A stretch of DNA of 64,000 bases from the NCBI GenBank assembly GCA_031370005.1, contig JANMPT010000024.1, positions 64,001 to 128,000 on the forward strand, read 5' to 3'. Each line of letters starts with the position of its first letter. Positions within the stretch are counted from its first letter, which is position 1. A program made the translations under genes and the position numbers. The stretch is from Bdellovibrionales bacterium (GTDB taxonomy: Bacteria; Bdellovibrionota; Bdellovibrionia; Bdellovibrionales; Bdellovibrionaceae). Positions 1-64,000 of this stretch are shown in pieces. Below the pieces are notes generated by a model. It saw only the letters and a program-made list of their open reading frames with translations, had not been told where the DNA came from and did no database searches.

Positions 1-5
1 AAACG

Positions 6-1019
6 ATGACTTTGTGGCACAGCCTTTGGGCTTTGATTTTTTTGATTCCATTAGTCGCGATTCTGGTTTGGAACTTTTTGCATCGCAAAAGAAAAATCCC
101 CTCACTTCAATTTAGTTCTTTGAAGCTAATTAAAATGATTCCGCCAGGCTTCCGTACGCGGTTGATGATTGTTCCAACTTTACTAAAAGCCATAGCCTTA
201 ACTCTGGCAATTATTGCTTTGGCGCGTCCTCAAGAGGCCAACACCAAGGTGAAAAAGAATATTGAGGGGATTGATATTGTAATTTGTTTAGATATTTCTG
301 ACAGTATGTTGATTGAAGATATGAAACCAATGAATCGGCTCGAGGCAGCAAAGGACACAATTCGTCAGTTCATTGAGAAAAGAAGCTCAGACCGCATTGG
401 CCTGGTGGTCTTTGCCGGCGAGTCTTTTACGCTTGTACCTTTGACTTTGGATTATCAATTAATACTTGAACGCGTAAAAGAAATTACCACTGCTGCAAGT
501 GCGAATATCAAAGATGGAACAGCAATTGGCGTTGCACTAGCAAACGCCGCAGGCCGCTTGAAGGATTCCACTGCAAAAAGTCGCATTATGATCTTTATGA
601 CTGATGGTGAAAACAACAGCGGAACCATAGATCCTGAAACGGGTCTTGAGATCGCCAAGGGTTATGGTCTTAAGATTTATTCAATAGGTATGGGCAAAGA
701 CGGCCCCACAAAAATTCCTATTTATCAACGTGATATCTTCGGCAATAAGGTTAAAACCTATCAGCCCTTTGACAGCACTGTGAACGATGATCTTTTAAGT
801 CGTATGGCCAAAGACACGGGGGGCAAATACTTCCGCGCGTCTAAAGAGGATTCCTTGGGTGGAATTTTTAAAGAGATAGATTCACTTGAGAAGTCAAAAG
901 TGGATGTGAATAAGTACACTCGTTATACGGAGCTGTTCTCACCATATTTAAAAATGGCATTGATCCTTTATTTAATGGCAGTCTTTTTGGCAAAAACCTT
1001 TTTAAGGAGACTGCCATAA
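6..1019 (+). CDS. batA: BatA-like vWA domain membrane protein
   Basis: N-terminal TM plus LARPQ motif, MIDAS DISDSM, GTAIG, TDGENN, C-terminal TM; first of four overlapping bat-like genes. Confidence 0.9.
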   Translation: MTLWHSLWALIFLIPLVAILVWNFLHRKRKIPSLQFSSLKLIKMIPPGFRTRLMIVPTLLKAIALTLAIIALARPQEANTKVKKNIEGIDIVICLDISDSMLIEDMKPMNRLEAAKDTIRQFIEKRSSDRIGLVVFAGESFTLVPLTLDYQLILERVKEITTAASANIKDGTAIGVALANAAGRLKDSTAKSRIMIFMTDGENNSGTIDPETGLEIAKGYGLKIYSIGMGKDGPTKIPIYQRDIFGNKVKTYQPFDSTVNDDLLSRMAKDTGGKYFRASKEDSLGGIFKEIDSLEKSKVDVNKYTRYTELFSPYLKMALILYLMAVFLAKTFLRRLP

Positions 1020-2080
1020 TGCGCTTTGAAAATCCCCTGGCCTTTTATTTTCTTTGGGCGATTCCATTTTTATGGATTCTTGCGGTGCTTTTCAAAAGAC
1101 ATATGGCGAAAAAAATGTCTCAGGCAATTGGCCCAAGGCTTTACCCTTTTCTTATAAGCTCGGTATCGAATCGAAAAAAAAATATAAAGCAGGTTTTACA
1201 AAGCCTTGTGATTTTATTTTTTGTGATTGCTCTGGCACGTCCACAATTGGGTCAAAGCATGCAAGAGATTAAGAGCGAGGGTGTCGAGATCATGTTCGTG
1301 GTCGATGTCTCCGAAAGTATGTTAGCTGAAGACGTCCGGCCAAGTCGGCTTGAGCAGGCAAAAACTGATCTCAGCCGACTTTTGGATCTCATGCCTGGGA
1401 ATCGCGTTGGTGTAATAGCCTTTGCTGGCTCTGCAGGTGTTTTATCGCCCTTATCAAATGATCCCAATGCGACAAAAATGTATCTTGAGTCCTTGAGCAC
1501 AAGTTCAGTGAGCACTCAAGGGACTAGCTTTGAGGAGGCATTGAAGTTAGCGGCTGATTCTTTTAAGCGGGGAGGGCTAGCTGATGATGATACCGCGAAA
1601 GTTACTCGTGTGATTCTAATTGCCTCTGACGGGGAAGATCACGAGCCTGGTGCCATTGAGGGCTCAAAAAAATTGGCGGAACAAGGTATAAAGATTTTCA
1701 CCTTAGCTTATGGGACAGAAAAAGGTGGTCCAATTCCGATAAAGGATGAGATGGGTTTTTGGAAATCCAATAAAAAGGATCGCTCCGGTCAAACAATCAT
1801 AACGCGTGTAAAAGGTGATGAGCTTCGCGCCCTTGCCCAAGCAGGCGAGGGGTCCTTCTATTTTGCAACTTATGGCAGTGATTATATTAAAAACGTCGCT
1901 GATGATATTTCAAAGCTGGAGAAGGCTGAGTTTGAATCGAAGATGGCTGTTCAGTACGAAGAACGTTTTCAGTTATTTTTGATGATAGGAATTTTTCTGG
2001 GGCTTATTGAGTTATTCTTAGGAGAGCGCCGCGCCTCTTTCCGTCTATGGAAAGGACGATATGAGGTGCCACCAGCATGA
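1019..2080 (+). CDS. batB: BatB-like vWA domain protein
   Basis: MRFENP start, LARPQ, DVSESM MIDAS, SDGEDH; start overlaps the batA stop. Confidence 0.88.
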   Translation: MRFENPLAFYFLWAIPFLWILAVLFKRHMAKKMSQAIGPRLYPFLISSVSNRKKNIKQVLQSLVILFFVIALARPQLGQSMQEIKSEGVEIMFVVDVSESMLAEDVRPSRLEQAKTDLSRLLDLMPGNRVGVIAFAGSAGVLSPLSNDPNATKMYLESLSTSSVSTQGTSFEEALKLAADSFKRGGLADDDTAKVTRVILIASDGEDHEPGAIEGSKKLAEQGIKIFTLAYGTEKGGPIPIKDEMGFWKSNKKDRSGQTIITRVKGDELRALAQAGEGSFYFATYGSDYIKNVADDISKLEKAEFESKMAVQYEERFQLFLMIGIFLGLIELFLGERRASFRLWKGRYEVPPA

Positions 2081-2844
2081 GCAGAGCCTGGAGTGTGATC
2101 CTAACAATTGGAATGCTGATTTTATCAGCGATTTTCTTAAACTGGAGCGGACTCCTTCAGTCTCCGCGTTTTCCACATATAAAGAGCTTGATTCTCAATC
2201 GTCAGGGAAATCACCAGCTAAAGGCGCAGAATTACTCTTCGGCCCTAGAATCTTATGTAAAGATTCTTGAGTTTGACCCCTTTGCTTCTGAGATACATTT
2301 GGATTTGGGTCTTACTTATGAGGGACAACAGCAGCCTGAAAAAGCGATGTCCTCTTATCAGAATTCTTTGAAATACGCCATGAACAATGAAATGAAATTT
2401 ATAAGTCTTTTTAATCAAGCTCAGCTTTTTGGAAAAGATAAAAAAGTAGATGAGGCCCTGGAGCTATATCAGAAAGCCTTGGCTTTTGATCCGACTTCAA
2501 AAGAGGTAAAAACTAATATTGAACTTTTGATGCAGCAGCAACAGCAGCAGAAGGAGGATGGTCAGGAAAATAAAGAAAAAAATCAGGACCAAAAAGATAA
2601 TAAGGACAATAAAGATCAAAAAGGCCAGGGTAAAGACGAAAAAGACGATAAGGGCAAAGACGAAAAAGACAAACAGCAGTTCGGCCAAAATCAAAAATAC
2701 AAGCCACGGCCATTTAAGGGACAGGAACTCTCTGAAGGGGATGTGAAAAAGATTTTGGGAGAGATCAAGCAGCAAGAACAAAAAATTCGTTCCGAGTACA
2801 ATCGTAAAGAAGTGAAGGAGCAGCCACGTGACAAGGATTGGTAA
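2077..2844 (+). CDS. batC: BatC-like TPR protein with Q/K/D-rich linker
   Basis: TPR repeats, poly-Q and charged linker, C-terminal KDW typical of BatC. Confidence 0.85.
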   Translation: MSRAWSVILTIGMLILSAIFLNWSGLLQSPRFPHIKSLILNRQGNHQLKAQNYSSALESYVKILEFDPFASEIHLDLGLTYEGQQQPEKAMSSYQNSLKYAMNNEMKFISLFNQAQLFGKDKKVDEALELYQKALAFDPTSKEVKTNIELLMQQQQQQKEDGQENKEKNQDQKDNKDNKDQKGQGKDEKDDKGKDEKDKQQFGQNQKYKPRPFKGQELSEGDVKKILGEIKQQEQKIRSEYNRKEVKEQPRDKDW

Positions 2845-4858
2845 ATATATATCTCTTATTTTTTTGTTGACGTGTTTTGTCGTTCCGGCTTGGGCAAAAG
2901 TGAACGTTCAGGCGGTGGTGGATCGTAATGAAATGAGTGTTGGAGACTCCTTCACTCTGACCGTGTCTGTGAGTTCGGATGAATCTGTCGATGTCAAAGA
3001 GCCTCGGGCTCCAGATATGGAAGGCTTTGAGCTTTTAAACAGCTGGCAGTCGAGTAGCACTTCTCAGCGTCTGGTAAACGGATCTGGTGGAATGCAATTT
3101 GAAGTGCAACGTCGCAAAGATTTTAATTATCTTTTAGCCCCGCGAAAAAAAGGCACTTATAGCGTGGGTGCTTTCGAAGTAGTTGTTGATGGCAAAGTAT
3201 ATAATAGCCAACCGATAACAATATCTGTGGGCGAAGCCGGCAGTAATCCTAGTCGAGGGGCTAAAGGTCAACAAGGACTTGGGCGTCGTCAAACCTTACC
3301 TGGATTTGGCAATATGCCAGGCGCTGATATCGCGGACGAAATGGATCGTGCCGAAGAGGAACTTTTCAATCAGCTCTTGCAGCGGCGGCAACAAGGCGGC
3401 GGTGGCAGTGGAGGTGGAAGTATCGGCAACGGCAGTAGGGGACGGTCTCAGCCCGAGCCTCAATATAGATCTTTACCAACAAACCCTAACGAAGCCTTTT
3501 TTATCCAAGTCGAGGTGGATAAGACTGAGGTCTACGAAGGAGAGCAGGTCACAGCGAGCTGGTATATTTATACTCGCGGACAAATGGAAAGCTTGGATCG
3601 CTTGAAATTCCCCGATCTGAAAGGATTTTGGAAAGAGATTATTGAAGAAGTTCCTTCCATTCAATTTAGTGAAGAGATCATTAACGGAGTAGTTTATAAA
3701 AAAGCTTTATTAGCATCCCATGCGCTGTTTCCAATCAAACCCGGTGTTGCAGTGATTGATGAATATAAAATCAAATCGCGAGTGCGAGTGCCGACCCAGG
3801 GATATGGTGGATTCGGTTTTGCACAAGCCTATGAGTTCACAAAAAGTTCTCAGCGTGTAAAAATCAATGTGAAACCTTTACCAACAGAAGGGCGCCCTTC
3901 CAATTTTTCAGGAGCGGTAGGGCAGTTTGATGTTCATGCAAGTGTTGATGGCCAAGCGATCTTGGTGAATCAGCCATTTAGTTTGAAAGTTCGATTTGAG
4001 GGTACTGGCAATGCAAAATTAATCGAGCTTCCAGCCATTGATTGGCCTAAGACGGTTGAGGTTTATGATACGAAGTCAGATGCCAAATTTTTTAAGAATG
4101 GTCGCAGTTTTAAAGAGTTCGAAATACTTTTGATTCCTCGTCAAGAAGGGGAGCTAAGGATCCCGGCAATTAGCGTTGGCACTTTTGATCCTCAGGCAAA
4201 AAAATACGTCAATCGTGAGACTCAAGAAATTGTTTTACATGTAGATCCAAACCCTAATGCCCCTTCTGGCAATGTGGGCAACACGGCCGGTACAGCAAAA
4301 AACCCACAGGCTGCAATAGCAAAAATAAACCCATTGAATGGGAGTGTCTTGCCCGATTTGATTTTAACTTGGGAAGAGCCCGGTAAATTCAATATGGCCT
4401 CTCAACCCTTCTTTTGGAGTGGTATCTATGCGCTAGTGGCAATTTTTCTAGTGTGGAGATCCAAGGCAGAGCTTGGCTGGGGGCGCCGGCATCAGAACTT
4501 AAGAGAACTTGTGAACAAGCGTTACAAGAAAGTAGACGCTTTGCTTAAGAAGAATGACTATCGCGGAATTGGTGCGGAGATGATGAATATTTTTAATCTT
4601 GTTTTAGGAACAATTTCAGGCCAAGAGGCCTCTGGTCTTGAGCTTGAAAGAATGTTAGAGCGCATTCCACCAAGCCTTCGCCGTGATCATGGCGAAGCTG
4701 TGAAAAAACAGTATGATATCTTTCAGGTAATGAGCTTTGCTCCAGAAAATATGCTTGGAATCTACAAACAAGTGAGCGCTGTTCAAAAAGAAGTGGAATC
4801 TTCGAAATCCTTATTACAGAAACTAATTAATTCAAATCCTGAACAGAACGAAGTTTAA
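2828..4858 (+). CDS. batD: BatD family protein
   Basis: Signal peptide, VDRNEMSVGDSFTLTV, VDKTEVYEGEQV, GAVGQF repeats, late TM; operon position. Confidence 0.88.
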   Translation: MTRIGKYISLIFLLTCFVVPAWAKVNVQAVVDRNEMSVGDSFTLTVSVSSDESVDVKEPRAPDMEGFELLNSWQSSSTSQRLVNGSGGMQFEVQRRKDFNYLLAPRKKGTYSVGAFEVVVDGKVYNSQPITISVGEAGSNPSRGAKGQQGLGRRQTLPGFGNMPGADIADEMDRAEEELFNQLLQRRQQGGGGSGGGSIGNGSRGRSQPEPQYRSLPTNPNEAFFIQVEVDKTEVYEGEQVTASWYIYTRGQMESLDRLKFPDLKGFWKEIIEEVPSIQFSEEIINGVVYKKALLASHALFPIKPGVAVIDEYKIKSRVRVPTQGYGGFGFAQAYEFTKSSQRVKINVKPLPTEGRPSNFSGAVGQFDVHASVDGQAILVNQPFSLKVRFEGTGNAKLIELPAIDWPKTVEVYDTKSDAKFFKNGRSFKEFEILLIPRQEGELRIPAISVGTFDPQAKKYVNRETQEIVLHVDPNPNAPSGNVGNTAGTAKNPQAAIAKINPLNGSVLPDLILTWEEPGKFNMASQPFFWSGIYALVAIFLVWRSKAELGWGRRHQNLRELVNKRYKKVDALLKKNDYRGIGAEMMNIFNLVLGTISGQEASGLELERMLERIPPSLRRDHGEAVKKQYDIFQVMSFAPENMLGIYKQVSAVQKEVESSKSLLQKLINSNPEQNEV

Positions 4859-5536
4859 CAGATGCAGAGCCTCTGATCTTGGTGGTCTCAGCCCTCGACG
4901 AGATCCTATATAAAGTGGGATCTCTTGGGCCTTGAGTCCTTTTATTTGGATAACTCTTTGAACTTCTTGAGTCCAATGCCAGCCGCAGCTTTTAAGATCA
5001 TTTTCAATCTTCTCAAAGCTCGTACGACGAAGCCCTAGAGTTGGGCAGAAAGGGTCTGCAAACCTCCAGGGTGTCTTTTCTTTCAGAACTCCCATAAAGA
5101 ATTTTTCAAGTACACTTTCTTTAGCTTTTTGGTTTTCAAGATTTTTTTTTGCCTTAAATCGATTTCCGAAGATAACTTCGGTACTTTGGTCTGAGAAAAA
5201 AACTTCAAGCATTTTAAAGATCTCACTCAATGGTGCCGCCAGATCAAGGTCTGTAGCGACGAGAATATCGCCACTGGATTTTGCAAATAGCATTTGAAGA
5301 TTTTTGGCACGACTTGAACTTTTTTTGTTTTCCATAATGCGATAGTGTGGATATCTTTCAACAAATGACTGCAGCAGGGACAGACTTTGGTCTTGACCAG
5401 GGTTTAATGCGAAGAGGACTTCGTAAAATATTGGAAACTTTTGGAAGAACTTGCTGAGATTTTCATGAAAATCCTGAAGCTGGCCCACGTCAGCGCAAAT
5501 GGGAACACACAGAGATAGTTGAGGGCGTGGAGTCAT
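4832..5536 (-). CDS. Glycosyltransferase family 2 (polyprenol-phosphate sugar synthase-like), divergent
   Basis: LSLCVP start, GDILVATDLDL (DxD), VIFGNR, DPFC motif. Confidence 0.75.
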   Translation of the reverse strand: MTPRPQLSLCVPICADVGQLQDFHENLSKFFQKFPIFYEVLFALNPGQDQSLSLLQSFVERYPHYRIMENKKSSSRAKNLQMLFAKSSGDILVATDLDLAAPLSEIFKMLEVFFSDQSTEVIFGNRFKAKKNLENQKAKESVLEKFFMGVLKEKTPWRFADPFCPTLGLRRTSFEKIENDLKSCGWHWTQEVQRVIQIKGLKAQEIPLYIGSRRGLRPPRSEALHLLNFVLFRI

Positions 5537-5578
5537 TTTTCACTTTTCCTTATGAGCTGCGAATCCTAGAATAACTTC

Positions 5579-7129
5579 ATGGCAAAATTCCTTACAAACT
5601 TCAAAGAAAAAGCATTCAGCAATCCATTTTTGAGCACTTTAAGTTTTATTTTTTTGTTGTTTGCAGCGCTCACCCGCTTTTTATATCTTAATAACAAGCC
5701 CATTCACTTTGATGAAAGCATCAATATGTGGTTCGTTCAAAAGATTTGGGAAGAGGGCTTCTTCACTTATGATCCGACCAACTATCATGGCCCTTTGATG
5801 TTCTATCTTATTCAGTTCGTTCAGCTTTTCACAGGTTTTGATTTTTTAAGTACTCGTTGGGTGGCGGCGATTTTTTCATTTTTGACCCTGCTTATTTTGT
5901 GGTTTGGCCCTGTTTCGCAAAGAAAGGCCCTTCGTTGGTCAGCGGTTTTTTTATTGATGAGTCCTGCCATGGGATTTTATGGTCGTTCTGGGATTCACGA
6001 GTCTGCCTTCGTGTTTTTCCAGGTTTTAGGTATTCTATCATTTTATTTTCTGACAGAGCGAGAGTTTAAGAAATTCTGGTGGACATTTGGGGGCTCACTT
6101 CTTGGCATGATGGCCCTCAAAGAGACTTTTGTAATTTTGCTTATAGCAGTAATGCCCGCAATGCTTATGGTCTGGTACTTTGAAAGGCGCACATTAAAAA
6201 TTCAAAAGTGGTATCAAGATATGCTGACGAGTCTTCAGCAGCGAGAGGTCTATTTACCCCTGCTTGTTATGTTTATAATATTCCTTGGGCTCTACTCTGG
6301 CTTCGGTGCACATCCAAAAGGACTCATCGATTTTTTTATTGCCCTGATTCCTTGGTTAAAAACTGGTGTTCACGGCAATGGTCACGAAAAAGGATTCTTC
6401 CATTGGAGTGAACTCATAATCAGAAATGAGTATGCTATCCTGGCATGTTGCTTCGCAGCCCTTGCGTTTATAAAGAAAAACAAATGGCTTCGATTTTATT
6501 TCATTTTGAGTTTCTTTTTATGGCTGATTTACTCATTGATTCCATATAAAACGCCATGGTGTCTTATCTCGATTCTTTGGCCATTTGCTATGGTAGCGGG
6601 CTTTGGCGTGGATGAGCTAATTAAAAAATTTATAGCTTGGAAGAGGATTCCGATTTACTTGGCTCTGTTCGTTCTATTTTATGGAGAGTCCCTTCGTATG
6701 TATGAACTCATGTATCAAAATCCAATCAATATGAATCATCCGTATGTTTACGTGAATTCGACCTACCAGATGAAAGAGTTTATTGAGAAGACACAGGCGT
6801 TGATAAAAGAAAATCCACTTTTACGAGAACAAACTGTACAGATTGGGACGGAAGAGTCTTGGCCAGTGCAGATTGTTTTTCATGATTTTTATTTTTTAAG
6901 TTACTATCACCCCGACGCGCGCATTGAATCTGGGGCCTTGATTTATATGGTGGATACAAAAGATCAAGCAAGGATTGAAGCAAAACTAAAAGAGTACAAA
7001 CAAACAGTACTCTATCAAGTTTTTACATTAGACGTCAGACAGAGTCGTACGCCGATTTTGGTGTATTTAAAGAAAAACTATTTCAAAAATAAATTCTCTT
7101 GGAAGCTAGAAGAAGTAGGCGCCTTATGA
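5579..7129 (+). CDS. GT-C membrane glycosyltransferase (TIGR03663/Agl23-like, PMT family)
   Basis: PIHFDE, YDPTNYHGP, KE and YKTPW motifs, many TM helices. Confidence 0.8.
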   Translation: MAKFLTNFKEKAFSNPFLSTLSFIFLLFAALTRFLYLNNKPIHFDESINMWFVQKIWEEGFFTYDPTNYHGPLMFYLIQFVQLFTGFDFLSTRWVAAIFSFLTLLILWFGPVSQRKALRWSAVFLLMSPAMGFYGRSGIHESAFVFFQVLGILSFYFLTEREFKKFWWTFGGSLLGMMALKETFVILLIAVMPAMLMVWYFERRTLKIQKWYQDMLTSLQQREVYLPLLVMFIIFLGLYSGFGAHPKGLIDFFIALIPWLKTGVHGNGHEKGFFHWSELIIRNEYAILACCFAALAFIKKNKWLRFYFILSFFLWLIYSLIPYKTPWCLISILWPFAMVAGFGVDELIKKFIAWKRIPIYLALFVLFYGESLRMYELMYQNPINMNHPYVYVNSTYQMKEFIEKTQALIKENPLLREQTVQIGTEESWPVQIVFHDFYFLSYYHPDARIESGALIYMVDTKDQARIEAKLKEYKQTVLYQVFTLDVRQSRTPILVYLKKNYFKNKFSWKLEEVGAL

Positions 7130-8835
7130 TTCCTTTTTCTTTACTCTTTTTGGGACTTAGTTCTTTGTTAGGATGTCTGGGGGCTTTGGCCAATGGTCAC
7201 CTAGTTCCGGTGATCAGCGCTAGTGCCCTGGTAATCGCCTTTGGTGTGTCCTTGTTTTTAGCCCGTGCGTTTAAGATGGAGTTGAAACCTCCCCCTGTAA
7301 GTATTCCGATTTTTATTTTATATACTCTGATTTTTTTTGGCATATATTTTCATTCGGTTTTTTTATTTTATCCAAAGGGAGGATTTTATTGGATCCAAGA
7401 TCAGTTCAATCTAGGTGATATGTCTTTTCACTGGGGCACGATTCGCTACTTGGGCAAAGGTGCAGATTTTTGGCCGGAGAATCCGATCTATATGGGCTAT
7501 CGCTTCAAATATCCTTTCGGAATGGATTTTTTTAACGCACTTTTTGAAAACTTGGGAATGAGTATAAATAGTCATTTGCCACTTGTGACATTGCTGGCGC
7601 TTGTGATGGGTTTTTATATTTTGCACATGACTGGTGGACCACTGTTAGTTTTTGCAATCTACTTTAGTGGTGGGATCTATAATTTTATGGCTCCAGGCAA
7701 TTGGGACGTGGGCCGAATCCAAGACTCTGTGGATTTTAAGAATCTATTTCTGACTGTTCTTTTAACGCAGAGAGGTTTCTTATATGCATTGCCCGCGGGC
7801 GTATTCTTGTATCGTGGCTTGCAGGAGTATTTTTCCGGTGCCTGGAAGCCAAATTCAACAGAAAAAATCAGTCTTGGGATTATTTGGGGAGCATTAGGTT
7901 TTTTTCACTTGCATAGCTTTTTCTTTGTGAGTTTGTATTTGGGAATTCTGATTCTTTGGAAAAAAGATTTAAAGAATTGGCTGCTTCCCATAGGTATTGC
8001 ATCGCTCTTAGGATTTCCCTTTGTCTTTAATGCGCTTGCTCCAGAGCCCGGAACTGCTTCACTGATTCACTTTAGTGCCCGGGGCTGGGCACGGCCTGAA
8101 AATGTAGGCTACTTCGAATACTGGGGAAAAAACCTAGGGCCTTGGATGATGGCGGTAATTGTCGCGATGGTCGCATTTTATCGACAAAAGAATTGGAACT
8201 CTTTGGTGCCAGTGGCTTTGGCCTTTGCTCTTTTTTTCATATTTTCTCATTTAATTTTGGCACCCTGGGATTGGGATAACATTAAGTTAATTATGTGGTG
8301 TTATACCTTCGCCATTATGGCCACTTCAGACTTTCTCTGGAACAATCGACGAGCGGGAGCAAAAGCCTTTGTGTTTTTATTTTTTATTCCGGGTCTTATG
8401 ATTTTTGTGCACTCTTTGCCTTTATATAATCACGGTATACAATGGGTCTCAGAAATGGAGCTCAATAAAGCTGAAGTACTGTTAAAAGGGCAAAATGTAA
8501 ATCAAGGTGTTTTAATTACTCCTGCCTACGAACACCCAGCATTATTACTGGGTTATAAATTATATATGGGTTATGTTGGCCACGTTTGGTCGCATGGTTA
8601 TAGTTATACAGAGCGTGAACAACTGGTGAATCGAATTTATGATGGTGACGGAAGCGGAGTGCAAAGTCTTGTTAATGATGGGCAGAAAAGCGATGGCTCG
8701 CCCAAAGGCCGGCCGAAGTTTGTTTATCGTGGACCACTGGAGAAGCGTCGAGAAAAGTTCACTTTTCCGCCTAAAGGGCTTTCAAAAGTCAACGAAGCTC
8801 TAGATCATGAATTATATCTTATAGAACAGAAATAG
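7126..8835 (+). CDS. Polytopic membrane protein, probable GT-C glycosyltransferase
   Basis: GDMSFH and YPFGMDF luminal motifs, about 12 TM; ATG at 7126 overlaps the previous stop (ATGA), so preferred over the 7099 start. Confidence 0.6.
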   Translation: MIPFSLLFLGLSSLLGCLGALANGHLVPVISASALVIAFGVSLFLARAFKMELKPPPVSIPIFILYTLIFFGIYFHSVFLFYPKGGFYWIQDQFNLGDMSFHWGTIRYLGKGADFWPENPIYMGYRFKYPFGMDFFNALFENLGMSINSHLPLVTLLALVMGFYILHMTGGPLLVFAIYFSGGIYNFMAPGNWDVGRIQDSVDFKNLFLTVLLTQRGFLYALPAGVFLYRGLQEYFSGAWKPNSTEKISLGIIWGALGFFHLHSFFFVSLYLGILILWKKDLKNWLLPIGIASLLGFPFVFNALAPEPGTASLIHFSARGWARPENVGYFEYWGKNLGPWMMAVIVAMVAFYRQKNWNSLVPVALAFALFFIFSHLILAPWDWDNIKLIMWCYTFAIMATSDFLWNNRRAGAKAFVFLFFIPGLMIFVHSLPLYNHGIQWVSEMELNKAEVLLKGQNVNQGVLITPAYEHPALLLGYKLYMGYVGHVWSHGYSYTEREQLVNRIYDGDGSGVQSLVNDGQKSDGSPKGRPKFVYRGPLEKRREKFTFPPKGLSKVNEALDHELYLIEQK

Positions 8836-8847
8836 GAGTGCTCACTC

Positions 8848-11103
8848 ATGCGATCTTTGCCCTCTATCATTTTAAGCTCAATTGTAATTTCTCAAATGGG
8901 CTTGGCTATGCCTTCAGAGCCACAAAAAGTTGATTTTGAGAAAGAATTCCGACAACTGACCGCTATAAGTTTGTATGATCTTGACCCGAAAATGAAAGAG
9001 ACAAAGCTGCCAAGCCTATCGCGAATGAAGTACTTTGAAATTAAAAAACGCTGGAAAGAATGTGGAGCTCTTGGCTCAAAAGTGATTGCCACAAATCGCG
9101 AAATTGAAGCTTGGGTTGCAGGCAGCTGGCTAAAGTGCGAAATAAAAAATTCAGAGGTCACAAAAAACACAAAAACTCTGGAAAAGCCAGTGGAATGGAT
9201 TCGTAAACATAAAGAAATTTTGAGCTTTGGTCCTTGGAAAAACTCTTTATGGCAGGATTATGTGGTCGGAACCATGTCTTTGCTGGAAACCAACAGAACT
9301 TTGTCAAAAGTGAGTGATTTTCTTAATTACAATGAGCAGCTTCCTGAGAAGGCGCGTGCGACCTTATTGGCCTACGTGGGGGAATTCGCTGAGAAAAAAG
9401 GCGACCTAAAAAAAGCTTTGTTTTTTTATGAGCAAAGTCTGCAGCTCAAAGATGTGAAAGCCATTCGTGACCGCTTAGAGGCAATGAGGAATGCATTAAA
9501 ATTGAAAATTAATTCACAGGCGCCGAACGTCAATAGCGTTCTTGAAAACGAAGCCGCAGAAGCTGTTCTTGAAGAAAAAATGAATAAGAATCTGAGCTCC
9601 GGCGATTTGATGTCGGCGTTAAAAACGTCTGTAGTAATAGAAACAGAGTTTGCTGGAGGTAAAGTTGCAAAACGTCTTAAGGATAAACCATTTGAAATCT
9701 ATCAGCAGATCTTCGAGGGAAGCCCGAGTGATGAAAAAGACGAGAAAGGATTTGCTGAGTTAGAAAAAATCGATGCCCTTCGTCGCCTCGAGTGGGCCCA
9801 GACGTTGCATCGCCGTGCAGATTATGATCAGGCTTTGATTTTTTCTGAGAGTGCATTAAAAGATCTTCATCATAGTCAGCAAGCAACTCTACTTTATTGG
9901 ATTGCTGGTAGATCTGCGCACCTCACAGGGCAGTACGATCGCGCATTATTACATTTTTCAAAACTGATTGAGTTTCATTCAGGGACAGAGGAGGCTACTG
10001 AGGCGATGTTGCGTTCTGGATTGATTAATCTTCGTTTGAAAAACTTTGCAACGGCAAAAGGGCAGTTTGAGAAACTGATAGCGCAAAATAAAGATCGTTA
10101 TGATCTCAACGGGCGTTATTGGCTTGTAAGAAGTCTTGAAAATATCGATAAAGAAAAGGAACGAGCTGCCGCTGAAGCCAAGGATTTAGCTGATCGCTAT
10201 CCTTTTTCATATTACGGGCTCCGGCTGACAGCAGAAGCAAATAAAGGCGAATATCTTTGGCCGACTATAGCTTCGAAACTGCCGACAAATACGAGTGATT
10301 TATGGCTGACCGGAGCGCAGAAAAAAACTTGGGACCGTTTTAAGCATTTAACTAAAGCGGGCTGGTTGCTGGAAGCTCAGTCCGAAATTCAACAGTTGCC
10401 AACAACAAAAAATCCTTGGTTGGAATATCAGTATGCAAAATTTATGTCGAAAAGTTTTCAATTTCCAGTGGCAATTCGCTGGATGAATGATGCCATGGAT
10501 ACGGAGAACTCTTTGCGCGGTCCCGAGGGTCTTTCTTATGTATATCCGAAGGTTTTTTCCCCGTGGATTGAAAGCGAATCTAAAAAGTATAATTTGAATC
10601 CGATTTTGATACGTAGCCTTATTCGACAAGAGAGTGCTTTTGGCATAAAGGCATTATCAACATCCGACGCACAGGGCTTAATGCAGCTCATTCCTTCCAC
10701 GGCCCAAGATGTAGCTCGTCGCTTGGGAATGAAAAAACTTGAATTTCCAGAAGATGTTTTCAGACCTGAGATAAATATTCCGCTGGGGACGTTTTATATC
10801 TCTTGGATGCTTGATCAGTTTTCTGGCAACGTGCCCTTCGCTCTTGCGGCCTATAATGCTGGGCCCACAAGAATGAAAATCTTCATGGAAGCCCGTGACG
10901 AAGTGAAAGCTTTGGCGACTAAAGGCTCATCCGACCCTATGGATGAAATCTGGTTCGATGAGCTTCCTTGGACAGAGACAAGCTTCTACATCAAGGCTAT
11001 TTTGCGCAATACTTTGCTCTATAAGTTGCTAGATTCTGCTAAAGTGAACTGGAATCTAGTCCTTTGGCAGGATTTGCATAATAAAAATGCAAATTTAAAG
11101 TGA
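8848..11103 (+). CDS. slt: Soluble lytic transglycosylase (Slt70-like) with TPR region
   Basis: IRQESAF, GLMQL, AAYNAG, ET..YIK SLT motifs. Confidence 0.9.
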   Translation: MRSLPSIILSSIVISQMGLAMPSEPQKVDFEKEFRQLTAISLYDLDPKMKETKLPSLSRMKYFEIKKRWKECGALGSKVIATNREIEAWVAGSWLKCEIKNSEVTKNTKTLEKPVEWIRKHKEILSFGPWKNSLWQDYVVGTMSLLETNRTLSKVSDFLNYNEQLPEKARATLLAYVGEFAEKKGDLKKALFFYEQSLQLKDVKAIRDRLEAMRNALKLKINSQAPNVNSVLENEAAEAVLEEKMNKNLSSGDLMSALKTSVVIETEFAGGKVAKRLKDKPFEIYQQIFEGSPSDEKDEKGFAELEKIDALRRLEWAQTLHRRADYDQALIFSESALKDLHHSQQATLLYWIAGRSAHLTGQYDRALLHFSKLIEFHSGTEEATEAMLRSGLINLRLKNFATAKGQFEKLIAQNKDRYDLNGRYWLVRSLENIDKEKERAAAEAKDLADRYPFSYYGLRLTAEANKGEYLWPTIASKLPTNTSDLWLTGAQKKTWDRFKHLTKAGWLLEAQSEIQQLPTTKNPWLEYQYAKFMSKSFQFPVAIRWMNDAMDTENSLRGPEGLSYVYPKVFSPWIESESKKYNLNPILIRSLIRQESAFGIKALSTSDAQGLMQLIPSTAQDVARRLGMKKLEFPEDVFRPEINIPLGTFYISWMLDQFSGNVPFALAAYNAGPTRMKIFMEARDEVKALATKGSSDPMDEIWFDELPWTETSFYIKAILRNTLLYKLLDSAKVNWNLVLWQDLHNKNANLK

Positions 11104-11159
11104 TGTTTTATTGATAAAGCTGAGTCCTTTTTGTAACCTGGAAGCTATTCGGAGGATTC

Positions 11160-12749
11160 ATGCGAAAGTTTATTACCTTGACGTTGGTCCTGGCTATGTT
11201 GAGTGCCTGTGCGCACAATCCTTCTACGCCAGCAACTGATTCGGCAGCAACAAACTCGGAGAATACAACTCCATTGAAGGATTTGGACTCCTTTCGTTTA
11301 AAAGATGCCGACGGGCCTCAGGTTGTTGATCAAGAGTTGGAAGTGATTCCTACTGAGGTTAACCCATTGGTCGAGCAGTGGATTGCTTATTTCCAAGGCC
11401 GTGGTCGTAGGCACATGGAGCGCTATTTGGCGCGCTCTACGCGTTATGAAAAATTGATGAAAAAAGTTTTGAAGGACAATGGCCTTCCTGAAGACTTATT
11501 CTACATCGCTTTGATTGAGTCAGGTTTTAATACTCAGGCACGCAGCAATGCGGCGGCAGTGGGCTACTGGCAATTTATTCGTGGTACCGGCAAGCGTTAT
11601 GGGCTTGAGATTAATGCAATGGTGGATGAGCGTAAAGACCCGGTTCTTGCTACTCAAGCAGCAGCTGAATATTTCAAAGGCCTTTATAGTGTTTTTGGAT
11701 CTTGGTATTTAGCAATGGCTTCTTACAACGTAGGTGAGAATCGAGTCAAACGCGAAGTAATGAACCACTACACTCGAGATTTCTGGGAGCTTGCCAGGAA
11801 AAAACGTTTTCCAAAAGAAACAATTCATTACATCCCAAAATTTATCGCAGCAAAATTGATTGCAAAAGACCTTAAAAAATATGGATTTGAGGAAATTGAT
11901 TTTATGACCCCGATTGAGTTTGACCATGTAAACTTGGTGAAACCAGTAAACCTTCGAGTGATGGCAGAAAAAATGAATATCAACTACGAAGACTTCAAAG
12001 CATTGAATCCAAAGTTTAAAGGTGAGGTGGCGCCGGTTAAAGCGGACAACAAGCTTGAGTTGCGTATTCCTCCAGGAATGATCGAGCAAGCCACCCTTGC
12101 CGCCAATGAGAGTATTGTGGAAAAAGTGGAGTTTGTTGCAGACGCAGGTGACACTAAAGTTTATCGCATCAAACATGGTGATAATCTGCACTTAGTGGCC
12201 CGTAAATACAGAACAACTGTGGCGTATCTCCGCGACTTGAATGATATCCCAAAAGGAAAGCGGCTTAAAATTGGAATGAAACTCTATGTTCCTGATCGTA
12301 CGCCAGTGGCTCCAAAACGGAATGTTGTTGCTATCAGGAGAAAATCTTCGAGTGAAACAGCTAATGGTCGTTTTTATACTGTCCAATCTGGCGACACGCT
12401 CTCATCTATTGCAAAGAAGTATGCCGTCAGTATTTCTCAGCTGAAGCGTGCAAATAACATCCGACGTGGACGCATATTGAAAGTGGGTATTCGCTTGCAA
12501 ATCCCTGGCGGCGGGAACAGTGACAACCCAAGCAATGATGGGGCAAAGCGTTTGCCTGCAAGTGCAAAAAACAAGGTGGCATTAAAAAATAAATATCATG
12601 TGGTTAAAAGAGGCGACAATCTGGTAAGCATAGCAGATAAATACAAAGTTTCTCTGATCAACATTCTGAACTCCAACAAGAAGCTCAAGCCTTCAAAACT
12701 ATTTGTGGGTGCTAAAGTTTTAATTCCGGAAGCCCGAGCAACGGAATAA
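11160..12749 (+). CDS. mltD: Membrane-bound lytic transglycosylase D lipoprotein with 3 LysM domains
   Basis: Lipobox LSAC, IESGF, GYWQF, ASYNVGE, three LysM repeats (GDNL/GDTL/GDNL). Confidence 0.9.
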   Translation: MRKFITLTLVLAMLSACAHNPSTPATDSAATNSENTTPLKDLDSFRLKDADGPQVVDQELEVIPTEVNPLVEQWIAYFQGRGRRHMERYLARSTRYEKLMKKVLKDNGLPEDLFYIALIESGFNTQARSNAAAVGYWQFIRGTGKRYGLEINAMVDERKDPVLATQAAAEYFKGLYSVFGSWYLAMASYNVGENRVKREVMNHYTRDFWELARKKRFPKETIHYIPKFIAAKLIAKDLKKYGFEEIDFMTPIEFDHVNLVKPVNLRVMAEKMNINYEDFKALNPKFKGEVAPVKADNKLELRIPPGMIEQATLAANESIVEKVEFVADAGDTKVYRIKHGDNLHLVARKYRTTVAYLRDLNDIPKGKRLKIGMKLYVPDRTPVAPKRNVVAIRRKSSSETANGRFYTVQSGDTLSSIAKKYAVSISQLKRANNIRRGRILKVGIRLQIPGGGNSDNPSNDGAKRLPASAKNKVALKNKYHVVKRGDNLVSIADKYKVSLINILNSNKKLKPSKLFVGAKVLIPEARATE

Positions 12750-12868
12750 AGATGCCCATGAGAAATAATCCTAATAACTCACAGGCTAGGGGGAATGAAA
12801 CCAATCCGTGATAAAATTTTGTAGAATTGACCTTTCATTTGCTCACCTAATTCCTCGGGTGACTCATA

Positions 12869-12967
12869 CCTTTGGTAGACTGGCTGGCATAGCTCATAGT
12901 TTATTGAGCTGAAGCCCCTGTAGCTTTGCGTCCCGTCGTTTCCGACAGTTTGCCTTGAGGCAAAAGA
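12869..12967 (-). ncRNA. Cyclic di-GMP-I (GEMM) riboswitch aptamer
   Basis: Minus strand reads CTTTTGCCTCAAGGCAAACTGTCGGAAACGACGGGACGCAAAGCTACAGGGGC...ATGCCAGCCAGTCTACCAAAGG: GGCAAAC, GAAA-tetraloop P2, GGGACGCAAAGC core, P3 and a CTTTTG/CAAAGG P1. Confidence 0.92.
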
Positions 12968-13051
12968 AGGATCTAAATCCTTAGAGAACAACCGCTTGGA
13001 ACCTCCTATTTTAGATTGTTTGAGTTAACAGAACTTAGAGTACCTAGGTTT

Positions 13052-13081
13052 AGGATACCTGGACTGAGGTCACTTTTTCAA
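13052..13081 (-). promoter_or_regulatory. Candidate sigma70 promoter for the riboswitch-containing RNA
   Basis: Minus strand TTGAAA-N18-TATCCT about 85 nt upstream of the aptamer. Confidence 0.4.
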
Positions 13082-13174
13082 GAATGTCGCTTCATATTCT
13101 CAAATGAATTCAAATAGCAATGCCTCAGAGTGAGACTTTCACTCAGAGTGGAACAATTTATGCAATTTTATGAA

Positions 13175-13981
13175 TTAAATAGGTAGAATTTCGCGAATTC
13201 GATCTGCAATTTTAAAAAATTCTTGGGCTTCTACTCCAGACTTATTGCATTCGACAATTGGAATCCCCGCCTCACAGGCTAGGCCCACGGAAGGGTTGAA
13301 GGGAATTTCACCAATCTTGGGAATCGAGTTCGCAGCCATGTAGGATTCAAGTTCTCCCTTGGGGAACATTTGGATTTTTTCTCCGCTGGCAGGATTGATC
13401 ATATAAGACATATTTTCAATTAAGCCGAGCATAGGAATTCCAACACGTTGAAACATATCAATACCGCGTTTGACATCCGTGAGTGCTATATTTTGAGGGG
13501 TGCACACCATCACGGCTCCAGCCACAGGAACCTTTTGAGCAAGGGATAGTTGGACGTCGCCAGTGCCCGGCGGAAGATCGACGACAAGATAATCAAGCTC
13601 TCCCCAGTTCACATCGCGAAGGAACTGATCCATGGCTTTAAAGAGCATTGGGCCACGCCATACAACTGCTGCATTTTCCTCGATCAGGAATCCGATACTC
13701 ATGAGTTTGATTCCATAACGGACAACGGGCTCGAGTCTTTGATCAGAAGTGATACTTGGTTTTTGATTCAAACTTCCCAACATACGAGGAATGCTCGGTC
13801 CATAAATGTCAGCGTCTAGTAGGCCAACTTTGTTTTTTTGGCCAAGAGCTGTGGCTAAATTAGTGGCAACGGTGCTTTTACCAACCCCACCCTTGCCTGA
13901 ACTTACAGCAATAATATGCTTAACTCCTGGAATAGCTATTTGCTGGTTAAAGGGATTGGCCGAAGCATTGGGGGCTGCCAT
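13175..13981 (-). CDS. mrp: Mrp/NBP35 (ApbC) Fe-S cluster carrier ATPase
   Basis: SGKGGVGKST, DADIYGPS, WRGPM, DLPPGTGD, ENMS. Confidence 0.95.
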   Translation of the reverse strand: MAAPNASANPFNQQIAIPGVKHIIAVSSGKGGVGKSTVATNLATALGQKNKVGLLDADIYGPSIPRMLGSLNQKPSITSDQRLEPVVRYGIKLMSIGFLIEENAAVVWRGPMLFKAMDQFLRDVNWGELDYLVVDLPPGTGDVQLSLAQKVPVAGAVMVCTPQNIALTDVKRGIDMFQRVGIPMLGLIENMSYMINPASGEKIQMFPKGELESYMAANSIPKIGEIPFNPSVGLACEAGIPIVECNKSGVEAQEFFKIADRIREILPI

Positions 13982-14031
13982 ATGAACTCCTACTTGATAA
14001 ATTTGCGCTCTCCACCAATAATGAAAATTAA

Positions 14032-14454
14032 GTGAATAGCCAACAGTTTTTAATTCTTAACATCATTATTTTGTTATTCTTCATTATCTGGTTTCTCGCT
14101 GGAAGGCGAGGCTCGTCAAAAAAGACCACTCGCCTGCAGATGAAGCGAGGAAATGACTCGCAGGGCGGGGTTCTTCAGCAGCCGACCTCAAAGAGTGTCC
14201 AGGGGCGCTATCGTCATCCTCGTTTTCAAAAGTACCTCGAAGAGAGTGATTCCTCTGTGAGCGCTGGAAAAGATCTGAACATTTTATTTAATTACAATGG
14301 CCATACTTGGGACGCCTACGAGGTCTTTGGTCTTCCCGCAGGCGCAAGCCTCGTGGAAGTGACAAAGTCATATCAACACATGTTAAAGAATACGGCCCCT
14401 GAGTCCCATGAATTTTTAGAAGCAGCGTTTAAAGCCATTCTCGTATCAAAATAA
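14032..14454 (+). CDS. Membrane-anchored protein with C-terminal J-domain-like region lacking HPD
   Basis: N-terminal TM; AYEVFGLPAGASLVEVTKSY resembles J-domain helices I-II. Confidence 0.55.
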   Translation: MNSQQFLILNIIILLFFIIWFLAGRRGSSKKTTRLQMKRGNDSQGGVLQQPTSKSVQGRYRHPRFQKYLEESDSSVSAGKDLNILFNYNGHTWDAYEVFGLPAGASLVEVTKSYQHMLKNTAPESHEFLEAAFKAILVSK

Positions 14455-14555
14455 ACCCCCTACTTTGGGTGTAGTTTTGAGGCGGTCCAGTACCCTCATG
14501 ATCAATCATCATTTACTCTAAAGACGCAAAACACTCATTGTTTATAGGGAAAAAT

Positions 14556-15368
14556 ATGAAAAGGATTATGTTTTTAAGTTTTATTCTTTCTTTGTCTATT
14601 TTTGCAAATCTTTCTTGGGCTCAAGAAAAGAAAGAGGCGACGAGGGATACAGGCAAAAAAGAAAGCGTGGTAATTTCTCCTCGTGAATCTAAAGAGGACG
14701 ATATTCTAAAAGGCCTCGATTATCCGGAGTTGCAAGTCGTGCCACGTGCCAGTGATCGTTTAGTTATGGAAACACAAAATGAGCGTGAGTATGGTTGGGT
14801 GGCGTTTTGGCCATATCAGATTTCATCGATTGCAACCCTGCTAGCTGGAAATCGTCTTCGTGGAAATTACAAGGCAGACGTTGTGACAGATCAAGCAAAG
14901 CAAGACAGTGACAATATCGCATTGAGTGCAATGGCTGTCGGAGTCGGAGGCTTAGGTCTTTCGATTTTTTTGATTAAGAGTGATTTATACGGAGATTCTT
15001 TTCGTCGTATTAAAGCGACCAAAGTGACCGATAAGCGCAGCGAGCTATTTCGTGAGCGTTTGTCCGAAGAAGCTTTAGAAAAACCAGCTCACTTGATCAA
15101 TATGCTGACAACTGTTTCTGTTACTATGAATGTATTGGCCAATGCCGCAGTGGCAAGTCAAGCCAATGGCGATGTTCGTGCCTTCGCAGCAGTCGGTTTA
15201 GTAGCGGCTTTTCTACCGTGGATGTTTAGCAATCGCTATGTCGATAATTGGAATAAGCAATTGGAATACAAACGCAAGATCTATACTCCGCTAATTGGTT
15301 TTGATTGGCAGTACCAACCTAAAGCCAAAGAATTCAGACCTCAGATGAGCGCAAACTGGGAGTTTTAA
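14556..15368 (+). CDS. Hypothetical exported/membrane protein
   Basis: Signal peptide from ATG 14556, hydrophobic helices, C-terminal WEF. Confidence 0.6.
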   Translation: MKRIMFLSFILSLSIFANLSWAQEKKEATRDTGKKESVVISPRESKEDDILKGLDYPELQVVPRASDRLVMETQNEREYGWVAFWPYQISSIATLLAGNRLRGNYKADVVTDQAKQDSDNIALSAMAVGVGGLGLSIFLIKSDLYGDSFRRIKATKVTDKRSELFRERLSEEALEKPAHLINMLTTVSVTMNVLANAAVASQANGDVRAFAAVGLVAAFLPWMFSNRYVDNWNKQLEYKRKIYTPLIGFDWQYQPKAKEFRPQMSANWEF

Positions 15369-16246
15369 TGCAAGGGCTGCTGTGTATTTTTTTCTGCAGT
15401 TTGATAATGACCACGGCTTACGCCGAGGTGATGCTAAAGTCCCCTCAGGAGCGCGAGAATACTTATGCTCAGCCCGAAAAAGAAAAACTAAAACCTTGCG
15501 AAAGTTTCAAAGAATTCCAAAGCGCATATGAGTCCTTATTAAGGGACGGTGATTTGGCCCTGGGGGAAGAGAAGTCCGCGCGTTTGGCCTTGAAAATTAG
15601 TCAAGGCTGCAATGGCTCTGCACAAAGATTCATCAAGGCATATGAGATGATGAAGAAAACTGGTGTGGCAATGACCAAGTCAGTGGAAGTCGGCCTGGAT
15701 TTTTCGGCACTTGATGATGAGCGTCTTAAAAACTTTCACGAAGTATTTTCAAAAATGTATCTTGAGAACTATTTCGATTTCGATTTTGCAACAGCCTACA
15801 GAGTGAGCTTCCAGCTTTCCCGTGATTACGAGGGTAAAGCTCAAGATGTTCGCGAGGATTTTATTAAACTTGCAAAATTTTGCACCCAAAGCGACAAGGT
15901 GGCCTTGCCATTAAAGCAATGTGCGGAACTTGCATTGAAGATTGTGGATCATACGCCAAAATTTTCTGGTGGTTTATTTAGTACTTTTGAGAAGTTTTAT
16001 ACGTTTTTGCGAACGGATAAGCGCATGGGACTTTCAGTGATTGATTCATTAAATTTGGTGCCAAAAGTTTTCGCTTATGGTCCGAAGGCACCTGAGAATT
16101 TTCAGCAAGCGTTGGAATATGCATTAAGCTCTAACAAAATAACGATAGATCATCCCAATGCGATAAACTTGGCTTTGCGCTTGGCAAGGCAGTCTTTGCC
16201 ATCACTAGGTAAAGAGGAATTCAATGAAGCTCCTGTTAAGAAGTAG
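15368..16246 (+). CDS. Hypothetical exported helical-repeat protein
   Basis: Signal peptide AYA, repeated helical units; coupled to both neighbours. Confidence 0.6.
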   Translation: MQGLLCIFFCSLIMTTAYAEVMLKSPQERENTYAQPEKEKLKPCESFKEFQSAYESLLRDGDLALGEEKSARLALKISQGCNGSAQRFIKAYEMMKKTGVAMTKSVEVGLDFSALDDERLKNFHEVFSKMYLENYFDFDFATAYRVSFQLSRDYEGKAQDVREDFIKLAKFCTQSDKVALPLKQCAELALKIVDHTPKFSGGLFSTFEKFYTFLRTDKRMGLSVIDSLNLVPKVFAYGPKAPENFQQALEYALSSNKITIDHPNAINLALRLARQSLPSLGKEEFNEAPVKK

Positions 16247-17153
16247 TCTCCTTTGTTTTTTACTAATGGGATCCTTTGCATTTTCGGCCACGGAGTTGGA
16301 AAAAGTTCCCGTTGAGCTTGAATGGGAGAATATCTCTGGAGCGAAGCTCTATGAGTTGGAGTTTCAGAATTTTGACGGGAAAATTTTAAATACATTTAAA
16401 TCCAAAAGTCATATTTTTAAATTTAAATTCAAAGTTGGAAGGTACAAAGTTCGCAGCCGCGTGGCAGACTCTCGCAATGTCTATGGTGATTGGTCAGTAC
16501 TAACAGAGTTTACAGTGCAGCCGAGGCCAGTAAAGTTGGCTGAGAAAAGCATCATTACAAAAGGTGTCGTCAATGCGAAGACATTAACCACAGAAGTGAT
16601 AATTCGCTGGGGCGAGGCCGCCGGAGCCACCCAATTTCGTGTAAAAATGATAGATGCGAAAGGCGAAGTGATCCGTGATACAATCGTAACAGATTTTTAT
16701 TATAAAACTCAATTGAGCGCCGGACAGTATACTACGGTCGTAACTTCAGTTGGCGCTGCCGGGATTGAATCTGATCCCGTAACCCTGCCAGGAAAAGTAA
16801 TTATTGAGACTGTTCAATTGGAAAAGCCTGTGATTGTATTTGAAGATGTACCCGACACGAAGAATCCGAAACTAAAAATCCATCGCTTACCTTTATCTAA
16901 AGGCATACCTACATTGCGCTGGAGAGATCCTTCTGTTGTGGCAGATACCGTGGGGACTTTGGAGTACCGTTATTTTTTCGGCGAAGAATGGCTTCCAATT
17001 GATAAATTTACTTCGAAGAACGCCCAAGAAATCATTTTAGAAAAGGCCACGAAACCAGGACGCTATCGCATCAACGCCTGGGCTGAATCCCAGGGGCTAA
17101 AAAAATCAGAAGTTACTAGTTACGAGTTTGTCGTAAAACCTACGATATATTAA
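16224..17153 (+). CDS. Exported protein with fibronectin type III-like beta domains
   Basis: LEWENISGAKLYELEF...GRYKVRSRV...GDWS pattern repeated three times. Confidence 0.65.
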   Translation: MKLLLRSSLLCFLLMGSFAFSATELEKVPVELEWENISGAKLYELEFQNFDGKILNTFKSKSHIFKFKFKVGRYKVRSRVADSRNVYGDWSVLTEFTVQPRPVKLAEKSIITKGVVNAKTLTTEVIIRWGEAAGATQFRVKMIDAKGEVIRDTIVTDFYYKTQLSAGQYTTVVTSVGAAGIESDPVTLPGKVIIETVQLEKPVIVFEDVPDTKNPKLKIHRLPLSKGIPTLRWRDPSVVADTVGTLEYRYFFGEEWLPIDKFTSKNAQEIILEKATKPGRYRINAWAESQGLKKSEVTSYEFVVKPTIY

Positions 17154-17178
17154 TTGTGAGTGCGAAGGCATAGGAAAT

Positions 17179-18327
17179 TTATAGTCCCATACGCTTCAGC
17201 CCTTTCTGCCAGGGAAGAGCCCACGAAGAGCCCATTTTCTTTTCCTGGGTTTGCATATGAAAAACAAAAGACCCTTGGATACTAGGGAAAAGATTCCTAA
17301 AAAAATTAAGGCCATCAACATCTTCAGATTGTAAATCGTGGGAGTATTTCACTTCAATGGCAAAAATTTTGCCTTCGATTTTTACTATAAAATCAACTTC
17401 TTCGCCAGTTCTCATTCTGAAGGAAAATATTTCGATGTCCTTTTGGCGGGCCCAACTTGAGTGCAAAATCTGATTATAAATAAGCTGTTCGGCGAGAACA
17501 CCTCTTCTGTCAGGACTTGCGACATAGTTATTTAGGAGGCCATTAAAAACGCCATTATCAAAGAAATAAAACTTGGGATGCTTTATTAAGTCTATTCCTT
17601 GATGAGTGGCTTGTGTGAAGGGATAAACCCTATTTCCCACCAAAGTGTCTTCCAAGATTTCGAAATAACGAGGACATGCATGTCGTGATATTTTTGATTT
17701 TTTGGACATTTTTGTGTAGTCAACAAACTGCCCGGCAACAAGGGTGCTTTCTTGAAAAAATCGTGCAAAAGATTCAAGATTCCTAGTGAGGGCCTCGGCC
17801 TTTATTTCTTCCTTTAAGTAGTTAGCGGCATAGGCTCTTAGCAGAGCCTCATTGTCCTTCTTTTTTTTGCTTAGATACATTTCAGGTAAGCAACCATATG
17901 AAAGAGCTTGCTCTGTATCCATTTCATATGAAAGTTCAGCGCTAACTAAAGGGCCCAGCAGTAGGTTAATAACTCTTCCAGGAAGTAGGTTGGCGCCGCC
18001 ACGTTTCAATTTCCTTACGCTGGACCCAGTTAGGTAAAACTTTAGATTCTTATTGTCATCAACTAGTGCCTGAACCGTATTTAGAATTTTTGGTAAACGT
18101 TGAACTTCATCGATGAAAACACTTTTTGGTTTTTGCTGCTCAATAAGCCTTCTCAACTCACCAGGATTTGCTGAGAAATTGAGATACTCCAATTCATCAG
18201 CGAAATTGATACGTAGATCGGGTTTGAGGCTATTCACAAGAGTTGATTTTCCAACTTGCCGTGGCCCCAGTAAAAGAACACTTTTGGGGCTAGACGCTAG
18301 ATCTCGTTTTATAAATCTGTTTATCAT
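17179..18327 (-). CDS. AAA+ ATPase (AAA_14 + DUF4143)
   Basis: GPRQVGKST, FIDEVQ, LTGSS, PKFYFFDNG, C-terminal EVDFIV...IEVK PD-(D/E)xK-like motif. Confidence 0.9.
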   Translation of the reverse strand: MINRFIKRDLASSPKSVLLLGPRQVGKSTLVNSLKPDLRINFADELEYLNFSANPGELRRLIEQQKPKSVFIDEVQRLPKILNTVQALVDDNKNLKFYLTGSSVRKLKRGGANLLPGRVINLLLGPLVSAELSYEMDTEQALSYGCLPEMYLSKKKKDNEALLRAYAANYLKEEIKAEALTRNLESFARFFQESTLVAGQFVDYTKMSKKSKISRHACPRYFEILEDTLVGNRVYPFTQATHQGIDLIKHPKFYFFDNGVFNGLLNNYVASPDRRGVLAEQLIYNQILHSSWARQKDIEIFSFRMRTGEEVDFIVKIEGKIFAIEVKYSHDLQSEDVDGLNFFRNLFPSIQGSFVFHMQTQEKKMGSSWALPWQKGLKRMGL

Positions 18328-18357
18328 GTGCTCATTTTTTCAATAAAATGAGCACAT
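18326..18357. repeat. Perfect 13-bp inverted repeat overlapping the AAA ATPase start
   Basis: ATGTGCTCATTTT-TTCAAT-AAAATGAGCACAT. Confidence 0.85.
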
Positions 18358-18367
18358 ATCAACCGTT

Positions 18368-18736
18368 TTATTTCCCTAAGTTTTCTTTATATTCTGGGTG
18401 AAGTTCGCCCTGATGGCACATATAGCAGGTGGCCTCGGGGCCTTTTTTTCCGTTAAAACCATTGTCGCGTAAAGTTGCTACGATACGCATATGTTCTTTT
18501 GCAACCTTAAAGGTTTTCTTTTCGTCGGAAGTGAAGTTCTGAACATTATGGCACTCTGTGCAGGTGACTCCGAGCTGACGTGAGATCACGACCATTTCCT
18601 GGCGAATGGTGTCTTCATTTGCTTTGAGTTTTTTCGCAGATTCGGTGTGCGCCTTCGGGGAAAGAATCAACATGATGATAAATATGGCAGCACCAAAGAC
18701 GATAAGGGATTTGTAATATGTTGCGTTATGGCTCAT
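18368..18736 (-). CDS. Small diheme c-type cytochrome (resembles the reaction-centre cytochrome c subunit family)
   Basis: Signal/TM, LGVTCTECH and TCYMCHQG. Confidence 0.8.
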   Translation of the reverse strand: MSHNATYYKSLIVFGAAIFIIMLILSPKAHTESAKKLKANEDTIRQEMVVISRQLGVTCTECHNVQNFTSDEKKTFKVAKEHMRIVATLRDNGFNGKKGPEATCYMCHQGELHPEYKENLGK

Positions 18737-18826
18737 GTTCCATCCTGGAATTTTTGTAGTAGAGTTTTTGAATAGTAAAATTCAGTTTCTTTATTTTCTG
18801 TAAAGTGCACTTGTCTTATTAAGTTT

Positions 18827-18865
18827 AAGTCTGATTCAAGTCTGATTTCATGTCCAAGTCTGATT
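18827..18865. repeat. Three direct repeats AAGTCTGATT in a divergent promoter region
   Basis: Copies at 18827, 18838 and 18856, just upstream of TTGACT (18868). Confidence 0.75.
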
Positions 18866-18951
18866 TCTTGACTGGCCTAGGGGGCAGTGCTACCCAGATA
18901 AGAGCTGAAATAAGGGACAGGATAAGCGACTTTTCTAGATAAGGGCATTTC

Positions 18952-20286
18952 ATGAAGATCAAGCACCTCGAGGATTTAAGCACTTTGGTTTCTCTGTCCA
19001 AACGTCGTGGTTTTGTTTTCCCAAGCAGTGATATCTATGGGGGACTTGCCTCCTGCTGGGATTATGGCCCCCTGGGTTCCCTTTTGAAGATGAACGTGAA
19101 GCGTGCCTGGTGGAATGCAATGACTCGCAGAAGTGATATCGTTGGTCTTGATGCTGCGATTTTAATGCATCCAATGGTATGGAAGGCCTCTGGACACGTC
19201 GATGGTTTTTCAGATCCCTTGGTGGACTGTAAAGACTGTAAGACGCGTTTTCGTGCAGATAACACAGACTCTTATATCAATGAAAAGAAATGTCCAAACT
19301 GTGGCAGTAAAAATCTGTCTGAAGAGCGCAGTTTCAATTTGATGTTTAAAACTCATATAGGTCCACTGGAGGATTCAGGCAGCGAGATTTATCTTCGCCC
19401 TGAGACGGCGCAAGGTCATTTCGTGAATTTCTTAAATTGCCAACAGAGCTCGCGTTACAAAATTCCATTTGGGATTGCCGCTATTGGCAAGTCCTTCCGT
19501 AATGAGATCACTCCAGGTAATTTTATTTTTCGTACGCGTGAGTTTGAGCAAATGGAAATGCAATACTTTGTGAAACCGGGTACAGATGAGCAGTTCTTTT
19601 TACAGTGGAAAGAGATTCGTAAGAATTTTTATTTGAAGTATGGAATTAGAGAAGAGAACTTGAAGTTTAAGGACCATGAAAAGCTTGCCCATTACGCAAG
19701 GGCAGCGGTGGATGTAGAATTTAAATTTCCTATGGGCTTCAGCGAGCTTGAAGGGATTCATAACCGCTCGGACTTTGATTTGACTCAGCATATGAAGTTC
19801 TCTGGTAAGTCCCTGGAGTACTTTGATGAAGCAAACAAAGAAAAATACATTCCGTATGTGATCGAAACTGCCGTAGGCTGTGATCGCCTGATTTTAGCTT
19901 TTATGTGCGATGCCTACCGGGAAGAAATAACTTCAGATGAGAAGGGTGAAGACACACGTGTTGTCATGGGCTTCCATCCAGATATTGCTCCGATCAAAGT
20001 TGCTATTTTACCACTGTCAAAAAAAGAAGAACTTTCAAGCATTGCCGGAAAGCTTCGAGATCAATTGGCTGAAGATTTTGATGTGATCTACGACGAGACC
20101 GCCTCCATTGGTAAACGCTATCGACGCCAGGATGAGATCGGAACTCCGTTTTGTGTGACAGTGGATTTCGACACACTTAATGACCAGGCAGTGACTGTGC
20201 GCCACCGCGACACTATGGTTCAGGAACGAGTTTCAATGGCTCAGCTCAATGGCTATGTTGCCGGGAAACTAAAAGACTTCAATTAG
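18952..20286 (+). CDS. glyQS: Glycine--tRNA ligase, alpha2 type
   Basis: [31 protein letters not shown], anticodon-binding domain. Confidence 0.97.
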
Positions 20287-20295
20287 GAGGCATTA

Positions 20296-23010
20296 ATGCA
20301 GACTCAAACAAGAACTTCTAGTTCAGGCTCGAAAACGACTATTCCGCAAAAGTTCGTTTATTTTTTTGCTGCAGGCGATACTGACGGAAACGCTGGGATG
20401 AAAAATACCTTGGGAGGCAAGGGTGCAAACCTTGCAGAAATGACATCTCTTGGGATTCCGGTTCCTCCAGGTTTTACGATATCAACTGAGATCTGCGCAC
20501 ATTTTTACGAAGCAGGAGGAACTCTTCCAGAGTGGACAAGGCCGACGGTTCTAGAGGCGATGAAGAAAGTAGAATCGAAGATCGGTAAAAAATTTGGCGA
20601 TGTAAATAAGCCGCTTTTAGTTTCTGTGCGCTCAGGGGCGCGAGCTTCTATGCCGGGGATGATGGATACAATTTTAAACCTCGGCCTGAACGATCAAACG
20701 GTGGAAGGTCTGGCGAAGTCTTCGAACAACCCACGTTTTGCCTGGGATTCCTATCGTCGATTTATTCAGATGTATTCTGACGTTGTGATGGGAATGAATT
20801 CTTCACTTTTGGAAGTAACTCTCGAGGATTTAAAGGATGAAAAGAAATATAAGCTTGATACGGAACTTGTGGTTGAAGACCTAAAATATCTTGTTAAAAA
20901 ATTCAAAGACCTTGTTTATCAAATAACTGGTCGGGTTTTTCCGAACGACCCTTATGAGCAACTTTGGGGTGCTATTACGGCGGTTTTCCATTCTTGGAAT
21001 ACACCACGGGCGATCACATATCGCGATTTGCACAGTATTCCTGCGGCTTGGGGAACAGCTGTCAATATTCAAGCGATGGTTTTTGGTAATATGGGTGAAG
21101 ATTCTGCAACAGGAGTGGCATTTACTCGCGATCCAAGCACTGGCGAAAAGGCGTTCTACGGAGAGTTCCTGATTAATGCCCAAGGCGAAGATGTGGTTGC
21201 CGGGATTCGAACCCCACAGTCAATTACGAAAATTGCAGCGGCAAAAACTGGAGCTAAATCTCTTGAAGAAGCGATGCCGGAAGCCTATGGCGACTTAGTT
21301 GCAATTTACAAGAAACTCGAAGGCCATTACAGAGACATGCAAGATGTTGAGTTTACTATTGAGAGAAACAAGCTCTGGATGTTGCAGACTCGTAATGGTA
21401 AGCGCACAGCAAAAGCAGCATTGAAAATTGCATGTGATATGATAGATGAAAAATTGATTACTGAAGAAGAGGCCATTTTGCGACTTGATCCCGCATCTTT
21501 GGATCAATTGTTACATCCTGCCCTTGATCCGAAAGCCACGAGAACTCTACTTGCGAAAGGCTTGCCAGCAAGCCCTGGTGGCGTGCACGGGCATATTGTT
21601 TTTACTCCTGAAGATGCTGTGGAGTGGAAAGAACTTGGAAAAAAAGTAATCCTTGTTCGTGTTGAGACCTCTCCGGAAGATATTGCGGGGATGATTGCGG
21701 CCCAAGGGATCTTTACAACTCGCGGGGGAATGACGTCACACGCGGCAGTTGTGGCACGTGGCATGGGCAAGTGCTGTGTTGCCGGTTGCAGCGAGGCCGA
21801 CGTGGACTATAGCCAGCAAACTATGAAGGTGAAAGGCTATGTTCTTAAAAAAGGCGATATCATTACTTTAGACGGTGGCACCGGAGAAGTTTTCTTGGGT
21901 GAAGTGAAAACTATCGAGCCAAAACTAGATGCCGATTTTGAACGTATCATGAAAATTGCTGACAAGACACGTCGACTGAAGGTGCGAGCCAATGCTGACA
22001 CACCCAAAGATGCCCAAACAGCGCGTAACTTCGGAGCAGAGGGCATTGGTTTATGCCGTACGGAGCATATGTTCTTTGGTGCAGATCGTATTGATGTGGT
22101 TCGAGAGATGATCTTGGCGGAGGGCAAGCCTGAGCGCGAACGCGTTTTGACAAAGCTGTTGCCAATGCAGCGTTCAGATTTTTATGAGCTTTTTAAAATC
22201 ATGGAAGACTTGCCGGTGACTATCCGTTTGCTGGATCCTCCACTTCATGAATTCGTGCCTCATACTGAAAAAGAGATTAATGAGCTTGCGAAGCGCATTA
22301 ACTATGATGTCGATAAGCTTCGCAGCAAAGTAAAATCTTTGCACGAATTCAATCCAATGTTGGGCCATCGTGGTTGTCGTTTGGCAATCACCTTCCCTGA
22401 AATCTATCAAATGCAAGTTCGTGCTATTGCTGAAGCGGCTTCAGAAATCGTAAAATCTGGAAGAAAATTAATTCCGGAAATCATGATTCCCTTGATTGCT
22501 ACAGATAAGGAGCTTGAAATTCTTCGCGGCCTTGTGATTGCAGAAGTTGAGAAGGTTAAAAAAGAACAAAATGTAAAATTCGATTACCAGGTTGGAACAA
22601 TGATTGAGCTTCCCCGTGCGGCTGTGACGGCAGATGCAATTGCGGATTTTGCTGACTTTTTTAGCTTTGGAACAAACGACCTAACACAGACGACTTTGGG
22701 TCTTTCTCGGGATGATGCAGGAAGATTTCTTGGTAGCTACGTCAGTAATGGGATTTTCGCCAAAGATCCTTTTGTGACAATTGATAAAGTCGGTGTGGGC
22801 GCCCTCGTAAGAACAGCCACTGATCTAGGGCGTCGATCTAAACCAAATTTAAAAGTCGGTGTCTGTGGTGAGCATGGTGGCGATCCAGATTCTATTGATT
22901 TTTTCAACTCTGTGGGACTTGATTACGTTTCTTGCTCACCGTTTCGTGTGCCGATCGCTCGTTTGGCGGCAGCACGTGCCACATTGGTGACTAAGAAGTT
23001 GCATTCATAG
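20296..23010 (+). CDS. ppdK: Pyruvate, phosphate dikinase
   Basis: GGKGANLAEM, SVRSGA, GGMTSHAAVVARG, GLCRTEHMF, GTNDLTQ, CGEHGGDP. Confidence 0.98.
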   Translation: MQTQTRTSSSGSKTTIPQKFVYFFAAGDTDGNAGMKNTLGGKGANLAEMTSLGIPVPPGFTISTEICAHFYEAGGTLPEWTRPTVLEAMKKVESKIGKKFGDVNKPLLVSVRSGARASMPGMMDTILNLGLNDQTVEGLAKSSNNPRFAWDSYRRFIQMYSDVVMGMNSSLLEVTLEDLKDEKKYKLDTELVVEDLKYLVKKFKDLVYQITGRVFPNDPYEQLWGAITAVFHSWNTPRAITYRDLHSIPAAWGTAVNIQAMVFGNMGEDSATGVAFTRDPSTGEKAFYGEFLINAQGEDVVAGIRTPQSITKIAAAKTGAKSLEEAMPEAYGDLVAIYKKLEGHYRDMQDVEFTIERNKLWMLQTRNGKRTAKAALKIACDMIDEKLITEEEAILRLDPASLDQLLHPALDPKATRTLLAKGLPASPGGVHGHIVFTPEDAVEWKELGKKVILVRVETSPEDIAGMIAAQGIFTTRGGMTSHAAVVARGMGKCCVAGCSEADVDYSQQTMKVKGYVLKKGDIITLDGGTGEVFLGEVKTIEPKLDADFERIMKIADKTRRLKVRANADTPKDAQTARNFGAEGIGLCRTEHMFFGADRIDVVREMILAEGKPERERVLTKLLPMQRSDFYELFKIMEDLPVTIRLLDPPLHEFVPHTEKEINELAKRINYDVDKLRSKVKSLHEFNPMLGHRGCRLAITFPEIYQMQVRAIAEAASEIVKSGRKLIPEIMIPLIATDKELEILRGLVIAEVEKVKKEQNVKFDYQVGTMIELPRAAVTADAIADFADFFSFGTNDLTQTTLGLSRDDAGRFLGSYVSNGIFAKDPFVTIDKVGVGALVRTATDLGRRSKPNLKVGVCGEHGGDPDSIDFFNSVGLDYVSCSPFRVPIARLAAARATLVTKKLHS

Positions 23011-26000
23011 TCACCACGACCTTGTGGATTTTTCCATCATCAACTAGCGGGATTGGCGCCTCGCTGTCTAATGGTTTTCCATCGAGTATAATTTTTTGTA
23101 AACCTCGTGAATAGGGTTCAGGATTTTCAATGCATATTTCATAGACAGATTTGCGGTATTTATATCGTAAGTTCGCAGACGCCCAGTTAGTTGAAATTTG
23201 TGGAACTAAAAAAAGCTCCTCTCCTTTGAGTCGGAATCCAAGAATGTATTCTAAAGCAGCGCGATAGGTCCATGCCGAGGAGCCCGTATACCAACTCCAT
23301 CCTCCGCGACCAGTATGGGGCTCTTCTGAATAAACGTCTCCGGCCATCACATAAGGCTCAATTTTGTAGCGCATCACAGCCTCAGGAGTGAGCCCATGAT
23401 AGATTGGATTGATCAAGTTAAAGAGCTCTAATGCTTGCCGACCCTCTCCCAACATGGCCCAAGCGATAATGCACCAGGCGGCGGCATGGGTATATTGGCC
23501 GCCGTTCTCACGAACGCCTGGAATATAACCCTTGATATAGCCTGGATCGAAAGGCGTTTTATCAAAAGGAGGAGTGAAGAGGAGTATTAGCTGCTCTTGC
23601 CGGCGCACCAGTATTTTATCTAGTGCCTGCATTCCATGGAGTGCTCGGGCCGGATCTGCGGCGCCGGAGATCACCGCCCATGTTTGCGCGAGGGAGTCAA
23701 TGCGACATTCGCTGTTGGCAGCAGAACCAATTGGGGTTCCATCATCGTAAAAAGCCCGACGATACCAGTCGCCATCCCAGGCTTCGCGCTCCAATGATAT
23801 TTTCAACTGTTCTGCATGTTGCAACCAGCCCTCAGCGCGCTTGCTATCGCCGCGGGCTTGGGCAAGAGTCGAGAACTGTTGCAGATTCAAATATAAAAAC
23901 CAGCCGAGCCAAACGCTTTCGCCTTTGCCATTTTTGCCGACACGGTTCATTCCATCATTCCAATCCCCACTGCCAATGAGGGGCAAACCGTGAATACCAG
24001 TGGCAAGACTGTGATCAAGAGCGCGGGCACAGTGCTCGTAGAGTGTGGCGGTTTGATGCGAGATTGTGGGAGTATAATAAGAGTCCTCTTGATCTGGCCT
24101 CAGTGTCGGGCCTTCGATAAAAGCGATTTCCTCATCCAATATGGAGAGATCTTTTGATGCCTCCAAATAGTGAGAGGTCACAAAAGGCAGCCACAAAAGA
24201 TCATCAGAAAAATGTGTGCGCACACCGCGACCCAGTGGAGGATGCCACCAGTGCTGAACGTCGCCTTCGATAAACTGCCGACTGGCGGCGAGCAATAAAT
24301 GTGAACGCACCATTTGAGGAGCGACAATGACTAGGGCCATCATGTCTTGAAGCTGATCACGGAATCCAAAAGCACCACCGGATTGATAAAAAGCTGAGCG
24401 TGCCCAACAACGGCAGGAAAGATTTTGATAAGGGAGCCAGCGATTCACCATAAAATTGAAGGCTTTGTCGGGGGTTTCAACTTGTACTTGCCCAAGCCAC
24501 TCGTCCCATTGTTGAGTAACTTTTTTAAGAAGACTTTCGCTAGATTGATTTTGTAGTTCAAAAATTAAGGCTCGCGCTTCCTCGCGGCTATCGGCTTGTC
24601 CTAGAACAAAAGACACTTCAAGTATTTCTTCTGGCCCAATCTGCACATCGATTTGAAAAGCTCCACAGGGATCAAGAGCCGCGCCGACGTGTTCGGAAAG
24701 CGGCTCTCCACTTAAAATTCCCAAAGGAGAATCAAGTTTGTGATTGCGACCGATGAACTCTCGGCGATTGCCGGTGACATGTTGCTTGTGATTAAGGAAG
24801 CTTGCAAAGGAGACCCTCTGGCCGTAATCACTGCTTCTTACATTGGTTGCAAAAATAGCTCCGGTTTTTTCATCGATTTCGGTGACAATATGAGGAGCTG
24901 TGCTTGAACGTAAAAAGCCCAAAGTCCACTCAACATAAGCATAAAGGGACAAGCGCCGCCATTGCTTTGAGCGATTTTCTAGACGTAAGCTGGAGATTTT
25001 CACAGAGCGATCAAAGGGCACGAACTGTGTTAGGGTGCTGTGAATATCGTGGGATAAGTGTTCAAAGTGGCTATAGCCCTGGCCATGGCGGGCGATGTAA
25101 GTGGCTTCTTCCACTCGAATTGGCAAAGCCGTGGGCGTCCACAGACATTTGGAATCAAGATCATAAATATAAAAAACTTCACCGCTTGGATCGCTGATTG
25201 GATCATTTGACCAGGGGGTGATTTGATTTTCACGACTATTCAAAGACCAGGTATATCCGGAGCCGCTTTCAGAGACTTGGAAACCGAAAATGCCATTTGA
25301 AATTACATTAATCCAGGGAGCTGGCGTGTTTTCCGAACTATTGTTAAGAATAATTACATACTCTCTACCATCGGGAGTAAAGCCGCCGATTCCATTAAAA
25401 AACTCAAGTTCTGGACGTGGCAAAAGTGGTGCTTTTGTTTCGCGTTGGCTTTTTGCTTCAAGAGCCGGCGAGGTAGAGGGCTGAAGCATGCGGTTGACTT
25501 GATCAGATAGGCTGCCGTGGTGAGCGGACAAACTGATGCGAGCTTCGGCATAAATAACCAAACGTTGCTCTCGTGGAAGCATATCTTCACGGAGGATAAA
25601 AACTTTTCCGCGAGAGAGTGGAATTTGTGGAGGAGGGCTGCTCAATCCCAAGTGGACCATGGACTCCAGGGTCTCCTGAAGCTCTTGGCTATAAGAGCTG
25701 CCTTTGGCATTGATGATGACTAGATCAACCACAAATCTTTTTAATGCCAGGTACTCTTGGGCTTTTAAAAGCTGACGAACGACGCTGCGATCATCGATAT
25801 CTTCAATGCGCACCACGATGAGTGGAAAATCTCCAGAAATTCCTTGGGCCCAGAGATGGGTGATATCTTGATTATTGTGCTTTAACACTGCATTCGATGG
25901 GCGAAGGGAGGAGTCAAGATAAAGCAAGCGAGTTGCCAGGCGTTGAAAAAGATGCGCCTCTTCGGGCTCAATGTTTAGGTACTGAAGTTTTACTTGTGCT

Positions 26001-29000
26001 TGAGCCCAAGCCAAGGTCGAAACTCGCTCATAGGTCAAGGGCTCATGGAAACTTTCAGTGAGTCGGAGAATTTCACTTCGCGACTCAGCCACGAGAGTGG
26101 AAAAGAAAATAGTGGTGGCAGTGCCTGGCTCCAAGCGAAGACGGGCGCGCAGACTGAAAATAGGATCTAAGACTGCGCCCACGCTTTGGGATAGGTTTTG
26201 ATCGTTGAAAATGGCCTGTGGTTCACGAATTGTTTTGCCTCGGCCGAGAAATTGGGCGCGATCCGTTTCGTATTGGATTTCGTATTCAGCTTCGCCAACC
26301 AGCGGATTTGGAGTCATGATTACGTGGGCCGCCCATAGAGTGTGGTCTTTGGAGGAGCGCGGTCGTCGATGAGCAAGAAGGGCTTGAGTTTCTGGCAAGT
26401 ACTCGGTTTGCAGAAATAAGTTTGAAAACGCAGGATGAGCCATATCTGCTGCCGGCGTATTTAACACTACCTCAGCATATGAGGTGACTTCAATTTCTCT
26501 GGCGAACTCACTATTATTTGTCAAAGTGAGTTGGCGTATTTCGGCGTTATTTTCCGGGGAGACAAAGACCTCGAGCTCAGATTTAATTTTTTCTTCTTCG
26601 CGACGAAAGATAGCACGATCTTCGGCGAAGGTGACTTCGTAATTCTCAGGAGGCGTTCCCAGAGGTTGAAATGTTGCTGACCAAACTTTTTGTCTCTCAA
26701 GATCCTTGATAAAAATATAACTACCCCAATGATCTTGAGTGACATCCTCTCGCCACCTTGTCAGGGCCAGATCTTGATAGTGGCTATAGCCAGAGCCAGC
26801 AGAGGTCAGCATCACTGAGTAATTCCCATTTGATAGAATTTGAGTTCTTGGGGTCGGAAGATGGACGCTGTGATAGCGTCTGGAAAGGCTTTCAACGTCT
26901 TCACGTATAAACATTTGCGCATGATTTTCTGATGTTGGAATAACGCCGACAGCCCGCGGGGTTCTTTCTTGCAATAGGAGCTCCGTAGCTTGCACCAGAG
27001 GCTCGTTGTGAAAGAGGCGGCAAAATAGTCCATCATTAAAAACGTTCGCCAAAGAGACTAATGACATACCTTGATGATGGGCCATGTACGCGCGAACTAA
27101 AACAAAGCTGCGATTCGTGGGAACTCGGGAGCGGGTGTAGTCCACGGCCTCGTAATAGCCATAAGTTCCGCAGGCACCAATTGCTTTGAGATCATGAAGA
27201 TTTTTGGCGGCCAAAGAGGGCTCGTACATAGCGGCTAGCAGAGTTGCATAAGGAGCAATCACAATATTAGCGCCTAATCCGCGCTTGAGGGCGAGGTCAG
27301 GAATTCCAAAATTTGAGTATTGATAAGTCAAATGGAGGTCGCGTTTGTTGTAGGCAGACTCGGAAATTCCCCAGGGAATGGCACGCTCTTTTCCATAGGA
27401 AATCTGTCGCTGAATGATTAACTCACAGGTCTTTTTGATAAGACCGCCCTCGGGTGTTTTCATCACCAGAGAAGGCATAAGATATTCAAACATGGATCCT
27501 GACCAGGAAACCAAGGCGGAACCTTTTTCCACTTGTGTTAGGCTGCGACCTAAACAGAACCAATGGGAAACTGAGACATCACCTTTAGCAATGGCGATGA
27601 AGCTCAGTAAGCGCGCTTCTGAAGCGAGAAGGTCGTAGTAGCTGGGATCGAGCGCTTTTTCGAAAACGCGATAGCCAATGGAAAAAAGCTTTCTATTTTT
27701 GTCATAGAGCAGGCGAAAGTCCATATCATTAAATAGTTTGTAAGAAATGGCTTGGGAGCATTTGGCTTTGGCAATCAAGGATTTTGCAGCGTGAACACTT
27801 GCCTCAAGACGATCAAGCAGGTTGCGGATGAACAGGAGTGCTTCGCTGGTGAGATTGCTTGATTGCTTTTCAAGATCGAGAATTTTTTCGATAAGTGTGC
27901 CGCAATGATTTGGAATCATTTCAAGGGAAATATCTTGACTTAGTTTTTGTTGAATCCTCGCCCACACGTTCAGAATTTCTTGCGAATTTATGCCAGGAAG
28001 AGATTTTTTTCCGAACTCAGACCAACTTAGTAAAGATTGATAGTCCGCACTGAGGCTGACAATATTATTGTGAAATTCATGAGCCCAAGTCAGGATTTCA
28101 TGATCTTCGGGTTCTTTAAATGAGCTTACTACTTGGTTGGCAATTGCTGCGGACTGGTCTTTAAGACTTTTCCAGTATGAACTATCTGCCTGTATTTCCT
28201 TGGCAAGCTCAAGTGTTTTCTCGACGTCGTGGACCTTGGCCAGTAGCCGGTCGTCTTCAAGAGGTAGGGCTTGTTTTAGTAGCTCCAGACTTTCTCTAAC
28301 ACCGAGGCAGAGGCTCGCCATATCGATCTTTTGTGTCAGAATATGATTAAAACTTTGTGCGACAGCAATCAGATGTCCCGCTAAATTACCGTTGTCTACA
28401 GAAGAAATATATTTAGGATCGAGTGGACTGAGGCTGGTGGTTTCGTACCAGTTATAAAAGTGACCGTTATATTTTGGCAACTCTTGTAAGCTATCGAGGG
28501 TTTCACTTAAATGATGAATGGTATCGTGTAGACTAATCCAGCCAAAACTTCGAGCAGAAAAAACGGACAAGAGATAGAGGCCGAAATTCGTCGGAGAGCT
28601 GCGGTGGGCAAGGACTGGGTTGGGTTCTTCTTGAAAGTTGTCTGGTGGTAAGAAGTGATCTTCGGCTTTTACGAAACGAGAAAAAAAGAGCCAGATGCGG
28701 CGTCCAGCAAGCCGCAGGACTTTTTGATCAGAGTCACTCATGGGGCGAAGTGTTTTTTCTTCGAGAGGACAACTAATCACATAGGCATAGAAAGGAGAGA
28801 GCAACCAGGCTAAAAAAATCAGGCTTCCCAAAAAGACGCCCGAGGGGTTGAGTATGGAGACGGCCAATATGCCTAGGCAGGTTAAAATTAAGGCGCCACG
28901 CATTTCATAAAAAAATCCTTTGATATTTAAATTTGCTGCAGCCTTTGTTTGCGCGGCTGTAGTCCACTCTAGAAGATATTTTTTACTAATTATTAGACGA

Positions 29001-31780
29001 TAAAGAACGCGGATAATGGCATCGCAAGAGAGCCAGGCGTGATAAGGTAACAAGACCAAAGAAAGCGCCGTGTGCTGTATTCCCTGAAAAAGATCTGTAA
29101 AGGTGAATTGGAGATGCTCCAATACATGTACACTTCTTTTTTTTGAATAAAGATCAGCAACAAAAGTAATCAAGGTGGGCGTGGCTAAGGCTATTAATGT
29201 GAAGAGTCCCCAAACCCAGGCGCTGCGTAGCGGGGTTGTTAAAGCAAATATCAAAAGAAAAAACGCCGCAGGTTGAAACAAAGAGCGACGTAGGTTATCG
29301 GCCATCTTCCAGCGCCCGACGATAGAGATTGTGTTCCCTCCGCGCCCAATAATCCAAGGCAGCAGCTGCCAGTCGCCGCGAGTCCAGCGATGGGTCCTCA
29401 GTGCAGAGACCAAGGAGTGACATGGGAAGTCCTCAAAGAACTCGACATCGCTAAGAAACCCACAACGAGCATAGCTTCCTTCGAATAAATCATGACTCAA
29501 AAGAGAATTTTCAGGGATGCGTTTTTCGAGGGCTTTCTCAAAAATGCGAAGATTGTAAATACCTTTGCCAGTATAAGAACCCTCGTCGAAAAGATCTTGA
29601 TAAACATCCGAGACTGCAGAAGCATAGGGGTCGACGCCGGAGGGTCCTGACGAAAGGGATTGAAAGAGAGTGCCCTCGCGGGAGGTTGGCAGGGTTGGGG
29701 TGATTCGCGGTTGTAAAATTCCGTATCCCTCAGTGACTCGTCCTTTACTGATATCATAGTGGGCTTCGTTCAGAGGGTGCGCCATGGTACCGACAAGTTG
29801 GGCTACACTGCCTTTGGGCATTTTGGTATCTGCATCTAGCGTGATGACATAGCGGACGTCCTCGGGTACTTCAATTTGAGATCCCGGCAATGGAATGTAA
29901 CTTGTATTCTGAGCGCCCAATAAAAGTCGATTAAACTCATGGAGCTTGCCGCGTTTTCTTTCCCAAGCAATCCATTTTTCCTCTTGTGGGTTGTACTGGC
30001 GTTTTCGATGAAAAATATGAAATCTTGAATGCCCATCTGGTGCTGGCGGGTATTTTTCGTTAAGTGTTTTGAGCCTTTCGGCAGCTAGTTGCAGGAGGGG
30101 TTGGTCACTGGGAAGCTGTTCTGTTTGGGCATCCACCCAGTCAGTTAGTAAGGCAAAGTGTACATACCCTTCGGGGTTTGCCAAATAGTGAATTTCTAAT
30201 TGCTCCAATTGGGAACTGATCGCATCTAGATTATTTAAAAATGTTGGCACGACCACAAAGGTTTTCAAGTTTATAGGAATACCTTTTTCAAGATCAATGC
30301 GCGGTAGATGTTTGGGGCCAAGCAAAGCCACTGTGATGCGATTGACAATGGCCGCTCCTATTTCTGAAGCCACCACGAGACCCAAGATAAAAAACACATA
30401 CATCTCGATTTGGCTGAGGCCGAGCTGCCGCGTTGCTAAGGTCGGCAGGGATAAGATTAAAAAACTTAAAAAAACAATTCCACCGATATATAATTCGGTG
30501 CTGCTTTCAAGATAGCCTCGGCTCAGGTTTTCAATCCAAGGCAGACGAAATTGAATTTCTTTTTCGAGAATTTTTCGCCCCTTAGAGATGAGATAGTAAC
30601 CAAGTTCTGAGGCTCGTTGGTCGTGCTGTTTTTTTTGATTTCCGTCTTTTTTTTCACTCAACAGAAGAAGCTTATTGGCAATCTCGATTTGCGAATATGG
30701 CGAGTGGAGGGCTAAGGCCTCCAGACTGTGGCGATAACGATCTCTGGTAGCAAAATCCAATGTTGGATAGATGGTATTTTTTCTGAGCACAAGATCAACA
30801 AGGCTGACCTCCTCAAAGAAATCTTGCCAGTTAAATGCTGAAATAAGACGGGCACTGGTGATAATGTTTCGGACCGAGGCATTGGCGGCCGTCTGTCGGG
30901 CGTGCTCGATGCTTACGGCGGTGTCGGGAGTCAGGGATTCTTTTTCCAAGCGTTGGTCGATCCATTTTAAAAGCGGTTCAACTTTTTGATCTTGGAATCT
31001 CAACCTTTGTAAGAACTGCACTGAAAACCAAATGGTGAAAGAAATTTTCTCTAGTCCTTTGACGACCTCAAGAAGGGGCCGGGAAGGCTCGCTGCCAAGC
31101 CCCAGTACTTCATCAGCAATTTGGTCGGCCTGCTGTCGGGCTTGCTGCGAACCTACGATTCGAGCAGCAAGGCGACGAAGATTTTCGATGAGTACTACTC
31201 GCAAGGTGATGGGGATAGCCCAGAGTTCGCCAATAGTAAGTGGCTGTACTTTTTGGTAGGCAAGTAAGAATCGCTTAAGAGATTCGGCATCAAAGTGGCT
31301 ATCCGTATGGGCCACAAAAAACCAGGCGATCGCATAAACTCGGGGATAGTTTTTGTGCGGTCCTGCGGCAAGTTTTGGAAGTTCCTGGTAATATTCCGGG
31401 GGCAAAAGATCGCGGATATCTTTGAGTTGGGTGCGTACAATATGAAAATTGTCTATTAACCACTCTGCTGCCGGAGTAATTGCGCGACGCTCGTCGACGG
31501 CAAGGAGGAGATGTTGATAGGCTTTTTCCAGCAGACGTTGATTGGCAGTGATACGTTGCCCAAGATGCTGTCCTTTTCGTGGGTGCTTTGAGACTATGTG
31601 GTATTGAGCCAGCGCTTCTGCCTGGCTTTCTAAGCGGGCAGCGCTAAAAATCTCGGAGCGAACAGGCTTCTGAAAAACCTGAAAGTCATCATCAATTTTT
31701 CTCATATTTTTAAAAAAAGAACTAGAAAATACCTGCACTAACTTCTCCAATGAATTTCTCGAGAGACTGACAGATTTCAC
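22991..31780 (-). CDS. ndvB: Cyclic beta-1,2-glucan synthase (Cgs/NdvB/ChvB type; GT84 plus C-terminal GH94 phosphorylase)
   Basis: 2929 aa; WERKRGK, ITLDADT, SHDLFEG, RWTRGDWQ, DLLASEARL, WSGSMFEYLMP, QSGGAFGFRDQLQD, GDWNDG, ENGGQYTH. Confidence 0.93.
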   Translation of the reverse strand: MKSVSLSRNSLEKLVQVFSSSFFKNMRKIDDDFQVFQKPVRSEIFSAARLESQAEALAQYHIVSKHPRKGQHLGQRITANQRLLEKAYQHLLLAVDERRAITPAAEWLIDNFHIVRTQLKDIRDLLPPEYYQELPKLAAGPHKNYPRVYAIAWFFVAHTDSHFDAESLKRFLLAYQKVQPLTIGELWAIPITLRVVLIENLRRLAARIVGSQQARQQADQIADEVLGLGSEPSRPLLEVVKGLEKISFTIWFSVQFLQRLRFQDQKVEPLLKWIDQRLEKESLTPDTAVSIEHARQTAANASVRNIITSARLISAFNWQDFFEEVSLVDLVLRKNTIYPTLDFATRDRYRHSLEALALHSPYSQIEIANKLLLLSEKKDGNQKKQHDQRASELGYYLISKGRKILEKEIQFRLPWIENLSRGYLESSTELYIGGIVFLSFLILSLPTLATRQLGLSQIEMYVFFILGLVVASEIGAAIVNRITVALLGPKHLPRIDLEKGIPINLKTFVVVPTFLNNLDAISSQLEQLEIHYLANPEGYVHFALLTDWVDAQTEQLPSDQPLLQLAAERLKTLNEKYPPAPDGHSRFHIFHRKRQYNPQEEKWIAWERKRGKLHEFNRLLLGAQNTSYIPLPGSQIEVPEDVRYVITLDADTKMPKGSVAQLVGTMAHPLNEAHYDISKGRVTEGYGILQPRITPTLPTSREGTLFQSLSSGPSGVDPYASAVSDVYQDLFDEGSYTGKGIYNLRIFEKALEKRIPENSLLSHDLFEGSYARCGFLSDVEFFEDFPCHSLVSALRTHRWTRGDWQLLPWIIGRGGNTISIVGRWKMADNLRRSLFQPAAFFLLIFALTTPLRSAWVWGLFTLIALATPTLITFVADLYSKKRSVHVLEHLQFTFTDLFQGIQHTALSLVLLPYHAWLSCDAIIRVLYRLIISKKYLLEWTTAAQTKAAANLNIKGFFYEMRGALILTCLGILAVSILNPSGVFLGSLIFLAWLLSPFYAYVISCPLEEKTLRPMSDSDQKVLRLAGRRIWLFFSRFVKAEDHFLPPDNFQEEPNPVLAHRSSPTNFGLYLLSVFSARSFGWISLHDTIHHLSETLDSLQELPKYNGHFYNWYETTSLSPLDPKYISSVDNGNLAGHLIAVAQSFNHILTQKIDMASLCLGVRESLELLKQALPLEDDRLLAKVHDVEKTLELAKEIQADSSYWKSLKDQSAAIANQVVSSFKEPEDHEILTWAHEFHNNIVSLSADYQSLLSWSEFGKKSLPGINSQEILNVWARIQQKLSQDISLEMIPNHCGTLIEKILDLEKQSSNLTSEALLFIRNLLDRLEASVHAAKSLIAKAKCSQAISYKLFNDMDFRLLYDKNRKLFSIGYRVFEKALDPSYYDLLASEARLLSFIAIAKGDVSVSHWFCLGRSLTQVEKGSALVSWSGSMFEYLMPSLVMKTPEGGLIKKTCELIIQRQISYGKERAIPWGISESAYNKRDLHLTYQYSNFGIPDLALKRGLGANIVIAPYATLLAAMYEPSLAAKNLHDLKAIGACGTYGYYEAVDYTRSRVPTNRSFVLVRAYMAHHQGMSLVSLANVFNDGLFCRLFHNEPLVQATELLLQERTPRAVGVIPTSENHAQMFIREDVESLSRRYHSVHLPTPRTQILSNGNYSVMLTSAGSGYSHYQDLALTRWREDVTQDHWGSYIFIKDLERQKVWSATFQPLGTPPENYEVTFAEDRAIFRREEEKIKSELEVFVSPENNAEIRQLTLTNNSEFAREIEVTSYAEVVLNTPAADMAHPAFSNLFLQTEYLPETQALLAHRRPRSSKDHTLWAAHVIMTPNPLVGEAEYEIQYETDRAQFLGRGKTIREPQAIFNDQNLSQSVGAVLDPIFSLRARLRLEPGTATTIFFSTLVAESRSEILRLTESFHEPLTYERVSTLAWAQAQVKLQYLNIEPEEAHLFQRLATRLLYLDSSLRPSNAVLKHNNQDITHLWAQGISGDFPLIVVRIEDIDDRSVVRQLLKAQEYLALKRFVVDLVIINAKGSSYSQELQETLESMVHLGLSSPPPQIPLSRGKVFILREDMLPREQRLVIYAEARISLSAHHGSLSDQVNRMLQPSTSPALEAKSQRETKAPLLPRPELEFFNGIGGFTPDGREYVIILNNSSENTPAPWINVISNGIFGFQVSESGSGYTWSLNSRENQITPWSNDPISDPSGEVFYIYDLDSKCLWTPTALPIRVEEATYIARHGQGYSHFEHLSHDIHSTLTQFVPFDRSVKISSLRLENRSKQWRRLSLYAYVEWTLGFLRSSTAPHIVTEIDEKTGAIFATNVRSSDYGQRVSFASFLNHKQHVTGNRREFIGRNHKLDSPLGILSGEPLSEHVGAALDPCGAFQIDVQIGPEEILEVSFVLGQADSREEARALIFELQNQSSESLLKKVTQQWDEWLGQVQVETPDKAFNFMVNRWLPYQNLSCRCWARSAFYQSGGAFGFRDQLQDMMALVIVAPQMVRSHLLLAASRQFIEGDVQHWWHPPLGRGVRTHFSDDLLWLPFVTSHYLEASKDLSILDEEIAFIEGPTLRPDQEDSYYTPTISHQTATLYEHCARALDHSLATGIHGLPLIGSGDWNDGMNRVGKNGKGESVWLGWFLYLNLQQFSTLAQARGDSKRAEGWLQHAEQLKISLEREAWDGDWYRRAFYDDGTPIGSAANSECRIDSLAQTWAVISGAADPARALHGMQALDKILVRRQEQLILLFTPPFDKTPFDPGYIKGYIPGVRENGGQYTHAAAWCIIAWAMLGEGRQALELFNLINPIYHGLTPEAVMRYKIEPYVMAGDVYSEEPHTGRGGWSWYTGSSAWTYRAALEYILGFRLKGEELFLVPQISTNWASANLRYKYRKSVYEICIENPEPYSRGLQKIILDGKPLDSEAPIPLVDDGKIHKVVVTMNATS

Positions 31781-31876
31781 TCAGCAGGCTTTTAGCGGGG
31801 AGTATAGTATGGAAATGTCTTGATTGCTTCCGTATTGTTGGTAGATTATAAGATATACGTCCAGCCCTGACTGCGT

Positions 31877-32000
31877 TCACAAAATCATATCTATAATTTT
31901 TATTCTAAAATTGATACTATTATAACCTATTGATATAGTTATATTTATATTAAAAATATAATTATATATGTTCACATTTGTGAATTTAATACTAAATTTC
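31877..32000. promoter_or_regulatory. Very AT-rich divergent promoter region with palindrome TTCACATTTGTGAA
   Basis: Nearly pure A/T stretch; palindrome at 31971-31984 and a second GTTCACA at about 31875. Confidence 0.45.
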
Positions 32001-32076
32001 TTAAGGTCTTGATATCCTATTGTTGGATCCACTTCACTGAACGTAGAAATTTCGCGCAAGCGAAGGAGGAAGTAAA

Positions 32077-32937
32077 ATGGAAAAGAAAAATATGAATTTC
32101 AAAAGAGTTTCTATATTAACAACGGCTTTGGCTTTTTCAATCGCGACAGTTGGATGCGGCAAAAAGCAAGTAACATCTACTGTGTCTTCATCTTTGAGTA
32201 TGACGGCCGCCAATAAAACTGCGACCGTAGCGATGAAACCATCCTTGCTTGACCTATTGATGCCAAAGGCAATGGCTTTGATTCCATCGACAATCGTGGA
32301 TTCAACCGGCCTAAGTATTGCTCTTAATAGTTCATGGGTAGTGATCAAGGAAGTGGAATTTGAAGCAGCTGAGCTGCCGGGGGCTGGAGAAGTTGACGGC
32401 ACTGAGATTTCTTTTAAGGGCCCTTACTTTGTTGATATGCTCTCAAATGCACCTGCCGTGCTAGATAACCAAGCGATTCCGGCGGCACCATTTCAAAGAA
32501 TTAAAATGAAATTGGAAAAAGCCGGTGGCGCAGCAGTGCCTACGAGTGCTCCCGCGGCCCTTGCCACTAACAGTATCTATTTGTCGGGGGTTATCGGCAC
32601 GGGCTCTTCGGCAGTGAATTTCCAATATCAGTCTGACGATGGTACGGAATTGAACGTTGGTGGCCCGGCGGCGGTAACACCAGCAGACGGCGGACAAATT
32701 CTTGTTGAGATTAACTACTCTAATATTTTTAAACAGATCAACATGTCGAGTGTTTTAAATAATGAGTTGATCAGTTCGGCGAATCGTCATGCGGGGGCTC
32801 ATCTTTGTGATTCTATAAATCTTAGTGCCGGCGATATCTACACATGCATTCGCAAAGGCCTTGAGAAGAACGCAGATGTGGGTGAGGACAATGACCATAG
32901 TGACACTCTTGACGCAAATGAATCAAAAGTAAAATAA
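32077..32937 (+). CDS. Lipoprotein of unknown function (paralog A)
   Basis: SD AAGGAGG, lipobox TVGC, EVDGTEISFKGPYFVDML shared with 33816. Confidence 0.75.
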   Translation: MEKKNMNFKRVSILTTALAFSIATVGCGKKQVTSTVSSSLSMTAANKTATVAMKPSLLDLLMPKAMALIPSTIVDSTGLSIALNSSWVVIKEVEFEAAELPGAGEVDGTEISFKGPYFVDMLSNAPAVLDNQAIPAAPFQRIKMKLEKAGGAAVPTSAPAALATNSIYLSGVIGTGSSAVNFQYQSDDGTELNVGGPAAVTPADGGQILVEINYSNIFKQINMSSVLNNELISSANRHAGAHLCDSINLSAGDIYTCIRKGLEKNADVGEDNDHSDTLDANESKVK

Positions 32938-32949
32938 GTAGGTAGGAAA

Positions 32950-33813
32950 ATGACAGAGGCCAAAAAACTCAAAACAGTCATAGAGAACTCCCAACCCAAC
33001 GTCTTCGAATACGAAGACGTTGGGTCTTTTTTAAATGACTGGTTGGGATATTTAAAGGCTAATAAAAAAATGAGCCTTCGCCAAATCACCAGGGAATCTG
33101 AAATTTCCGCAGGCTATCTTTCTATGGTTTTAAGTGGCAAGCGACGACTCACCAAAAAGGCATTAGAAAAAATATTGATACACCTAAGGCTAAGTCAACA
33201 AGAACGTCGTTTTTTGGAGCTACTCCACACGGTCGGAGAGTCTGAATCGGCTCCAACGAGGGTTGAGGCCCTCAGTGAAATGGCTAGGCTGTCCGCCTTC
33301 AGAAGAGTGAATCAGAAAGAGCATGATACCTATAGATATCTGACTAAGTGGTACTATGTCGCAATTCGAGAAATGGTTTTACTTCCTGATTTTCAGGATA
33401 GCCCCCAATGGATTCAGGAAAGATTGCGTGGTAAAATAGGTCTCAGAGAGGTGACAGAGGCTCTGGAGTTTCTCGAAGAACGAGGTCTGATTGCACGCGA
33501 TGCCAACGGAAAAAGAACTCTTAACGCGCTTGATTTACAATGCAAGGAAGGGGTTTATAAAATTAGTTTGGGCGAGTTTCATCGCCAGGCTTTGGAAATG
33601 GCACACAAGTCCATCCATGAGGTTGCGCGTGATCGCCGGTACATATTGGGGCGCACAGTGGCAATTTCAAAGGCAGAGTTTTTACGAGCCAAAGAAATTT
33701 TTGATGAGGCCTTAAAAAAAATTGAAGTTCTAGGGCAAGGGGCAGATGTCTCAAAAGAGGTTTATCACTTTGAACTTGTTGCATTTCCTATGACAGAAAA
33801 ACAGGATGGTTAA
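32950..33813 (+). CDS. TIGR02147-family protein (HTH + DUF4423-like), putative regulator
   Basis: FEYED, SLRQI...GYLSMVLSGKRRLT HTH, WYYVAIREM, FHRQ. Confidence 0.85.
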   Translation: MTEAKKLKTVIENSQPNVFEYEDVGSFLNDWLGYLKANKKMSLRQITRESEISAGYLSMVLSGKRRLTKKALEKILIHLRLSQQERRFLELLHTVGESESAPTRVEALSEMARLSAFRRVNQKEHDTYRYLTKWYYVAIREMVLLPDFQDSPQWIQERLRGKIGLREVTEALEFLEERGLIARDANGKRTLNALDLQCKEGVYKISLGEFHRQALEMAHKSIHEVARDRRYILGRTVAISKAEFLRAKEIFDEALKKIEVLGQGADVSKEVYHFELVAFPMTEKQDG

Positions 33814-33815
33814 AA

Positions 33816-34652
33816 ATGAAAAAAGTCATTTTCTTAACAATACTAGTTTTGATTTCAGGTTGCGGGCCGAAAAATCAAGGTACCTCCACCGGGAATCCCT
33901 TGGTAAGTCTGTCCATGACATCTTCGGGGACTGCGACAACGGTGGCAAAATCTCTTTATGAGAGGCTCTTCTCATGGTTGGTGCCTAAAAGCGTGGCAAT
34001 GCCACCACCAGGCTCGATGGTGGACTCTGCAGGTAATACCATTATTATTTCAGATTTTTGGATTTCCTTAGGACAAATTGAATTTAAATATTTTGAATTT
34101 CCAGAGGCCAGCGAGGTTGATGGTAGCGAAGTGGAGTTTCAAGGTCCGTACACTATTGATATGCTAGCAAGTTCGCCCACACCCTTTTCAGCCGGAAATC
34201 TTGTTGTGAGTCAATTTAGACGGCTCAAGTACAAATTAAAAAAAGTTAGTTCACTTCCAACGACAGCGCCTGTGGCTTTGTCTGGCAATGCCATATTTAT
34301 TTCGGGGTCAGTGAATGGCAAGTCTTTCACTTTCAGAACGACCACAGAGATTGAAATGTCGGTGAGTGGTGCGAATCTCATCGGCGCCCAAAATAATGAC
34401 CGGCTTTTATTGCAAATCAAACTGGCCAATTTAATTAAAAAAATTGATTTCACTGCCATTATCTCGGCAACAAACACATCCATTGATGAAAGCAATAGAG
34501 TGAGTGTCAGCGGGACCCCTTGCCAGTTTATTAACTCGTCTGCCACCGAGCTCTATGTGTGCCTGATGAGTGGTTTTTCCTCCGAGGCCAACTTAGGGAA
34601 AGATCTTGACGGCAACGGGGAGCTGGAACCAACGGAACCAGCTGTAAAATAA
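33816..34652 (+). CDS. Lipoprotein of unknown function (paralog B)
   Basis: Lipobox ISGC, GTSTGNP, EVDGSEVEFQGPYTIDML, C-terminal DLDGNGELE. Confidence 0.75.
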   Translation: MKKVIFLTILVLISGCGPKNQGTSTGNPLVSLSMTSSGTATTVAKSLYERLFSWLVPKSVAMPPPGSMVDSAGNTIIISDFWISLGQIEFKYFEFPEASEVDGSEVEFQGPYTIDMLASSPTPFSAGNLVVSQFRRLKYKLKKVSSLPTTAPVALSGNAIFISGSVNGKSFTFRTTTEIEMSVSGANLIGAQNNDRLLLQIKLANLIKKIDFTAIISATNTSIDESNRVSVSGTPCQFINSSATELYVCLMSGFSSEANLGKDLDGNGELEPTEPAVK

Positions 34653-34665
34653 CTAATCCGATGCC

Positions 34666-35520
34666 TTATTGCCAGATATTTGGTATCGGAGTGGCAGTAG
34701 TATCCTGTTTTCCTAAGCTATCCAAGTTCCAATTATCCTCCATTAAGTTTAATAGAGAATAAAGATTCAATGAAGTTGAGATGATATTGGGTTTTACCGC
34801 AGGGCCGACGATACTTGCATAAATCTGATTTTTTGTGCTGACACCGCTCTCGTCAAAGCTTGTAATTAAGATGGTGTTTGTCATAAAACGTGAATCATTC
34901 AAATAGCCAGAAAATCTTTGCGCATACCATTTATCTGCATAAGCTACGTTCGTATCGTGCCCATCATTTTTTTCGTTTGGGATATAAAAGACGTAATTTG
35001 GAAGAGTGCCATTTTGAACATCATGATCAAACTGAGTTGCATTCGTGACATTCGCACAGCGTGTAGGATTTTTCTGAATATTCAAATAACTTATGAATGG
35101 ATTATGTTTTCGTGCATAGTTTCCACTGGCCCCGCCGGTAAAGCAATGATCAGGATAGTCTTCAGCGTATATTTTCCAAGTGAGCCCTTTGGCTTCAAGT
35201 AAGTCGGTAATATTGTTTACGTTTAGATCGATATTGCCATCATTCTTAACGCCATTAAGTGCGCCTGACGTGAGTGCAACGTAATTTCCTTGAGATGGAT
35301 GAGCGAGAGCCATGAAGTTAGAAAAATGTGCGCCCTTATCTGCGAGCTGCTTAAAAAATGGTTGTTTAATTGCATCCGAATAGTTCGTATTTTCAAATAG
35401 GACAAAAATAGCTCTATCAAAATACTTACCAGTTTGCGGGCTTGCAAAAGCTAATACTGGTGAGATGAGAAATGCGATACATGACAGTGTAAATGATCCC
35501 CTGTTCATTGATATACTCAT
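34666..35520 (-). CDS. Secreted phosphoesterase (acid phosphatase/phospholipase C-like, alkaline phosphatase superfamily)
   Basis: FENT, HPSQGNY, YARKHNPF, NDGHD, FDE motifs; start placed at ATG 35520, downstream of the promoter. Confidence 0.88.
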   Translation of the reverse strand: MSISMNRGSFTLSCIAFLISPVLAFASPQTGKYFDRAIFVLFENTNYSDAIKQPFFKQLADKGAHFSNFMALAHPSQGNYVALTSGALNGVKNDGNIDLNVNNITDLLEAKGLTWKIYAEDYPDHCFTGGASGNYARKHNPFISYLNIQKNPTRCANVTNATQFDHDVQNGTLPNYVFYIPNEKNDGHDTNVAYADKWYAQRFSGYLNDSRFMTNTILITSFDESGVSTKNQIYASIVGPAVKPNIISTSLNLYSLLNLMEDNWNLDSLGKQDTTATPIPNIWQ

Positions 35521-35536
35521 AGTACCCCCGGCCAAG

Positions 35537-35570
35537 ATTATAAGGGGGTAAGATGAACAGAAGATGAACA
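35537..35570 (-). promoter_or_regulatory. OmpR/PhoB-type tandem operator plus -10 box of the phosphoesterase gene
   Basis: Minus strand TGTTCAT-CTTC-TGTTCAT-N10-TATAAT. Confidence 0.7.
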
Positions 35571-35588
35571 GGAGATTCTTACTTAAAA

Positions 35589-35933
35589 CTAATTATTTGA
35601 ACTCTCTTTCGCATCTTCAAGGAGCTCTTTTTTTTCATCCGCAGCCGTCTCCACATGAACATCAAGAATTTTTCCGTTAAGGGCATCAACGTGAACTTCG
35701 TGTACGTTTTTGTCGCCTTTTGACTTCAAATCGAACGAATAGATCCAATGACCGTACTCGAACTCCAGCTCTTCCCCCAGAATTTTTCCGTGATAAGTGG
35801 CGATTGCCATTTCACGTGCTTTTTCAATCGGAATACGGTTTGTGGGAGGGGCCTCATTGGCTGTTGACAGATTTGGCGTACAGGCAAAAGCTACTAAAAC
35901 CATCCAGATTTTTCCATTAGTAATGTGTCGCAT
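35589..35933 (-). CDS. PepSY domain protein
   Basis: Signal peptide; AREMAIATYHGKILGEELE...YSFDL...VHVDALNGKIL. Confidence 0.88.
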   Translation of the reverse strand: MRHITNGKIWMVLVAFACTPNLSTANEAPPTNRIPIEKAREMAIATYHGKILGEELEFEYGHWIYSFDLKSKGDKNVHEVHVDALNGKILDVHVETAADEKKELLEDAKESSNN

Positions 35934-35959
35934 ATAATCTCCTTTGTTATTGAAATATC

Positions 35960-35993
35960 AGTATAGAACTGCAACATGAACACAGGATGAATG
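35960..35993 (-). promoter_or_regulatory. Second OmpR/PhoB-type tandem operator plus -10 box (PepSY gene)
   Basis: Minus strand CATTCAT-CCTG-TGTTCAT-N10-TATACT, same geometry as 35537-35570. Confidence 0.65.
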
Positions 35994-36077
35994 GACGTCC
36001 TAGGCCTGTGTGGTCTTGTAACTTACGGAAAGACGCTGTAAATCAGATGACAGAAATAAATAAATGAGGAAACGTCT

Positions 36078-36743
36078 ATGCGTTTATTAATTGTAGAAGA
36101 CCAGCCACTGATTGGAAAGGCCCTTAAAAAAGGCCTTACGGAAGAGGCTTTCGCAGTGGATTGGGTTACTAATCTGACCGATGGAATTCATTTGGCGAAT
36201 GAATTTGAATACGACACTTTGATTTTAGACCTCATGCTTCCCGATGGTTCTGGCTTAGTTCTTCTTGAGAAACTTAGAAAAAGCGGTCAAAAAATTCCGA
36301 TCCTAATTCTAACAGCGAAGGACACGATTCAAGATAAGATTCTTGGCTTTAGCATGGGAGGCGATGATTATCTGACAAAGCCATTTGTTTTCGAAGAGTT
36401 GCTATCCCGAGTGCGTGCTCTAACAAGAAGAAAATACCAATTCTATGGTGATGTATTAGAGGCAGGTGCTTTAAGGTTGAATCCTATTTCACGAACGGTG
36501 ACGTCTGCTGGCAAGCCATTAGCTCTCACTGCCATGGAGTTTGCCGTTCTGGAGTTTTTTCTTTTGCGCAAGTCTCATGTTCTTTCACGAAAGAAGATTG
36601 CTGAACACATTTACACTGAAGAGGCTGAGCAAGGTAGCAATGTAATTGATGTTTTTATTAACAAACTTCGGCGGAAGCTTGAGGCTGCTGAGGCGGGCTT
36701 ACTCATAGAGACTATACGTGGTGAAGGTTACGTGATTCGGTGA
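36078..36743 (+). CDS. OmpR-family response regulator
   Basis: VED, LDLMLPDGSG, GDDYLTKPF, wHTH ETIRGEGY. Confidence 0.95.
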   Translation: MRLLIVEDQPLIGKALKKGLTEEAFAVDWVTNLTDGIHLANEFEYDTLILDLMLPDGSGLVLLEKLRKSGQKIPILILTAKDTIQDKILGFSMGGDDYLTKPFVFEELLSRVRALTRRKYQFYGDVLEAGALRLNPISRTVTSAGKPLALTAMEFAVLEFFLLRKSHVLSRKKIAEHIYTEEAEQGSNVIDVFINKLRRKLEAAEAGLLIETIRGEGYVIR

Positions 36744-38161
36744 AATCACTTTCGCTTTCTACAAAGTTGTTTCTCGTCTCCAGTCTGATTTTAGTTCTAT
36801 TTTGCTTCGCAAGTGTGGGAATTTTATATCGCGCCCAAAGGCAACAGGCGACAGCAGAAATGGATATGCTCTTAAAAAATCAATCAATTGCACTTTCTGC
36901 GCTCGTTAATACAACAGCAACTGGAAACTTAGATTTCGAAATGTCGCCTGCTTTTATTTCTCAATATTCAGTTCAAAATCCCAAAGCATTTTTTCGATTT
37001 TTTGATTATAGAGACAATAAACTTTTAAAAGAAAGTGTCGACGCGTTCCCAGTGGGTTGTAATACGTATTCTGAAAAATCCGATGTTGTCATTGACGGAA
37101 TTCTTTTTCGCTTAAGATCGGTTATATTTAGTCCTGATCCTGATAGCGGCGTTGAGCGCTCTCGGTCAACTTCACCTCGGCGAGTATGCCTTGTTATGGG
37201 AATCGATCAAGCTCCCTATCAATCGCTAGTAGTTCAGACACTTTTTTCATCAATTCCGGTTTTAGTTTTTATAGTTATTCTACTAATTGTGGCGCTGGTG
37301 TTTTTGGTTCGTAATCTGACCAGTGATTTGTCGGCTCTGACAGCCGCTTTAGCAACTGCTGATTTTGGGGCAAAGCATGAATTTCCAGTTTTACCTGCGG
37401 CTAATACTCCAGAAGTTAAAGCCGTTGTTGCAAATCTAGTTAAGCTTCACGTCCAGGCAGCAGAAGTCTACCGAGAGATGTGGCTTTTTCTTGGAAGAGC
37501 CTCTCACCAACTTAAAACTCCTGTTGCAGCGATTCAGGCAACCTTAGAGGTTCTCATCAGAAGAGAGCGATCAAAGGAAGAGCTGCTTTTAGGCTTGGCA
37601 GATATCAAGTTGGCAACTACGCAACTGAACCATCTTACAAAAAATCTAATTTCTTCTTCTCGGATTTCATATGAGGAATCATCGCAACGACGTGAGTTGA
37701 TGGATCTTGTTGGTTTTATTTCAACACAAGTAAGAACATTTAAGGCCCAAGCAGATCAGTTGGGGATTTCAATTGTGATGGGTGCGAATTCCCCGATAAT
37801 GGTTCGAGCAAACGCACTCTTGTTGTCTGAAATATTTGGAAATCTAATTGAGAATTCCATCCTTTATTCAACAAACAAAAAACCTTCTTCTATTACAATT
37901 GCTTGCAATATAGAAAATAGAAACGTCGTGGTTTTGATATCGGATCAAGGACCTGGCTTCCCCATGTCAGTTCTACAATCACTTTTTCAGCCATTTATTC
38001 GCGGTGACGAAAGCCGGATTTCTGGCTCAGGCTTGGGTCTTTCAATTGCAAAAAAATCTGCGCAACTGCTGCTAGGTGATATCCTGATCCAAGAAACAAA
38101 TTCCACCGGCTCGAAAGTTGCCGTGATTTTGCCTATACAAATGTCTATACACAATGAGTAA
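36740..38161 (+). CDS. Membrane sensor histidine kinase
   Basis: Two TM, ASHQLKTP H-box, NLIENS, DQGPG, GSGLGL. Confidence 0.93.
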   Translation: MKSLSLSTKLFLVSSLILVLFCFASVGILYRAQRQQATAEMDMLLKNQSIALSALVNTTATGNLDFEMSPAFISQYSVQNPKAFFRFFDYRDNKLLKESVDAFPVGCNTYSEKSDVVIDGILFRLRSVIFSPDPDSGVERSRSTSPRRVCLVMGIDQAPYQSLVVQTLFSSIPVLVFIVILLIVALVFLVRNLTSDLSALTAALATADFGAKHEFPVLPAANTPEVKAVVANLVKLHVQAAEVYREMWLFLGRASHQLKTPVAAIQATLEVLIRRERSKEELLLGLADIKLATTQLNHLTKNLISSSRISYEESSQRRELMDLVGFISTQVRTFKAQADQLGISIVMGANSPIMVRANALLLSEIFGNLIENSILYSTNKKPSSITIACNIENRNVVVLISDQGPGFPMSVLQSLFQPFIRGDESRISGSGLGLSIAKKSAQLLLGDILIQETNSTGSKVAVILPIQMSIHNE

Positions 38162-38179
38162 GAACAATATTCTAAATAT

Positions 38180-38560
38180 TTATCCAGCCATTTTTATGGA
38201 TTTAATTCTTGTTTCAATTGCATTGAAAGCTTCCGTTTCCATTCCCGATCGGTAAAGTTTTAGTGAATCACGAAGATCATCAATAACTTGAAGGATCACG
38301 CTTGTTAATTGCTTGCCCAATTCAGAACTAAGCGCACTTTCTAGTTCGTGCATAACGGTGCCAAATTTTCCAAAACTGACAGCTTGCGCACTTCCTTTCA
38401 GACAGTGCAGAGCTCTTTTAATAATATCTATGTGCTCAGGCTTTGGTGTGTTTTCATAATTAAGAAGCGCTTCTTCACAATTCGCTAGCAACTCTTCTGC
38501 CTCATTGCAAAAATACATGCGCAATTCGCGAATTAGGGAGTCATCTAATTGGTTTTTCAT
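38180..38560 (-). CDS. Stand-alone Hpt domain protein
   Basis: FCNEAEELL...RALHCLKGSA...MHELES. Confidence 0.88.
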   Translation of the reverse strand: MKNQLDDSLIRELRMYFCNEAEELLANCEEALLNYENTPKPEHIDIIKRALHCLKGSAQAVSFGKFGTVMHELESALSSELGKQLTSVILQVIDDLRDSLKLYRSGMETEAFNAIETRIKSIKMAG

Positions 38561-40641
38561 TTACATAGCCTTTTTTTAGTGTTTTGAAATGTGAGGGTGC
38601 TGTTTATTTTATTCATTACAATATAATCAAGTAGCATCACTAGGCCAAAGCGTCCCGAAAGAGCTGCCTTTGTGAATGTGCCATCTGCGAATAAGGGGCC
38701 AGGTAAAGTCTTTACAAGAAGCTCTTCGGATCTTTTAACGTCCATTGCAAAAAAAGCTGCAGCGCCAGCGTCTGTACCAATTGTAATAAGCAGAGATGAG
38801 TTGCTGAGTTCTTCGTTTGCATCAAGTTGAATATTAGAATTGGACGAGTTCAAATATCGACTGAGAGGAAGCGCATAAATATACTGGCCGTTGCAATTTA
38901 AGTAATAAGCCCCATTGGTATATGTCAGGCGACCATTTTCTATCATTTTTTTCGTCTCATTTATTTCCAAAATTTGATCATATAAAATTGCGACTTGATT
39001 TGTTGGATCGACACCTAGAATTACGGCAACTTTGATATTTACGGATTTTACTACTGGTAGCTCGATATCAAATCGTGTTCCGGTCATAGGCTCAGTTTTA
39101 ATGGCGATTTTGCCATTCATTGACTCAATAGATTTTTTTACCATGTCCATTCCGACTCCACGGCCAGAAATATCTGTAACCTTATCCGAAGTGCTAAAGC
39201 CAGAATGAAAAATCCATAATAATACTGCCTCTTGACTCATGTCCGCAGCCTGTGCTTCTGAGCAGAGCTCGCGTTCTATGAGTTTTTTCTTAATATTTAA
39301 AATATTAATGCCACGGCCGTCATCCGCTACGGATAGTTTAATTTGACTGTCTGTCAATTGAAGCGAGATTGTTAAAGTTGCTTCTTCGGCTTTCCCTGTT
39401 TGGATTCTTTCCGCTGGTGGCTCAATGCCATGGTCCATTGAGTTCCGAATAAGATGTACGAGGGAGTCCGCAAGCGCTTTTGCAATATTATAATCTAGCA
39501 AGAGCGATTCGCCTTCAATTTTGAGTTGAACTTTTTTGTTCATTTTAAGGGCGGTATCTCGCACCATCCGCTTTAATGGCTTTAATAAGTCTGCAAAAGC
39601 TACTTTTTTTAGATCCGAGGCCTTATTTTGTAAAAATGAATTTTCCTTCTGAATTTCATCTAAATACTCAACTATACTCAGCAGATTTTTTTCATTTGGA
39701 TATTTTTCAATCAATATTTCTGTTTTTTGCACAAGATAGTTTCGTAAAATCGTTAAATTCCCACTATGCTCAATAAACTCCCCTAAAACCTCAGAGCTAA
39801 CAGATATTTTATGATTGGTCTTCGGCGCCTCGTCCTTTTTTTGATCAGAGCTGTCTTCAATTACATCTGGTATCATTTCCTTTTCACCAGACAGGAGAGC
39901 TCGCCAGTAGTCTGCATTATAATCAGGTGTTTTTCCGAGAATGATATCCTCAAACATCATGTGCATCTGTTCGCATGCCTGGAGTAGACTTGTAAACAGA
40001 TAAATGGGTGTTTTCATATTTTGATTGCTAATTTTAGCAATGCTGTCTTCACAGTCGTGCGAAAAGCTAGAGATAGAATTTAGCCCGATACAGGCCGCTG
40101 TACCTTTGATTGTGTGCAAGGCACGGCAAACCCCGCTTAAAATATCTTTGTTGTCTGGTTCTGTCTCTAGCTGAAGAAGAAGGTTTTCCATTTCCTCAAG
40201 TTTCGAGGAGGCCTCTTCGACAAAGCCGAGCATCATCTCGCGGGATTCCTTATAGGCAGTGGCATGGTTGGAGTGGGATCCTCGAACGCAATTTTGTAAT
40301 GTTTGAAGGTCGAATGGTTTTGAATAAATTCCGGAAATTTTTGATTTTATGTCCTCAGAGATAGTTTCTGGGGAGAGGTATCCAGAAATTAGCACAAAGG
40401 GAATACTGCTAAACTCAGGGGACAGTAAACTTATTAGTTCAAAGCCATTTATTTCGGGCATATTATAGTCACACAAGATCAGGCAGATTTTTCGTGAGTG
40501 GCTTTTTATATACTCTAATGCCTGTGTAGGTGAGCTCATTGTAATAGGCCTGTAGCCCCACTTTTCAATCCACTGCTTATAGACTTCAAGAATGGCTATT
40601 TCATCGTCAATGCAAAGTATTTCAAAAGAATCGGTATCCAT
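38557..40641 (-). CDS. Hybrid REC-CheA-like histidine kinase (REC, Hpt, dimerisation, HATPase, degenerate CheW-like domain)
   Basis: DDE/CDYNMP/KP receiver; RALHTIKG; HLIRNSMDHGIE, DDGRG, SGRGVGMDMV. Confidence 0.88.
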   Translation of the reverse strand: MDTDSFEILCIDDEIAILEVYKQWIEKWGYRPITMSSPTQALEYIKSHSRKICLILCDYNMPEINGFELISLLSPEFSSIPFVLISGYLSPETISEDIKSKISGIYSKPFDLQTLQNCVRGSHSNHATAYKESREMMLGFVEEASSKLEEMENLLLQLETEPDNKDILSGVCRALHTIKGTAACIGLNSISSFSHDCEDSIAKISNQNMKTPIYLFTSLLQACEQMHMMFEDIILGKTPDYNADYWRALLSGEKEMIPDVIEDSSDQKKDEAPKTNHKISVSSEVLGEFIEHSGNLTILRNYLVQKTEILIEKYPNEKNLLSIVEYLDEIQKENSFLQNKASDLKKVAFADLLKPLKRMVRDTALKMNKKVQLKIEGESLLLDYNIAKALADSLVHLIRNSMDHGIEPPAERIQTGKAEEATLTISLQLTDSQIKLSVADDGRGINILNIKKKLIERELCSEAQAADMSQEAVLLWIFHSGFSTSDKVTDISGRGVGMDMVKKSIESMNGKIAIKTEPMTGTRFDIELPVVKSVNIKVAVILGVDPTNQVAILYDQILEINETKKMIENGRLTYTNGAYYLNCNGQYIYALPLSRYLNSSNSNIQLDANEELSNSSLLITIGTDAGAAAFFAMDVKRSEELLVKTLPGPLFADGTFTKAALSGRFGLVMLLDYIVMNKINSTLTFQNTKKRLCK

Positions 40642-40673
40642 TGAGCCCTTCCTAAAACCTAATAAATATGCAA

Positions 40674-40825
40674 CTTATCGGTTAAGGGGCAGAATCTGTA
40701 AAGCACTTTTTTTAAACAAACTAAATTCACTTTAAATTGATACGTTTCATAGTGCGGCTGTCTCTTAACAAAACATAAATATTTAAATAAAGCATGTTTA
40801 GAATTTTTTTACTCCTTCCGATAAG
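40674..40825. promoter_or_regulatory. Back-to-back sigma28 (FliA)-like promoters
   Basis: CCGATAAG on the minus strand (40674-40681) toward cheA-like and on the plus strand (40818-40825) toward the response regulator; -35 boxes imperfect (TTAC, TTAG). Confidence 0.55.
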
Positions 40826-40899
40826 CTATACAAGTTCGTTATTTATAGTAAAAATCAGATATCGATCAAAAGTCGAGTTGCTTCAAAGAGGGGGAGTCG

Positions 40900-41445
40900 T
40901 TGTCTAAGCCAAAATTGCTAATTGTTGATGATGAAGTTGAAATTAGAAGCTCAATTCGGTTTTTCACACAAAATGATTTTGATGTTGTTGAGGCAAGTAA
41001 TGGGCTCGAAGCCCTCCAGATCATTAATAATGAGCCGATTGACCTTTTGCTTTCAGATTACAATATGCCAAATATGGATGGTTTGGAGCTACTCAAAATG
41101 CTCATTGAGAAGGACCATTGTATTCCGGTGATTTGGCTTACGGGAAGGGGCTCGGCGGAGCTTTGTCGATCCACTTGGGCTCTAGGGGTTTATGAGTACC
41201 TTGAAAAACCCTTTAAAGCCAATGAACTGATTCAGTGCTTAAAGGGTGCTGTAGATTTCAAAGATACATATTCAGAAATTAGAAAAATTCGAAGTATCTC
41301 AAAAAAACTATTTGAAGAGCCCAATCTTATTTTTAGCGCGAAAAGCTATCGGCAATTTCATGAGGCGTGTCTGTTGCGCGGGATTTCTGTATCAACAGCA
41401 ATGAGTGAGTTGGTCGAAGAGTATTTAAAGAAGGGTGCTAGTTGA
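40900..41445 (+). CDS. Response regulator, REC plus short C-terminal ribbon-helix-helix-like output
   Basis: VDDE, SDYNMP, TG, KPF; tail NLIFSAKSYRQFHEACLLRGISVSTAMSELVEEYL. Confidence 0.8.
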   Translation: MSKPKLLIVDDEVEIRSSIRFFTQNDFDVVEASNGLEALQIINNEPIDLLLSDYNMPNMDGLELLKMLIEKDHCIPVIWLTGRGSAELCRSTWALGVYEYLEKPFKANELIQCLKGAVDFKDTYSEIRKIRSISKKLFEEPNLIFSAKSYRQFHEACLLRGISVSTAMSELVEEYLKKGAS

Positions 41446-42509
41446 TGTTGAGCCGAAGATTGGTGGATTATTTTCAATTCCCATTGGCCTTGCTTGATGG
41501 AAATGCTCGTGTGATTCAGGCTAATTCTAGTTGGGTGGATGCTATGAATATTTTAGAAGGCGAGTATGCCCATAAATACATCAATTTGAGTCCTAGCCCC
41601 ACTTTAGCCAAGACTGAGGACTATTGGCAGCAAGTGGCAAGCCAGTTGCCAGAGGCGGGCGAAAAGCTGTCGCTTATACATCAACAACCAGGGCATTTGA
41701 GCCTTCTTCTAAGTAAAGTTAAGTTTGATCAAATATTATTTTTCTGGGCCCGACCGGCAATTGAGACCGACTTATATGGTGATACAAATAGATTGGCACG
41801 GGAAAAACGGCTTCATGAAATGGGTGAAATGGCCGCCGGAGTTGCTCATGAAATTACGAATCCTTTAACAGTCATCGCTGCAAAAGCGTCAATACTGGAA
41901 TATATGATGAAGGAAGGTGATGATGAGGGCAATTCTGAAGTTCTAAAGATCACTCAAGTAATCACCCATCAGTGTCATCGAATTACAAAGATTGTGCGAG
42001 CAATGAGAACCTTTAGCCGAGACGGAGCTTTTGACCCTGTTGTGGCCATGGCGATACGTCCGCTAATTGATGAAGCAATAACCCTTTGTGTAGAGAAATC
42101 CCGCCTAAAGGGAACCAAGTTTGAAGTAGAGACATTGGACTCTGAGTATCAAGTCATGTGTCGCCCTATTCACATTGTGCAGATTTTGGTCAATTTATTT
42201 AACAATGCAATAGATGCCACGGATAGTGTTCTTTTGCCTAAAGTGATCGTGGCCTTTCAGAAATCCGAGGATTTTTTGGAAATTCAGACTTTGGATAACG
42301 GCACAGGGGTTCCAGAAGAAATTGCTGATAAAATTTTCAACCCTTTTTATACAACAAAGGAAGTTGGAAAGGGGACGGGCTTGGGCCTGAGTTTGTCTCT
42401 GCGTTTGAGTCAAATCAGTGGAGGAAATTTGTTCTTGGATCGAAAACAGGGAAAAAGCTGTTTTACACTAAGACTTCCACTCGCGGCATCGCTTAAGATA
42501 GTAAAATAA
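41442..42509 (+). CDS. Cytoplasmic PAS-like sensor histidine kinase (NtrB-like)
   Basis: No TM; LLDGNARVIQAN PAS start; AHEITNPL, NLFNNA, DNGTG, GTGLGL. Confidence 0.9.
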   Translation: MMLSRRLVDYFQFPLALLDGNARVIQANSSWVDAMNILEGEYAHKYINLSPSPTLAKTEDYWQQVASQLPEAGEKLSLIHQQPGHLSLLLSKVKFDQILFFWARPAIETDLYGDTNRLAREKRLHEMGEMAAGVAHEITNPLTVIAAKASILEYMMKEGDDEGNSEVLKITQVITHQCHRITKIVRAMRTFSRDGAFDPVVAMAIRPLIDEAITLCVEKSRLKGTKFEVETLDSEYQVMCRPIHIVQILVNLFNNAIDATDSVLLPKVIVAFQKSEDFLEIQTLDNGTGVPEEIADKIFNPFYTTKEVGKGTGLGLSLSLRLSQISGGNLFLDRKQGKSCFTLRLPLAASLKIVK

Positions 42510-42526
42510 TTTATCGGAGGTTTGTC

Positions 42527-43039
42527 ATGAGACTGAAAAAGCAGAATGTGAGTATTGTTCGTCCGGAAGACTATGATTTAGAGGCCGAAAGAGCCGCTGT
42601 GATAAAGTTTATGCAGGAAAATGGCCTTGAGGTCGATGCAGAGTTCATACGCCAAATCACCTTAGGAGATATTGTTGAAGTATATTCCGTCCCGGAAAAT
42701 ACACAGATTTATCGAAACACTGAATTCATTAAGCACTGCTCTTATACTACAGAGCAAATGGCGACAATCCCCTTTCCAAAATTATTCTGGAGATCCGAGG
42801 ATGACCACGTTACATTAATGCATAGGGCCTCTCAAGTAGTGTCTACGGAGAAAAAGTGTGTTCCCTGGGATGTTGGGAATCACCAGCTTGTAGAATCATT
42901 ACATCCTAAAAAACGTACTTTTGAAATTCAAATGGGAGTGATCGCCCCCTGCTTTGAGCTTAAAACCCAGGCACGAAGAGCCTGGGCTTCAACTTTGAAA
43001 GTGAGCTTTATTTTTGAGTGGGGAGATGACTTAACTTAA
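42527..43039 (+). CDS. Stand-alone PAS-like hypothetical protein
   Basis: SD GGAGG; DIVEVY...QIYRNTEFIKHCSYTTEQM...LFWR resembles the PAS N-x-x-F...GY..EE pattern. Confidence 0.5.
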   Translation: MRLKKQNVSIVRPEDYDLEAERAAVIKFMQENGLEVDAEFIRQITLGDIVEVYSVPENTQIYRNTEFIKHCSYTTEQMATIPFPKLFWRSEDDHVTLMHRASQVVSTEKKCVPWDVGNHQLVESLHPKKRTFEIQMGVIAPCFELKTQARRAWASTLKVSFIFEWGDDLT

Positions 43040-43639
43040 AGAGGCTATGTCATTCAGAAGATGCTTATAAAGAACGCAGGTCTGATCAAAGTTCTTCATA
43101 ATTTCGACTCTTTCCCCTTGAGTGCAGCTTTCGATTTGGTTGACTGCTTCTTTCACGTGGTCAGGATCATCTTCGGCGTGAACTTTTACAAACCGAATGG
43201 CTTCTGGCCCATATTTTTTCAGAACAAGCTCATACATTCCTGGGAAGGTAAGCACTGCCAGATGTTCCAGAGCCAGGATATAACCCAGTAAGTGTTTTGG
43301 ATTGCGTTGAATTTTGTAAAACTGAGGTTCCCAAAGTGCCCGGCAACTTTCTAATTCCATGAAATTTTCTCGTTTTTCGCCTAGATGCTCAAGGTCTTTA
43401 ACAGCTAAAAGGTCATGACTTTGCTCCTCACGGATATGTGAAAGACTTCGTCGATAATAGTTTTGCTCCTCCGCAGGAGACCAGCCGGCAGCAAAGGCAA
43501 GCATGCGAGTGCTATGAGTTGTATAGTAAAAACTTTGTGCAAGCCAGTTTTTATATAATTTGGAGTTGTCCCAAGGCATTTTCTCGAAGCACTTCTTGAG
43601 CTCCTCCATTTTCGAGGATAAGGGTATTTGTTGGTTCAT
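43031..43639 (-). CDS. Heme-oxygenase-like diiron oxidase (iron-containing redox enzyme; CADD/PqqC/TenA superfamily)
   Basis: HIREEQSH, LALEH and HAEDDPDH ligand set in an all-helical 202-aa protein. Confidence 0.8.
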   Translation of the reverse strand: MNQQIPLSSKMEELKKCFEKMPWDNSKLYKNWLAQSFYYTTHSTRMLAFAAGWSPAEEQNYYRRSLSHIREEQSHDLLAVKDLEHLGEKRENFMELESCRALWEPQFYKIQRNPKHLLGYILALEHLAVLTFPGMYELVLKKYGPEAIRFVKVHAEDDPDHVKEAVNQIESCTQGERVEIMKNFDQTCVLYKHLLNDIASLS

Positions 43640-44294
43640 GAGTCGGTTCCTTTCTGTGGTTAAATCTATTCCATTTTTGTATTGTCATTTCTAAGCAGTT
43701 TGGAAGTGGGGAAAGGCGAGCGGACTCTCTGGTGATTTGAGCAAAGTCCACCTCAACATTGTAGGCCTGTTTGCCTTTTGAGATAGGGATTCCTCCATGG
43801 CGATAAAAAATATTTTGAGTCCCGCGGTTATTTCGAAAATATCCTAAAATTCGTTTTGCAGAACTTTCCATGAGGCGTAAAACTGAAAAGCCAATTAGTA
43901 GTTCAGATATGGGTAGGTCGGTCTCAGATTTTCTCCATGCAGAATCCAAGGTCATATATGTTATAATCATCGATGAACTTTCTAGCCCAATAATACTTTC
44001 GCGAACATCCTCTGGGTAATTCTCGAAATAAGACATTTTCTGGTGACTACGTTTTTCTAAATCACAAAAATGATATAATAAAAATCCGACTGGCCTATTA
44101 TTAAAAAACAGACCCCCAAGTTCCTTTGAAAGAAAATCGTCGCTGCTGAGGGTTTTTTTTGCAACGTTCAGTTCACGAAAAGTCTCGATCCAATTTTTTT
44201 CCCAGAGTTCAAAACAGCGTTCATTCAATTCTGAAAACACCCCTGGGCTTGAGGTGGAGAAATGATAAAAGTCCAAGTCAGAGATAGATTTCAA
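43551..44294 (-). CDS. GNAT-fold acyltransferase, LuxI/FeeM-like (putative)
   Basis: GLFFNNRPVGF, ITYMTLDSAWRK, ILGYFRNNRGTQNIFYRHGG; TTG at 44294 follows GGAG (ORF track start 44306). Confidence 0.55.
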   Translation of the reverse strand: MKSISDLDFYHFSTSSPGVFSELNERCFELWEKNWIETFRELNVAKKTLSSDDFLSKELGGLFFNNRPVGFLLYHFCDLEKRSHQKMSYFENYPEDVRESIIGLESSSMIITYMTLDSAWRKSETDLPISELLIGFSVLRLMESSAKRILGYFRNNRGTQNIFYRHGGIPISKGKQAYNVEVDFAQITRESARLSPLPNCLEMTIQKWNRFNHRKEPTHEPTNTLILENGGAQEVLRENALGQLQII

Positions 44295-44472
44295 TGATTG
44301 CTCCAAAAAAAGATATGTTATTTTGTGGAGAAAAGATTGTGCTATATACGTAACAAGTGGTCAATAAATTAAATTAAACAAACAAATAAGATACAATTTA
44401 GTAAAATTTTATACACTCACCGCATTGAGTCGCACATGGCTACGGCAAATAAAGCTAATTTGAGAGGGGGTT

Positions 44473-44940
44473 TCACTCTTTAGTGTTTAAATTTTCAAAA
44501 TTTGCATTGCCTGTTTTAGTTTCTGTCCCATTGATTATGACATGAAAATAAATAGGAACTGATTTAACTAGCATGGCGCTGACACCGCAATATTTGGTCA
44601 TTGAAAGATCAACCGCTTTTTCAAAGAGACCATTGTCAATATTTGGACCAGTTAATGTGAAGTTAAGGTGAATTTCAGAAAAGATAACGGGATGCGTAGT
44701 TGTGGGCTCAGACTCGGCGCTGACATTGAAAGTATCAAATGAAACCTTATATTTTTTTAAAAGGCTCACGACATCCATACCGGTACAACCGCATAAACCA
44801 GCAAGAACATACTCCTTAGGGCTAGGGCCTCGATCTCTACCGCCGAACTCTTTTTTGCCATCGGTGAATTGATGATGCTCCCGCACTTGGACTTCAAACC
44901 CAATGCCTTGGATCCAATGGACCTCTGCTGTTGTTTTCAT
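44473..44940 (-). CDS. OsmC family protein
   Basis: GPSPKEYVLAGLCGCTGMDV, KYCGVS. Confidence 0.92.
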   Translation of the reverse strand: MKTTAEVHWIQGIGFEVQVREHHQFTDGKKEFGGRDRGPSPKEYVLAGLCGCTGMDVVSLLKKYKVSFDTFNVSAESEPTTTHPVIFSEIHLNFTLTGPNIDNGLFEKAVDLSMTKYCGVSAMLVKSVPIYFHVIINGTETKTGNANFENLNTKE

Positions 44941-45130
44941 TTCTTAGCTCCTTTGTAGTTCTAGCGGGCCCTTTTAAGAGAAGCCCATCATAAACCAATA
45001 TTTTACAAAGTATAGATGTGCTAAGGCATATTTTTTATTACTTTTCAGCAGAGAGTCACATAAGGGTTCCCTACTTGGGTGAGATCTAATACAATGTTAG
45101 GCTGACAGCTATCAAATTAAGGGGAGTTTT

Positions 45131-46198
45131 ATGAAAAGTGACATGATTTTTCATCAGTTATTTGAGTCTGAGTCGTCGACTTATACTTATATTATTGCAG
45201 ATGAGAAAACCAAGGAAGCTGCCATTATTGATCCTGTTCTTGAAACTGTTGATCGTGACCTTAAGCTGATTAATGAATTAGGATTAAAACTGATGTATGC
45301 ATTGGATACGCATATTCATGCAGATCACATCACTGGCGCTGGAGAAATTCGAAAAAGAACACAGGCAAAGACGGTTGTCAGTCATGAAGCAGATGTATCT
45401 TGCGTCGATATCCCATTGAAAGATGGTCAGGAGCTTTCGCTGGGCGATAAAAAAATCAAAGGAATTACAACTCCGGGGCATACGAACACCTGTATGTCAT
45501 ATTTATTTGAGGGAATGATATTTACAGGTGATGCCTTATTAATTCGTGGATGCGGAAGGACTGACTTTCAACAAGGTTCATCGGAGAAGCTCTATGAAAG
45601 TGTCCATGAAAAGCTTTTCAAGTTGCCTGACAATACCATTGTGTATCCTTGCCATGATTACAGAGGGCACAGCTCATCGACAATTGGCCTTGAGAAAAAA
45701 TTTAATCCTCGCTTGGGCGAGTCTAAATCTAAAGAAGAATTCAAGAAAATTATGTCCGAAACAAGACTTGATAGTCCAAAAAAGATTCATGAGGCAGTTC
45801 CTGCAAATATGGCCTGCGGACTGCTGAATGATTCCCGAGTTATCCACCCTCAGGTAGCTAATGGAATTCCGGAGGCGCAGTGCGAGGCCATTTTAGCTCA
45901 TCTGCCCCTGGTCGAATCAAAAAAGCTTAGACTGATTGACGTGAGACGGCCTGACGAATTCAATAGTGAGCTTGGGCATATTAAGGGTGCTGAGCTTATT
46001 ACACTTGGGCCTGAGCTAACAATTTTTCTTGAAAAAAAAGCCGATCTTAATGAAGAAATCGTTTTTATTTGCCGAAGTGGTGGTCGTTCCGGTGCGGCAA
46101 CTCAGGAGAGCATCAAGCTTGGCTACAAATATACTGTTAATATGTTGGGCGGTATGATTCGTTGGAACGAACAAAAATTTCCTGTGGAAAGATGCTAA
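45131..46198 (+). CDS. Persulfide dioxygenase (ETHE1-like MBL)-rhodanese fusion
   Basis: THIHADHITG, TPGHT, GCGRTDFQ, HDY; rhodanese IDVR...GHIKGA...CRSGGRS. Confidence 0.92.
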   Translation: MKSDMIFHQLFESESSTYTYIIADEKTKEAAIIDPVLETVDRDLKLINELGLKLMYALDTHIHADHITGAGEIRKRTQAKTVVSHEADVSCVDIPLKDGQELSLGDKKIKGITTPGHTNTCMSYLFEGMIFTGDALLIRGCGRTDFQQGSSEKLYESVHEKLFKLPDNTIVYPCHDYRGHSSSTIGLEKKFNPRLGESKSKEEFKKIMSETRLDSPKKIHEAVPANMACGLLNDSRVIHPQVANGIPEAQCEAILAHLPLVESKKLRLIDVRRPDEFNSELGHIKGAELITLGPELTIFLEKKADLNEEIVFICRSGGRSGAATQESIKLGYKYTVNMLGGMIRWNEQKFPVERC

Positions 46199-46225
46199 AA
46201 TCAAAGCTCATGGTCGTGTAAAATA

Positions 46226-46747
46226 ATGAGGCACATATTTAACTTTTTAAAGTCGAACTTATTTAACAGCATTCTTATTATTTTTCTAATATATGTTGCA
46301 GCATTGCGAGTTCCGACAATTATGAAAATGTATGAGGCGCAAGGGGAGCCGGCGCCTTCGGCTAGCATTGTCGATCTAACAGGACAGAATATTTTAATTC
46401 CGCGTCATCAAAAACAGGTCCTCGTTTTTTGGGCGACGTGGTGCGGTCCTTGTAGGATCGAGCTCGGCAGAATCAACAGAATGATAATAAAAAACGAAAT
46501 CAATGCGAATGATATTCTTGCAGTTTCTATTTCTGAAGATCCAAAAACAGTTACTGCTTTTGTAAGGGAGCATGAGTATCATTTCCAAGTGGCTGTTGAT
46601 GAAACAGGAAAGCTTGCAAGGCTATATAAGGTATTTGGAACTCCCACGATACTTCTAATAGATCAAGATGGCAAAGTGAACTGGATGACAACGGGGCTGA
46701 GTCCCGCCCTTGAATTTAGACTCAAATCATTTTTAATCAAACAATAA
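46226..46747 (+). CDS. TlpA-family thiol:disulfide oxidoreductase
   Basis: N-terminal TM, FWATWCGPC, GTP. Confidence 0.9.
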   Translation: MRHIFNFLKSNLFNSILIIFLIYVAALRVPTIMKMYEAQGEPAPSASIVDLTGQNILIPRHQKQVLVFWATWCGPCRIELGRINRMIIKNEINANDILAVSISEDPKTVTAFVREHEYHFQVAVDETGKLARLYKVFGTPTILLIDQDGKVNWMTTGLSPALEFRLKSFLIKQ

Positions 46748-46873
46748 GACAAATTTCGTATTACTAAAAAATATCATTGTATATTTATTAAATTGAAATT
46801 GAGCTTTCAAGCCTTTTGCGAGATGAATGGGATCTGAGCATATGCTCGGAATTGCCAAAAATAAGGAGGCAGC

Positions 46874-47416
46874 ATGAAGAAGTTTTTAGTAATGACCATC
46901 GTGTCCGTAATTTCAGCGGGCGCTTTTGCAGCAGGTTACACACCAATGAATATTGTTGAGAAATCATCTTATCAGTTGGCAGGCTTAGTCACTAAGGGAA
47001 AAATCGATGCAAGTTTTCTTACGGATGTAAATCATTTAACAGTGTCCTCTGATGCTAGCGGATTTCACGTTCAGATGACCTCGCCAGCGACGACTCCGGA
47101 CGCGGTGAATACCTTGGATATCACTTTTGACACAAACGGAAAGGCAACCAGCTTTTCTTCGAACTTTGTTGCGCGCTTTTCACAGGGACCTATTTTTGAA
47201 AAGACCAATGCAGCAACGATCTTGGATCTTTGTGCAGAAGCATTCGTTGATCACTTATCCGAGTCCCAAGATAACCTCTTTGTTGCTCAAAACGTAGAGA
47301 GTATTGATCTCGGTGTTGAACAAGGTGGATTCCTCATTTTGGTTCACCTGAAAAATGCACAAGTTTACCAGGTACACATGGATGCAACGGGCAAAGTTAT
47401 TTCCAAAGGATTCTAA
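46874..47416 (+). CDS. Hypothetical exported protein with internal duplication
   Basis: SD AAGGAGG, signal AFA; the two halves end in ITFDTNGK and VHMDATGK. Confidence 0.65.
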   Translation: MKKFLVMTIVSVISAGAFAAGYTPMNIVEKSSYQLAGLVTKGKIDASFLTDVNHLTVSSDASGFHVQMTSPATTPDAVNTLDITFDTNGKATSFSSNFVARFSQGPIFEKTNAATILDLCAEAFVDHLSESQDNLFVAQNVESIDLGVEQGGFLILVHLKNAQVYQVHMDATGKVISKGF

Positions 47417-47419
47417 AAA

Positions 47420-47995
47420 ATGAAAACGGTTCAGAGCTTCGCAGTCATTGCTTTACTAACTTTAGGTCTGCGTAGTTTTGCGCAAGACCAAGAGGCTTCA
47501 GTTCAGAATGGTCATGTAGAGTTCACCGCCGTCGGTAAACCAGCGATGTTGAAAATCCACGGAAAGTCTCTTGGTCCCACGGGAAAAATCAGTGTGAGCA
47601 AGGGGCGAATTTCGGGCGTTTTAAAGTTGGAGCTCAAGGGCATTGCGACAGGAATTGATCTGCGCGACGAACATATGAAAAAGAAGTATCTTCAGGTGGA
47701 TCTCTTTCCTGTGGCAGAGCTTTTGATTAAAGATATGGATGTTAATGTAGGTAAATTTTCTGATTTTAGTGGCACATTGAAAGATCAAAATTTTACCGGC
47801 GACCTGACTCTTCACGGAGTGAGGAAGTCGATTCATGGCGTTTATGAGGTACAGTCCGAGGGAAGCCTATTAAAGATACATGCGACTTATCAGTTTAAAT
47901 TATCAGATTTCAATATTGAGATTCCTTCTTATGCAGGCATTAAGGTGGCGGATAGTGTTACTGTGGAGACCTCCTTTGAGGTGCCAAAAAAATGA
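47420..47995 (+). CDS. YceI family polyisoprenoid-binding protein
   Basis: TGIDLRDEHM, GDLTLHGV, SDFNI. Confidence 0.9.
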   Translation: MKTVQSFAVIALLTLGLRSFAQDQEASVQNGHVEFTAVGKPAMLKIHGKSLGPTGKISVSKGRISGVLKLELKGIATGIDLRDEHMKKKYLQVDLFPVAELLIKDMDVNVGKFSDFSGTLKDQNFTGDLTLHGVRKSIHGVYEVQSEGSLLKIHATYQFKLSDFNIEIPSYAGIKVADSVTVETSFEVPKK

Positions 47996-49068
47996 GACCC
48001 CTTGTTTTTTTCTTAATGACATATGCTTGTCAGGCCTGGGCCTTTCCTGAGTTGATTCGATTTCAGTATAACAACTGCACGGCATGTCACGTTGCCCCTT
48101 CTGGAGGAGGTACGCTGACCTCTTATGGGCGAAGCCTTTCCTCGGAAGTGCTCAGCACTTGGGGAAGCGAGAAAGAGGCCGGTTTTTTACACGGCATCTT
48201 GGATCGAGAGGCTCTTGAGAAGTGGATTTTACCAGGCGGTGATATTCGCGCAGTTCAAGTGCATCGTGAAGATGAAAATTCAAAATCGGGACGTTTTATT
48301 AAGATGCAGGCTGATGTATCTGCCGCCGTCGTTGATGATCGCTGGGCTGTTGCTGCGACGGTGGGAGATCTCGATGTCGACACTTGGAATTCTTATAGTA
48401 CGTCTTATTATGGAATGCTAAAACCTTATGATGAGCTTTCTATACGCGCCGGTCGATTCACTCCGCAGTATGGGCTCTATATCAGAGATCATATTGCCTT
48501 TATTAGATCTTTTTTGGGTTTTGGTTTGGATGCCAATCGTGATGTCGAAGAAGTTCAATGGACTGGTCTTGTGTGGACCACGAGCCTTTCTTACTCCAAA
48601 CAATTTAATATTGTTTACCCAGAGTCAGCCTATAGTTTTCAATCTCAGTATTTTTTTGCGGACAGCTATAAAATAGCGCTAAACTATTGGAAGGGCCGTT
48701 CTGAACTTATGGAAAGGGACGTTTTGGGTTTTTGGAGCCTTTTTGGTTTCACGCAAAAGGTGTTTTGGTTGAATGAGGTCGATTGGCAAAATAAAAAAGT
48801 CGGTGATCTTATTACGAGAAGTTTTGTGACCTATCAAAAGTTGGGTTATACTTTAGTTAAAGGCCTGGATCTTTTATTGTTGGGTGAATTTCAAAAGGGT
48901 GACCTTAGTGATGCCTCAACTGAAATTAATCGTTATGGACTAGGTTTTCAATTTTACCCTCGTCCACACTTTGAACTTAGTGGTGCTTGGACAAAGCAGA
49001 AAACTTTGGCCCTGACGACGGGGAGGGAGGCCGATTATGCATGGCTGTTACTTCATTATTATCTGTAG
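47992..49068 (+). CDS. Cyc2-like monoheme cytochrome c-outer-membrane beta-barrel fusion
   Basis: Signal AWA, then FPELIR...CTACH.APSGGGTLTSYGR, then amphipathic beta-strands ending LHYYL. Confidence 0.7.
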   Translation: MRPLVFFLMTYACQAWAFPELIRFQYNNCTACHVAPSGGGTLTSYGRSLSSEVLSTWGSEKEAGFLHGILDREALEKWILPGGDIRAVQVHREDENSKSGRFIKMQADVSAAVVDDRWAVAATVGDLDVDTWNSYSTSYYGMLKPYDELSIRAGRFTPQYGLYIRDHIAFIRSFLGFGLDANRDVEEVQWTGLVWTTSLSYSKQFNIVYPESAYSFQSQYFFADSYKIALNYWKGRSELMERDVLGFWSLFGFTQKVFWLNEVDWQNKKVGDLITRSFVTYQKLGYTLVKGLDLLLLGEFQKGDLSDASTEINRYGLGFQFYPRPHFELSGAWTKQKTLALTTGREADYAWLLLHYYL

Positions 49069-49774
49069 TTTTATGCTATCTGCTTGCAATTATAATGTCG
49101 TGAAAAACCCGAATGTGACTGGTGGAAACAATTCACTATCGCAGCCCATCAGTGAGTCTGCGACGATTGATGCCCCTTTGATTCAGGGAACTGTGCTTAA
49201 GCAGTGCATGTCTTGCCATGCGGGGCGCACGGCGCCGGAGTTGGGAAGCCTTACTGGAACTCGTGAGCATATAGCAAAGATTCTTTCTGAGGTCTTGTCC
49301 GATGCCATGCCTCCGGCAAAAAATGGCTATGCTCCGCTCTCAGATTGTGGAAAAGCAATTTTACAACGCTGGGTAGATATTGGTGCTCCATTAAACAGCT
49401 CAGAGAAAGTTGGAAGCCTGGTAGTTTGCAAGGGGCAGAACTCATTGCCTCCGGACCAAAGCACGATTCCAATTTCCCAACTACCTGTAAACTATCAGAC
49501 CTTACTTAAAAAAGTTTTACAACCCAAGTGTTTGAAGTGTCATAATCCTGATTCGGATGATGTTGATGCTGCCGGCATTTTGTTTTACCCTTTTGCAGAA
49601 ATCGCTAAAAAACCGAATTTGTGGTCGCGCCCAGGTGCTTTAAGCAAGATTGTTCGAGTGCTTACGCGCAATAATGATGAAAGGATGCCGCCACCAGAAG
49701 AGGGGCCAGCGTTAGAACCAGAAGAAATAAATTTTATCGTCAAGTGGATTGATGCTGGTAGCCCAGAACAATAA
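49037..49774 (+). CDS. Diheme c-type cytochrome lipoprotein
   Basis: Lipobox LSAC; CMSCH...MPP...WVDIGA and CLKCH...MPP...WIDAG duplicated domains. Confidence 0.85.
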   Translation: MHGCYFIIICSFMLSACNYNVVKNPNVTGGNNSLSQPISESATIDAPLIQGTVLKQCMSCHAGRTAPELGSLTGTREHIAKILSEVLSDAMPPAKNGYAPLSDCGKAILQRWVDIGAPLNSSEKVGSLVVCKGQNSLPPDQSTIPISQLPVNYQTLLKKVLQPKCLKCHNPDSDDVDAAGILFYPFAEIAKKPNLWSRPGALSKIVRVLTRNNDERMPPPEEGPALEPEEINFIVKWIDAGSPEQ

Positions 49775-50587
49775 TTAAATCTTAAACCAGTCGAAGTTCA
49801 GGCATGCCAAATTTTCATCACTGGAAGGTTTAATTTTTTCAATCACTTCTTCTAGGAGATGGGAAAGCTTTTCTCGTACCCAGTCGTAGTCTTCGCTCGA
49901 TAGGGAGATCACTCCGGAGTAATGAAGGCCATCAAATTCTTTAAAGCCAATGGCATCAATGGCCTTAAGACGCCAGTGTGTATGGTGCTGCTTAAGCAGG
50001 GGGGAGTCGGCCTCTAAGTGGAGTGTAGATTTAGCCACTTTAAATAGGCCCTTTTCTTGTCGAACGAATCCGCGACTTAGTAGGAATTCGAGTGTTGTGT
50101 TGAGAACTGCCGTAGAAAGTTGGAAGTGTTTTTGTAAACTCTCCAAAGATTGCAATGATGGGTTCAGTAAGGCCATGTGAATGGCGGCATAGTGCCAGCT
50201 GCTATAGTAAATGGTCTGATCCTCCAAAGAGAGATGTTCTTTAATATTCACACGTGTTTTTAAAACCGTATGTTGTTCTCTTTTTTGTGAAATTTGTTTG
50301 GCTAGTATTTTTTCTAGCCCCTTTGTTCCAGCTCGCTGATGCATGACCAACAATAATAAAAAATCAGTGTCTAACTCGCCAAGGCCCATCCATCGTGCAC
50401 AAGCCTCAGTCTGCTCCAGGCTAAAATGATAGGTACCAGCAAGGACATGGGTAATAAAGGGAGTCTGGCATCCGATGGCTTCAGAGAGCTGCTTTCGAAG
50501 GCCGCGACCTCGAAGTGGCCCCTTGTCGATCCAATCAATGATAAATTTTTTGTAATCTTTGTATTCGAATACAGTGAGAGTTGTCAT
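49775..50587 (-). CDS. TIGR02147-family protein, putative regulator
   Basis: VFEYKDYKKF, YYSSWHYAAIH, HHTHWRLKA, LNFDWF. Confidence 0.85.
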   Translation of the reverse strand: MTTLTVFEYKDYKKFIIDWIDKGPLRGRGLRKQLSEAIGCQTPFITHVLAGTYHFSLEQTEACARWMGLGELDTDFLLLLVMHQRAGTKGLEKILAKQISQKREQHTVLKTRVNIKEHLSLEDQTIYYSSWHYAAIHMALLNPSLQSLESLQKHFQLSTAVLNTTLEFLLSRGFVRQEKGLFKVAKSTLHLEADSPLLKQHHTHWRLKAIDAIGFKEFDGLHYSGVISLSSEDYDWVREKLSHLLEEVIEKIKPSSDENLACLNFDWFKI

Positions 50588-50689
50588 TGAGTCTCCGTGT
50601 TTAGCAAAACTAAATTAAATGATTGTTTTTTAGCTAAATACAATTGAAAGTCAACTAGGTTTGAATGATAACAGACTTCGGAGGTCCTT

Positions 50690-51301
50690 ATGTTGGCCGT
50701 TTTAAGACCTGTTCTCATTTCCGCTTTCAGTGTTTTTATATGTACTCAAGCTCTTGCATTTTCTCGTTTTGAGGGCGGAGTGAGCGGCGGTGGTGGAAAT
50801 GTTATTAATCCGGCACCTCCGGATCGAGCAGCCGATCATGAGGATGTAGAGCACATCGTAAAGGCTTCCGTGAGCTATACTTATTGGTACTTTAAGAGTG
50901 TTCAAGGTGATTATATTTCTGGTCAGATGAAGCCGGAACTCTCAGCGATTTTCACAAAAATTTTTGCTGGTGGCAAGGATTTCGAATCGGTTCTCACGAA
51001 AGTTCAGCCTGACGTTCAGGAAGAGGGGCCTTGCCACGACTTTGATTATAAGCCCGTTGATGCCAGTATTCGCAGTTCTAGAGCCAATAGTTTCTGTGTG
51101 AGCTCCTATGCAATTGCCAATAAGGTGAACTTTAAAGAAATTCCTATTCAATCAGCTGCGCTGATGGCTCATGAGTATTCAGAAATTATGGGACTCAATG
51201 AAGAGGAGGCAGTTTCCATTCAGAAGAATGCCATTGAGAGGATGAAGGCCTCAAATCTGCCGCCTCTTTCGGTTAACTTCGATGAATTCTGGCGGAAGTG
51301 A
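50690..51301 (+). CDS. Exported hypothetical protein with Gly-rich N-terminal motif and HExxE
   Basis: Signal ALA, GGVSGGGG, LMAHEYSE. Confidence 0.65.
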   Translation: MLAVLRPVLISAFSVFICTQALAFSRFEGGVSGGGGNVINPAPPDRAADHEDVEHIVKASVSYTYWYFKSVQGDYISGQMKPELSAIFTKIFAGGKDFESVLTKVQPDVQEEGPCHDFDYKPVDASIRSSRANSFCVSSYAIANKVNFKEIPIQSAALMAHEYSEIMGLNEEEAVSIQKNAIERMKASNLPPLSVNFDEFWRK

Positions 51302-52349
51302 AAGAAACCCTAGCTTTGAGGGCTTTTACAGGATCCTTTTCACTTTCAAAGGTTTTACATTCTTCGAGGAATTTTTTAAAATCGCGTCCATTTTTTTCAT
51401 AGAGTTTTTCAAAATCGCTGAGATCTTGCATGTATGTGCGATAAACTAATAGACGCGCATTATTGATTTTAATATTTTGAAATTTTTTATAGGTTTCAGT
51501 TTTCAGCTGCGGAAGCACTTCTTTTTTGAAGTCTTCTTGCAGCTGAGAAAACTGCTGCTGGCGTTTGTCATCGCTTTGTTCGTTGGTTGGCAGGCTCTGA
51601 TACCAGGCTTCCATGTTTTTGAGTTTCACGCTTAACCACTCTGAGAATGTTCTATCATCCGCATTTTCATTTTTCACAGCGAAAAGTGTTGGTGAGTTGG
51701 GCCCTTCTTTTTTGAGGTAAAACAGCTCCGCACCTTTGTTGCCTATAAATACGGCCATGCGCTCATTGAATTCGGCTTCGTGCTTTATGTATAAGGTGGC
51801 GTGAACAGTTTCGTGGATAATCGTGTTGACTAGGTCATAGTCTTTGTATTGAAGCATCGAGGAGAGAAGCGGATCATTAAACCATCCAAGAGTAGAATAA
51901 GCGGCGACTCCACGCATATAAGTATCTAGATTTTGGTTTTCTTGTTTTAAAATTTCTTCTTCTTTTTTGGCATCGGCCTCATTGAAAAAACCTTTGTAGG
52001 GCATAGAGCCGACAATGGGAAAATGCCATTTGTAGGCTTCGAGTTTCCATTTTTGAGCCGCACTTACCACGTAAGTGACGTACGGACGATCGAGCGATAC
52101 AAAGCTGGAATAGTTTTTTGTCGACTTCAGGCTGAGTGATTGCTCGGCGAAGGCACGGGCCTCTTGTGCTAGTTGAATTTTTCTTTTTTGCGCCGCCGTG
52201 AGTTTTGGGTCTTTCAGTGCTTCCTCGATCGTCACTTGAGAGCTCATCATTGAAAATTGATTGTAGGCGGATTTTACAATGTAGTTGATTTGACAGGAAG
52301 ACAAGAGAACCGCACAGCCAGTTATGGCAGCAGTTTTTAGAATATCCAT
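51273..52349 (-). CDS. Zinc-dependent aminopeptidase lipoprotein (DUF2265-like)
   Basis: Lipobox LSSC, PYKGFF, AYSTLGWFNDP, IIHETVH, FNE. Confidence 0.85.
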   Translation of the reverse strand: MDILKTAAITGCAVLLSSCQINYIVKSAYNQFSMMSSQVTIEEALKDPKLTAAQKRKIQLAQEARAFAEQSLSLKSTKNYSSFVSLDRPYVTYVVSAAQKWKLEAYKWHFPIVGSMPYKGFFNEADAKKEEEILKQENQNLDTYMRGVAAYSTLGWFNDPLLSSMLQYKDYDLVNTIIHETVHATLYIKHEAEFNERMAVFIGNKGAELFYLKKEGPNSPTLFAVKNENADDRTFSEWLSVKLKNMEAWYQSLPTNEQSDDKRQQQFSQLQEDFKKEVLPQLKTETYKKFQNIKINNARLLVYRTYMQDLSDFEKLYEKNGRDFKKFLEECKTFESEKDPVKALKARVSFTSARIHRS

Positions 52350-52909
52350 GTCATACCTGCGGAAACCGCATCATCATTGGTCTTGGCGCCACCACCGATG
52401 GGCGTCTGCCAAACACTATAGCTTGCTTTAAGGCCAAAGGTCTCTGTGAGAGCAACCTTGAGCCCTAAACCATAACTAGGCGCCACAGCCACATCGGGTT
52501 CCAAAGTTTGTGTCGGAAAATTACCGTCTTTAATTTCTTGGCGTCGAGAAATTTGAGCTGCTCCACCTTTAATATATGGTTGAAAAAGAGCTTTCTTATC
52601 AGCAAAGACAATAATTAGATCCGCACCGATAATTTGAGTTTTTTGATAGATCGTTCGTGGAGTATCCACAGAGGAGCCCTGTTGTTTTTGAATTCCAATG
52701 GCTTCGGTGTAACTTAACTCTAAGGCAAGTTTTTCTGCAAAATAAAACGAAATAGAGCCGGTGGTGGACTCAGAGTCATAATTATTATTAGCATCGAAGC
52801 TTGTCTTTTTACGGCCATAGGTGAGACCCATTTCCGTGAACATTGCGTACGTGCTCAGCGGAAGTATTAACAGCATCAGAATCACTAGTGCTTGCAAAGT
52901 CTTTTTCAT
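52337..52909 (-). CDS. Small outer-membrane beta-barrel protein
   Basis: Signal peptide, FQPYIKGG, YGLGLK, C-terminal WIF. Confidence 0.8.
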   Translation of the reverse strand: MKKTLQALVILMLLILPLSTYAMFTEMGLTYGRKKTSFDANNNYDSESTTGSISFYFAEKLALELSYTEAIGIQKQQGSSVDTPRTIYQKTQIIGADLIIVFADKKALFQPYIKGGAAQISRRQEIKDGNFPTQTLEPDVAVAPSYGLGLKVALTETFGLKASYSVWQTPIGGGAKTNDDAVSAGMTWIF

Positions 52910-52974
52910 GCTCCCAGGATATCAAATTTTAGAATGAAAAATGAGGGGATTCGCCTCTAGACTGGAGCTAAGTC

Positions 52975-53814
52975 TTACTCTGAATAGACCAGGGACGAGG
53001 GCCTGAAGCTAACAGTAAAGCTATACTTCAGATGGATAAACCCATCAGCCTCGACTATGCCCTGAGGAGGGTTTGGGAACATGCCGGCGTCTTTAAAAGC
53101 CATGACAGCGGCTTGATCAAAGCGACTGATGCCGGACTCTTTGAGAATATGGGATGAGTGATAGCGGCCGTCTCGGGTAAGCCAGATGTCCACAGATGTG
53201 ATCCAGCTTCTGCGGCCAACTACGCCCAAGATATAACTGCGATCAAAAGAGTCCACGGCTTGGCGCACGCGGCTTTCCCAGCGAAATCGAACAAGCTCCT
53301 CAATGCGGGAGTAAAATGAATAATAAACATAACGATCTGTATTGAGGGCGGTGAAGTTGCCGATGGAAACATCTTGGGGCAAGGTCTCGCCAATTGTAGA
53401 GGGAGTGTTCTCAACACTCTGGGCATATGTTTTCAAGTTTTTCGCGATATCATTTCCTTCTGGATCATAAATTTTAGGGGATACTTTAGGAGAACTTTGC
53501 GAGGTGCTTCTGTTTTGTGTCATGCCAGAATTTATTGCTTGGGTTTCTTTGCGGACGTGTTGCTTTTCTGCAGAAAGAAAACGCGCGAGATCCGTATCAT
53601 CTTCTTTCAACTCTTGTTTTGGAGCTATTGCTTGGCGAACGATTTGACGCTGTAGTTTGCGCTTGGAAGGGCTCTTCGCAGAGGGCTTTTCCACTAAATC
53701 AATAGTGGTGATATCTTTAGGCTTTGGCTCAAAATAAGGCGCCCCCTTGTCCAAGATAAGGACCAACAGGAAGTGAATAGCGAAGCTAAGTATCAGGGCG
53801 CGTAATAAGCTCAT
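52975..53814 (-). CDS. TonB/TolA C-terminal domain protein
   Basis: SFAIH TM motif, ESGISRFDQAAVMAF, FPNPP. Confidence 0.85.
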   Translation of the reverse strand: MSLLRALILSFAIHFLLVLILDKGAPYFEPKPKDITTIDLVEKPSAKSPSKRKLQRQIVRQAIAPKQELKEDDTDLARFLSAEKQHVRKETQAINSGMTQNRSTSQSSPKVSPKIYDPEGNDIAKNLKTYAQSVENTPSTIGETLPQDVSIGNFTALNTDRYVYYSFYSRIEELVRFRWESRVRQAVDSFDRSYILGVVGRRSWITSVDIWLTRDGRYHSSHILKESGISRFDQAAVMAFKDAGMFPNPPQGIVEADGFIHLKYSFTVSFRPSSLVYSE

Positions 53815-53862
53815 CTTGTCTCACTATAGAACGAAGCTGGACCAAAATCCAAGTATGACAGC

Positions 53863-53889
53863 TAAAGTTGAAACAAATTCTGCCGAAAA
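53863..53889 (+). promoter_or_regulatory. sigma28 (FliA) promoter
   Basis: TAAA-N15-GCCGAAAA, one mismatch to TAAA-N15-GCCGATAA. Confidence 0.8.
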
Positions 53890-53913
53890 GTGATTGTTGT
53901 CATCGGGGGTGTA

Positions 53914-54420
53914 ATGGCAAAAATAATAGACATCACAAGCCGGGTAAAGTCCCAGAATTCTTTAGAAAATAACAAATCTTCCAGCGCTCCGGTTGTAGAT
54001 ATGACGGCAGCGCGAGAAGAAATGCTAAATAAAGATCGACGAGAGGTGAAGCGTACAATCCTGACAGAGTTTGTTGGCGCGTACGCGGTTTTGCCGGAGA
54101 GAGGCCTTATGAAGGTGACTCTCTATGACATCTCGGAAAACGGGATTGCTTTTGATCTTGAGCTGCAAGAGGGCATGTACTTAGAGGGCGATGAGGTGGC
54201 TTTTAGAGTCTACCTGAACCACACCACATATTTTCCATTTACAGTGAAAGTGATTAAGTCTCGTCAGATGGATGACATGGGAGTGATTCGACATGGAGCC
54301 CAGTTCTTAAAGGGCACTGTGAACGATGTTGCGCTTCATCATTTTGTAAAGTTTATTGAAAATGTCAGCGCCGGCCTTTGTAAGGATGGTGGCGATATTC
54401 TTGTTTCGAATATTTCTTAG
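53914..54420 (+). CDS. PilZ domain protein
   Basis: RxxxR (REVKR) and DxSxxG (DISENG); ATG 53914 after GGGGG fits the promoter. Confidence 0.85.
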   Translation: MAKIIDITSRVKSQNSLENNKSSSAPVVDMTAAREEMLNKDRREVKRTILTEFVGAYAVLPERGLMKVTLYDISENGIAFDLELQEGMYLEGDEVAFRVYLNHTTYFPFTVKVIKSRQMDDMGVIRHGAQFLKGTVNDVALHHFVKFIENVSAGLCKDGGDILVSNIS

Positions 54421-54544
54421 CTTTATGATTCGGTTTTAATCCGGATTACTTCAAAGCTTTTCATGGACATTGGCCAGGCCTTATTGTCGAATAGACTTAG
54501 GGCTTGTTTCATTTTCGGAACGGGCCATCCATGGAGGGTAAAAG

Positions 54545-55867
54545 TTGAGCAAATCTAAGCGCAGAAAAATTGTCGTTGATACCAATGTCATTTTGTTTGA
54601 TGCCCAGGCGATTCTTCGTTTTGGCGAAGCTGATGTGCACATTCCAATATCCGTTATTGAAGAAATCGATAAATTCAAACGCGATCAAGGTGAGAACGGG
54701 CGAAACGCCCGGCAATTCAGTCGTTTTGTAGATGTGCTCAGGGCAAAAGGCTCTCTTGCTCAAGGTGTGCAACTTGATAACAGCGAAACCATGGTTTACA
54801 TCAGCACAGATTTGATGTTAGCGGGAATGCCACCAGAATTTGATCAAGTTAAGGCCGATAATAGAATTTTGAATACGGCCTTGGCTTTGCAAAAGCAACA
54901 TCCGCGGGTTAAAGTTGAGCTGATTACAAAAGATATTAATCTTCGTATCAAGGCAGATGTTTACGGCATCTTTGCAAAAGATTATGAGCCGACTGATGTT
55001 TCTCAAGAAGATATGTATGAAGGCTATCTTGAACTTGAAATTTCACCGGAAAAAATTGATCGTTTTTATAAAGACAAAAAATATGCTTACGAAGGAACTC
55101 AAAAGCTTTATGCGAATCAATATGTGATCATGAAGGATTCATCGAATCCAAATCACTCAGCGATCGGACGATATTCTCAAGCAGATTTGGCGATTGTACC
55201 CTTAATCAATCCCCCTGACAGTATCTGGGGTATTCATGCTCGCAACGTAGAGCAGGCTTTTGCGTTGGACAGTCTGTTGAATGACGAAATTCTTTTTGTC
55301 TCTTTGGTGGGCAAAGCCGGAACAGGCAAAACATTATTGGCGCTTGCGGCGGGGCTTTTTAAAACTTTGGACGAGGGCCGCTTTCAAAGATTGCTTGTGT
55401 CGCGCCCGATTTTTCCCATGGGAAAAGATATTGGTTACCTGCCGGGGGATATTGAGCAGAAGTTGAATCCATGGATGCAGCCTATTTTTGATAACGTGGA
55501 GTTCTTGATGGGGTCTGATAAGAAAGCATCAGGCCGCGCCCAGGAACTAATTAATCAAGGTATGCTTAATATTGAACCACTGACTTATATTCGTGGACGA
55601 AGTATTCCTAAGCAGTATTTGATTGTAGATGAAGCACAGAATTTAACCCCCCACGAGATTAAAACCATCGTGACCCGGGCAGGGCGTGGTACGAAGGTGA
55701 TTTTAACCGGGGACGTTTATCAGATCGATAATCCCTATGTTGACTCAGCAAATAGCGGGCTTACATATGCAGTGGAGAGATTTAAAGGACACCCGATAGC
55801 TGGGCATGTCACGTTAACCAAGGGTGAGCGCTCTGAGCTTGCTGAGTTGGCGGCAAATATTCTTTAG
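54545..55867 (+). CDS. PhoH family protein (PIN + PhoH ATPase)
   Basis: VVDTNV PIN, TKDINLRIKA, GKAGTGKT, GYLPG, RGRS, DEAQN. Confidence 0.95.
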   Translation: MSKSKRRKIVVDTNVILFDAQAILRFGEADVHIPISVIEEIDKFKRDQGENGRNARQFSRFVDVLRAKGSLAQGVQLDNSETMVYISTDLMLAGMPPEFDQVKADNRILNTALALQKQHPRVKVELITKDINLRIKADVYGIFAKDYEPTDVSQEDMYEGYLELEISPEKIDRFYKDKKYAYEGTQKLYANQYVIMKDSSNPNHSAIGRYSQADLAIVPLINPPDSIWGIHARNVEQAFALDSLLNDEILFVSLVGKAGTGKTLLALAAGLFKTLDEGRFQRLLVSRPIFPMGKDIGYLPGDIEQKLNPWMQPIFDNVEFLMGSDKKASGRAQELINQGMLNIEPLTYIRGRSIPKQYLIVDEAQNLTPHEIKTIVTRAGRGTKVILTGDVYQIDNPYVDSANSGLTYAVERFKGHPIAGHVTLTKGERSELAELAANIL

Positions 55868-55986
55868 TTTTATGATTTTCACCGGAAATATTTAAAATTG
55901 TGCTCTTTTTGCAACAGGCAAAGACTTGCCTGTTGCAGTTCTTTGTTCTTAATTAGGAACTTATTTAATGAGAAAGGCTCGCGCAG

Positions 55987-56403
55987 ATGACGTCCAACAA
56001 CAAAGGTAAAGACAGAGAAGTCGGATTTAAAGCAACTATGGAAGTGAAGGTGACTGATAAAATGGTTCGTCAATTTGCTGAAATGTCCGGCGATTTCAAC
56101 CCCATTCATCTTGATGATGACTTCGCAAAGTCCACGCGTTTCGGTCGTCGCATAGCTCATGGCATGATCCTGGGCGCGCTGATATCTCGTGCGCTCAATG
56201 AGCAGCTTGGTTCAGGAGGCGTCTATCTTGCGCAGAACTTAAAATTCGTAAACCCAGTTTTCATTGATGACACTGTTATTATTGAGCTAACTGTGACTGC
56301 CGTTCGCAAAGAAAAAGGCATTGCGAGCATAGACACGATAGCAAAAAAGAAAAGTGGAGAAACAGTTGTTAAGGGCGATGCCATTATCATGATGGCTCAA
56401 TAA
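55987..56403 (+). CDS. MaoC family (R)-enoyl-CoA hydratase-like protein
   Basis: SGDFNPIHLD...FGRRIAHGM. Confidence 0.92.
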   Translation: MTSNNKGKDREVGFKATMEVKVTDKMVRQFAEMSGDFNPIHLDDDFAKSTRFGRRIAHGMILGALISRALNEQLGSGGVYLAQNLKFVNPVFIDDTVIIELTVTAVRKEKGIASIDTIAKKKSGETVVKGDAIIMMAQ

Positions 56404-56473
56404 CGCAAACGCACAATTCTCTTTTTGTTGCCTTCCATTCTGTCCCGACTAAAGTCGGCAATAGGGGGGGATT

Positions 56474-57811
56474 ATGAAAGCAAACATGTGGGCATTGGTA
56501 CTTATTGTTGTATTTGCAATAAAGGCACAAGCCACTCAGTTACCTTATGTGGATCAGGATTTTACCTGCGTTACTCAACAGCAAGCTCAGAAATATACCG
56601 ACGACTTTGGAATCGACACCGATTCTTTCGGTGGGGTCGAGCTTTGCAATAGCAGTGTGGATACCAAGAAGCTTTTCAATGATTTGCAAATTATTGAGCA
56701 AGGCCAATTTTCAGCTAATGGTGCGAATCTGTTAATCAAAGGCTTTGTTCCTGCGGATCAGTACTATTCTTGGATGAAAACTCAAACTCGCAGCATGAAT
56801 CGGGGAAACAATATTCCTTATGCAACGGCGTACAATAGCTGGGGCAATTTTACGATGCAGGATGGTTGGGCAAAACTTTCAACATTAGGCCGGGTTGGCA
56901 CGGTAATTCATGAAGCACGTCACACGGCAGGCTATCGTCATTACCCTTGTAACCAAGGCCCTTATATGGGAGCAAGCCTTGATGGTTGCGATCTAAGCTA
57001 TGCGCAAGCAGGCTCGCACGCTATTGAAATGGAATACTATGCACGAGTGACTGTTGCTGGGCAAAACTTCCATCCAGTATACAAAGCAATGGCACGCTTG
57101 ATGGCAATGGGCCGCTCTAGTTTTGTATTTAACACGTCACCAATTCAAAAACGCGAAGCAGTTCTTGCCATCGAAGAGCAAGCAGGGCCTGTGATGTTCG
57201 ATGGCTCACGTAAAGTACAAAGGGAAGCAAGTGACTTTGCTGGGCGCTTGAAGCGCACCTCATATGGGGCTGCATTGTTCAATGGTCTTCATGCAGTGGC
57301 TTTGGATCTTTATGAGCTAACTGGTTATCGTCCAAATATAAAAGATGACTACTCTTACTTTAAGCTTTTGGGTATGAGCCAAATGGCTCCTCTGAAAGAC
57401 TTTGAAGAATATGATCGTAATCAGAAACGTTACGTGGCGATCGTGACTTCCTCAAATCAACTTGCAACTTATAATTTCCCTCAGGGGGCTTGGAATTCTG
57501 CAACAACTTTACCGGTTGATGTAGAAAAAACTGCGAACACCTTGCCAAGTGGAGAGCAGGGTTACTTTTTAATCAACAATGGTGGCGATATATACTCTGT
57601 GAACGCCGACAATCAACAGGCGACATCCATGGGTAAAAAATGGGATTCGCAAGTTCAAAGTGCTGCGCAATTTGGCGGTAAAACCTTGCTATTAAAAAAC
57701 GACGGTAACATTTATCAGAAGAATACAGATGGGTCCGAAGTTGTATTTGATAGTGGAAAATACACACAGATGGTGAGTGTTCCGCTTTACGATGCCTTTG
57801 AGGTAAAGTAG
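56474..57811 (+). CDS. Secreted zincin-like metalloprotease with C-terminal beta-rich domain
   Basis: Signal AQA, VIHEARH, downstream E in HAIEMEY, several Cys, GDIY/GNIY repeats. Confidence 0.6.
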   Translation: MKANMWALVLIVVFAIKAQATQLPYVDQDFTCVTQQQAQKYTDDFGIDTDSFGGVELCNSSVDTKKLFNDLQIIEQGQFSANGANLLIKGFVPADQYYSWMKTQTRSMNRGNNIPYATAYNSWGNFTMQDGWAKLSTLGRVGTVIHEARHTAGYRHYPCNQGPYMGASLDGCDLSYAQAGSHAIEMEYYARVTVAGQNFHPVYKAMARLMAMGRSSFVFNTSPIQKREAVLAIEEQAGPVMFDGSRKVQREASDFAGRLKRTSYGAALFNGLHAVALDLYELTGYRPNIKDDYSYFKLLGMSQMAPLKDFEEYDRNQKRYVAIVTSSNQLATYNFPQGAWNSATTLPVDVEKTANTLPSGEQGYFLINNGGDIYSVNADNQQATSMGKKWDSQVQSAAQFGGKTLLLKNDGNIYQKNTDGSEVVFDSGKYTQMVSVPLYDAFEVK

Positions 57812-58473
57812 TGAAAAAACTTCAGGTTTTGTTGACCATTGGATTACTGGTGGCGGTGGGCAATACCTATCGTTATCTTAATCAAATTGAAAGCAATAAT
57901 CATTTAATGCGTGGTCCTGCGGCGATGAGGCCAGGATCTGCGGTAATACCAATGGTGGCAATTGGTAGTAAGCCAGTTTCCGCATCCCAGGAATTTTCTG
58001 CTTTGGTTAAAATTGAAGCCGATGCAATGTCTCAATTAAATGATCATCCTGAAGAAATTCAGAAGCGCCTTAAGGATCTTGCTAGCAAAATGAAAGAGAC
58101 CGATATTCCTGCGCTGCAAGAGACTGCTTTGAATACAGCATTAAATGGTGATCAAAGATTTTTATCGGTATATATTTTAGGTGAGAGTTCTTTACTAAAG
58201 GCCCAAGAAGGTCTCGAGACCATTGCCACTTCGCCGATTCCGGCCTTACACGATTCCCGCCTAATCAATCAGGAAGAGGTGATTCGTGGCCAAGCGGTGG
58301 AATCTCTTCGTCAACCCGAAAGTCTTAATCGTGTTTTGTCAAAAAGTGATAATGCCTTTATCACTGATCGAGCTCAGAGAAATATGCTCTACCGTCAGGG
58401 GAGGATTTCTTCGACTCCCGAGCAGCAGGATCAAGAGGCTCTGGCCCAGCTCCTAAAAAAAACGACTCACTAA
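57811..58473 (+). CDS. Membrane-anchored helical (HEAT-like) hypothetical protein
   Basis: GTG overlaps the previous stop; N-terminal TM; helical repeats. Confidence 0.55.
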   Translation: MKKLQVLLTIGLLVAVGNTYRYLNQIESNNHLMRGPAAMRPGSAVIPMVAIGSKPVSASQEFSALVKIEADAMSQLNDHPEEIQKRLKDLASKMKETDIPALQETALNTALNGDQRFLSVYILGESSLLKAQEGLETIATSPIPALHDSRLINQEEVIRGQAVESLRQPESLNRVLSKSDNAFITDRAQRNMLYRQGRISSTPEQQDQEALAQLLKKTTH

Positions 58474-58479
58474 AACAAG

Positions 58480-59079
58480 TTACTCTATGGGGTCCGAATT
58501 TTCTGCTTGGGCATTAACGCCTGTAAGCTTAAAAACTTTAATGGGCTTGTAAACTTGAAAAGGTGCTGAACCTAGACTTTCAAAAAGAATAATCTCGTGA
58601 ATCTCTATTTTTGCAAATTTCTTTCTTACAAAAGGCGACATCATATCTGTTGTTCTATGGGGGTTGCGAAGTCGGGCAATTGTTAAGTGGGGTGTGTAGT
58701 CTTGAATATCAGATTTATAACTGATGTGCTTCAGCTCCGCAGCCAATTGCTCTTGCAAATATCTGAGAGCCTTTGAGTTTTGGACCCCAAACCACAGGGT
58801 TCTAGAAGAGAATTCGTCAGGAAATGCGCCAATATTAGAAATTTTAAGACTAAATGGGGCAAAGTTTTTTGCGATACTTCCAGTGATCGTTTCTATTTCA
58901 TGAATTTTTTCCTCAGGTGTATTCCCAAGGAACACTAAGGTCACATGATAATTATCAATGTGGACCCAACGAACTTCGATTTGCTTTTGATCGGCATGCA
59001 TCTTGAGTTTTTTAACGACCTGGTGGGCAACTGTTTCCAGCCCGTTTTTCGCGGCAATTGCTAAAAAGAGTCTTCTCAT
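58480..59079 (-). CDS. thpR: RNA 2',3'-cyclic phosphodiesterase (2H family)
   Basis: RLFLAI, HVTLVFLG, PHLTIAR. Confidence 0.92.
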   Translation of the reverse strand: MRRLFLAIAAKNGLETVAHQVVKKLKMHADQKQIEVRWVHIDNYHVTLVFLGNTPEEKIHEIETITGSIAKNFAPFSLKISNIGAFPDEFSSRTLWFGVQNSKALRYLQEQLAAELKHISYKSDIQDYTPHLTIARLRNPHRTTDMMSPFVRKKFAKIEIHEIILFESLGSAPFQVYKPIKVFKLTGVNAQAENSDPIE

Positions 59080-59091
59080 TGCTATATCTTA

Positions 59092-59640
59092 TCATGAAAC
59101 TGAGGAGTAACTCAGATCTTTTGTAATTTGGTGGTAACGACTTTCAAGCCACAAAGATAGGGTTACCATAAAAGGATCCTGGATGTATTCACTTGCCAGG
59201 AGCATCCTGTGCCCGAACTCTTCAGCTGCTATGGGATCAAGACTGCGGTCCACTAGATCAGCAACTTTCTCAATTGCATAGAAATCCTCTTGGTTACGCT
59301 TAGATAGCTGAGGAAGCATTTCAAAGTAGTCGATGCAGACCTTTTTATCGATGGCGTTGATATCTGTAATAACATCTACCAGATTTGGAGCTTCATTTTT
59401 TGGAGCTTTTCCATAAAAATCAAAGAGCCGTTCTACAGGAAGTTTGCAGTGTGTATATTGGAATTTTGGCAAATTGGAATGAGAGGTAATCGTTTTTGAA
59501 TAGTCATGAAGGTATAAAAAATCCTGAAGAAAACTTTGGTTGAGGTTTGGGTATTGAGTTTTTGCGAGGGCCAATCCAAGCTTAACTACGCGTTCACGAT
59601 GGAGTTGGATATGGTGCTGAAATTCCATAAATGTTCTCAA
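59092..59640 (-). CDS. HD-superfamily phosphohydrolase-like protein
   Basis: H(RERV)...LHDYSK...VADLVD H-HD-D pattern. Confidence 0.6.
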   Translation of the reverse strand: MRTFMEFQHHIQLHRERVVKLGLALAKTQYPNLNQSFLQDFLYLHDYSKTITSHSNLPKFQYTHCKLPVERLFDFYGKAPKNEAPNLVDVITDINAIDKKVCIDYFEMLPQLSKRNQEDFYAIEKVADLVDRSLDPIAAEEFGHRMLLASEYIQDPFMVTLSLWLESRYHQITKDLSYSSVS

Positions 59641-59918
59641 GAGTTATTTGCTCCCATTACATACATGTGTATTGTTGCTTGATACCAAAGCAATTTGGCG
59701 ACCGTAAAAAAATCCCGTGGAAGGTCGTTTAAATCGAGGCCATACATCTGCATTGACGAATTTGGTCTGCAGGGCTGTATGTAGAGGCCTAAAATAGGCC
59801 TCTGTCGATGTTTAAGACAGTCAGTGCCTGCTGTTACTAGCTAAATGTGATTAGATCCTGGCATTGGCTGTGCAGCCTTGGACCTGGATCATATAGTACG
59901 TTCAAAAGGAGTTCTTTT

Positions 59919-62159
59919 ATGAAGGTCGACAAAATGTTAGTCCGTGGCAGTCGCCTTGGTATGGTATTTCTAATGACTCTGAGTTTCCAGACAGCTTCCG
60001 TTTGGGCAGCGGAAAGTGCAAAAAATGAAGATGCGGGCCTCCTTCCAATCGAAAAGTCCAATGTAAATAGAAATCTTATAGATGATTTGTTCAATCAAGA
60101 TGAGGCCAATCAGAATTGTTACGGTCAGAACGGTAACCAAAATGGTAACCAAAACGGTAATCCAAATTACACTAACAATCATAATCGAAGCTACGACAAT
60201 CAGAACTATGACAATCGGAACTGCAACAATAATAATATAAATAATTATCAGACATTTAGGCAATCAAATGTGAAGGATGATTTTAAGTGCAATCTGTTTG
60301 AGAGCGTACCTTATGCTGATATTTTAAGTGCGATTAATTCTTTAAACCAAGCCGTGAGTTCTCCGGCCTGCGGTGGCGGCTCTAAAATTAGTGTTCAAGG
60401 AATTGTAGATAATAATAAGACGATTTCTGATGCTGTGAAAGAACTTCGTGGTTATGTTGAAAATCCGGAGACAGTTCAGGCTGAAAACGCTGCTGAAATT
60501 TCAAATAAAGTAGATTTAGCGATTCGTGCAGCAACAACTGTAGCAAGTTCTTTTGCGCAAACGGATCTTTTAAAAAAAGAATGTCGTGAGGCGATGAGCG
60601 CAGGGCAGGTGGCGACATCCATTAATGAAGTGATTAATGGCTTAACTCCCTATGCTTTAATGGCAGCAACTTTGACCACCGGCGGAGCGGCTGCGGTCCC
60701 TTATATTGTGGGCGGCAGCATTATCACTGGTGCCGTGAGTAGTATGGCAAAAATCTTAGACGAAAATGGTTTAAAAGTCGATCAACCAGAAGTTCGTCAG
60801 GCTATCGTGGAAAACACTTGTCAATTTATTCGACTAGATCAGAAGTACAAATTCCTGATTAAATCTCGACAAGAACAAATCAAAAAAATCACTGCAGACA
60901 TTTCCTCATCGCGTAGACTTTTTAGTGCCAAGATAGAACGTCTGTCAGGCACTACTAATGGGCTTGTCGAGCGTAAGAATGCAGTTGACAAAGCTTCGGC
61001 TGAAATCAATGCGACAATGTCAGCGGCTCGCTCACAGCTGGAATTGGACAAGCAATTCATGAGGGGAACTGCGGATGATATCAAAATTTGCCAACTAGGT
61101 ATTCAGCTATCATTAATGGCTCAAGATAAAACATCTTATGTATCTACATTGCTTGCTTCCTTAGACACGGCTTTGATTGCTTACGGATCAAATGGTGTGG
61201 CTCAAGCTCAGGCGTTGAAAGTCAGTGGAAACTTGGCCATGAAAACCCTGCAAAGGGTTGCGGCGAATCAGTTCACCGGTGACGTAAATTTTAAAGAATG
61301 TGCAAATTCGACAAAGTCTTTCGTTGAGACCGTGGATCAATCGGCATCTTTATCTAGGCAGTTGGTAAAGCTTGCGCAAGATAGCATTGAAAAAGGCCTT
61401 CAAAGTAATAAAGAATATAGTTTATACAAGTCTCGTTTGTCGAGCTTAAGCCAAAAAGAATATCAGGCTCAACGTGTAACAGACTCACTTGATAAGCTTC
61501 ATGCGTATGCCAACACGATCACACAATCGGAGATTGATTCCGAGATGGACCGGCTTAGAAGAGGTCTCTTTGCCAACAGTTATATGGGTATGTCTTCGTC
61601 GCCAGTATTAAAGTGGTTTGAATATGTAAATGGCCTGCATAGTGCTGATATTTCGAAATTCCGAAATGGTTTGAAATCTCTTCGCATCCGGGCCTTTAGG
61701 ATGTCGGCTTCAGGAAAGATTTATGGAGGTTATCAAGGTTACGATCTATCGAATGCGAGGAGAGTGAGGCAGGATCAAAAAGATGCTCAGAACCTTGTGC
61801 AGTTCAATCTAAAGGAATTGCCACTTGGTACTATTGGGCACGATGATGCTTGTCGTGAGTTGCAAGACGTTTGGAATCGCTGGATCTCATCAATCGATCA
61901 CCTAGCTGCTTCAGATGCATTCTGTAATATGCTCGAGCCCTATATTTATGATAATCGTCCCGAGGATCAAAGCTTAGTATCTATGTGCCGTGGTTATTCT
62001 AAGAATTCGCCAAATGCTTATTATGGGCAGCCAATTTTATCGACAGTGGCAAAAATGAAAAACAGTCTTGTGACCAACCACACTCGTGATTGGGCCTTGT
62101 TTATTCAAAGAAAAATGGCGGCTTTGGTTTGCTTAGATAGCCATCAAGCAATGAAGTAA
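59919..62159 (+). CDS. Large exported helical hypothetical protein
   Basis: SD AAGGAG before ATG 59919, signal VWA, N-rich insert, hydrophobic hairpin, coiled coils, paired Cys. Confidence 0.65.
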   Translation: MKVDKMLVRGSRLGMVFLMTLSFQTASVWAAESAKNEDAGLLPIEKSNVNRNLIDDLFNQDEANQNCYGQNGNQNGNQNGNPNYTNNHNRSYDNQNYDNRNCNNNNINNYQTFRQSNVKDDFKCNLFESVPYADILSAINSLNQAVSSPACGGGSKISVQGIVDNNKTISDAVKELRGYVENPETVQAENAAEISNKVDLAIRAATTVASSFAQTDLLKKECREAMSAGQVATSINEVINGLTPYALMAATLTTGGAAAVPYIVGGSIITGAVSSMAKILDENGLKVDQPEVRQAIVENTCQFIRLDQKYKFLIKSRQEQIKKITADISSSRRLFSAKIERLSGTTNGLVERKNAVDKASAEINATMSAARSQLELDKQFMRGTADDIKICQLGIQLSLMAQDKTSYVSTLLASLDTALIAYGSNGVAQAQALKVSGNLAMKTLQRVAANQFTGDVNFKECANSTKSFVETVDQSASLSRQLVKLAQDSIEKGLQSNKEYSLYKSRLSSLSQKEYQAQRVTDSLDKLHAYANTITQSEIDSEMDRLRRGLFANSYMGMSSSPVLKWFEYVNGLHSADISKFRNGLKSLRIRAFRMSASGKIYGGYQGYDLSNARRVRQDQKDAQNLVQFNLKELPLGTIGHDDACRELQDVWNRWISSIDHLAASDAFCNMLEPYIYDNRPEDQSLVSMCRGYSKNSPNAYYGQPILSTVAKMKNSLVTNHTRDWALFIQRKMAALVCLDSHQAMK
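60126..60250 (+). repeat. In-frame low-complexity repeat (QNGN x3, then YDN/N-rich)
   Basis: CAGAACGGTAAC CAAAATGGTAAC CAAAACGGTAAT, then AAT/AAC-rich codons. Confidence 0.7.
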
Positions 62160-62166
62160 GTAACTG

Positions 62167-63609
62167 CTAGGCATTCGCTGTTTTACTAGTGCTTGCAAGC
62201 GGTTTTTGAATGATATGAATCGCATGTCCTAGAGTGGCTTCAGCGCATTCCATCACGGCTTCTCCTAAGGTGGGATGAGGATGAATCGATAGAGCAAGAT
62301 CTTCGATACGCGCACCCATCTCAATTGCCAATACGGCTTCTGAGATCAAATTCGAGGCCTCTGGTCCCACAATATGTACACCCAATAAAACATTGGTTTT
62401 TGAATCCGCGATCATTTTTATGAAGCCCTCAGTTTCCATCATACTGACGGCGCGACCATTAGCAGCGAATGGAAATTTCGCAATTTTTAAATCAATAAAA
62501 CCTTTAGCCCTCGCCTCAGCTTCTGTCATGCCAGCTGCTGCGATTTCAGGATCCGTGAAGACAACGGCAGGTACTGTTTTCGCATCGTAAACACGGTTAT
62601 AACCTTTGATGACTTCTGCGACCAAGACCCCTTCATGAGAAGCCTTGTGAGCAAGCATTGGCTGGCCACAAATATCACCTATTGCAAAAATATTTGATAT
62701 ATTGGTGCGACGTTGAGCATCTACTTTTACGAAACCTCTTTCGTCCGTGACAACCCCAGCTGCTTTAAGATTGGATTGGTCTCCATTTGGACGGCGGCCC
62801 ACCGTAACAAGGATCTTATCGGCTTTAATGACTTCATCTTTTCCATTGATTTCAATAGTCACTTCATAAGCATCTTTGGTTTTCTTTTGGCTCTTGGCTT
62901 TTGCTCCATATACAATTTTAACACCAGATTTATCAAGTTTACGAGTGACCACTTGAGCACACTCCGGATCAACCACGCCTGCAAGAAGTGAATTCTGAGC
63001 TTCAATTACCGTAACTTCGCAACCAAGTTTTCTTAGATAAGAAGAAATTTCAAGACCAATGTAGCCGCCGCCGATAGTGACAACGCGTTTTGGAATTTGA
63101 TCCCAAGCCAGCGCACCAGTGGAAGAGACCACGTCCTTTTCGTCGAATTTGAAACCAGGGATTTCAATCGGACGAGAGCCAGTCGCTATGATGAAGTATT
63201 TGCCCTGAATAAGCTCAGTGCCTGAAGAAGATTTAACGCTTATTTCTTTAGGGTTTTTAAACTCAGCTTCTCCTTTGAGAATAACAACACTGTTGCCTTT
63301 TAGGAGCTGGCTTACGCCACCAGACATTTTATCGCAAACGGACTGCTTCCAGGTGACAAGTTGTTTCATATCTACTTCGATGTCGCCTTTAATTTTCAAA
63401 CCCATCGTCGGAAAGTTATGCTGCGCTTTGTGCAGCAAATGAGTCGCGGTGATCATGGCCTTAGATGGAATGCATCCCACATTCAAACAGACGCCGCCCA
63501 GGGATTCTCTTTCAATAATAGCGGTTTTAAAACCAAGTTGAGCTGCACGAATGGCAGCCACGTAGCCGCCGGGGCCAGAACCGATAACGACAATGTCATA
63601 GTTTTGCAT
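62167..63609 (-). CDS. lpdA: Dihydrolipoyl dehydrogenase (E3)
   Basis: GSGPGGY, GGVCLNVGCIPSK, GGGYIG, HPHPTLGE. Confidence 0.97.
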   Translation of the reverse strand: MQNYDIVVIGSGPGGYVAAIRAAQLGFKTAIIERESLGGVCLNVGCIPSKAMITATHLLHKAQHNFPTMGLKIKGDIEVDMKQLVTWKQSVCDKMSGGVSQLLKGNSVVILKGEAEFKNPKEISVKSSSGTELIQGKYFIIATGSRPIEIPGFKFDEKDVVSSTGALAWDQIPKRVVTIGGGYIGLEISSYLRKLGCEVTVIEAQNSLLAGVVDPECAQVVTRKLDKSGVKIVYGAKAKSQKKTKDAYEVTIEINGKDEVIKADKILVTVGRRPNGDQSNLKAAGVVTDERGFVKVDAQRRTNISNIFAIGDICGQPMLAHKASHEGVLVAEVIKGYNRVYDAKTVPAVVFTDPEIAAAGMTEAEARAKGFIDLKIAKFPFAANGRAVSMMETEGFIKMIADSKTNVLLGVHIVGPEASNLISEAVLAIEMGARIEDLALSIHPHPTLGEAVMECAEATLGHAIHIIQKPLASTSKTANA

Positions 63610-63619
63610 GTTTAAGCTC

Positions 63620-64000
63620 CTAAATCATGTCCATCATAAGACGGGCCGGGTTTTCAATGCGCTCAAGGAAAGACTTCAAGAATCTTGCGGCCACGGCACC
63701 GTCGATGAGGCGGTGATCTGCGGTCACGGTATAATTCATAGTTTTAATTGCTTCCAACTGCCCATTTTTAATCACTGGTTTTTCGTCGATTTTATACATG
63801 CCTATGATGGCAACCTCTGGATGGTTGATCACAGGAGTTGCATAGGTCCCGCCGATAGAGCCGATGTTGGTGATGGTGATAGACGCACCCTTCATCTCTT
63901 CCAGTTTTAAACGACCTTCCCGGGCGCGTTTGGAAAGGTCCAAAATTTCTTTGGAAAGCTCAACGATGGTTTTCTGATCAGCGTTTTTGATCACAGGAAC
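63620..64000 (-). CDS. Dihydrolipoamide acyltransferase E2 of a 2-oxoacid dehydrogenase, 3' part only
   Basis: TITNIGSIGG, PVIN, DHRLIDGA; runs off the window end. Confidence 0.93.
   Translation of the reverse strand, partial: VPVIKNADQKTIVELSKEILDLSKRAREGRLKLEEMKGASITITNIGSIGGTYATPVINHPEVAIIGMYKIDEKPVIKNGQLEAIKTMNYTVTADHRLIDGAVAARFLKSFLERIENPARLMMDMI

Follow-up and report, generated by a model that had tools for sequence, protein, structure and literature searches.

The question raised by this locus is whether a short run of adjacent genes in a Bdellovibrionales bacterium both makes a small molecule and reads it. According to a phylogenomic study, Bdellovibrionota are without predicted AHL synthases, and other factors may act as quorum regulators (bioRxiv 10.1101/2020.11.01.364414). 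In the window analyzed here (the whole stretch of 64,000 nucleotides), two genes on the minus strand encode a 247-aa LuxI-fold GNAT acyltransferase of a family without a name (43551..44294), modeled and predicted to be a signal synthase, and a 202-aa heme-oxygenase-like diiron oxidase (HDO; 43031..43639) that matches PF14518 and is the predicted tailoring enzyme. Facing them on the plus strand are a 181-aa response regulator with a receiver and a C-terminal ribbon-helix-helix-like domain, the predicted DNA-binding output (40900..41445); a 355-aa soluble histidine kinase with HisKA and HATPase domains, the predicted partner of the PAS protein (41442..42509); and a stand-alone short PAS-fold protein of 170 aa, the predicted receptor from its AlphaFold model (42527..43039). 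The three open reading frames singled out by the first-pass annotation (GNAT, HDO, and PAS) are present, and every motif it quoted was found in the sequence. Its description of the layout also proved correct: the enzyme pair and the PAS gene converge and share 9 bp at their ends (43031-43039), and the PAS gene closes a regulator-kinase run in which the first two genes overlap by 4 bp (a gap of -4) and the kinase stop lies 17 bp from the PAS gene. The GNAT-like open reading frame spans 43551-44306 on the minus strand; a TTG at 44294, preceded by GGAG, is the likely start and yields the same 247-aa protein as the recorded one. This gene overlaps the HDO gene by 89 bp, and the disordered C-terminal ~30 aa of the GNAT protein fall in the overlap. 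The GNAT, HDO, and PAS genes each occur once in the 99.8%-complete genome, and the neighbors in the window are the PAS protein, the kinase, the REC-RHH regulator, and OsmC. Scanning 40600-44600 for sigma-70 promoters and terminators gave 3 and 3 sites, no excess over shuffles, and a sigma-54 scan of 97 upstream regions gave no enrichment (2 sites scoring ≥12 versus 2.3 in shuffles).

The GNAT fold claimed for the first enzyme is borne out by a confident AlphaFold (AF2) model (pLDDT 86.6, with a disordered tail at 217-247) that matches GNAT, LuxI, and FeeM structures. The best VIA match to this model was the AHL synthase RpaI (Z 16.3, rmsd 3.1, 194 aligned); MesI (13.9), LasI (13.9), and FeeM (13.5) were also matched, many ordinary acetyltransferases scored Z 13-15, and the modeled fold taken alone says nothing of function. 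Foldseek ranked FeeM first (E = 1.5e-5) and also matched EsaI and BjaI. For the window protein, Pfam returned 0 families at E ≤ 1 and NCBIfam none, and sequence searches of the PDB with GNAT profiles gave no match. Autoind_synth (PF00765) matched none of 52 GNAT relatives at E ≤ 0.01; a PF00765 search of the genome found no match either, a weak result because the control search also matched nowhere. The genome has 9 matches to FeeM (PF21926), and the window GNAT is absent from them; the best relative reached 18 bits against a cut-off of 27, and 1 of the 52 members matched at E = 0.0026. Weak FeeM and Acetyltransf_5 matches occurred in 2 of the 52.

The GNAT family conserves the aromatics Y/F28, W31, W35, F54, Y89, and F90, together with D52, R121, R154, and R157. 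Among 126 distant members, the V-x-P-x-W-R stretch is retained (R121 in 98%), as is a basic patch (R154 in 98%, R/K157 in 92%), and the region of LuxI enzymes that matches this R121/R154/R157 stretch binds the acyl carrier (PMC4234381). Of the LuxI motif E-x-D-x-F/Y-D, the family likewise keeps the D-x-F core (D52 in 91%, F54 in 90%). The comparison with LuxI is an hhalign alignment to 9 plasmid LuxI proteins, with a probability of 20% and a tentative register. In that alignment (probability 20%), the invariant N-terminal Arg, Phe, and Trp of LuxI fall on W31, W35, and E41/L42, the second Asp on L55/S56, the Arg of the RL strand on L72-Y74, and the SRF Arg on Y113; the invariant Glu is also replaced, while one Asp (D52) and the next aromatic are kept. 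We read this as a site in which the acyl-thioester part may be retained and the amine part altered. Because most LuxI-invariant residues are replaced in this alignment, an AHL is an unlikely product, and the replacements support the "non-AHL" label of the first-pass annotation.

The second enzyme matches PF14518 at E = 3.9e-8 (33.7 bits, above the cut-off of 28.9) and structure 3dde at E = 7.7e-8. Its diiron ligand set, earlier described as complete, is so: the candidate ligands E72, H75, E125, H154, D158, and H161 were all found and do not vary in any of the relatives (51 of 51), and this 3His/3carboxylate arrangement (ExxH / E / HxxxDxxH) is the HDO ligand set given in PMC13108848. A 33-sequence profile placed 3dde first (5.6e-21) and MboA second (1.8e-6), with BesC at 0.092 and the decarboxylase UndA at 0.14. 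By these sequence criteria the protein is a genuine member of the HDO family in a subfamily of its own and a predicted enzyme, whose closest characterized relative on profile scores is MboA, a desaturase/acetylenase. The chemistries suggested earlier (UndA, BesC, SznF, CADD) thus named the right family and left out its nearest relative. MboA turns a side chain into an alkene and an alkyne, a type of reaction that, MboA apart, is described for membrane desaturase-like enzymes (PMC13185094). At some loci the alternative partner of the GNAT is a membrane desaturase-like protein with three His boxes, one subgroup of which resembles the hydroxylase GntB below the cut-off. This desaturase is present in 9 of 12 GNAT copies that are without an HDO, and in L030 and L032, from the same genus, HDO and desaturase are exchanged in place. 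Strict equivalence of the two was rejected, as 7 loci carry both. Three proteins (P0029, P0060, and P0177) are fusions of GNAT and HDO, and an HDO-like match on a Nostoc plasmid had no annotated cassette around it. The interchange with desaturases, taken with MboA as nearest relative, makes desaturation or hydroxylation the likeliest predicted step. Decarboxylation, for which UndA/UndB would be a precedent (PMC11204201), is less likely, as the profile score of UndA (0.14) falls far short of that of MboA (1.8e-6).

The third protein was claimed to be PAS-like, and its AlphaFold (AF2) model (pLDDT 87.7) agrees: the VIA match to PAS structures had Z 10.6, rmsd 2.4, and 106 aligned positions, nearly all of the top 50 rows were PAS or LOV domains, and the RpfR PAS-BDSF structure 6dgj was among the matches. 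Foldseek also returned PAS/LOV domains, with cofactor-binding LOV/NifL among the top matches, and Atlas clusters assigned PAS/PYP/MEKHLA at 0.94-0.95. Pfam gave no family near the cut-off and NCBIfam none, and a PDB sequence search with the PAS profile gave weak hERG PAS matches only. The PYP-type chromophore role raised by the Atlas matches is unlikely on topology, with the conserved C71 lying in the early N-x-x-F...Y stretch. The common form of the protein runs to ~240 aa and includes an additional N-terminal segment; the 170-aa form in the window is without those ~70 aa. Because the short form lacks both this part and a linked XRE gene, the N-terminal part may serve XRE while the short PAS may talk to the kinase. 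XRE and PAS are fused at L025. Five strong matches show that the genome has XRE genes of the cassette kind elsewhere, so an XRE partner acting in trans is conceivable for the window PAS.

The kinase is without a predicted membrane helix (by hydropathy), and its N-terminal ~110 aa are fast-evolving. Its regulator matches Response_reg at E = 4.7e-26 and ParG at E = 0.17 in Pfam; with a 4-sequence profile, the tail matched ParG 1p94 at E = 1.1e-4 and Arc at E = 0.88, so that by sequence it resembles a ribbon-helix-helix DNA-binding domain. This receiver-RHH type is limited to the window, L004, L131, and L136; among window-type loci, regulator type and orientation next to the kinase vary.

If these genes form a unit, they should recur together. 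Close relatives of the window locus were gathered from genomes (9 loci, in Bdellovibrio, Bdellovibrionaceae, and Pseudobdellovibrionaceae) and metagenomes (7 loci). In 7 of the 9 genome loci, GNAT-HDO faces short PAS-kinase with the regulator beyond; in these full-triad loci, as in L009, the kinase lies directly upstream of the short PAS. Of the remaining two, L003 has GNAT-HDO where its contig ends, and L009 has a broken GNAT and has lost most of its HDO through an internal deletion that leaves PAS, kinase, and regulator. Five of the 7 metagenome loci have GNAT, HDO, PAS, and kinase in the order of the window, again with the kinase directly upstream of the short PAS, and the other two are a 1-kb contig with PAS-HDO and a 1.6-kb contig with GNAT and PAS diverging. 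Since the flanking genes differ from those of the window, the window-type unit moves as a block.

A profile search yielded 785 GNAT-family representatives, and a 144-sequence GNAT profile matched 42 of 61 near genomes and 96 of 251 genomes sampled phylum-wide, with matches in 30 of the 31 from the family of the window; the range outside the phylum is taken from Atlas taxa only. We sampled all 54 non-self places in the near genomes, 40 of 118 phylum-wide places (hand-chosen for high scores and a spread of families), and 7 places with PAS only, with L012 dropped as a duplicate of L001. Neighbors were counted within 3 kb of the 80 GNAT copies that are flanked on each side by 3 kb of sequence or more and were labeled with HMMs built on the same loci and spot-checked with Pfam. 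A diiron enzyme lay within 3 kb in 77 of the 80 (HDO in 68, membrane desaturase in 16, both in 7), the PAS family in 67, and the two together in 66. By whole-genome search, the PAS family occurs at 51 places in 61 genomes, which by our own arithmetic is less than 1% per 7-kb window, so the linkage of GNAT and PAS at 67 of 80 is not chance. It persists through 47 gene orders among 101 GNAT copies. Orphans exist on both sides (GNAT alone in L108 and L110; PAS alone in L065-L068 and L070). The family is patchy in occurrence, its copies are divergent and number 1 to 4 in a genome, and one copy lies on a plasmid; the cultured Bdellovibrio sp. HM001 carries an XRE form on a plasmid (BdHM001_36590-36560). 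The co-occurrence anticipated by the first-pass annotation was therefore found phylum-wide, and the checks on fold and co-occurrence aimed at refuting its claim all left it standing. It missed that the system is modular and phylum-wide, with XRE, kinase, or membrane-sensor readout and HDO or desaturase tailoring, and that the window shows one of its variants. The cassette is real, conserved, and uncharacterized; our literature search found no account of this gene set, which supplementary expression or mutant tables of Bdellovibrio could list unnamed.

The modularity is clearest in the readout. In counts that include kin and are not independent, 37 of the 80 copies combine PAS with a small XRE regulator, 23 have PAS but no XRE inside the 3-kb limit, 7 pair the short PAS with the kinase, 8 carry a conserved multi-membrane sensor (a kinase in 7, stand-alone in 1), and 5 have none, so that some sensor adjoins the GNAT in 75. 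The membrane sensor has up to 7 helices predicted by hydropathy, matches no Pfam family, and occurs at 8 of 13 loci without PAS versus 0 of 67 with it; to account for its distribution, the GNAT tree (an unrooted FastTree with long-branch warnings) requires 4 or more changes. Tests on independent pairs were not significant for the trade of PAS for membrane sensor (2 versus 0, P = 0.5) or of HDO for desaturase (~4 versus 0 informative pairs, median P = 0.125). Window-type GNATs group together (FastTree support 98) next to long-PAS loci, and L121, a further short-PAS-kinase locus, is placed elsewhere on the tree. Synthase and sensor diverge in company. At shared chromosomal sites, L030 and L032 are 62% identical in GNAT and 43% in PAS versus 99% in XRE; L013 and L036 share 25% in GNAT and 26% in PAS versus 50% in XRE and 46-85% in the flanks; and L006 and L007 share 56% in GNAT and 61% in PAS versus 80% in the response regulator. 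The close strains L109 and L111 are a counterexample, with no fast divergence (92-100%). That GNAT and PAS outpace the regulator is as expected if signal and receptor specificity drift together, though fast divergence is common in accessory genes anyway.

On this evidence from sequences and models, we lean toward reading the five-gene unit as a synthase-receptor signaling circuit with a non-AHL product. The LuxI-fold GNAT would couple an acyl group to an amine, probably one other than SAM-derived homoserine, and the HDO would desaturate or hydroxylate either this acyl-amide or the donor of its acyl group. Binding of the product would then fall to the facing PAS protein, which would hand the signal to the co-encoded kinase and from there to the ribbon-helix-helix response regulator. 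Here we infer catalysis, substrates, release, PAS binding, contact between PAS and kinase, pairing of kinase and regulator, and a role in the life cycle as a cue of density or of self. The product in this reading would be an oxidized acyl-amide, with the kinase and the DNA-binding response regulator as its readout in the window. Pathway-specific regulators next to a metabolite cluster would look similar, and the best-surviving alternative, which we consider improbable, is just such a small specialized-metabolite cluster: an antimicrobial, prey-manipulating, or surface-active acyl-amide whose PAS, kinase, or XRE proteins merely regulate production by sensing an intermediate or an outside cue (prey, oxygen, redox), with no cell-to-cell signaling. 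Pairs of an acyltransferase and an oxidase do yield acyl-amino-acid products in other systems, as with TyzA and TyzC (PMC10404671), and the stieleriacines are described as N-acyl dehydrotyrosines (PMC7293339). Some loci have extra tailoring genes (methyltransferases in L090 and L107, a flavin enzyme in L099, AMP-binding enzymes in L031), and the LOV/NifL matches of the PAS model would suit a cofactor-based cue. Against such a cluster, no transporter, resistance gene, or larger pathway recurs in the neighbor clusters of L001-L071, one and the same slot is filled by three different readouts, and the PAS changes together with the synthase beside a conserved regulator. The sensor in 75 of 80 copies, the absence of a recurring exporter or resistance gene from the neighborhoods, and the joint divergence of GNAT and PAS favor a signal over a weapon.

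We give still less weight to a highly divergent LuxI that uses SAM, makes an AHL with an acyl chain altered by the diiron enzyme, and has PAS as the reader in place of LuxR. The structural match to RpaI runs over the whole length, the D-x-F core is kept, and many luxI/luxR pairs have a convergent, overlapping synthase-sensor layout like this one; yet positions invariant in 9 of 9 LuxI proteins are replaced (in a low-probability alignment), and PF00765 matches neither the protein nor, in a search weakened by its silent control, the genome. Membrane aminolipid remodeling, in which the GNAT would make an N-acyl amino-acid lipid for hydroxylation or desaturation by the diiron enzyme under a sensor tuned to oxygen or stress, is the least likely of all, as the desaturase-family partner at 16 of 80 loci, the weak FeeM and Acetyltransf_5 matches (2 of 52 members), and the GntB-like subgroup below the cut-off are set against neighbor clusters with no recurring second (O-)acyltransferase and against 1 to 4 divergent copies, patchiness, and a plasmid copy, which would be less expected of a structural lipid than of a signal or weapon.

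The signaling circuit may extend beyond the window. We speculate, more tentatively, that it belongs to a phylum-wide mode of self-signaling in which non-LuxI synthases make oxidized (desaturated, possibly alkynyl or enamide) acyl-amides, swappable diiron enzymes give strain-specific dialects, and receptors of three architectures (PAS with XRE, a free PAS protein that would act in trans on a soluble kinase, and a new multi-membrane sensor) coordinate density or life-cycle decisions. The cassette is a candidate self-signal of predators for which we found none described. Pfam misses both the synthase and the sensor, and the cassette offers a concrete candidate that can be tested with two genes. 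If the circuit is real, it would provide a handle on predator behavior for biocontrol and ecology. It would also bring a signal chemistry that is new, define the partner of a new HDO subfamily, and show that a free PAS protein can control a kinase.

Compared with known systems, the cassette is like LuxI/LuxR pairs (RpaI, BjaI, MesI, LasI, EsaI, TraI) in its arrangement and predicted logic and has in common with them a synthase fold, predicted here, and a synthase adjoining a ligand sensor; LuxI and the GNAT also share the basic acyl-carrier region and the core of the D-x-F motif. Unlike LuxI, the GNAT is without an Autoind_synth match, has most invariant residues replaced (at an alignment probability of 20%), and has a near-constant diiron partner. 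No LuxR-family receptor lies next to the GNAT in the window, and the recurring neighbors scanned were XRE, desaturase, and kinase/regulator; the place of LuxR is taken by a stand-alone PAS protein accompanied by XRE or a kinase, or else by a multi-membrane kinase. Synthases paired with a kinase or PAS receptor are familiar from Vibrio LuxM/LuxN, from CqsA/CqsS, and from RpfF/RpfR. LuxN, CqsS, and RpfR resemble the predicted readout of the cassette in using a kinase or PAS domain instead of LuxR, but the synthases of these systems are of other kinds, and the window PAS is a separate protein that would act, if at all, in trans. FeeM-type synthases are the top Foldseek match of the GNAT, whose family stays below the FeeM Pfam cut-off, and the genome has separate true FeeM-domain genes elsewhere. 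MboA, UndA, BesC, and the uncharacterized 3DDE share the 3His/3carboxylate set with the HDO; unlike MboA, the HDO loci are without an MboB-like redox partner or ATP-grasp ligase in the neighbor clusters seen, and the partner is an acyltransferase. The order of steps predicted for the cassette has a precedent in the tyz pathway, where TyzA/TyzC carry out acylation and then O2-dependent desaturation (PMC10404671). Unlike the fee, tyz, and stieleriacine clusters, the oxidase of the cassette is a diiron HDO rather than a flavoprotein, and a dedicated sensor is attached.

At loci lacking a PAS gene, a conserved multi-membrane sensor domain adjoins the GNAT-HDO pair (L021, L022, L091, L098, L102, L106, L118 and L094:7359-8129). 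This domain is carried on kinases of ~465 aa, with one stand-alone copy beside an XRE protein, and the six copies scanned gave no Pfam match. At L025:6422-7507, an XRE (HTH_3) domain is fused to the long, ~240-aa form of the PAS protein, making this a one-component version of the receptor, which is itself predicted. A complete XRE/GNAT/HDO/PAS cassette, with all genes annotated as hypothetical, lies on plasmid pBdHM1 of Bdellovibrio sp. HM001 (L138, AP029175.1, 84-2393); the annotated start of its GNAT looks too late, as the open frame extends further upstream.

Two genes of the window (38180-40641, minus strand) are divergent from its regulator-kinase-PAS operon: one encodes a receiver-Hpt-ATPase protein resembling CheA, the other an Hpt protein that stands alone. 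This pair was not seen beside related loci. Positions 44473-47995 encode OsmC-like, thioredoxin-like and YceI proteins as well as a metallo-beta-lactamase fused to a rhodanese, a redox/sulfur-type neighborhood that is not conserved along with the cassette. Among the three closest loci (the window, L001 and L002), a TTGACC hexamer (44364-44336, minus strand, in the window) recurs upstream of the GNAT at a similar distance from its start; it is possibly a promoter, its occurrence being not above chance in the scan. Elsewhere in the window genome, nine FeeM-domain matches exceeded the cut-off (L072-L080; open frames of 284-463 aa; contigs C99, C13, C81, C94, C2, C122 and C120), an expanded family separate from the GNAT-HDO-PAS cassette.

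Orphan loci carry PAS or GNAT alone (L065, L067, L068; L066; L070; L108, L110): three PAS-only genes sit behind a deoC/phosphorylase operon, and GNAT-only genes are flanked by carboxypeptidase and glutathione S-transferase. At L009:6137-6493, an internal deletion joins a GNAT fragment to the end of the HDO and leaves PAS, kinase and regulator intact; L009 may be a listener-only locus or else an assembly error.

Among four fused GNAT relatives (P0029, P0060, P0177 and P0185), three are GNAT-HDO fusions, and the fourth, of 790 aa, joins a GNAT to a flavin-dependent oxidoreductase. L031:3398-12228, in a genome holding four copies, carries tandemly duplicated cassettes; an AMP-binding-like gene, identified by a weak Pfam match, lies ahead of each of them, hinting at a dedicated acyl-CoA donor. 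Additional tailoring genes turn up at individual loci: methyltransferases at L090:3465-4343 and L107:6389-7291, and two desaturases with a flavin (halogenase-like) enzyme at L099:725-4045. A second subgroup of the membrane desaturases (L041:937-1914 and L044:875-1936) resembles the hydroxylase GntB (E of 1e-43 to 1e-47, below the cut-off); in this it differs from the main desaturase subgroup.
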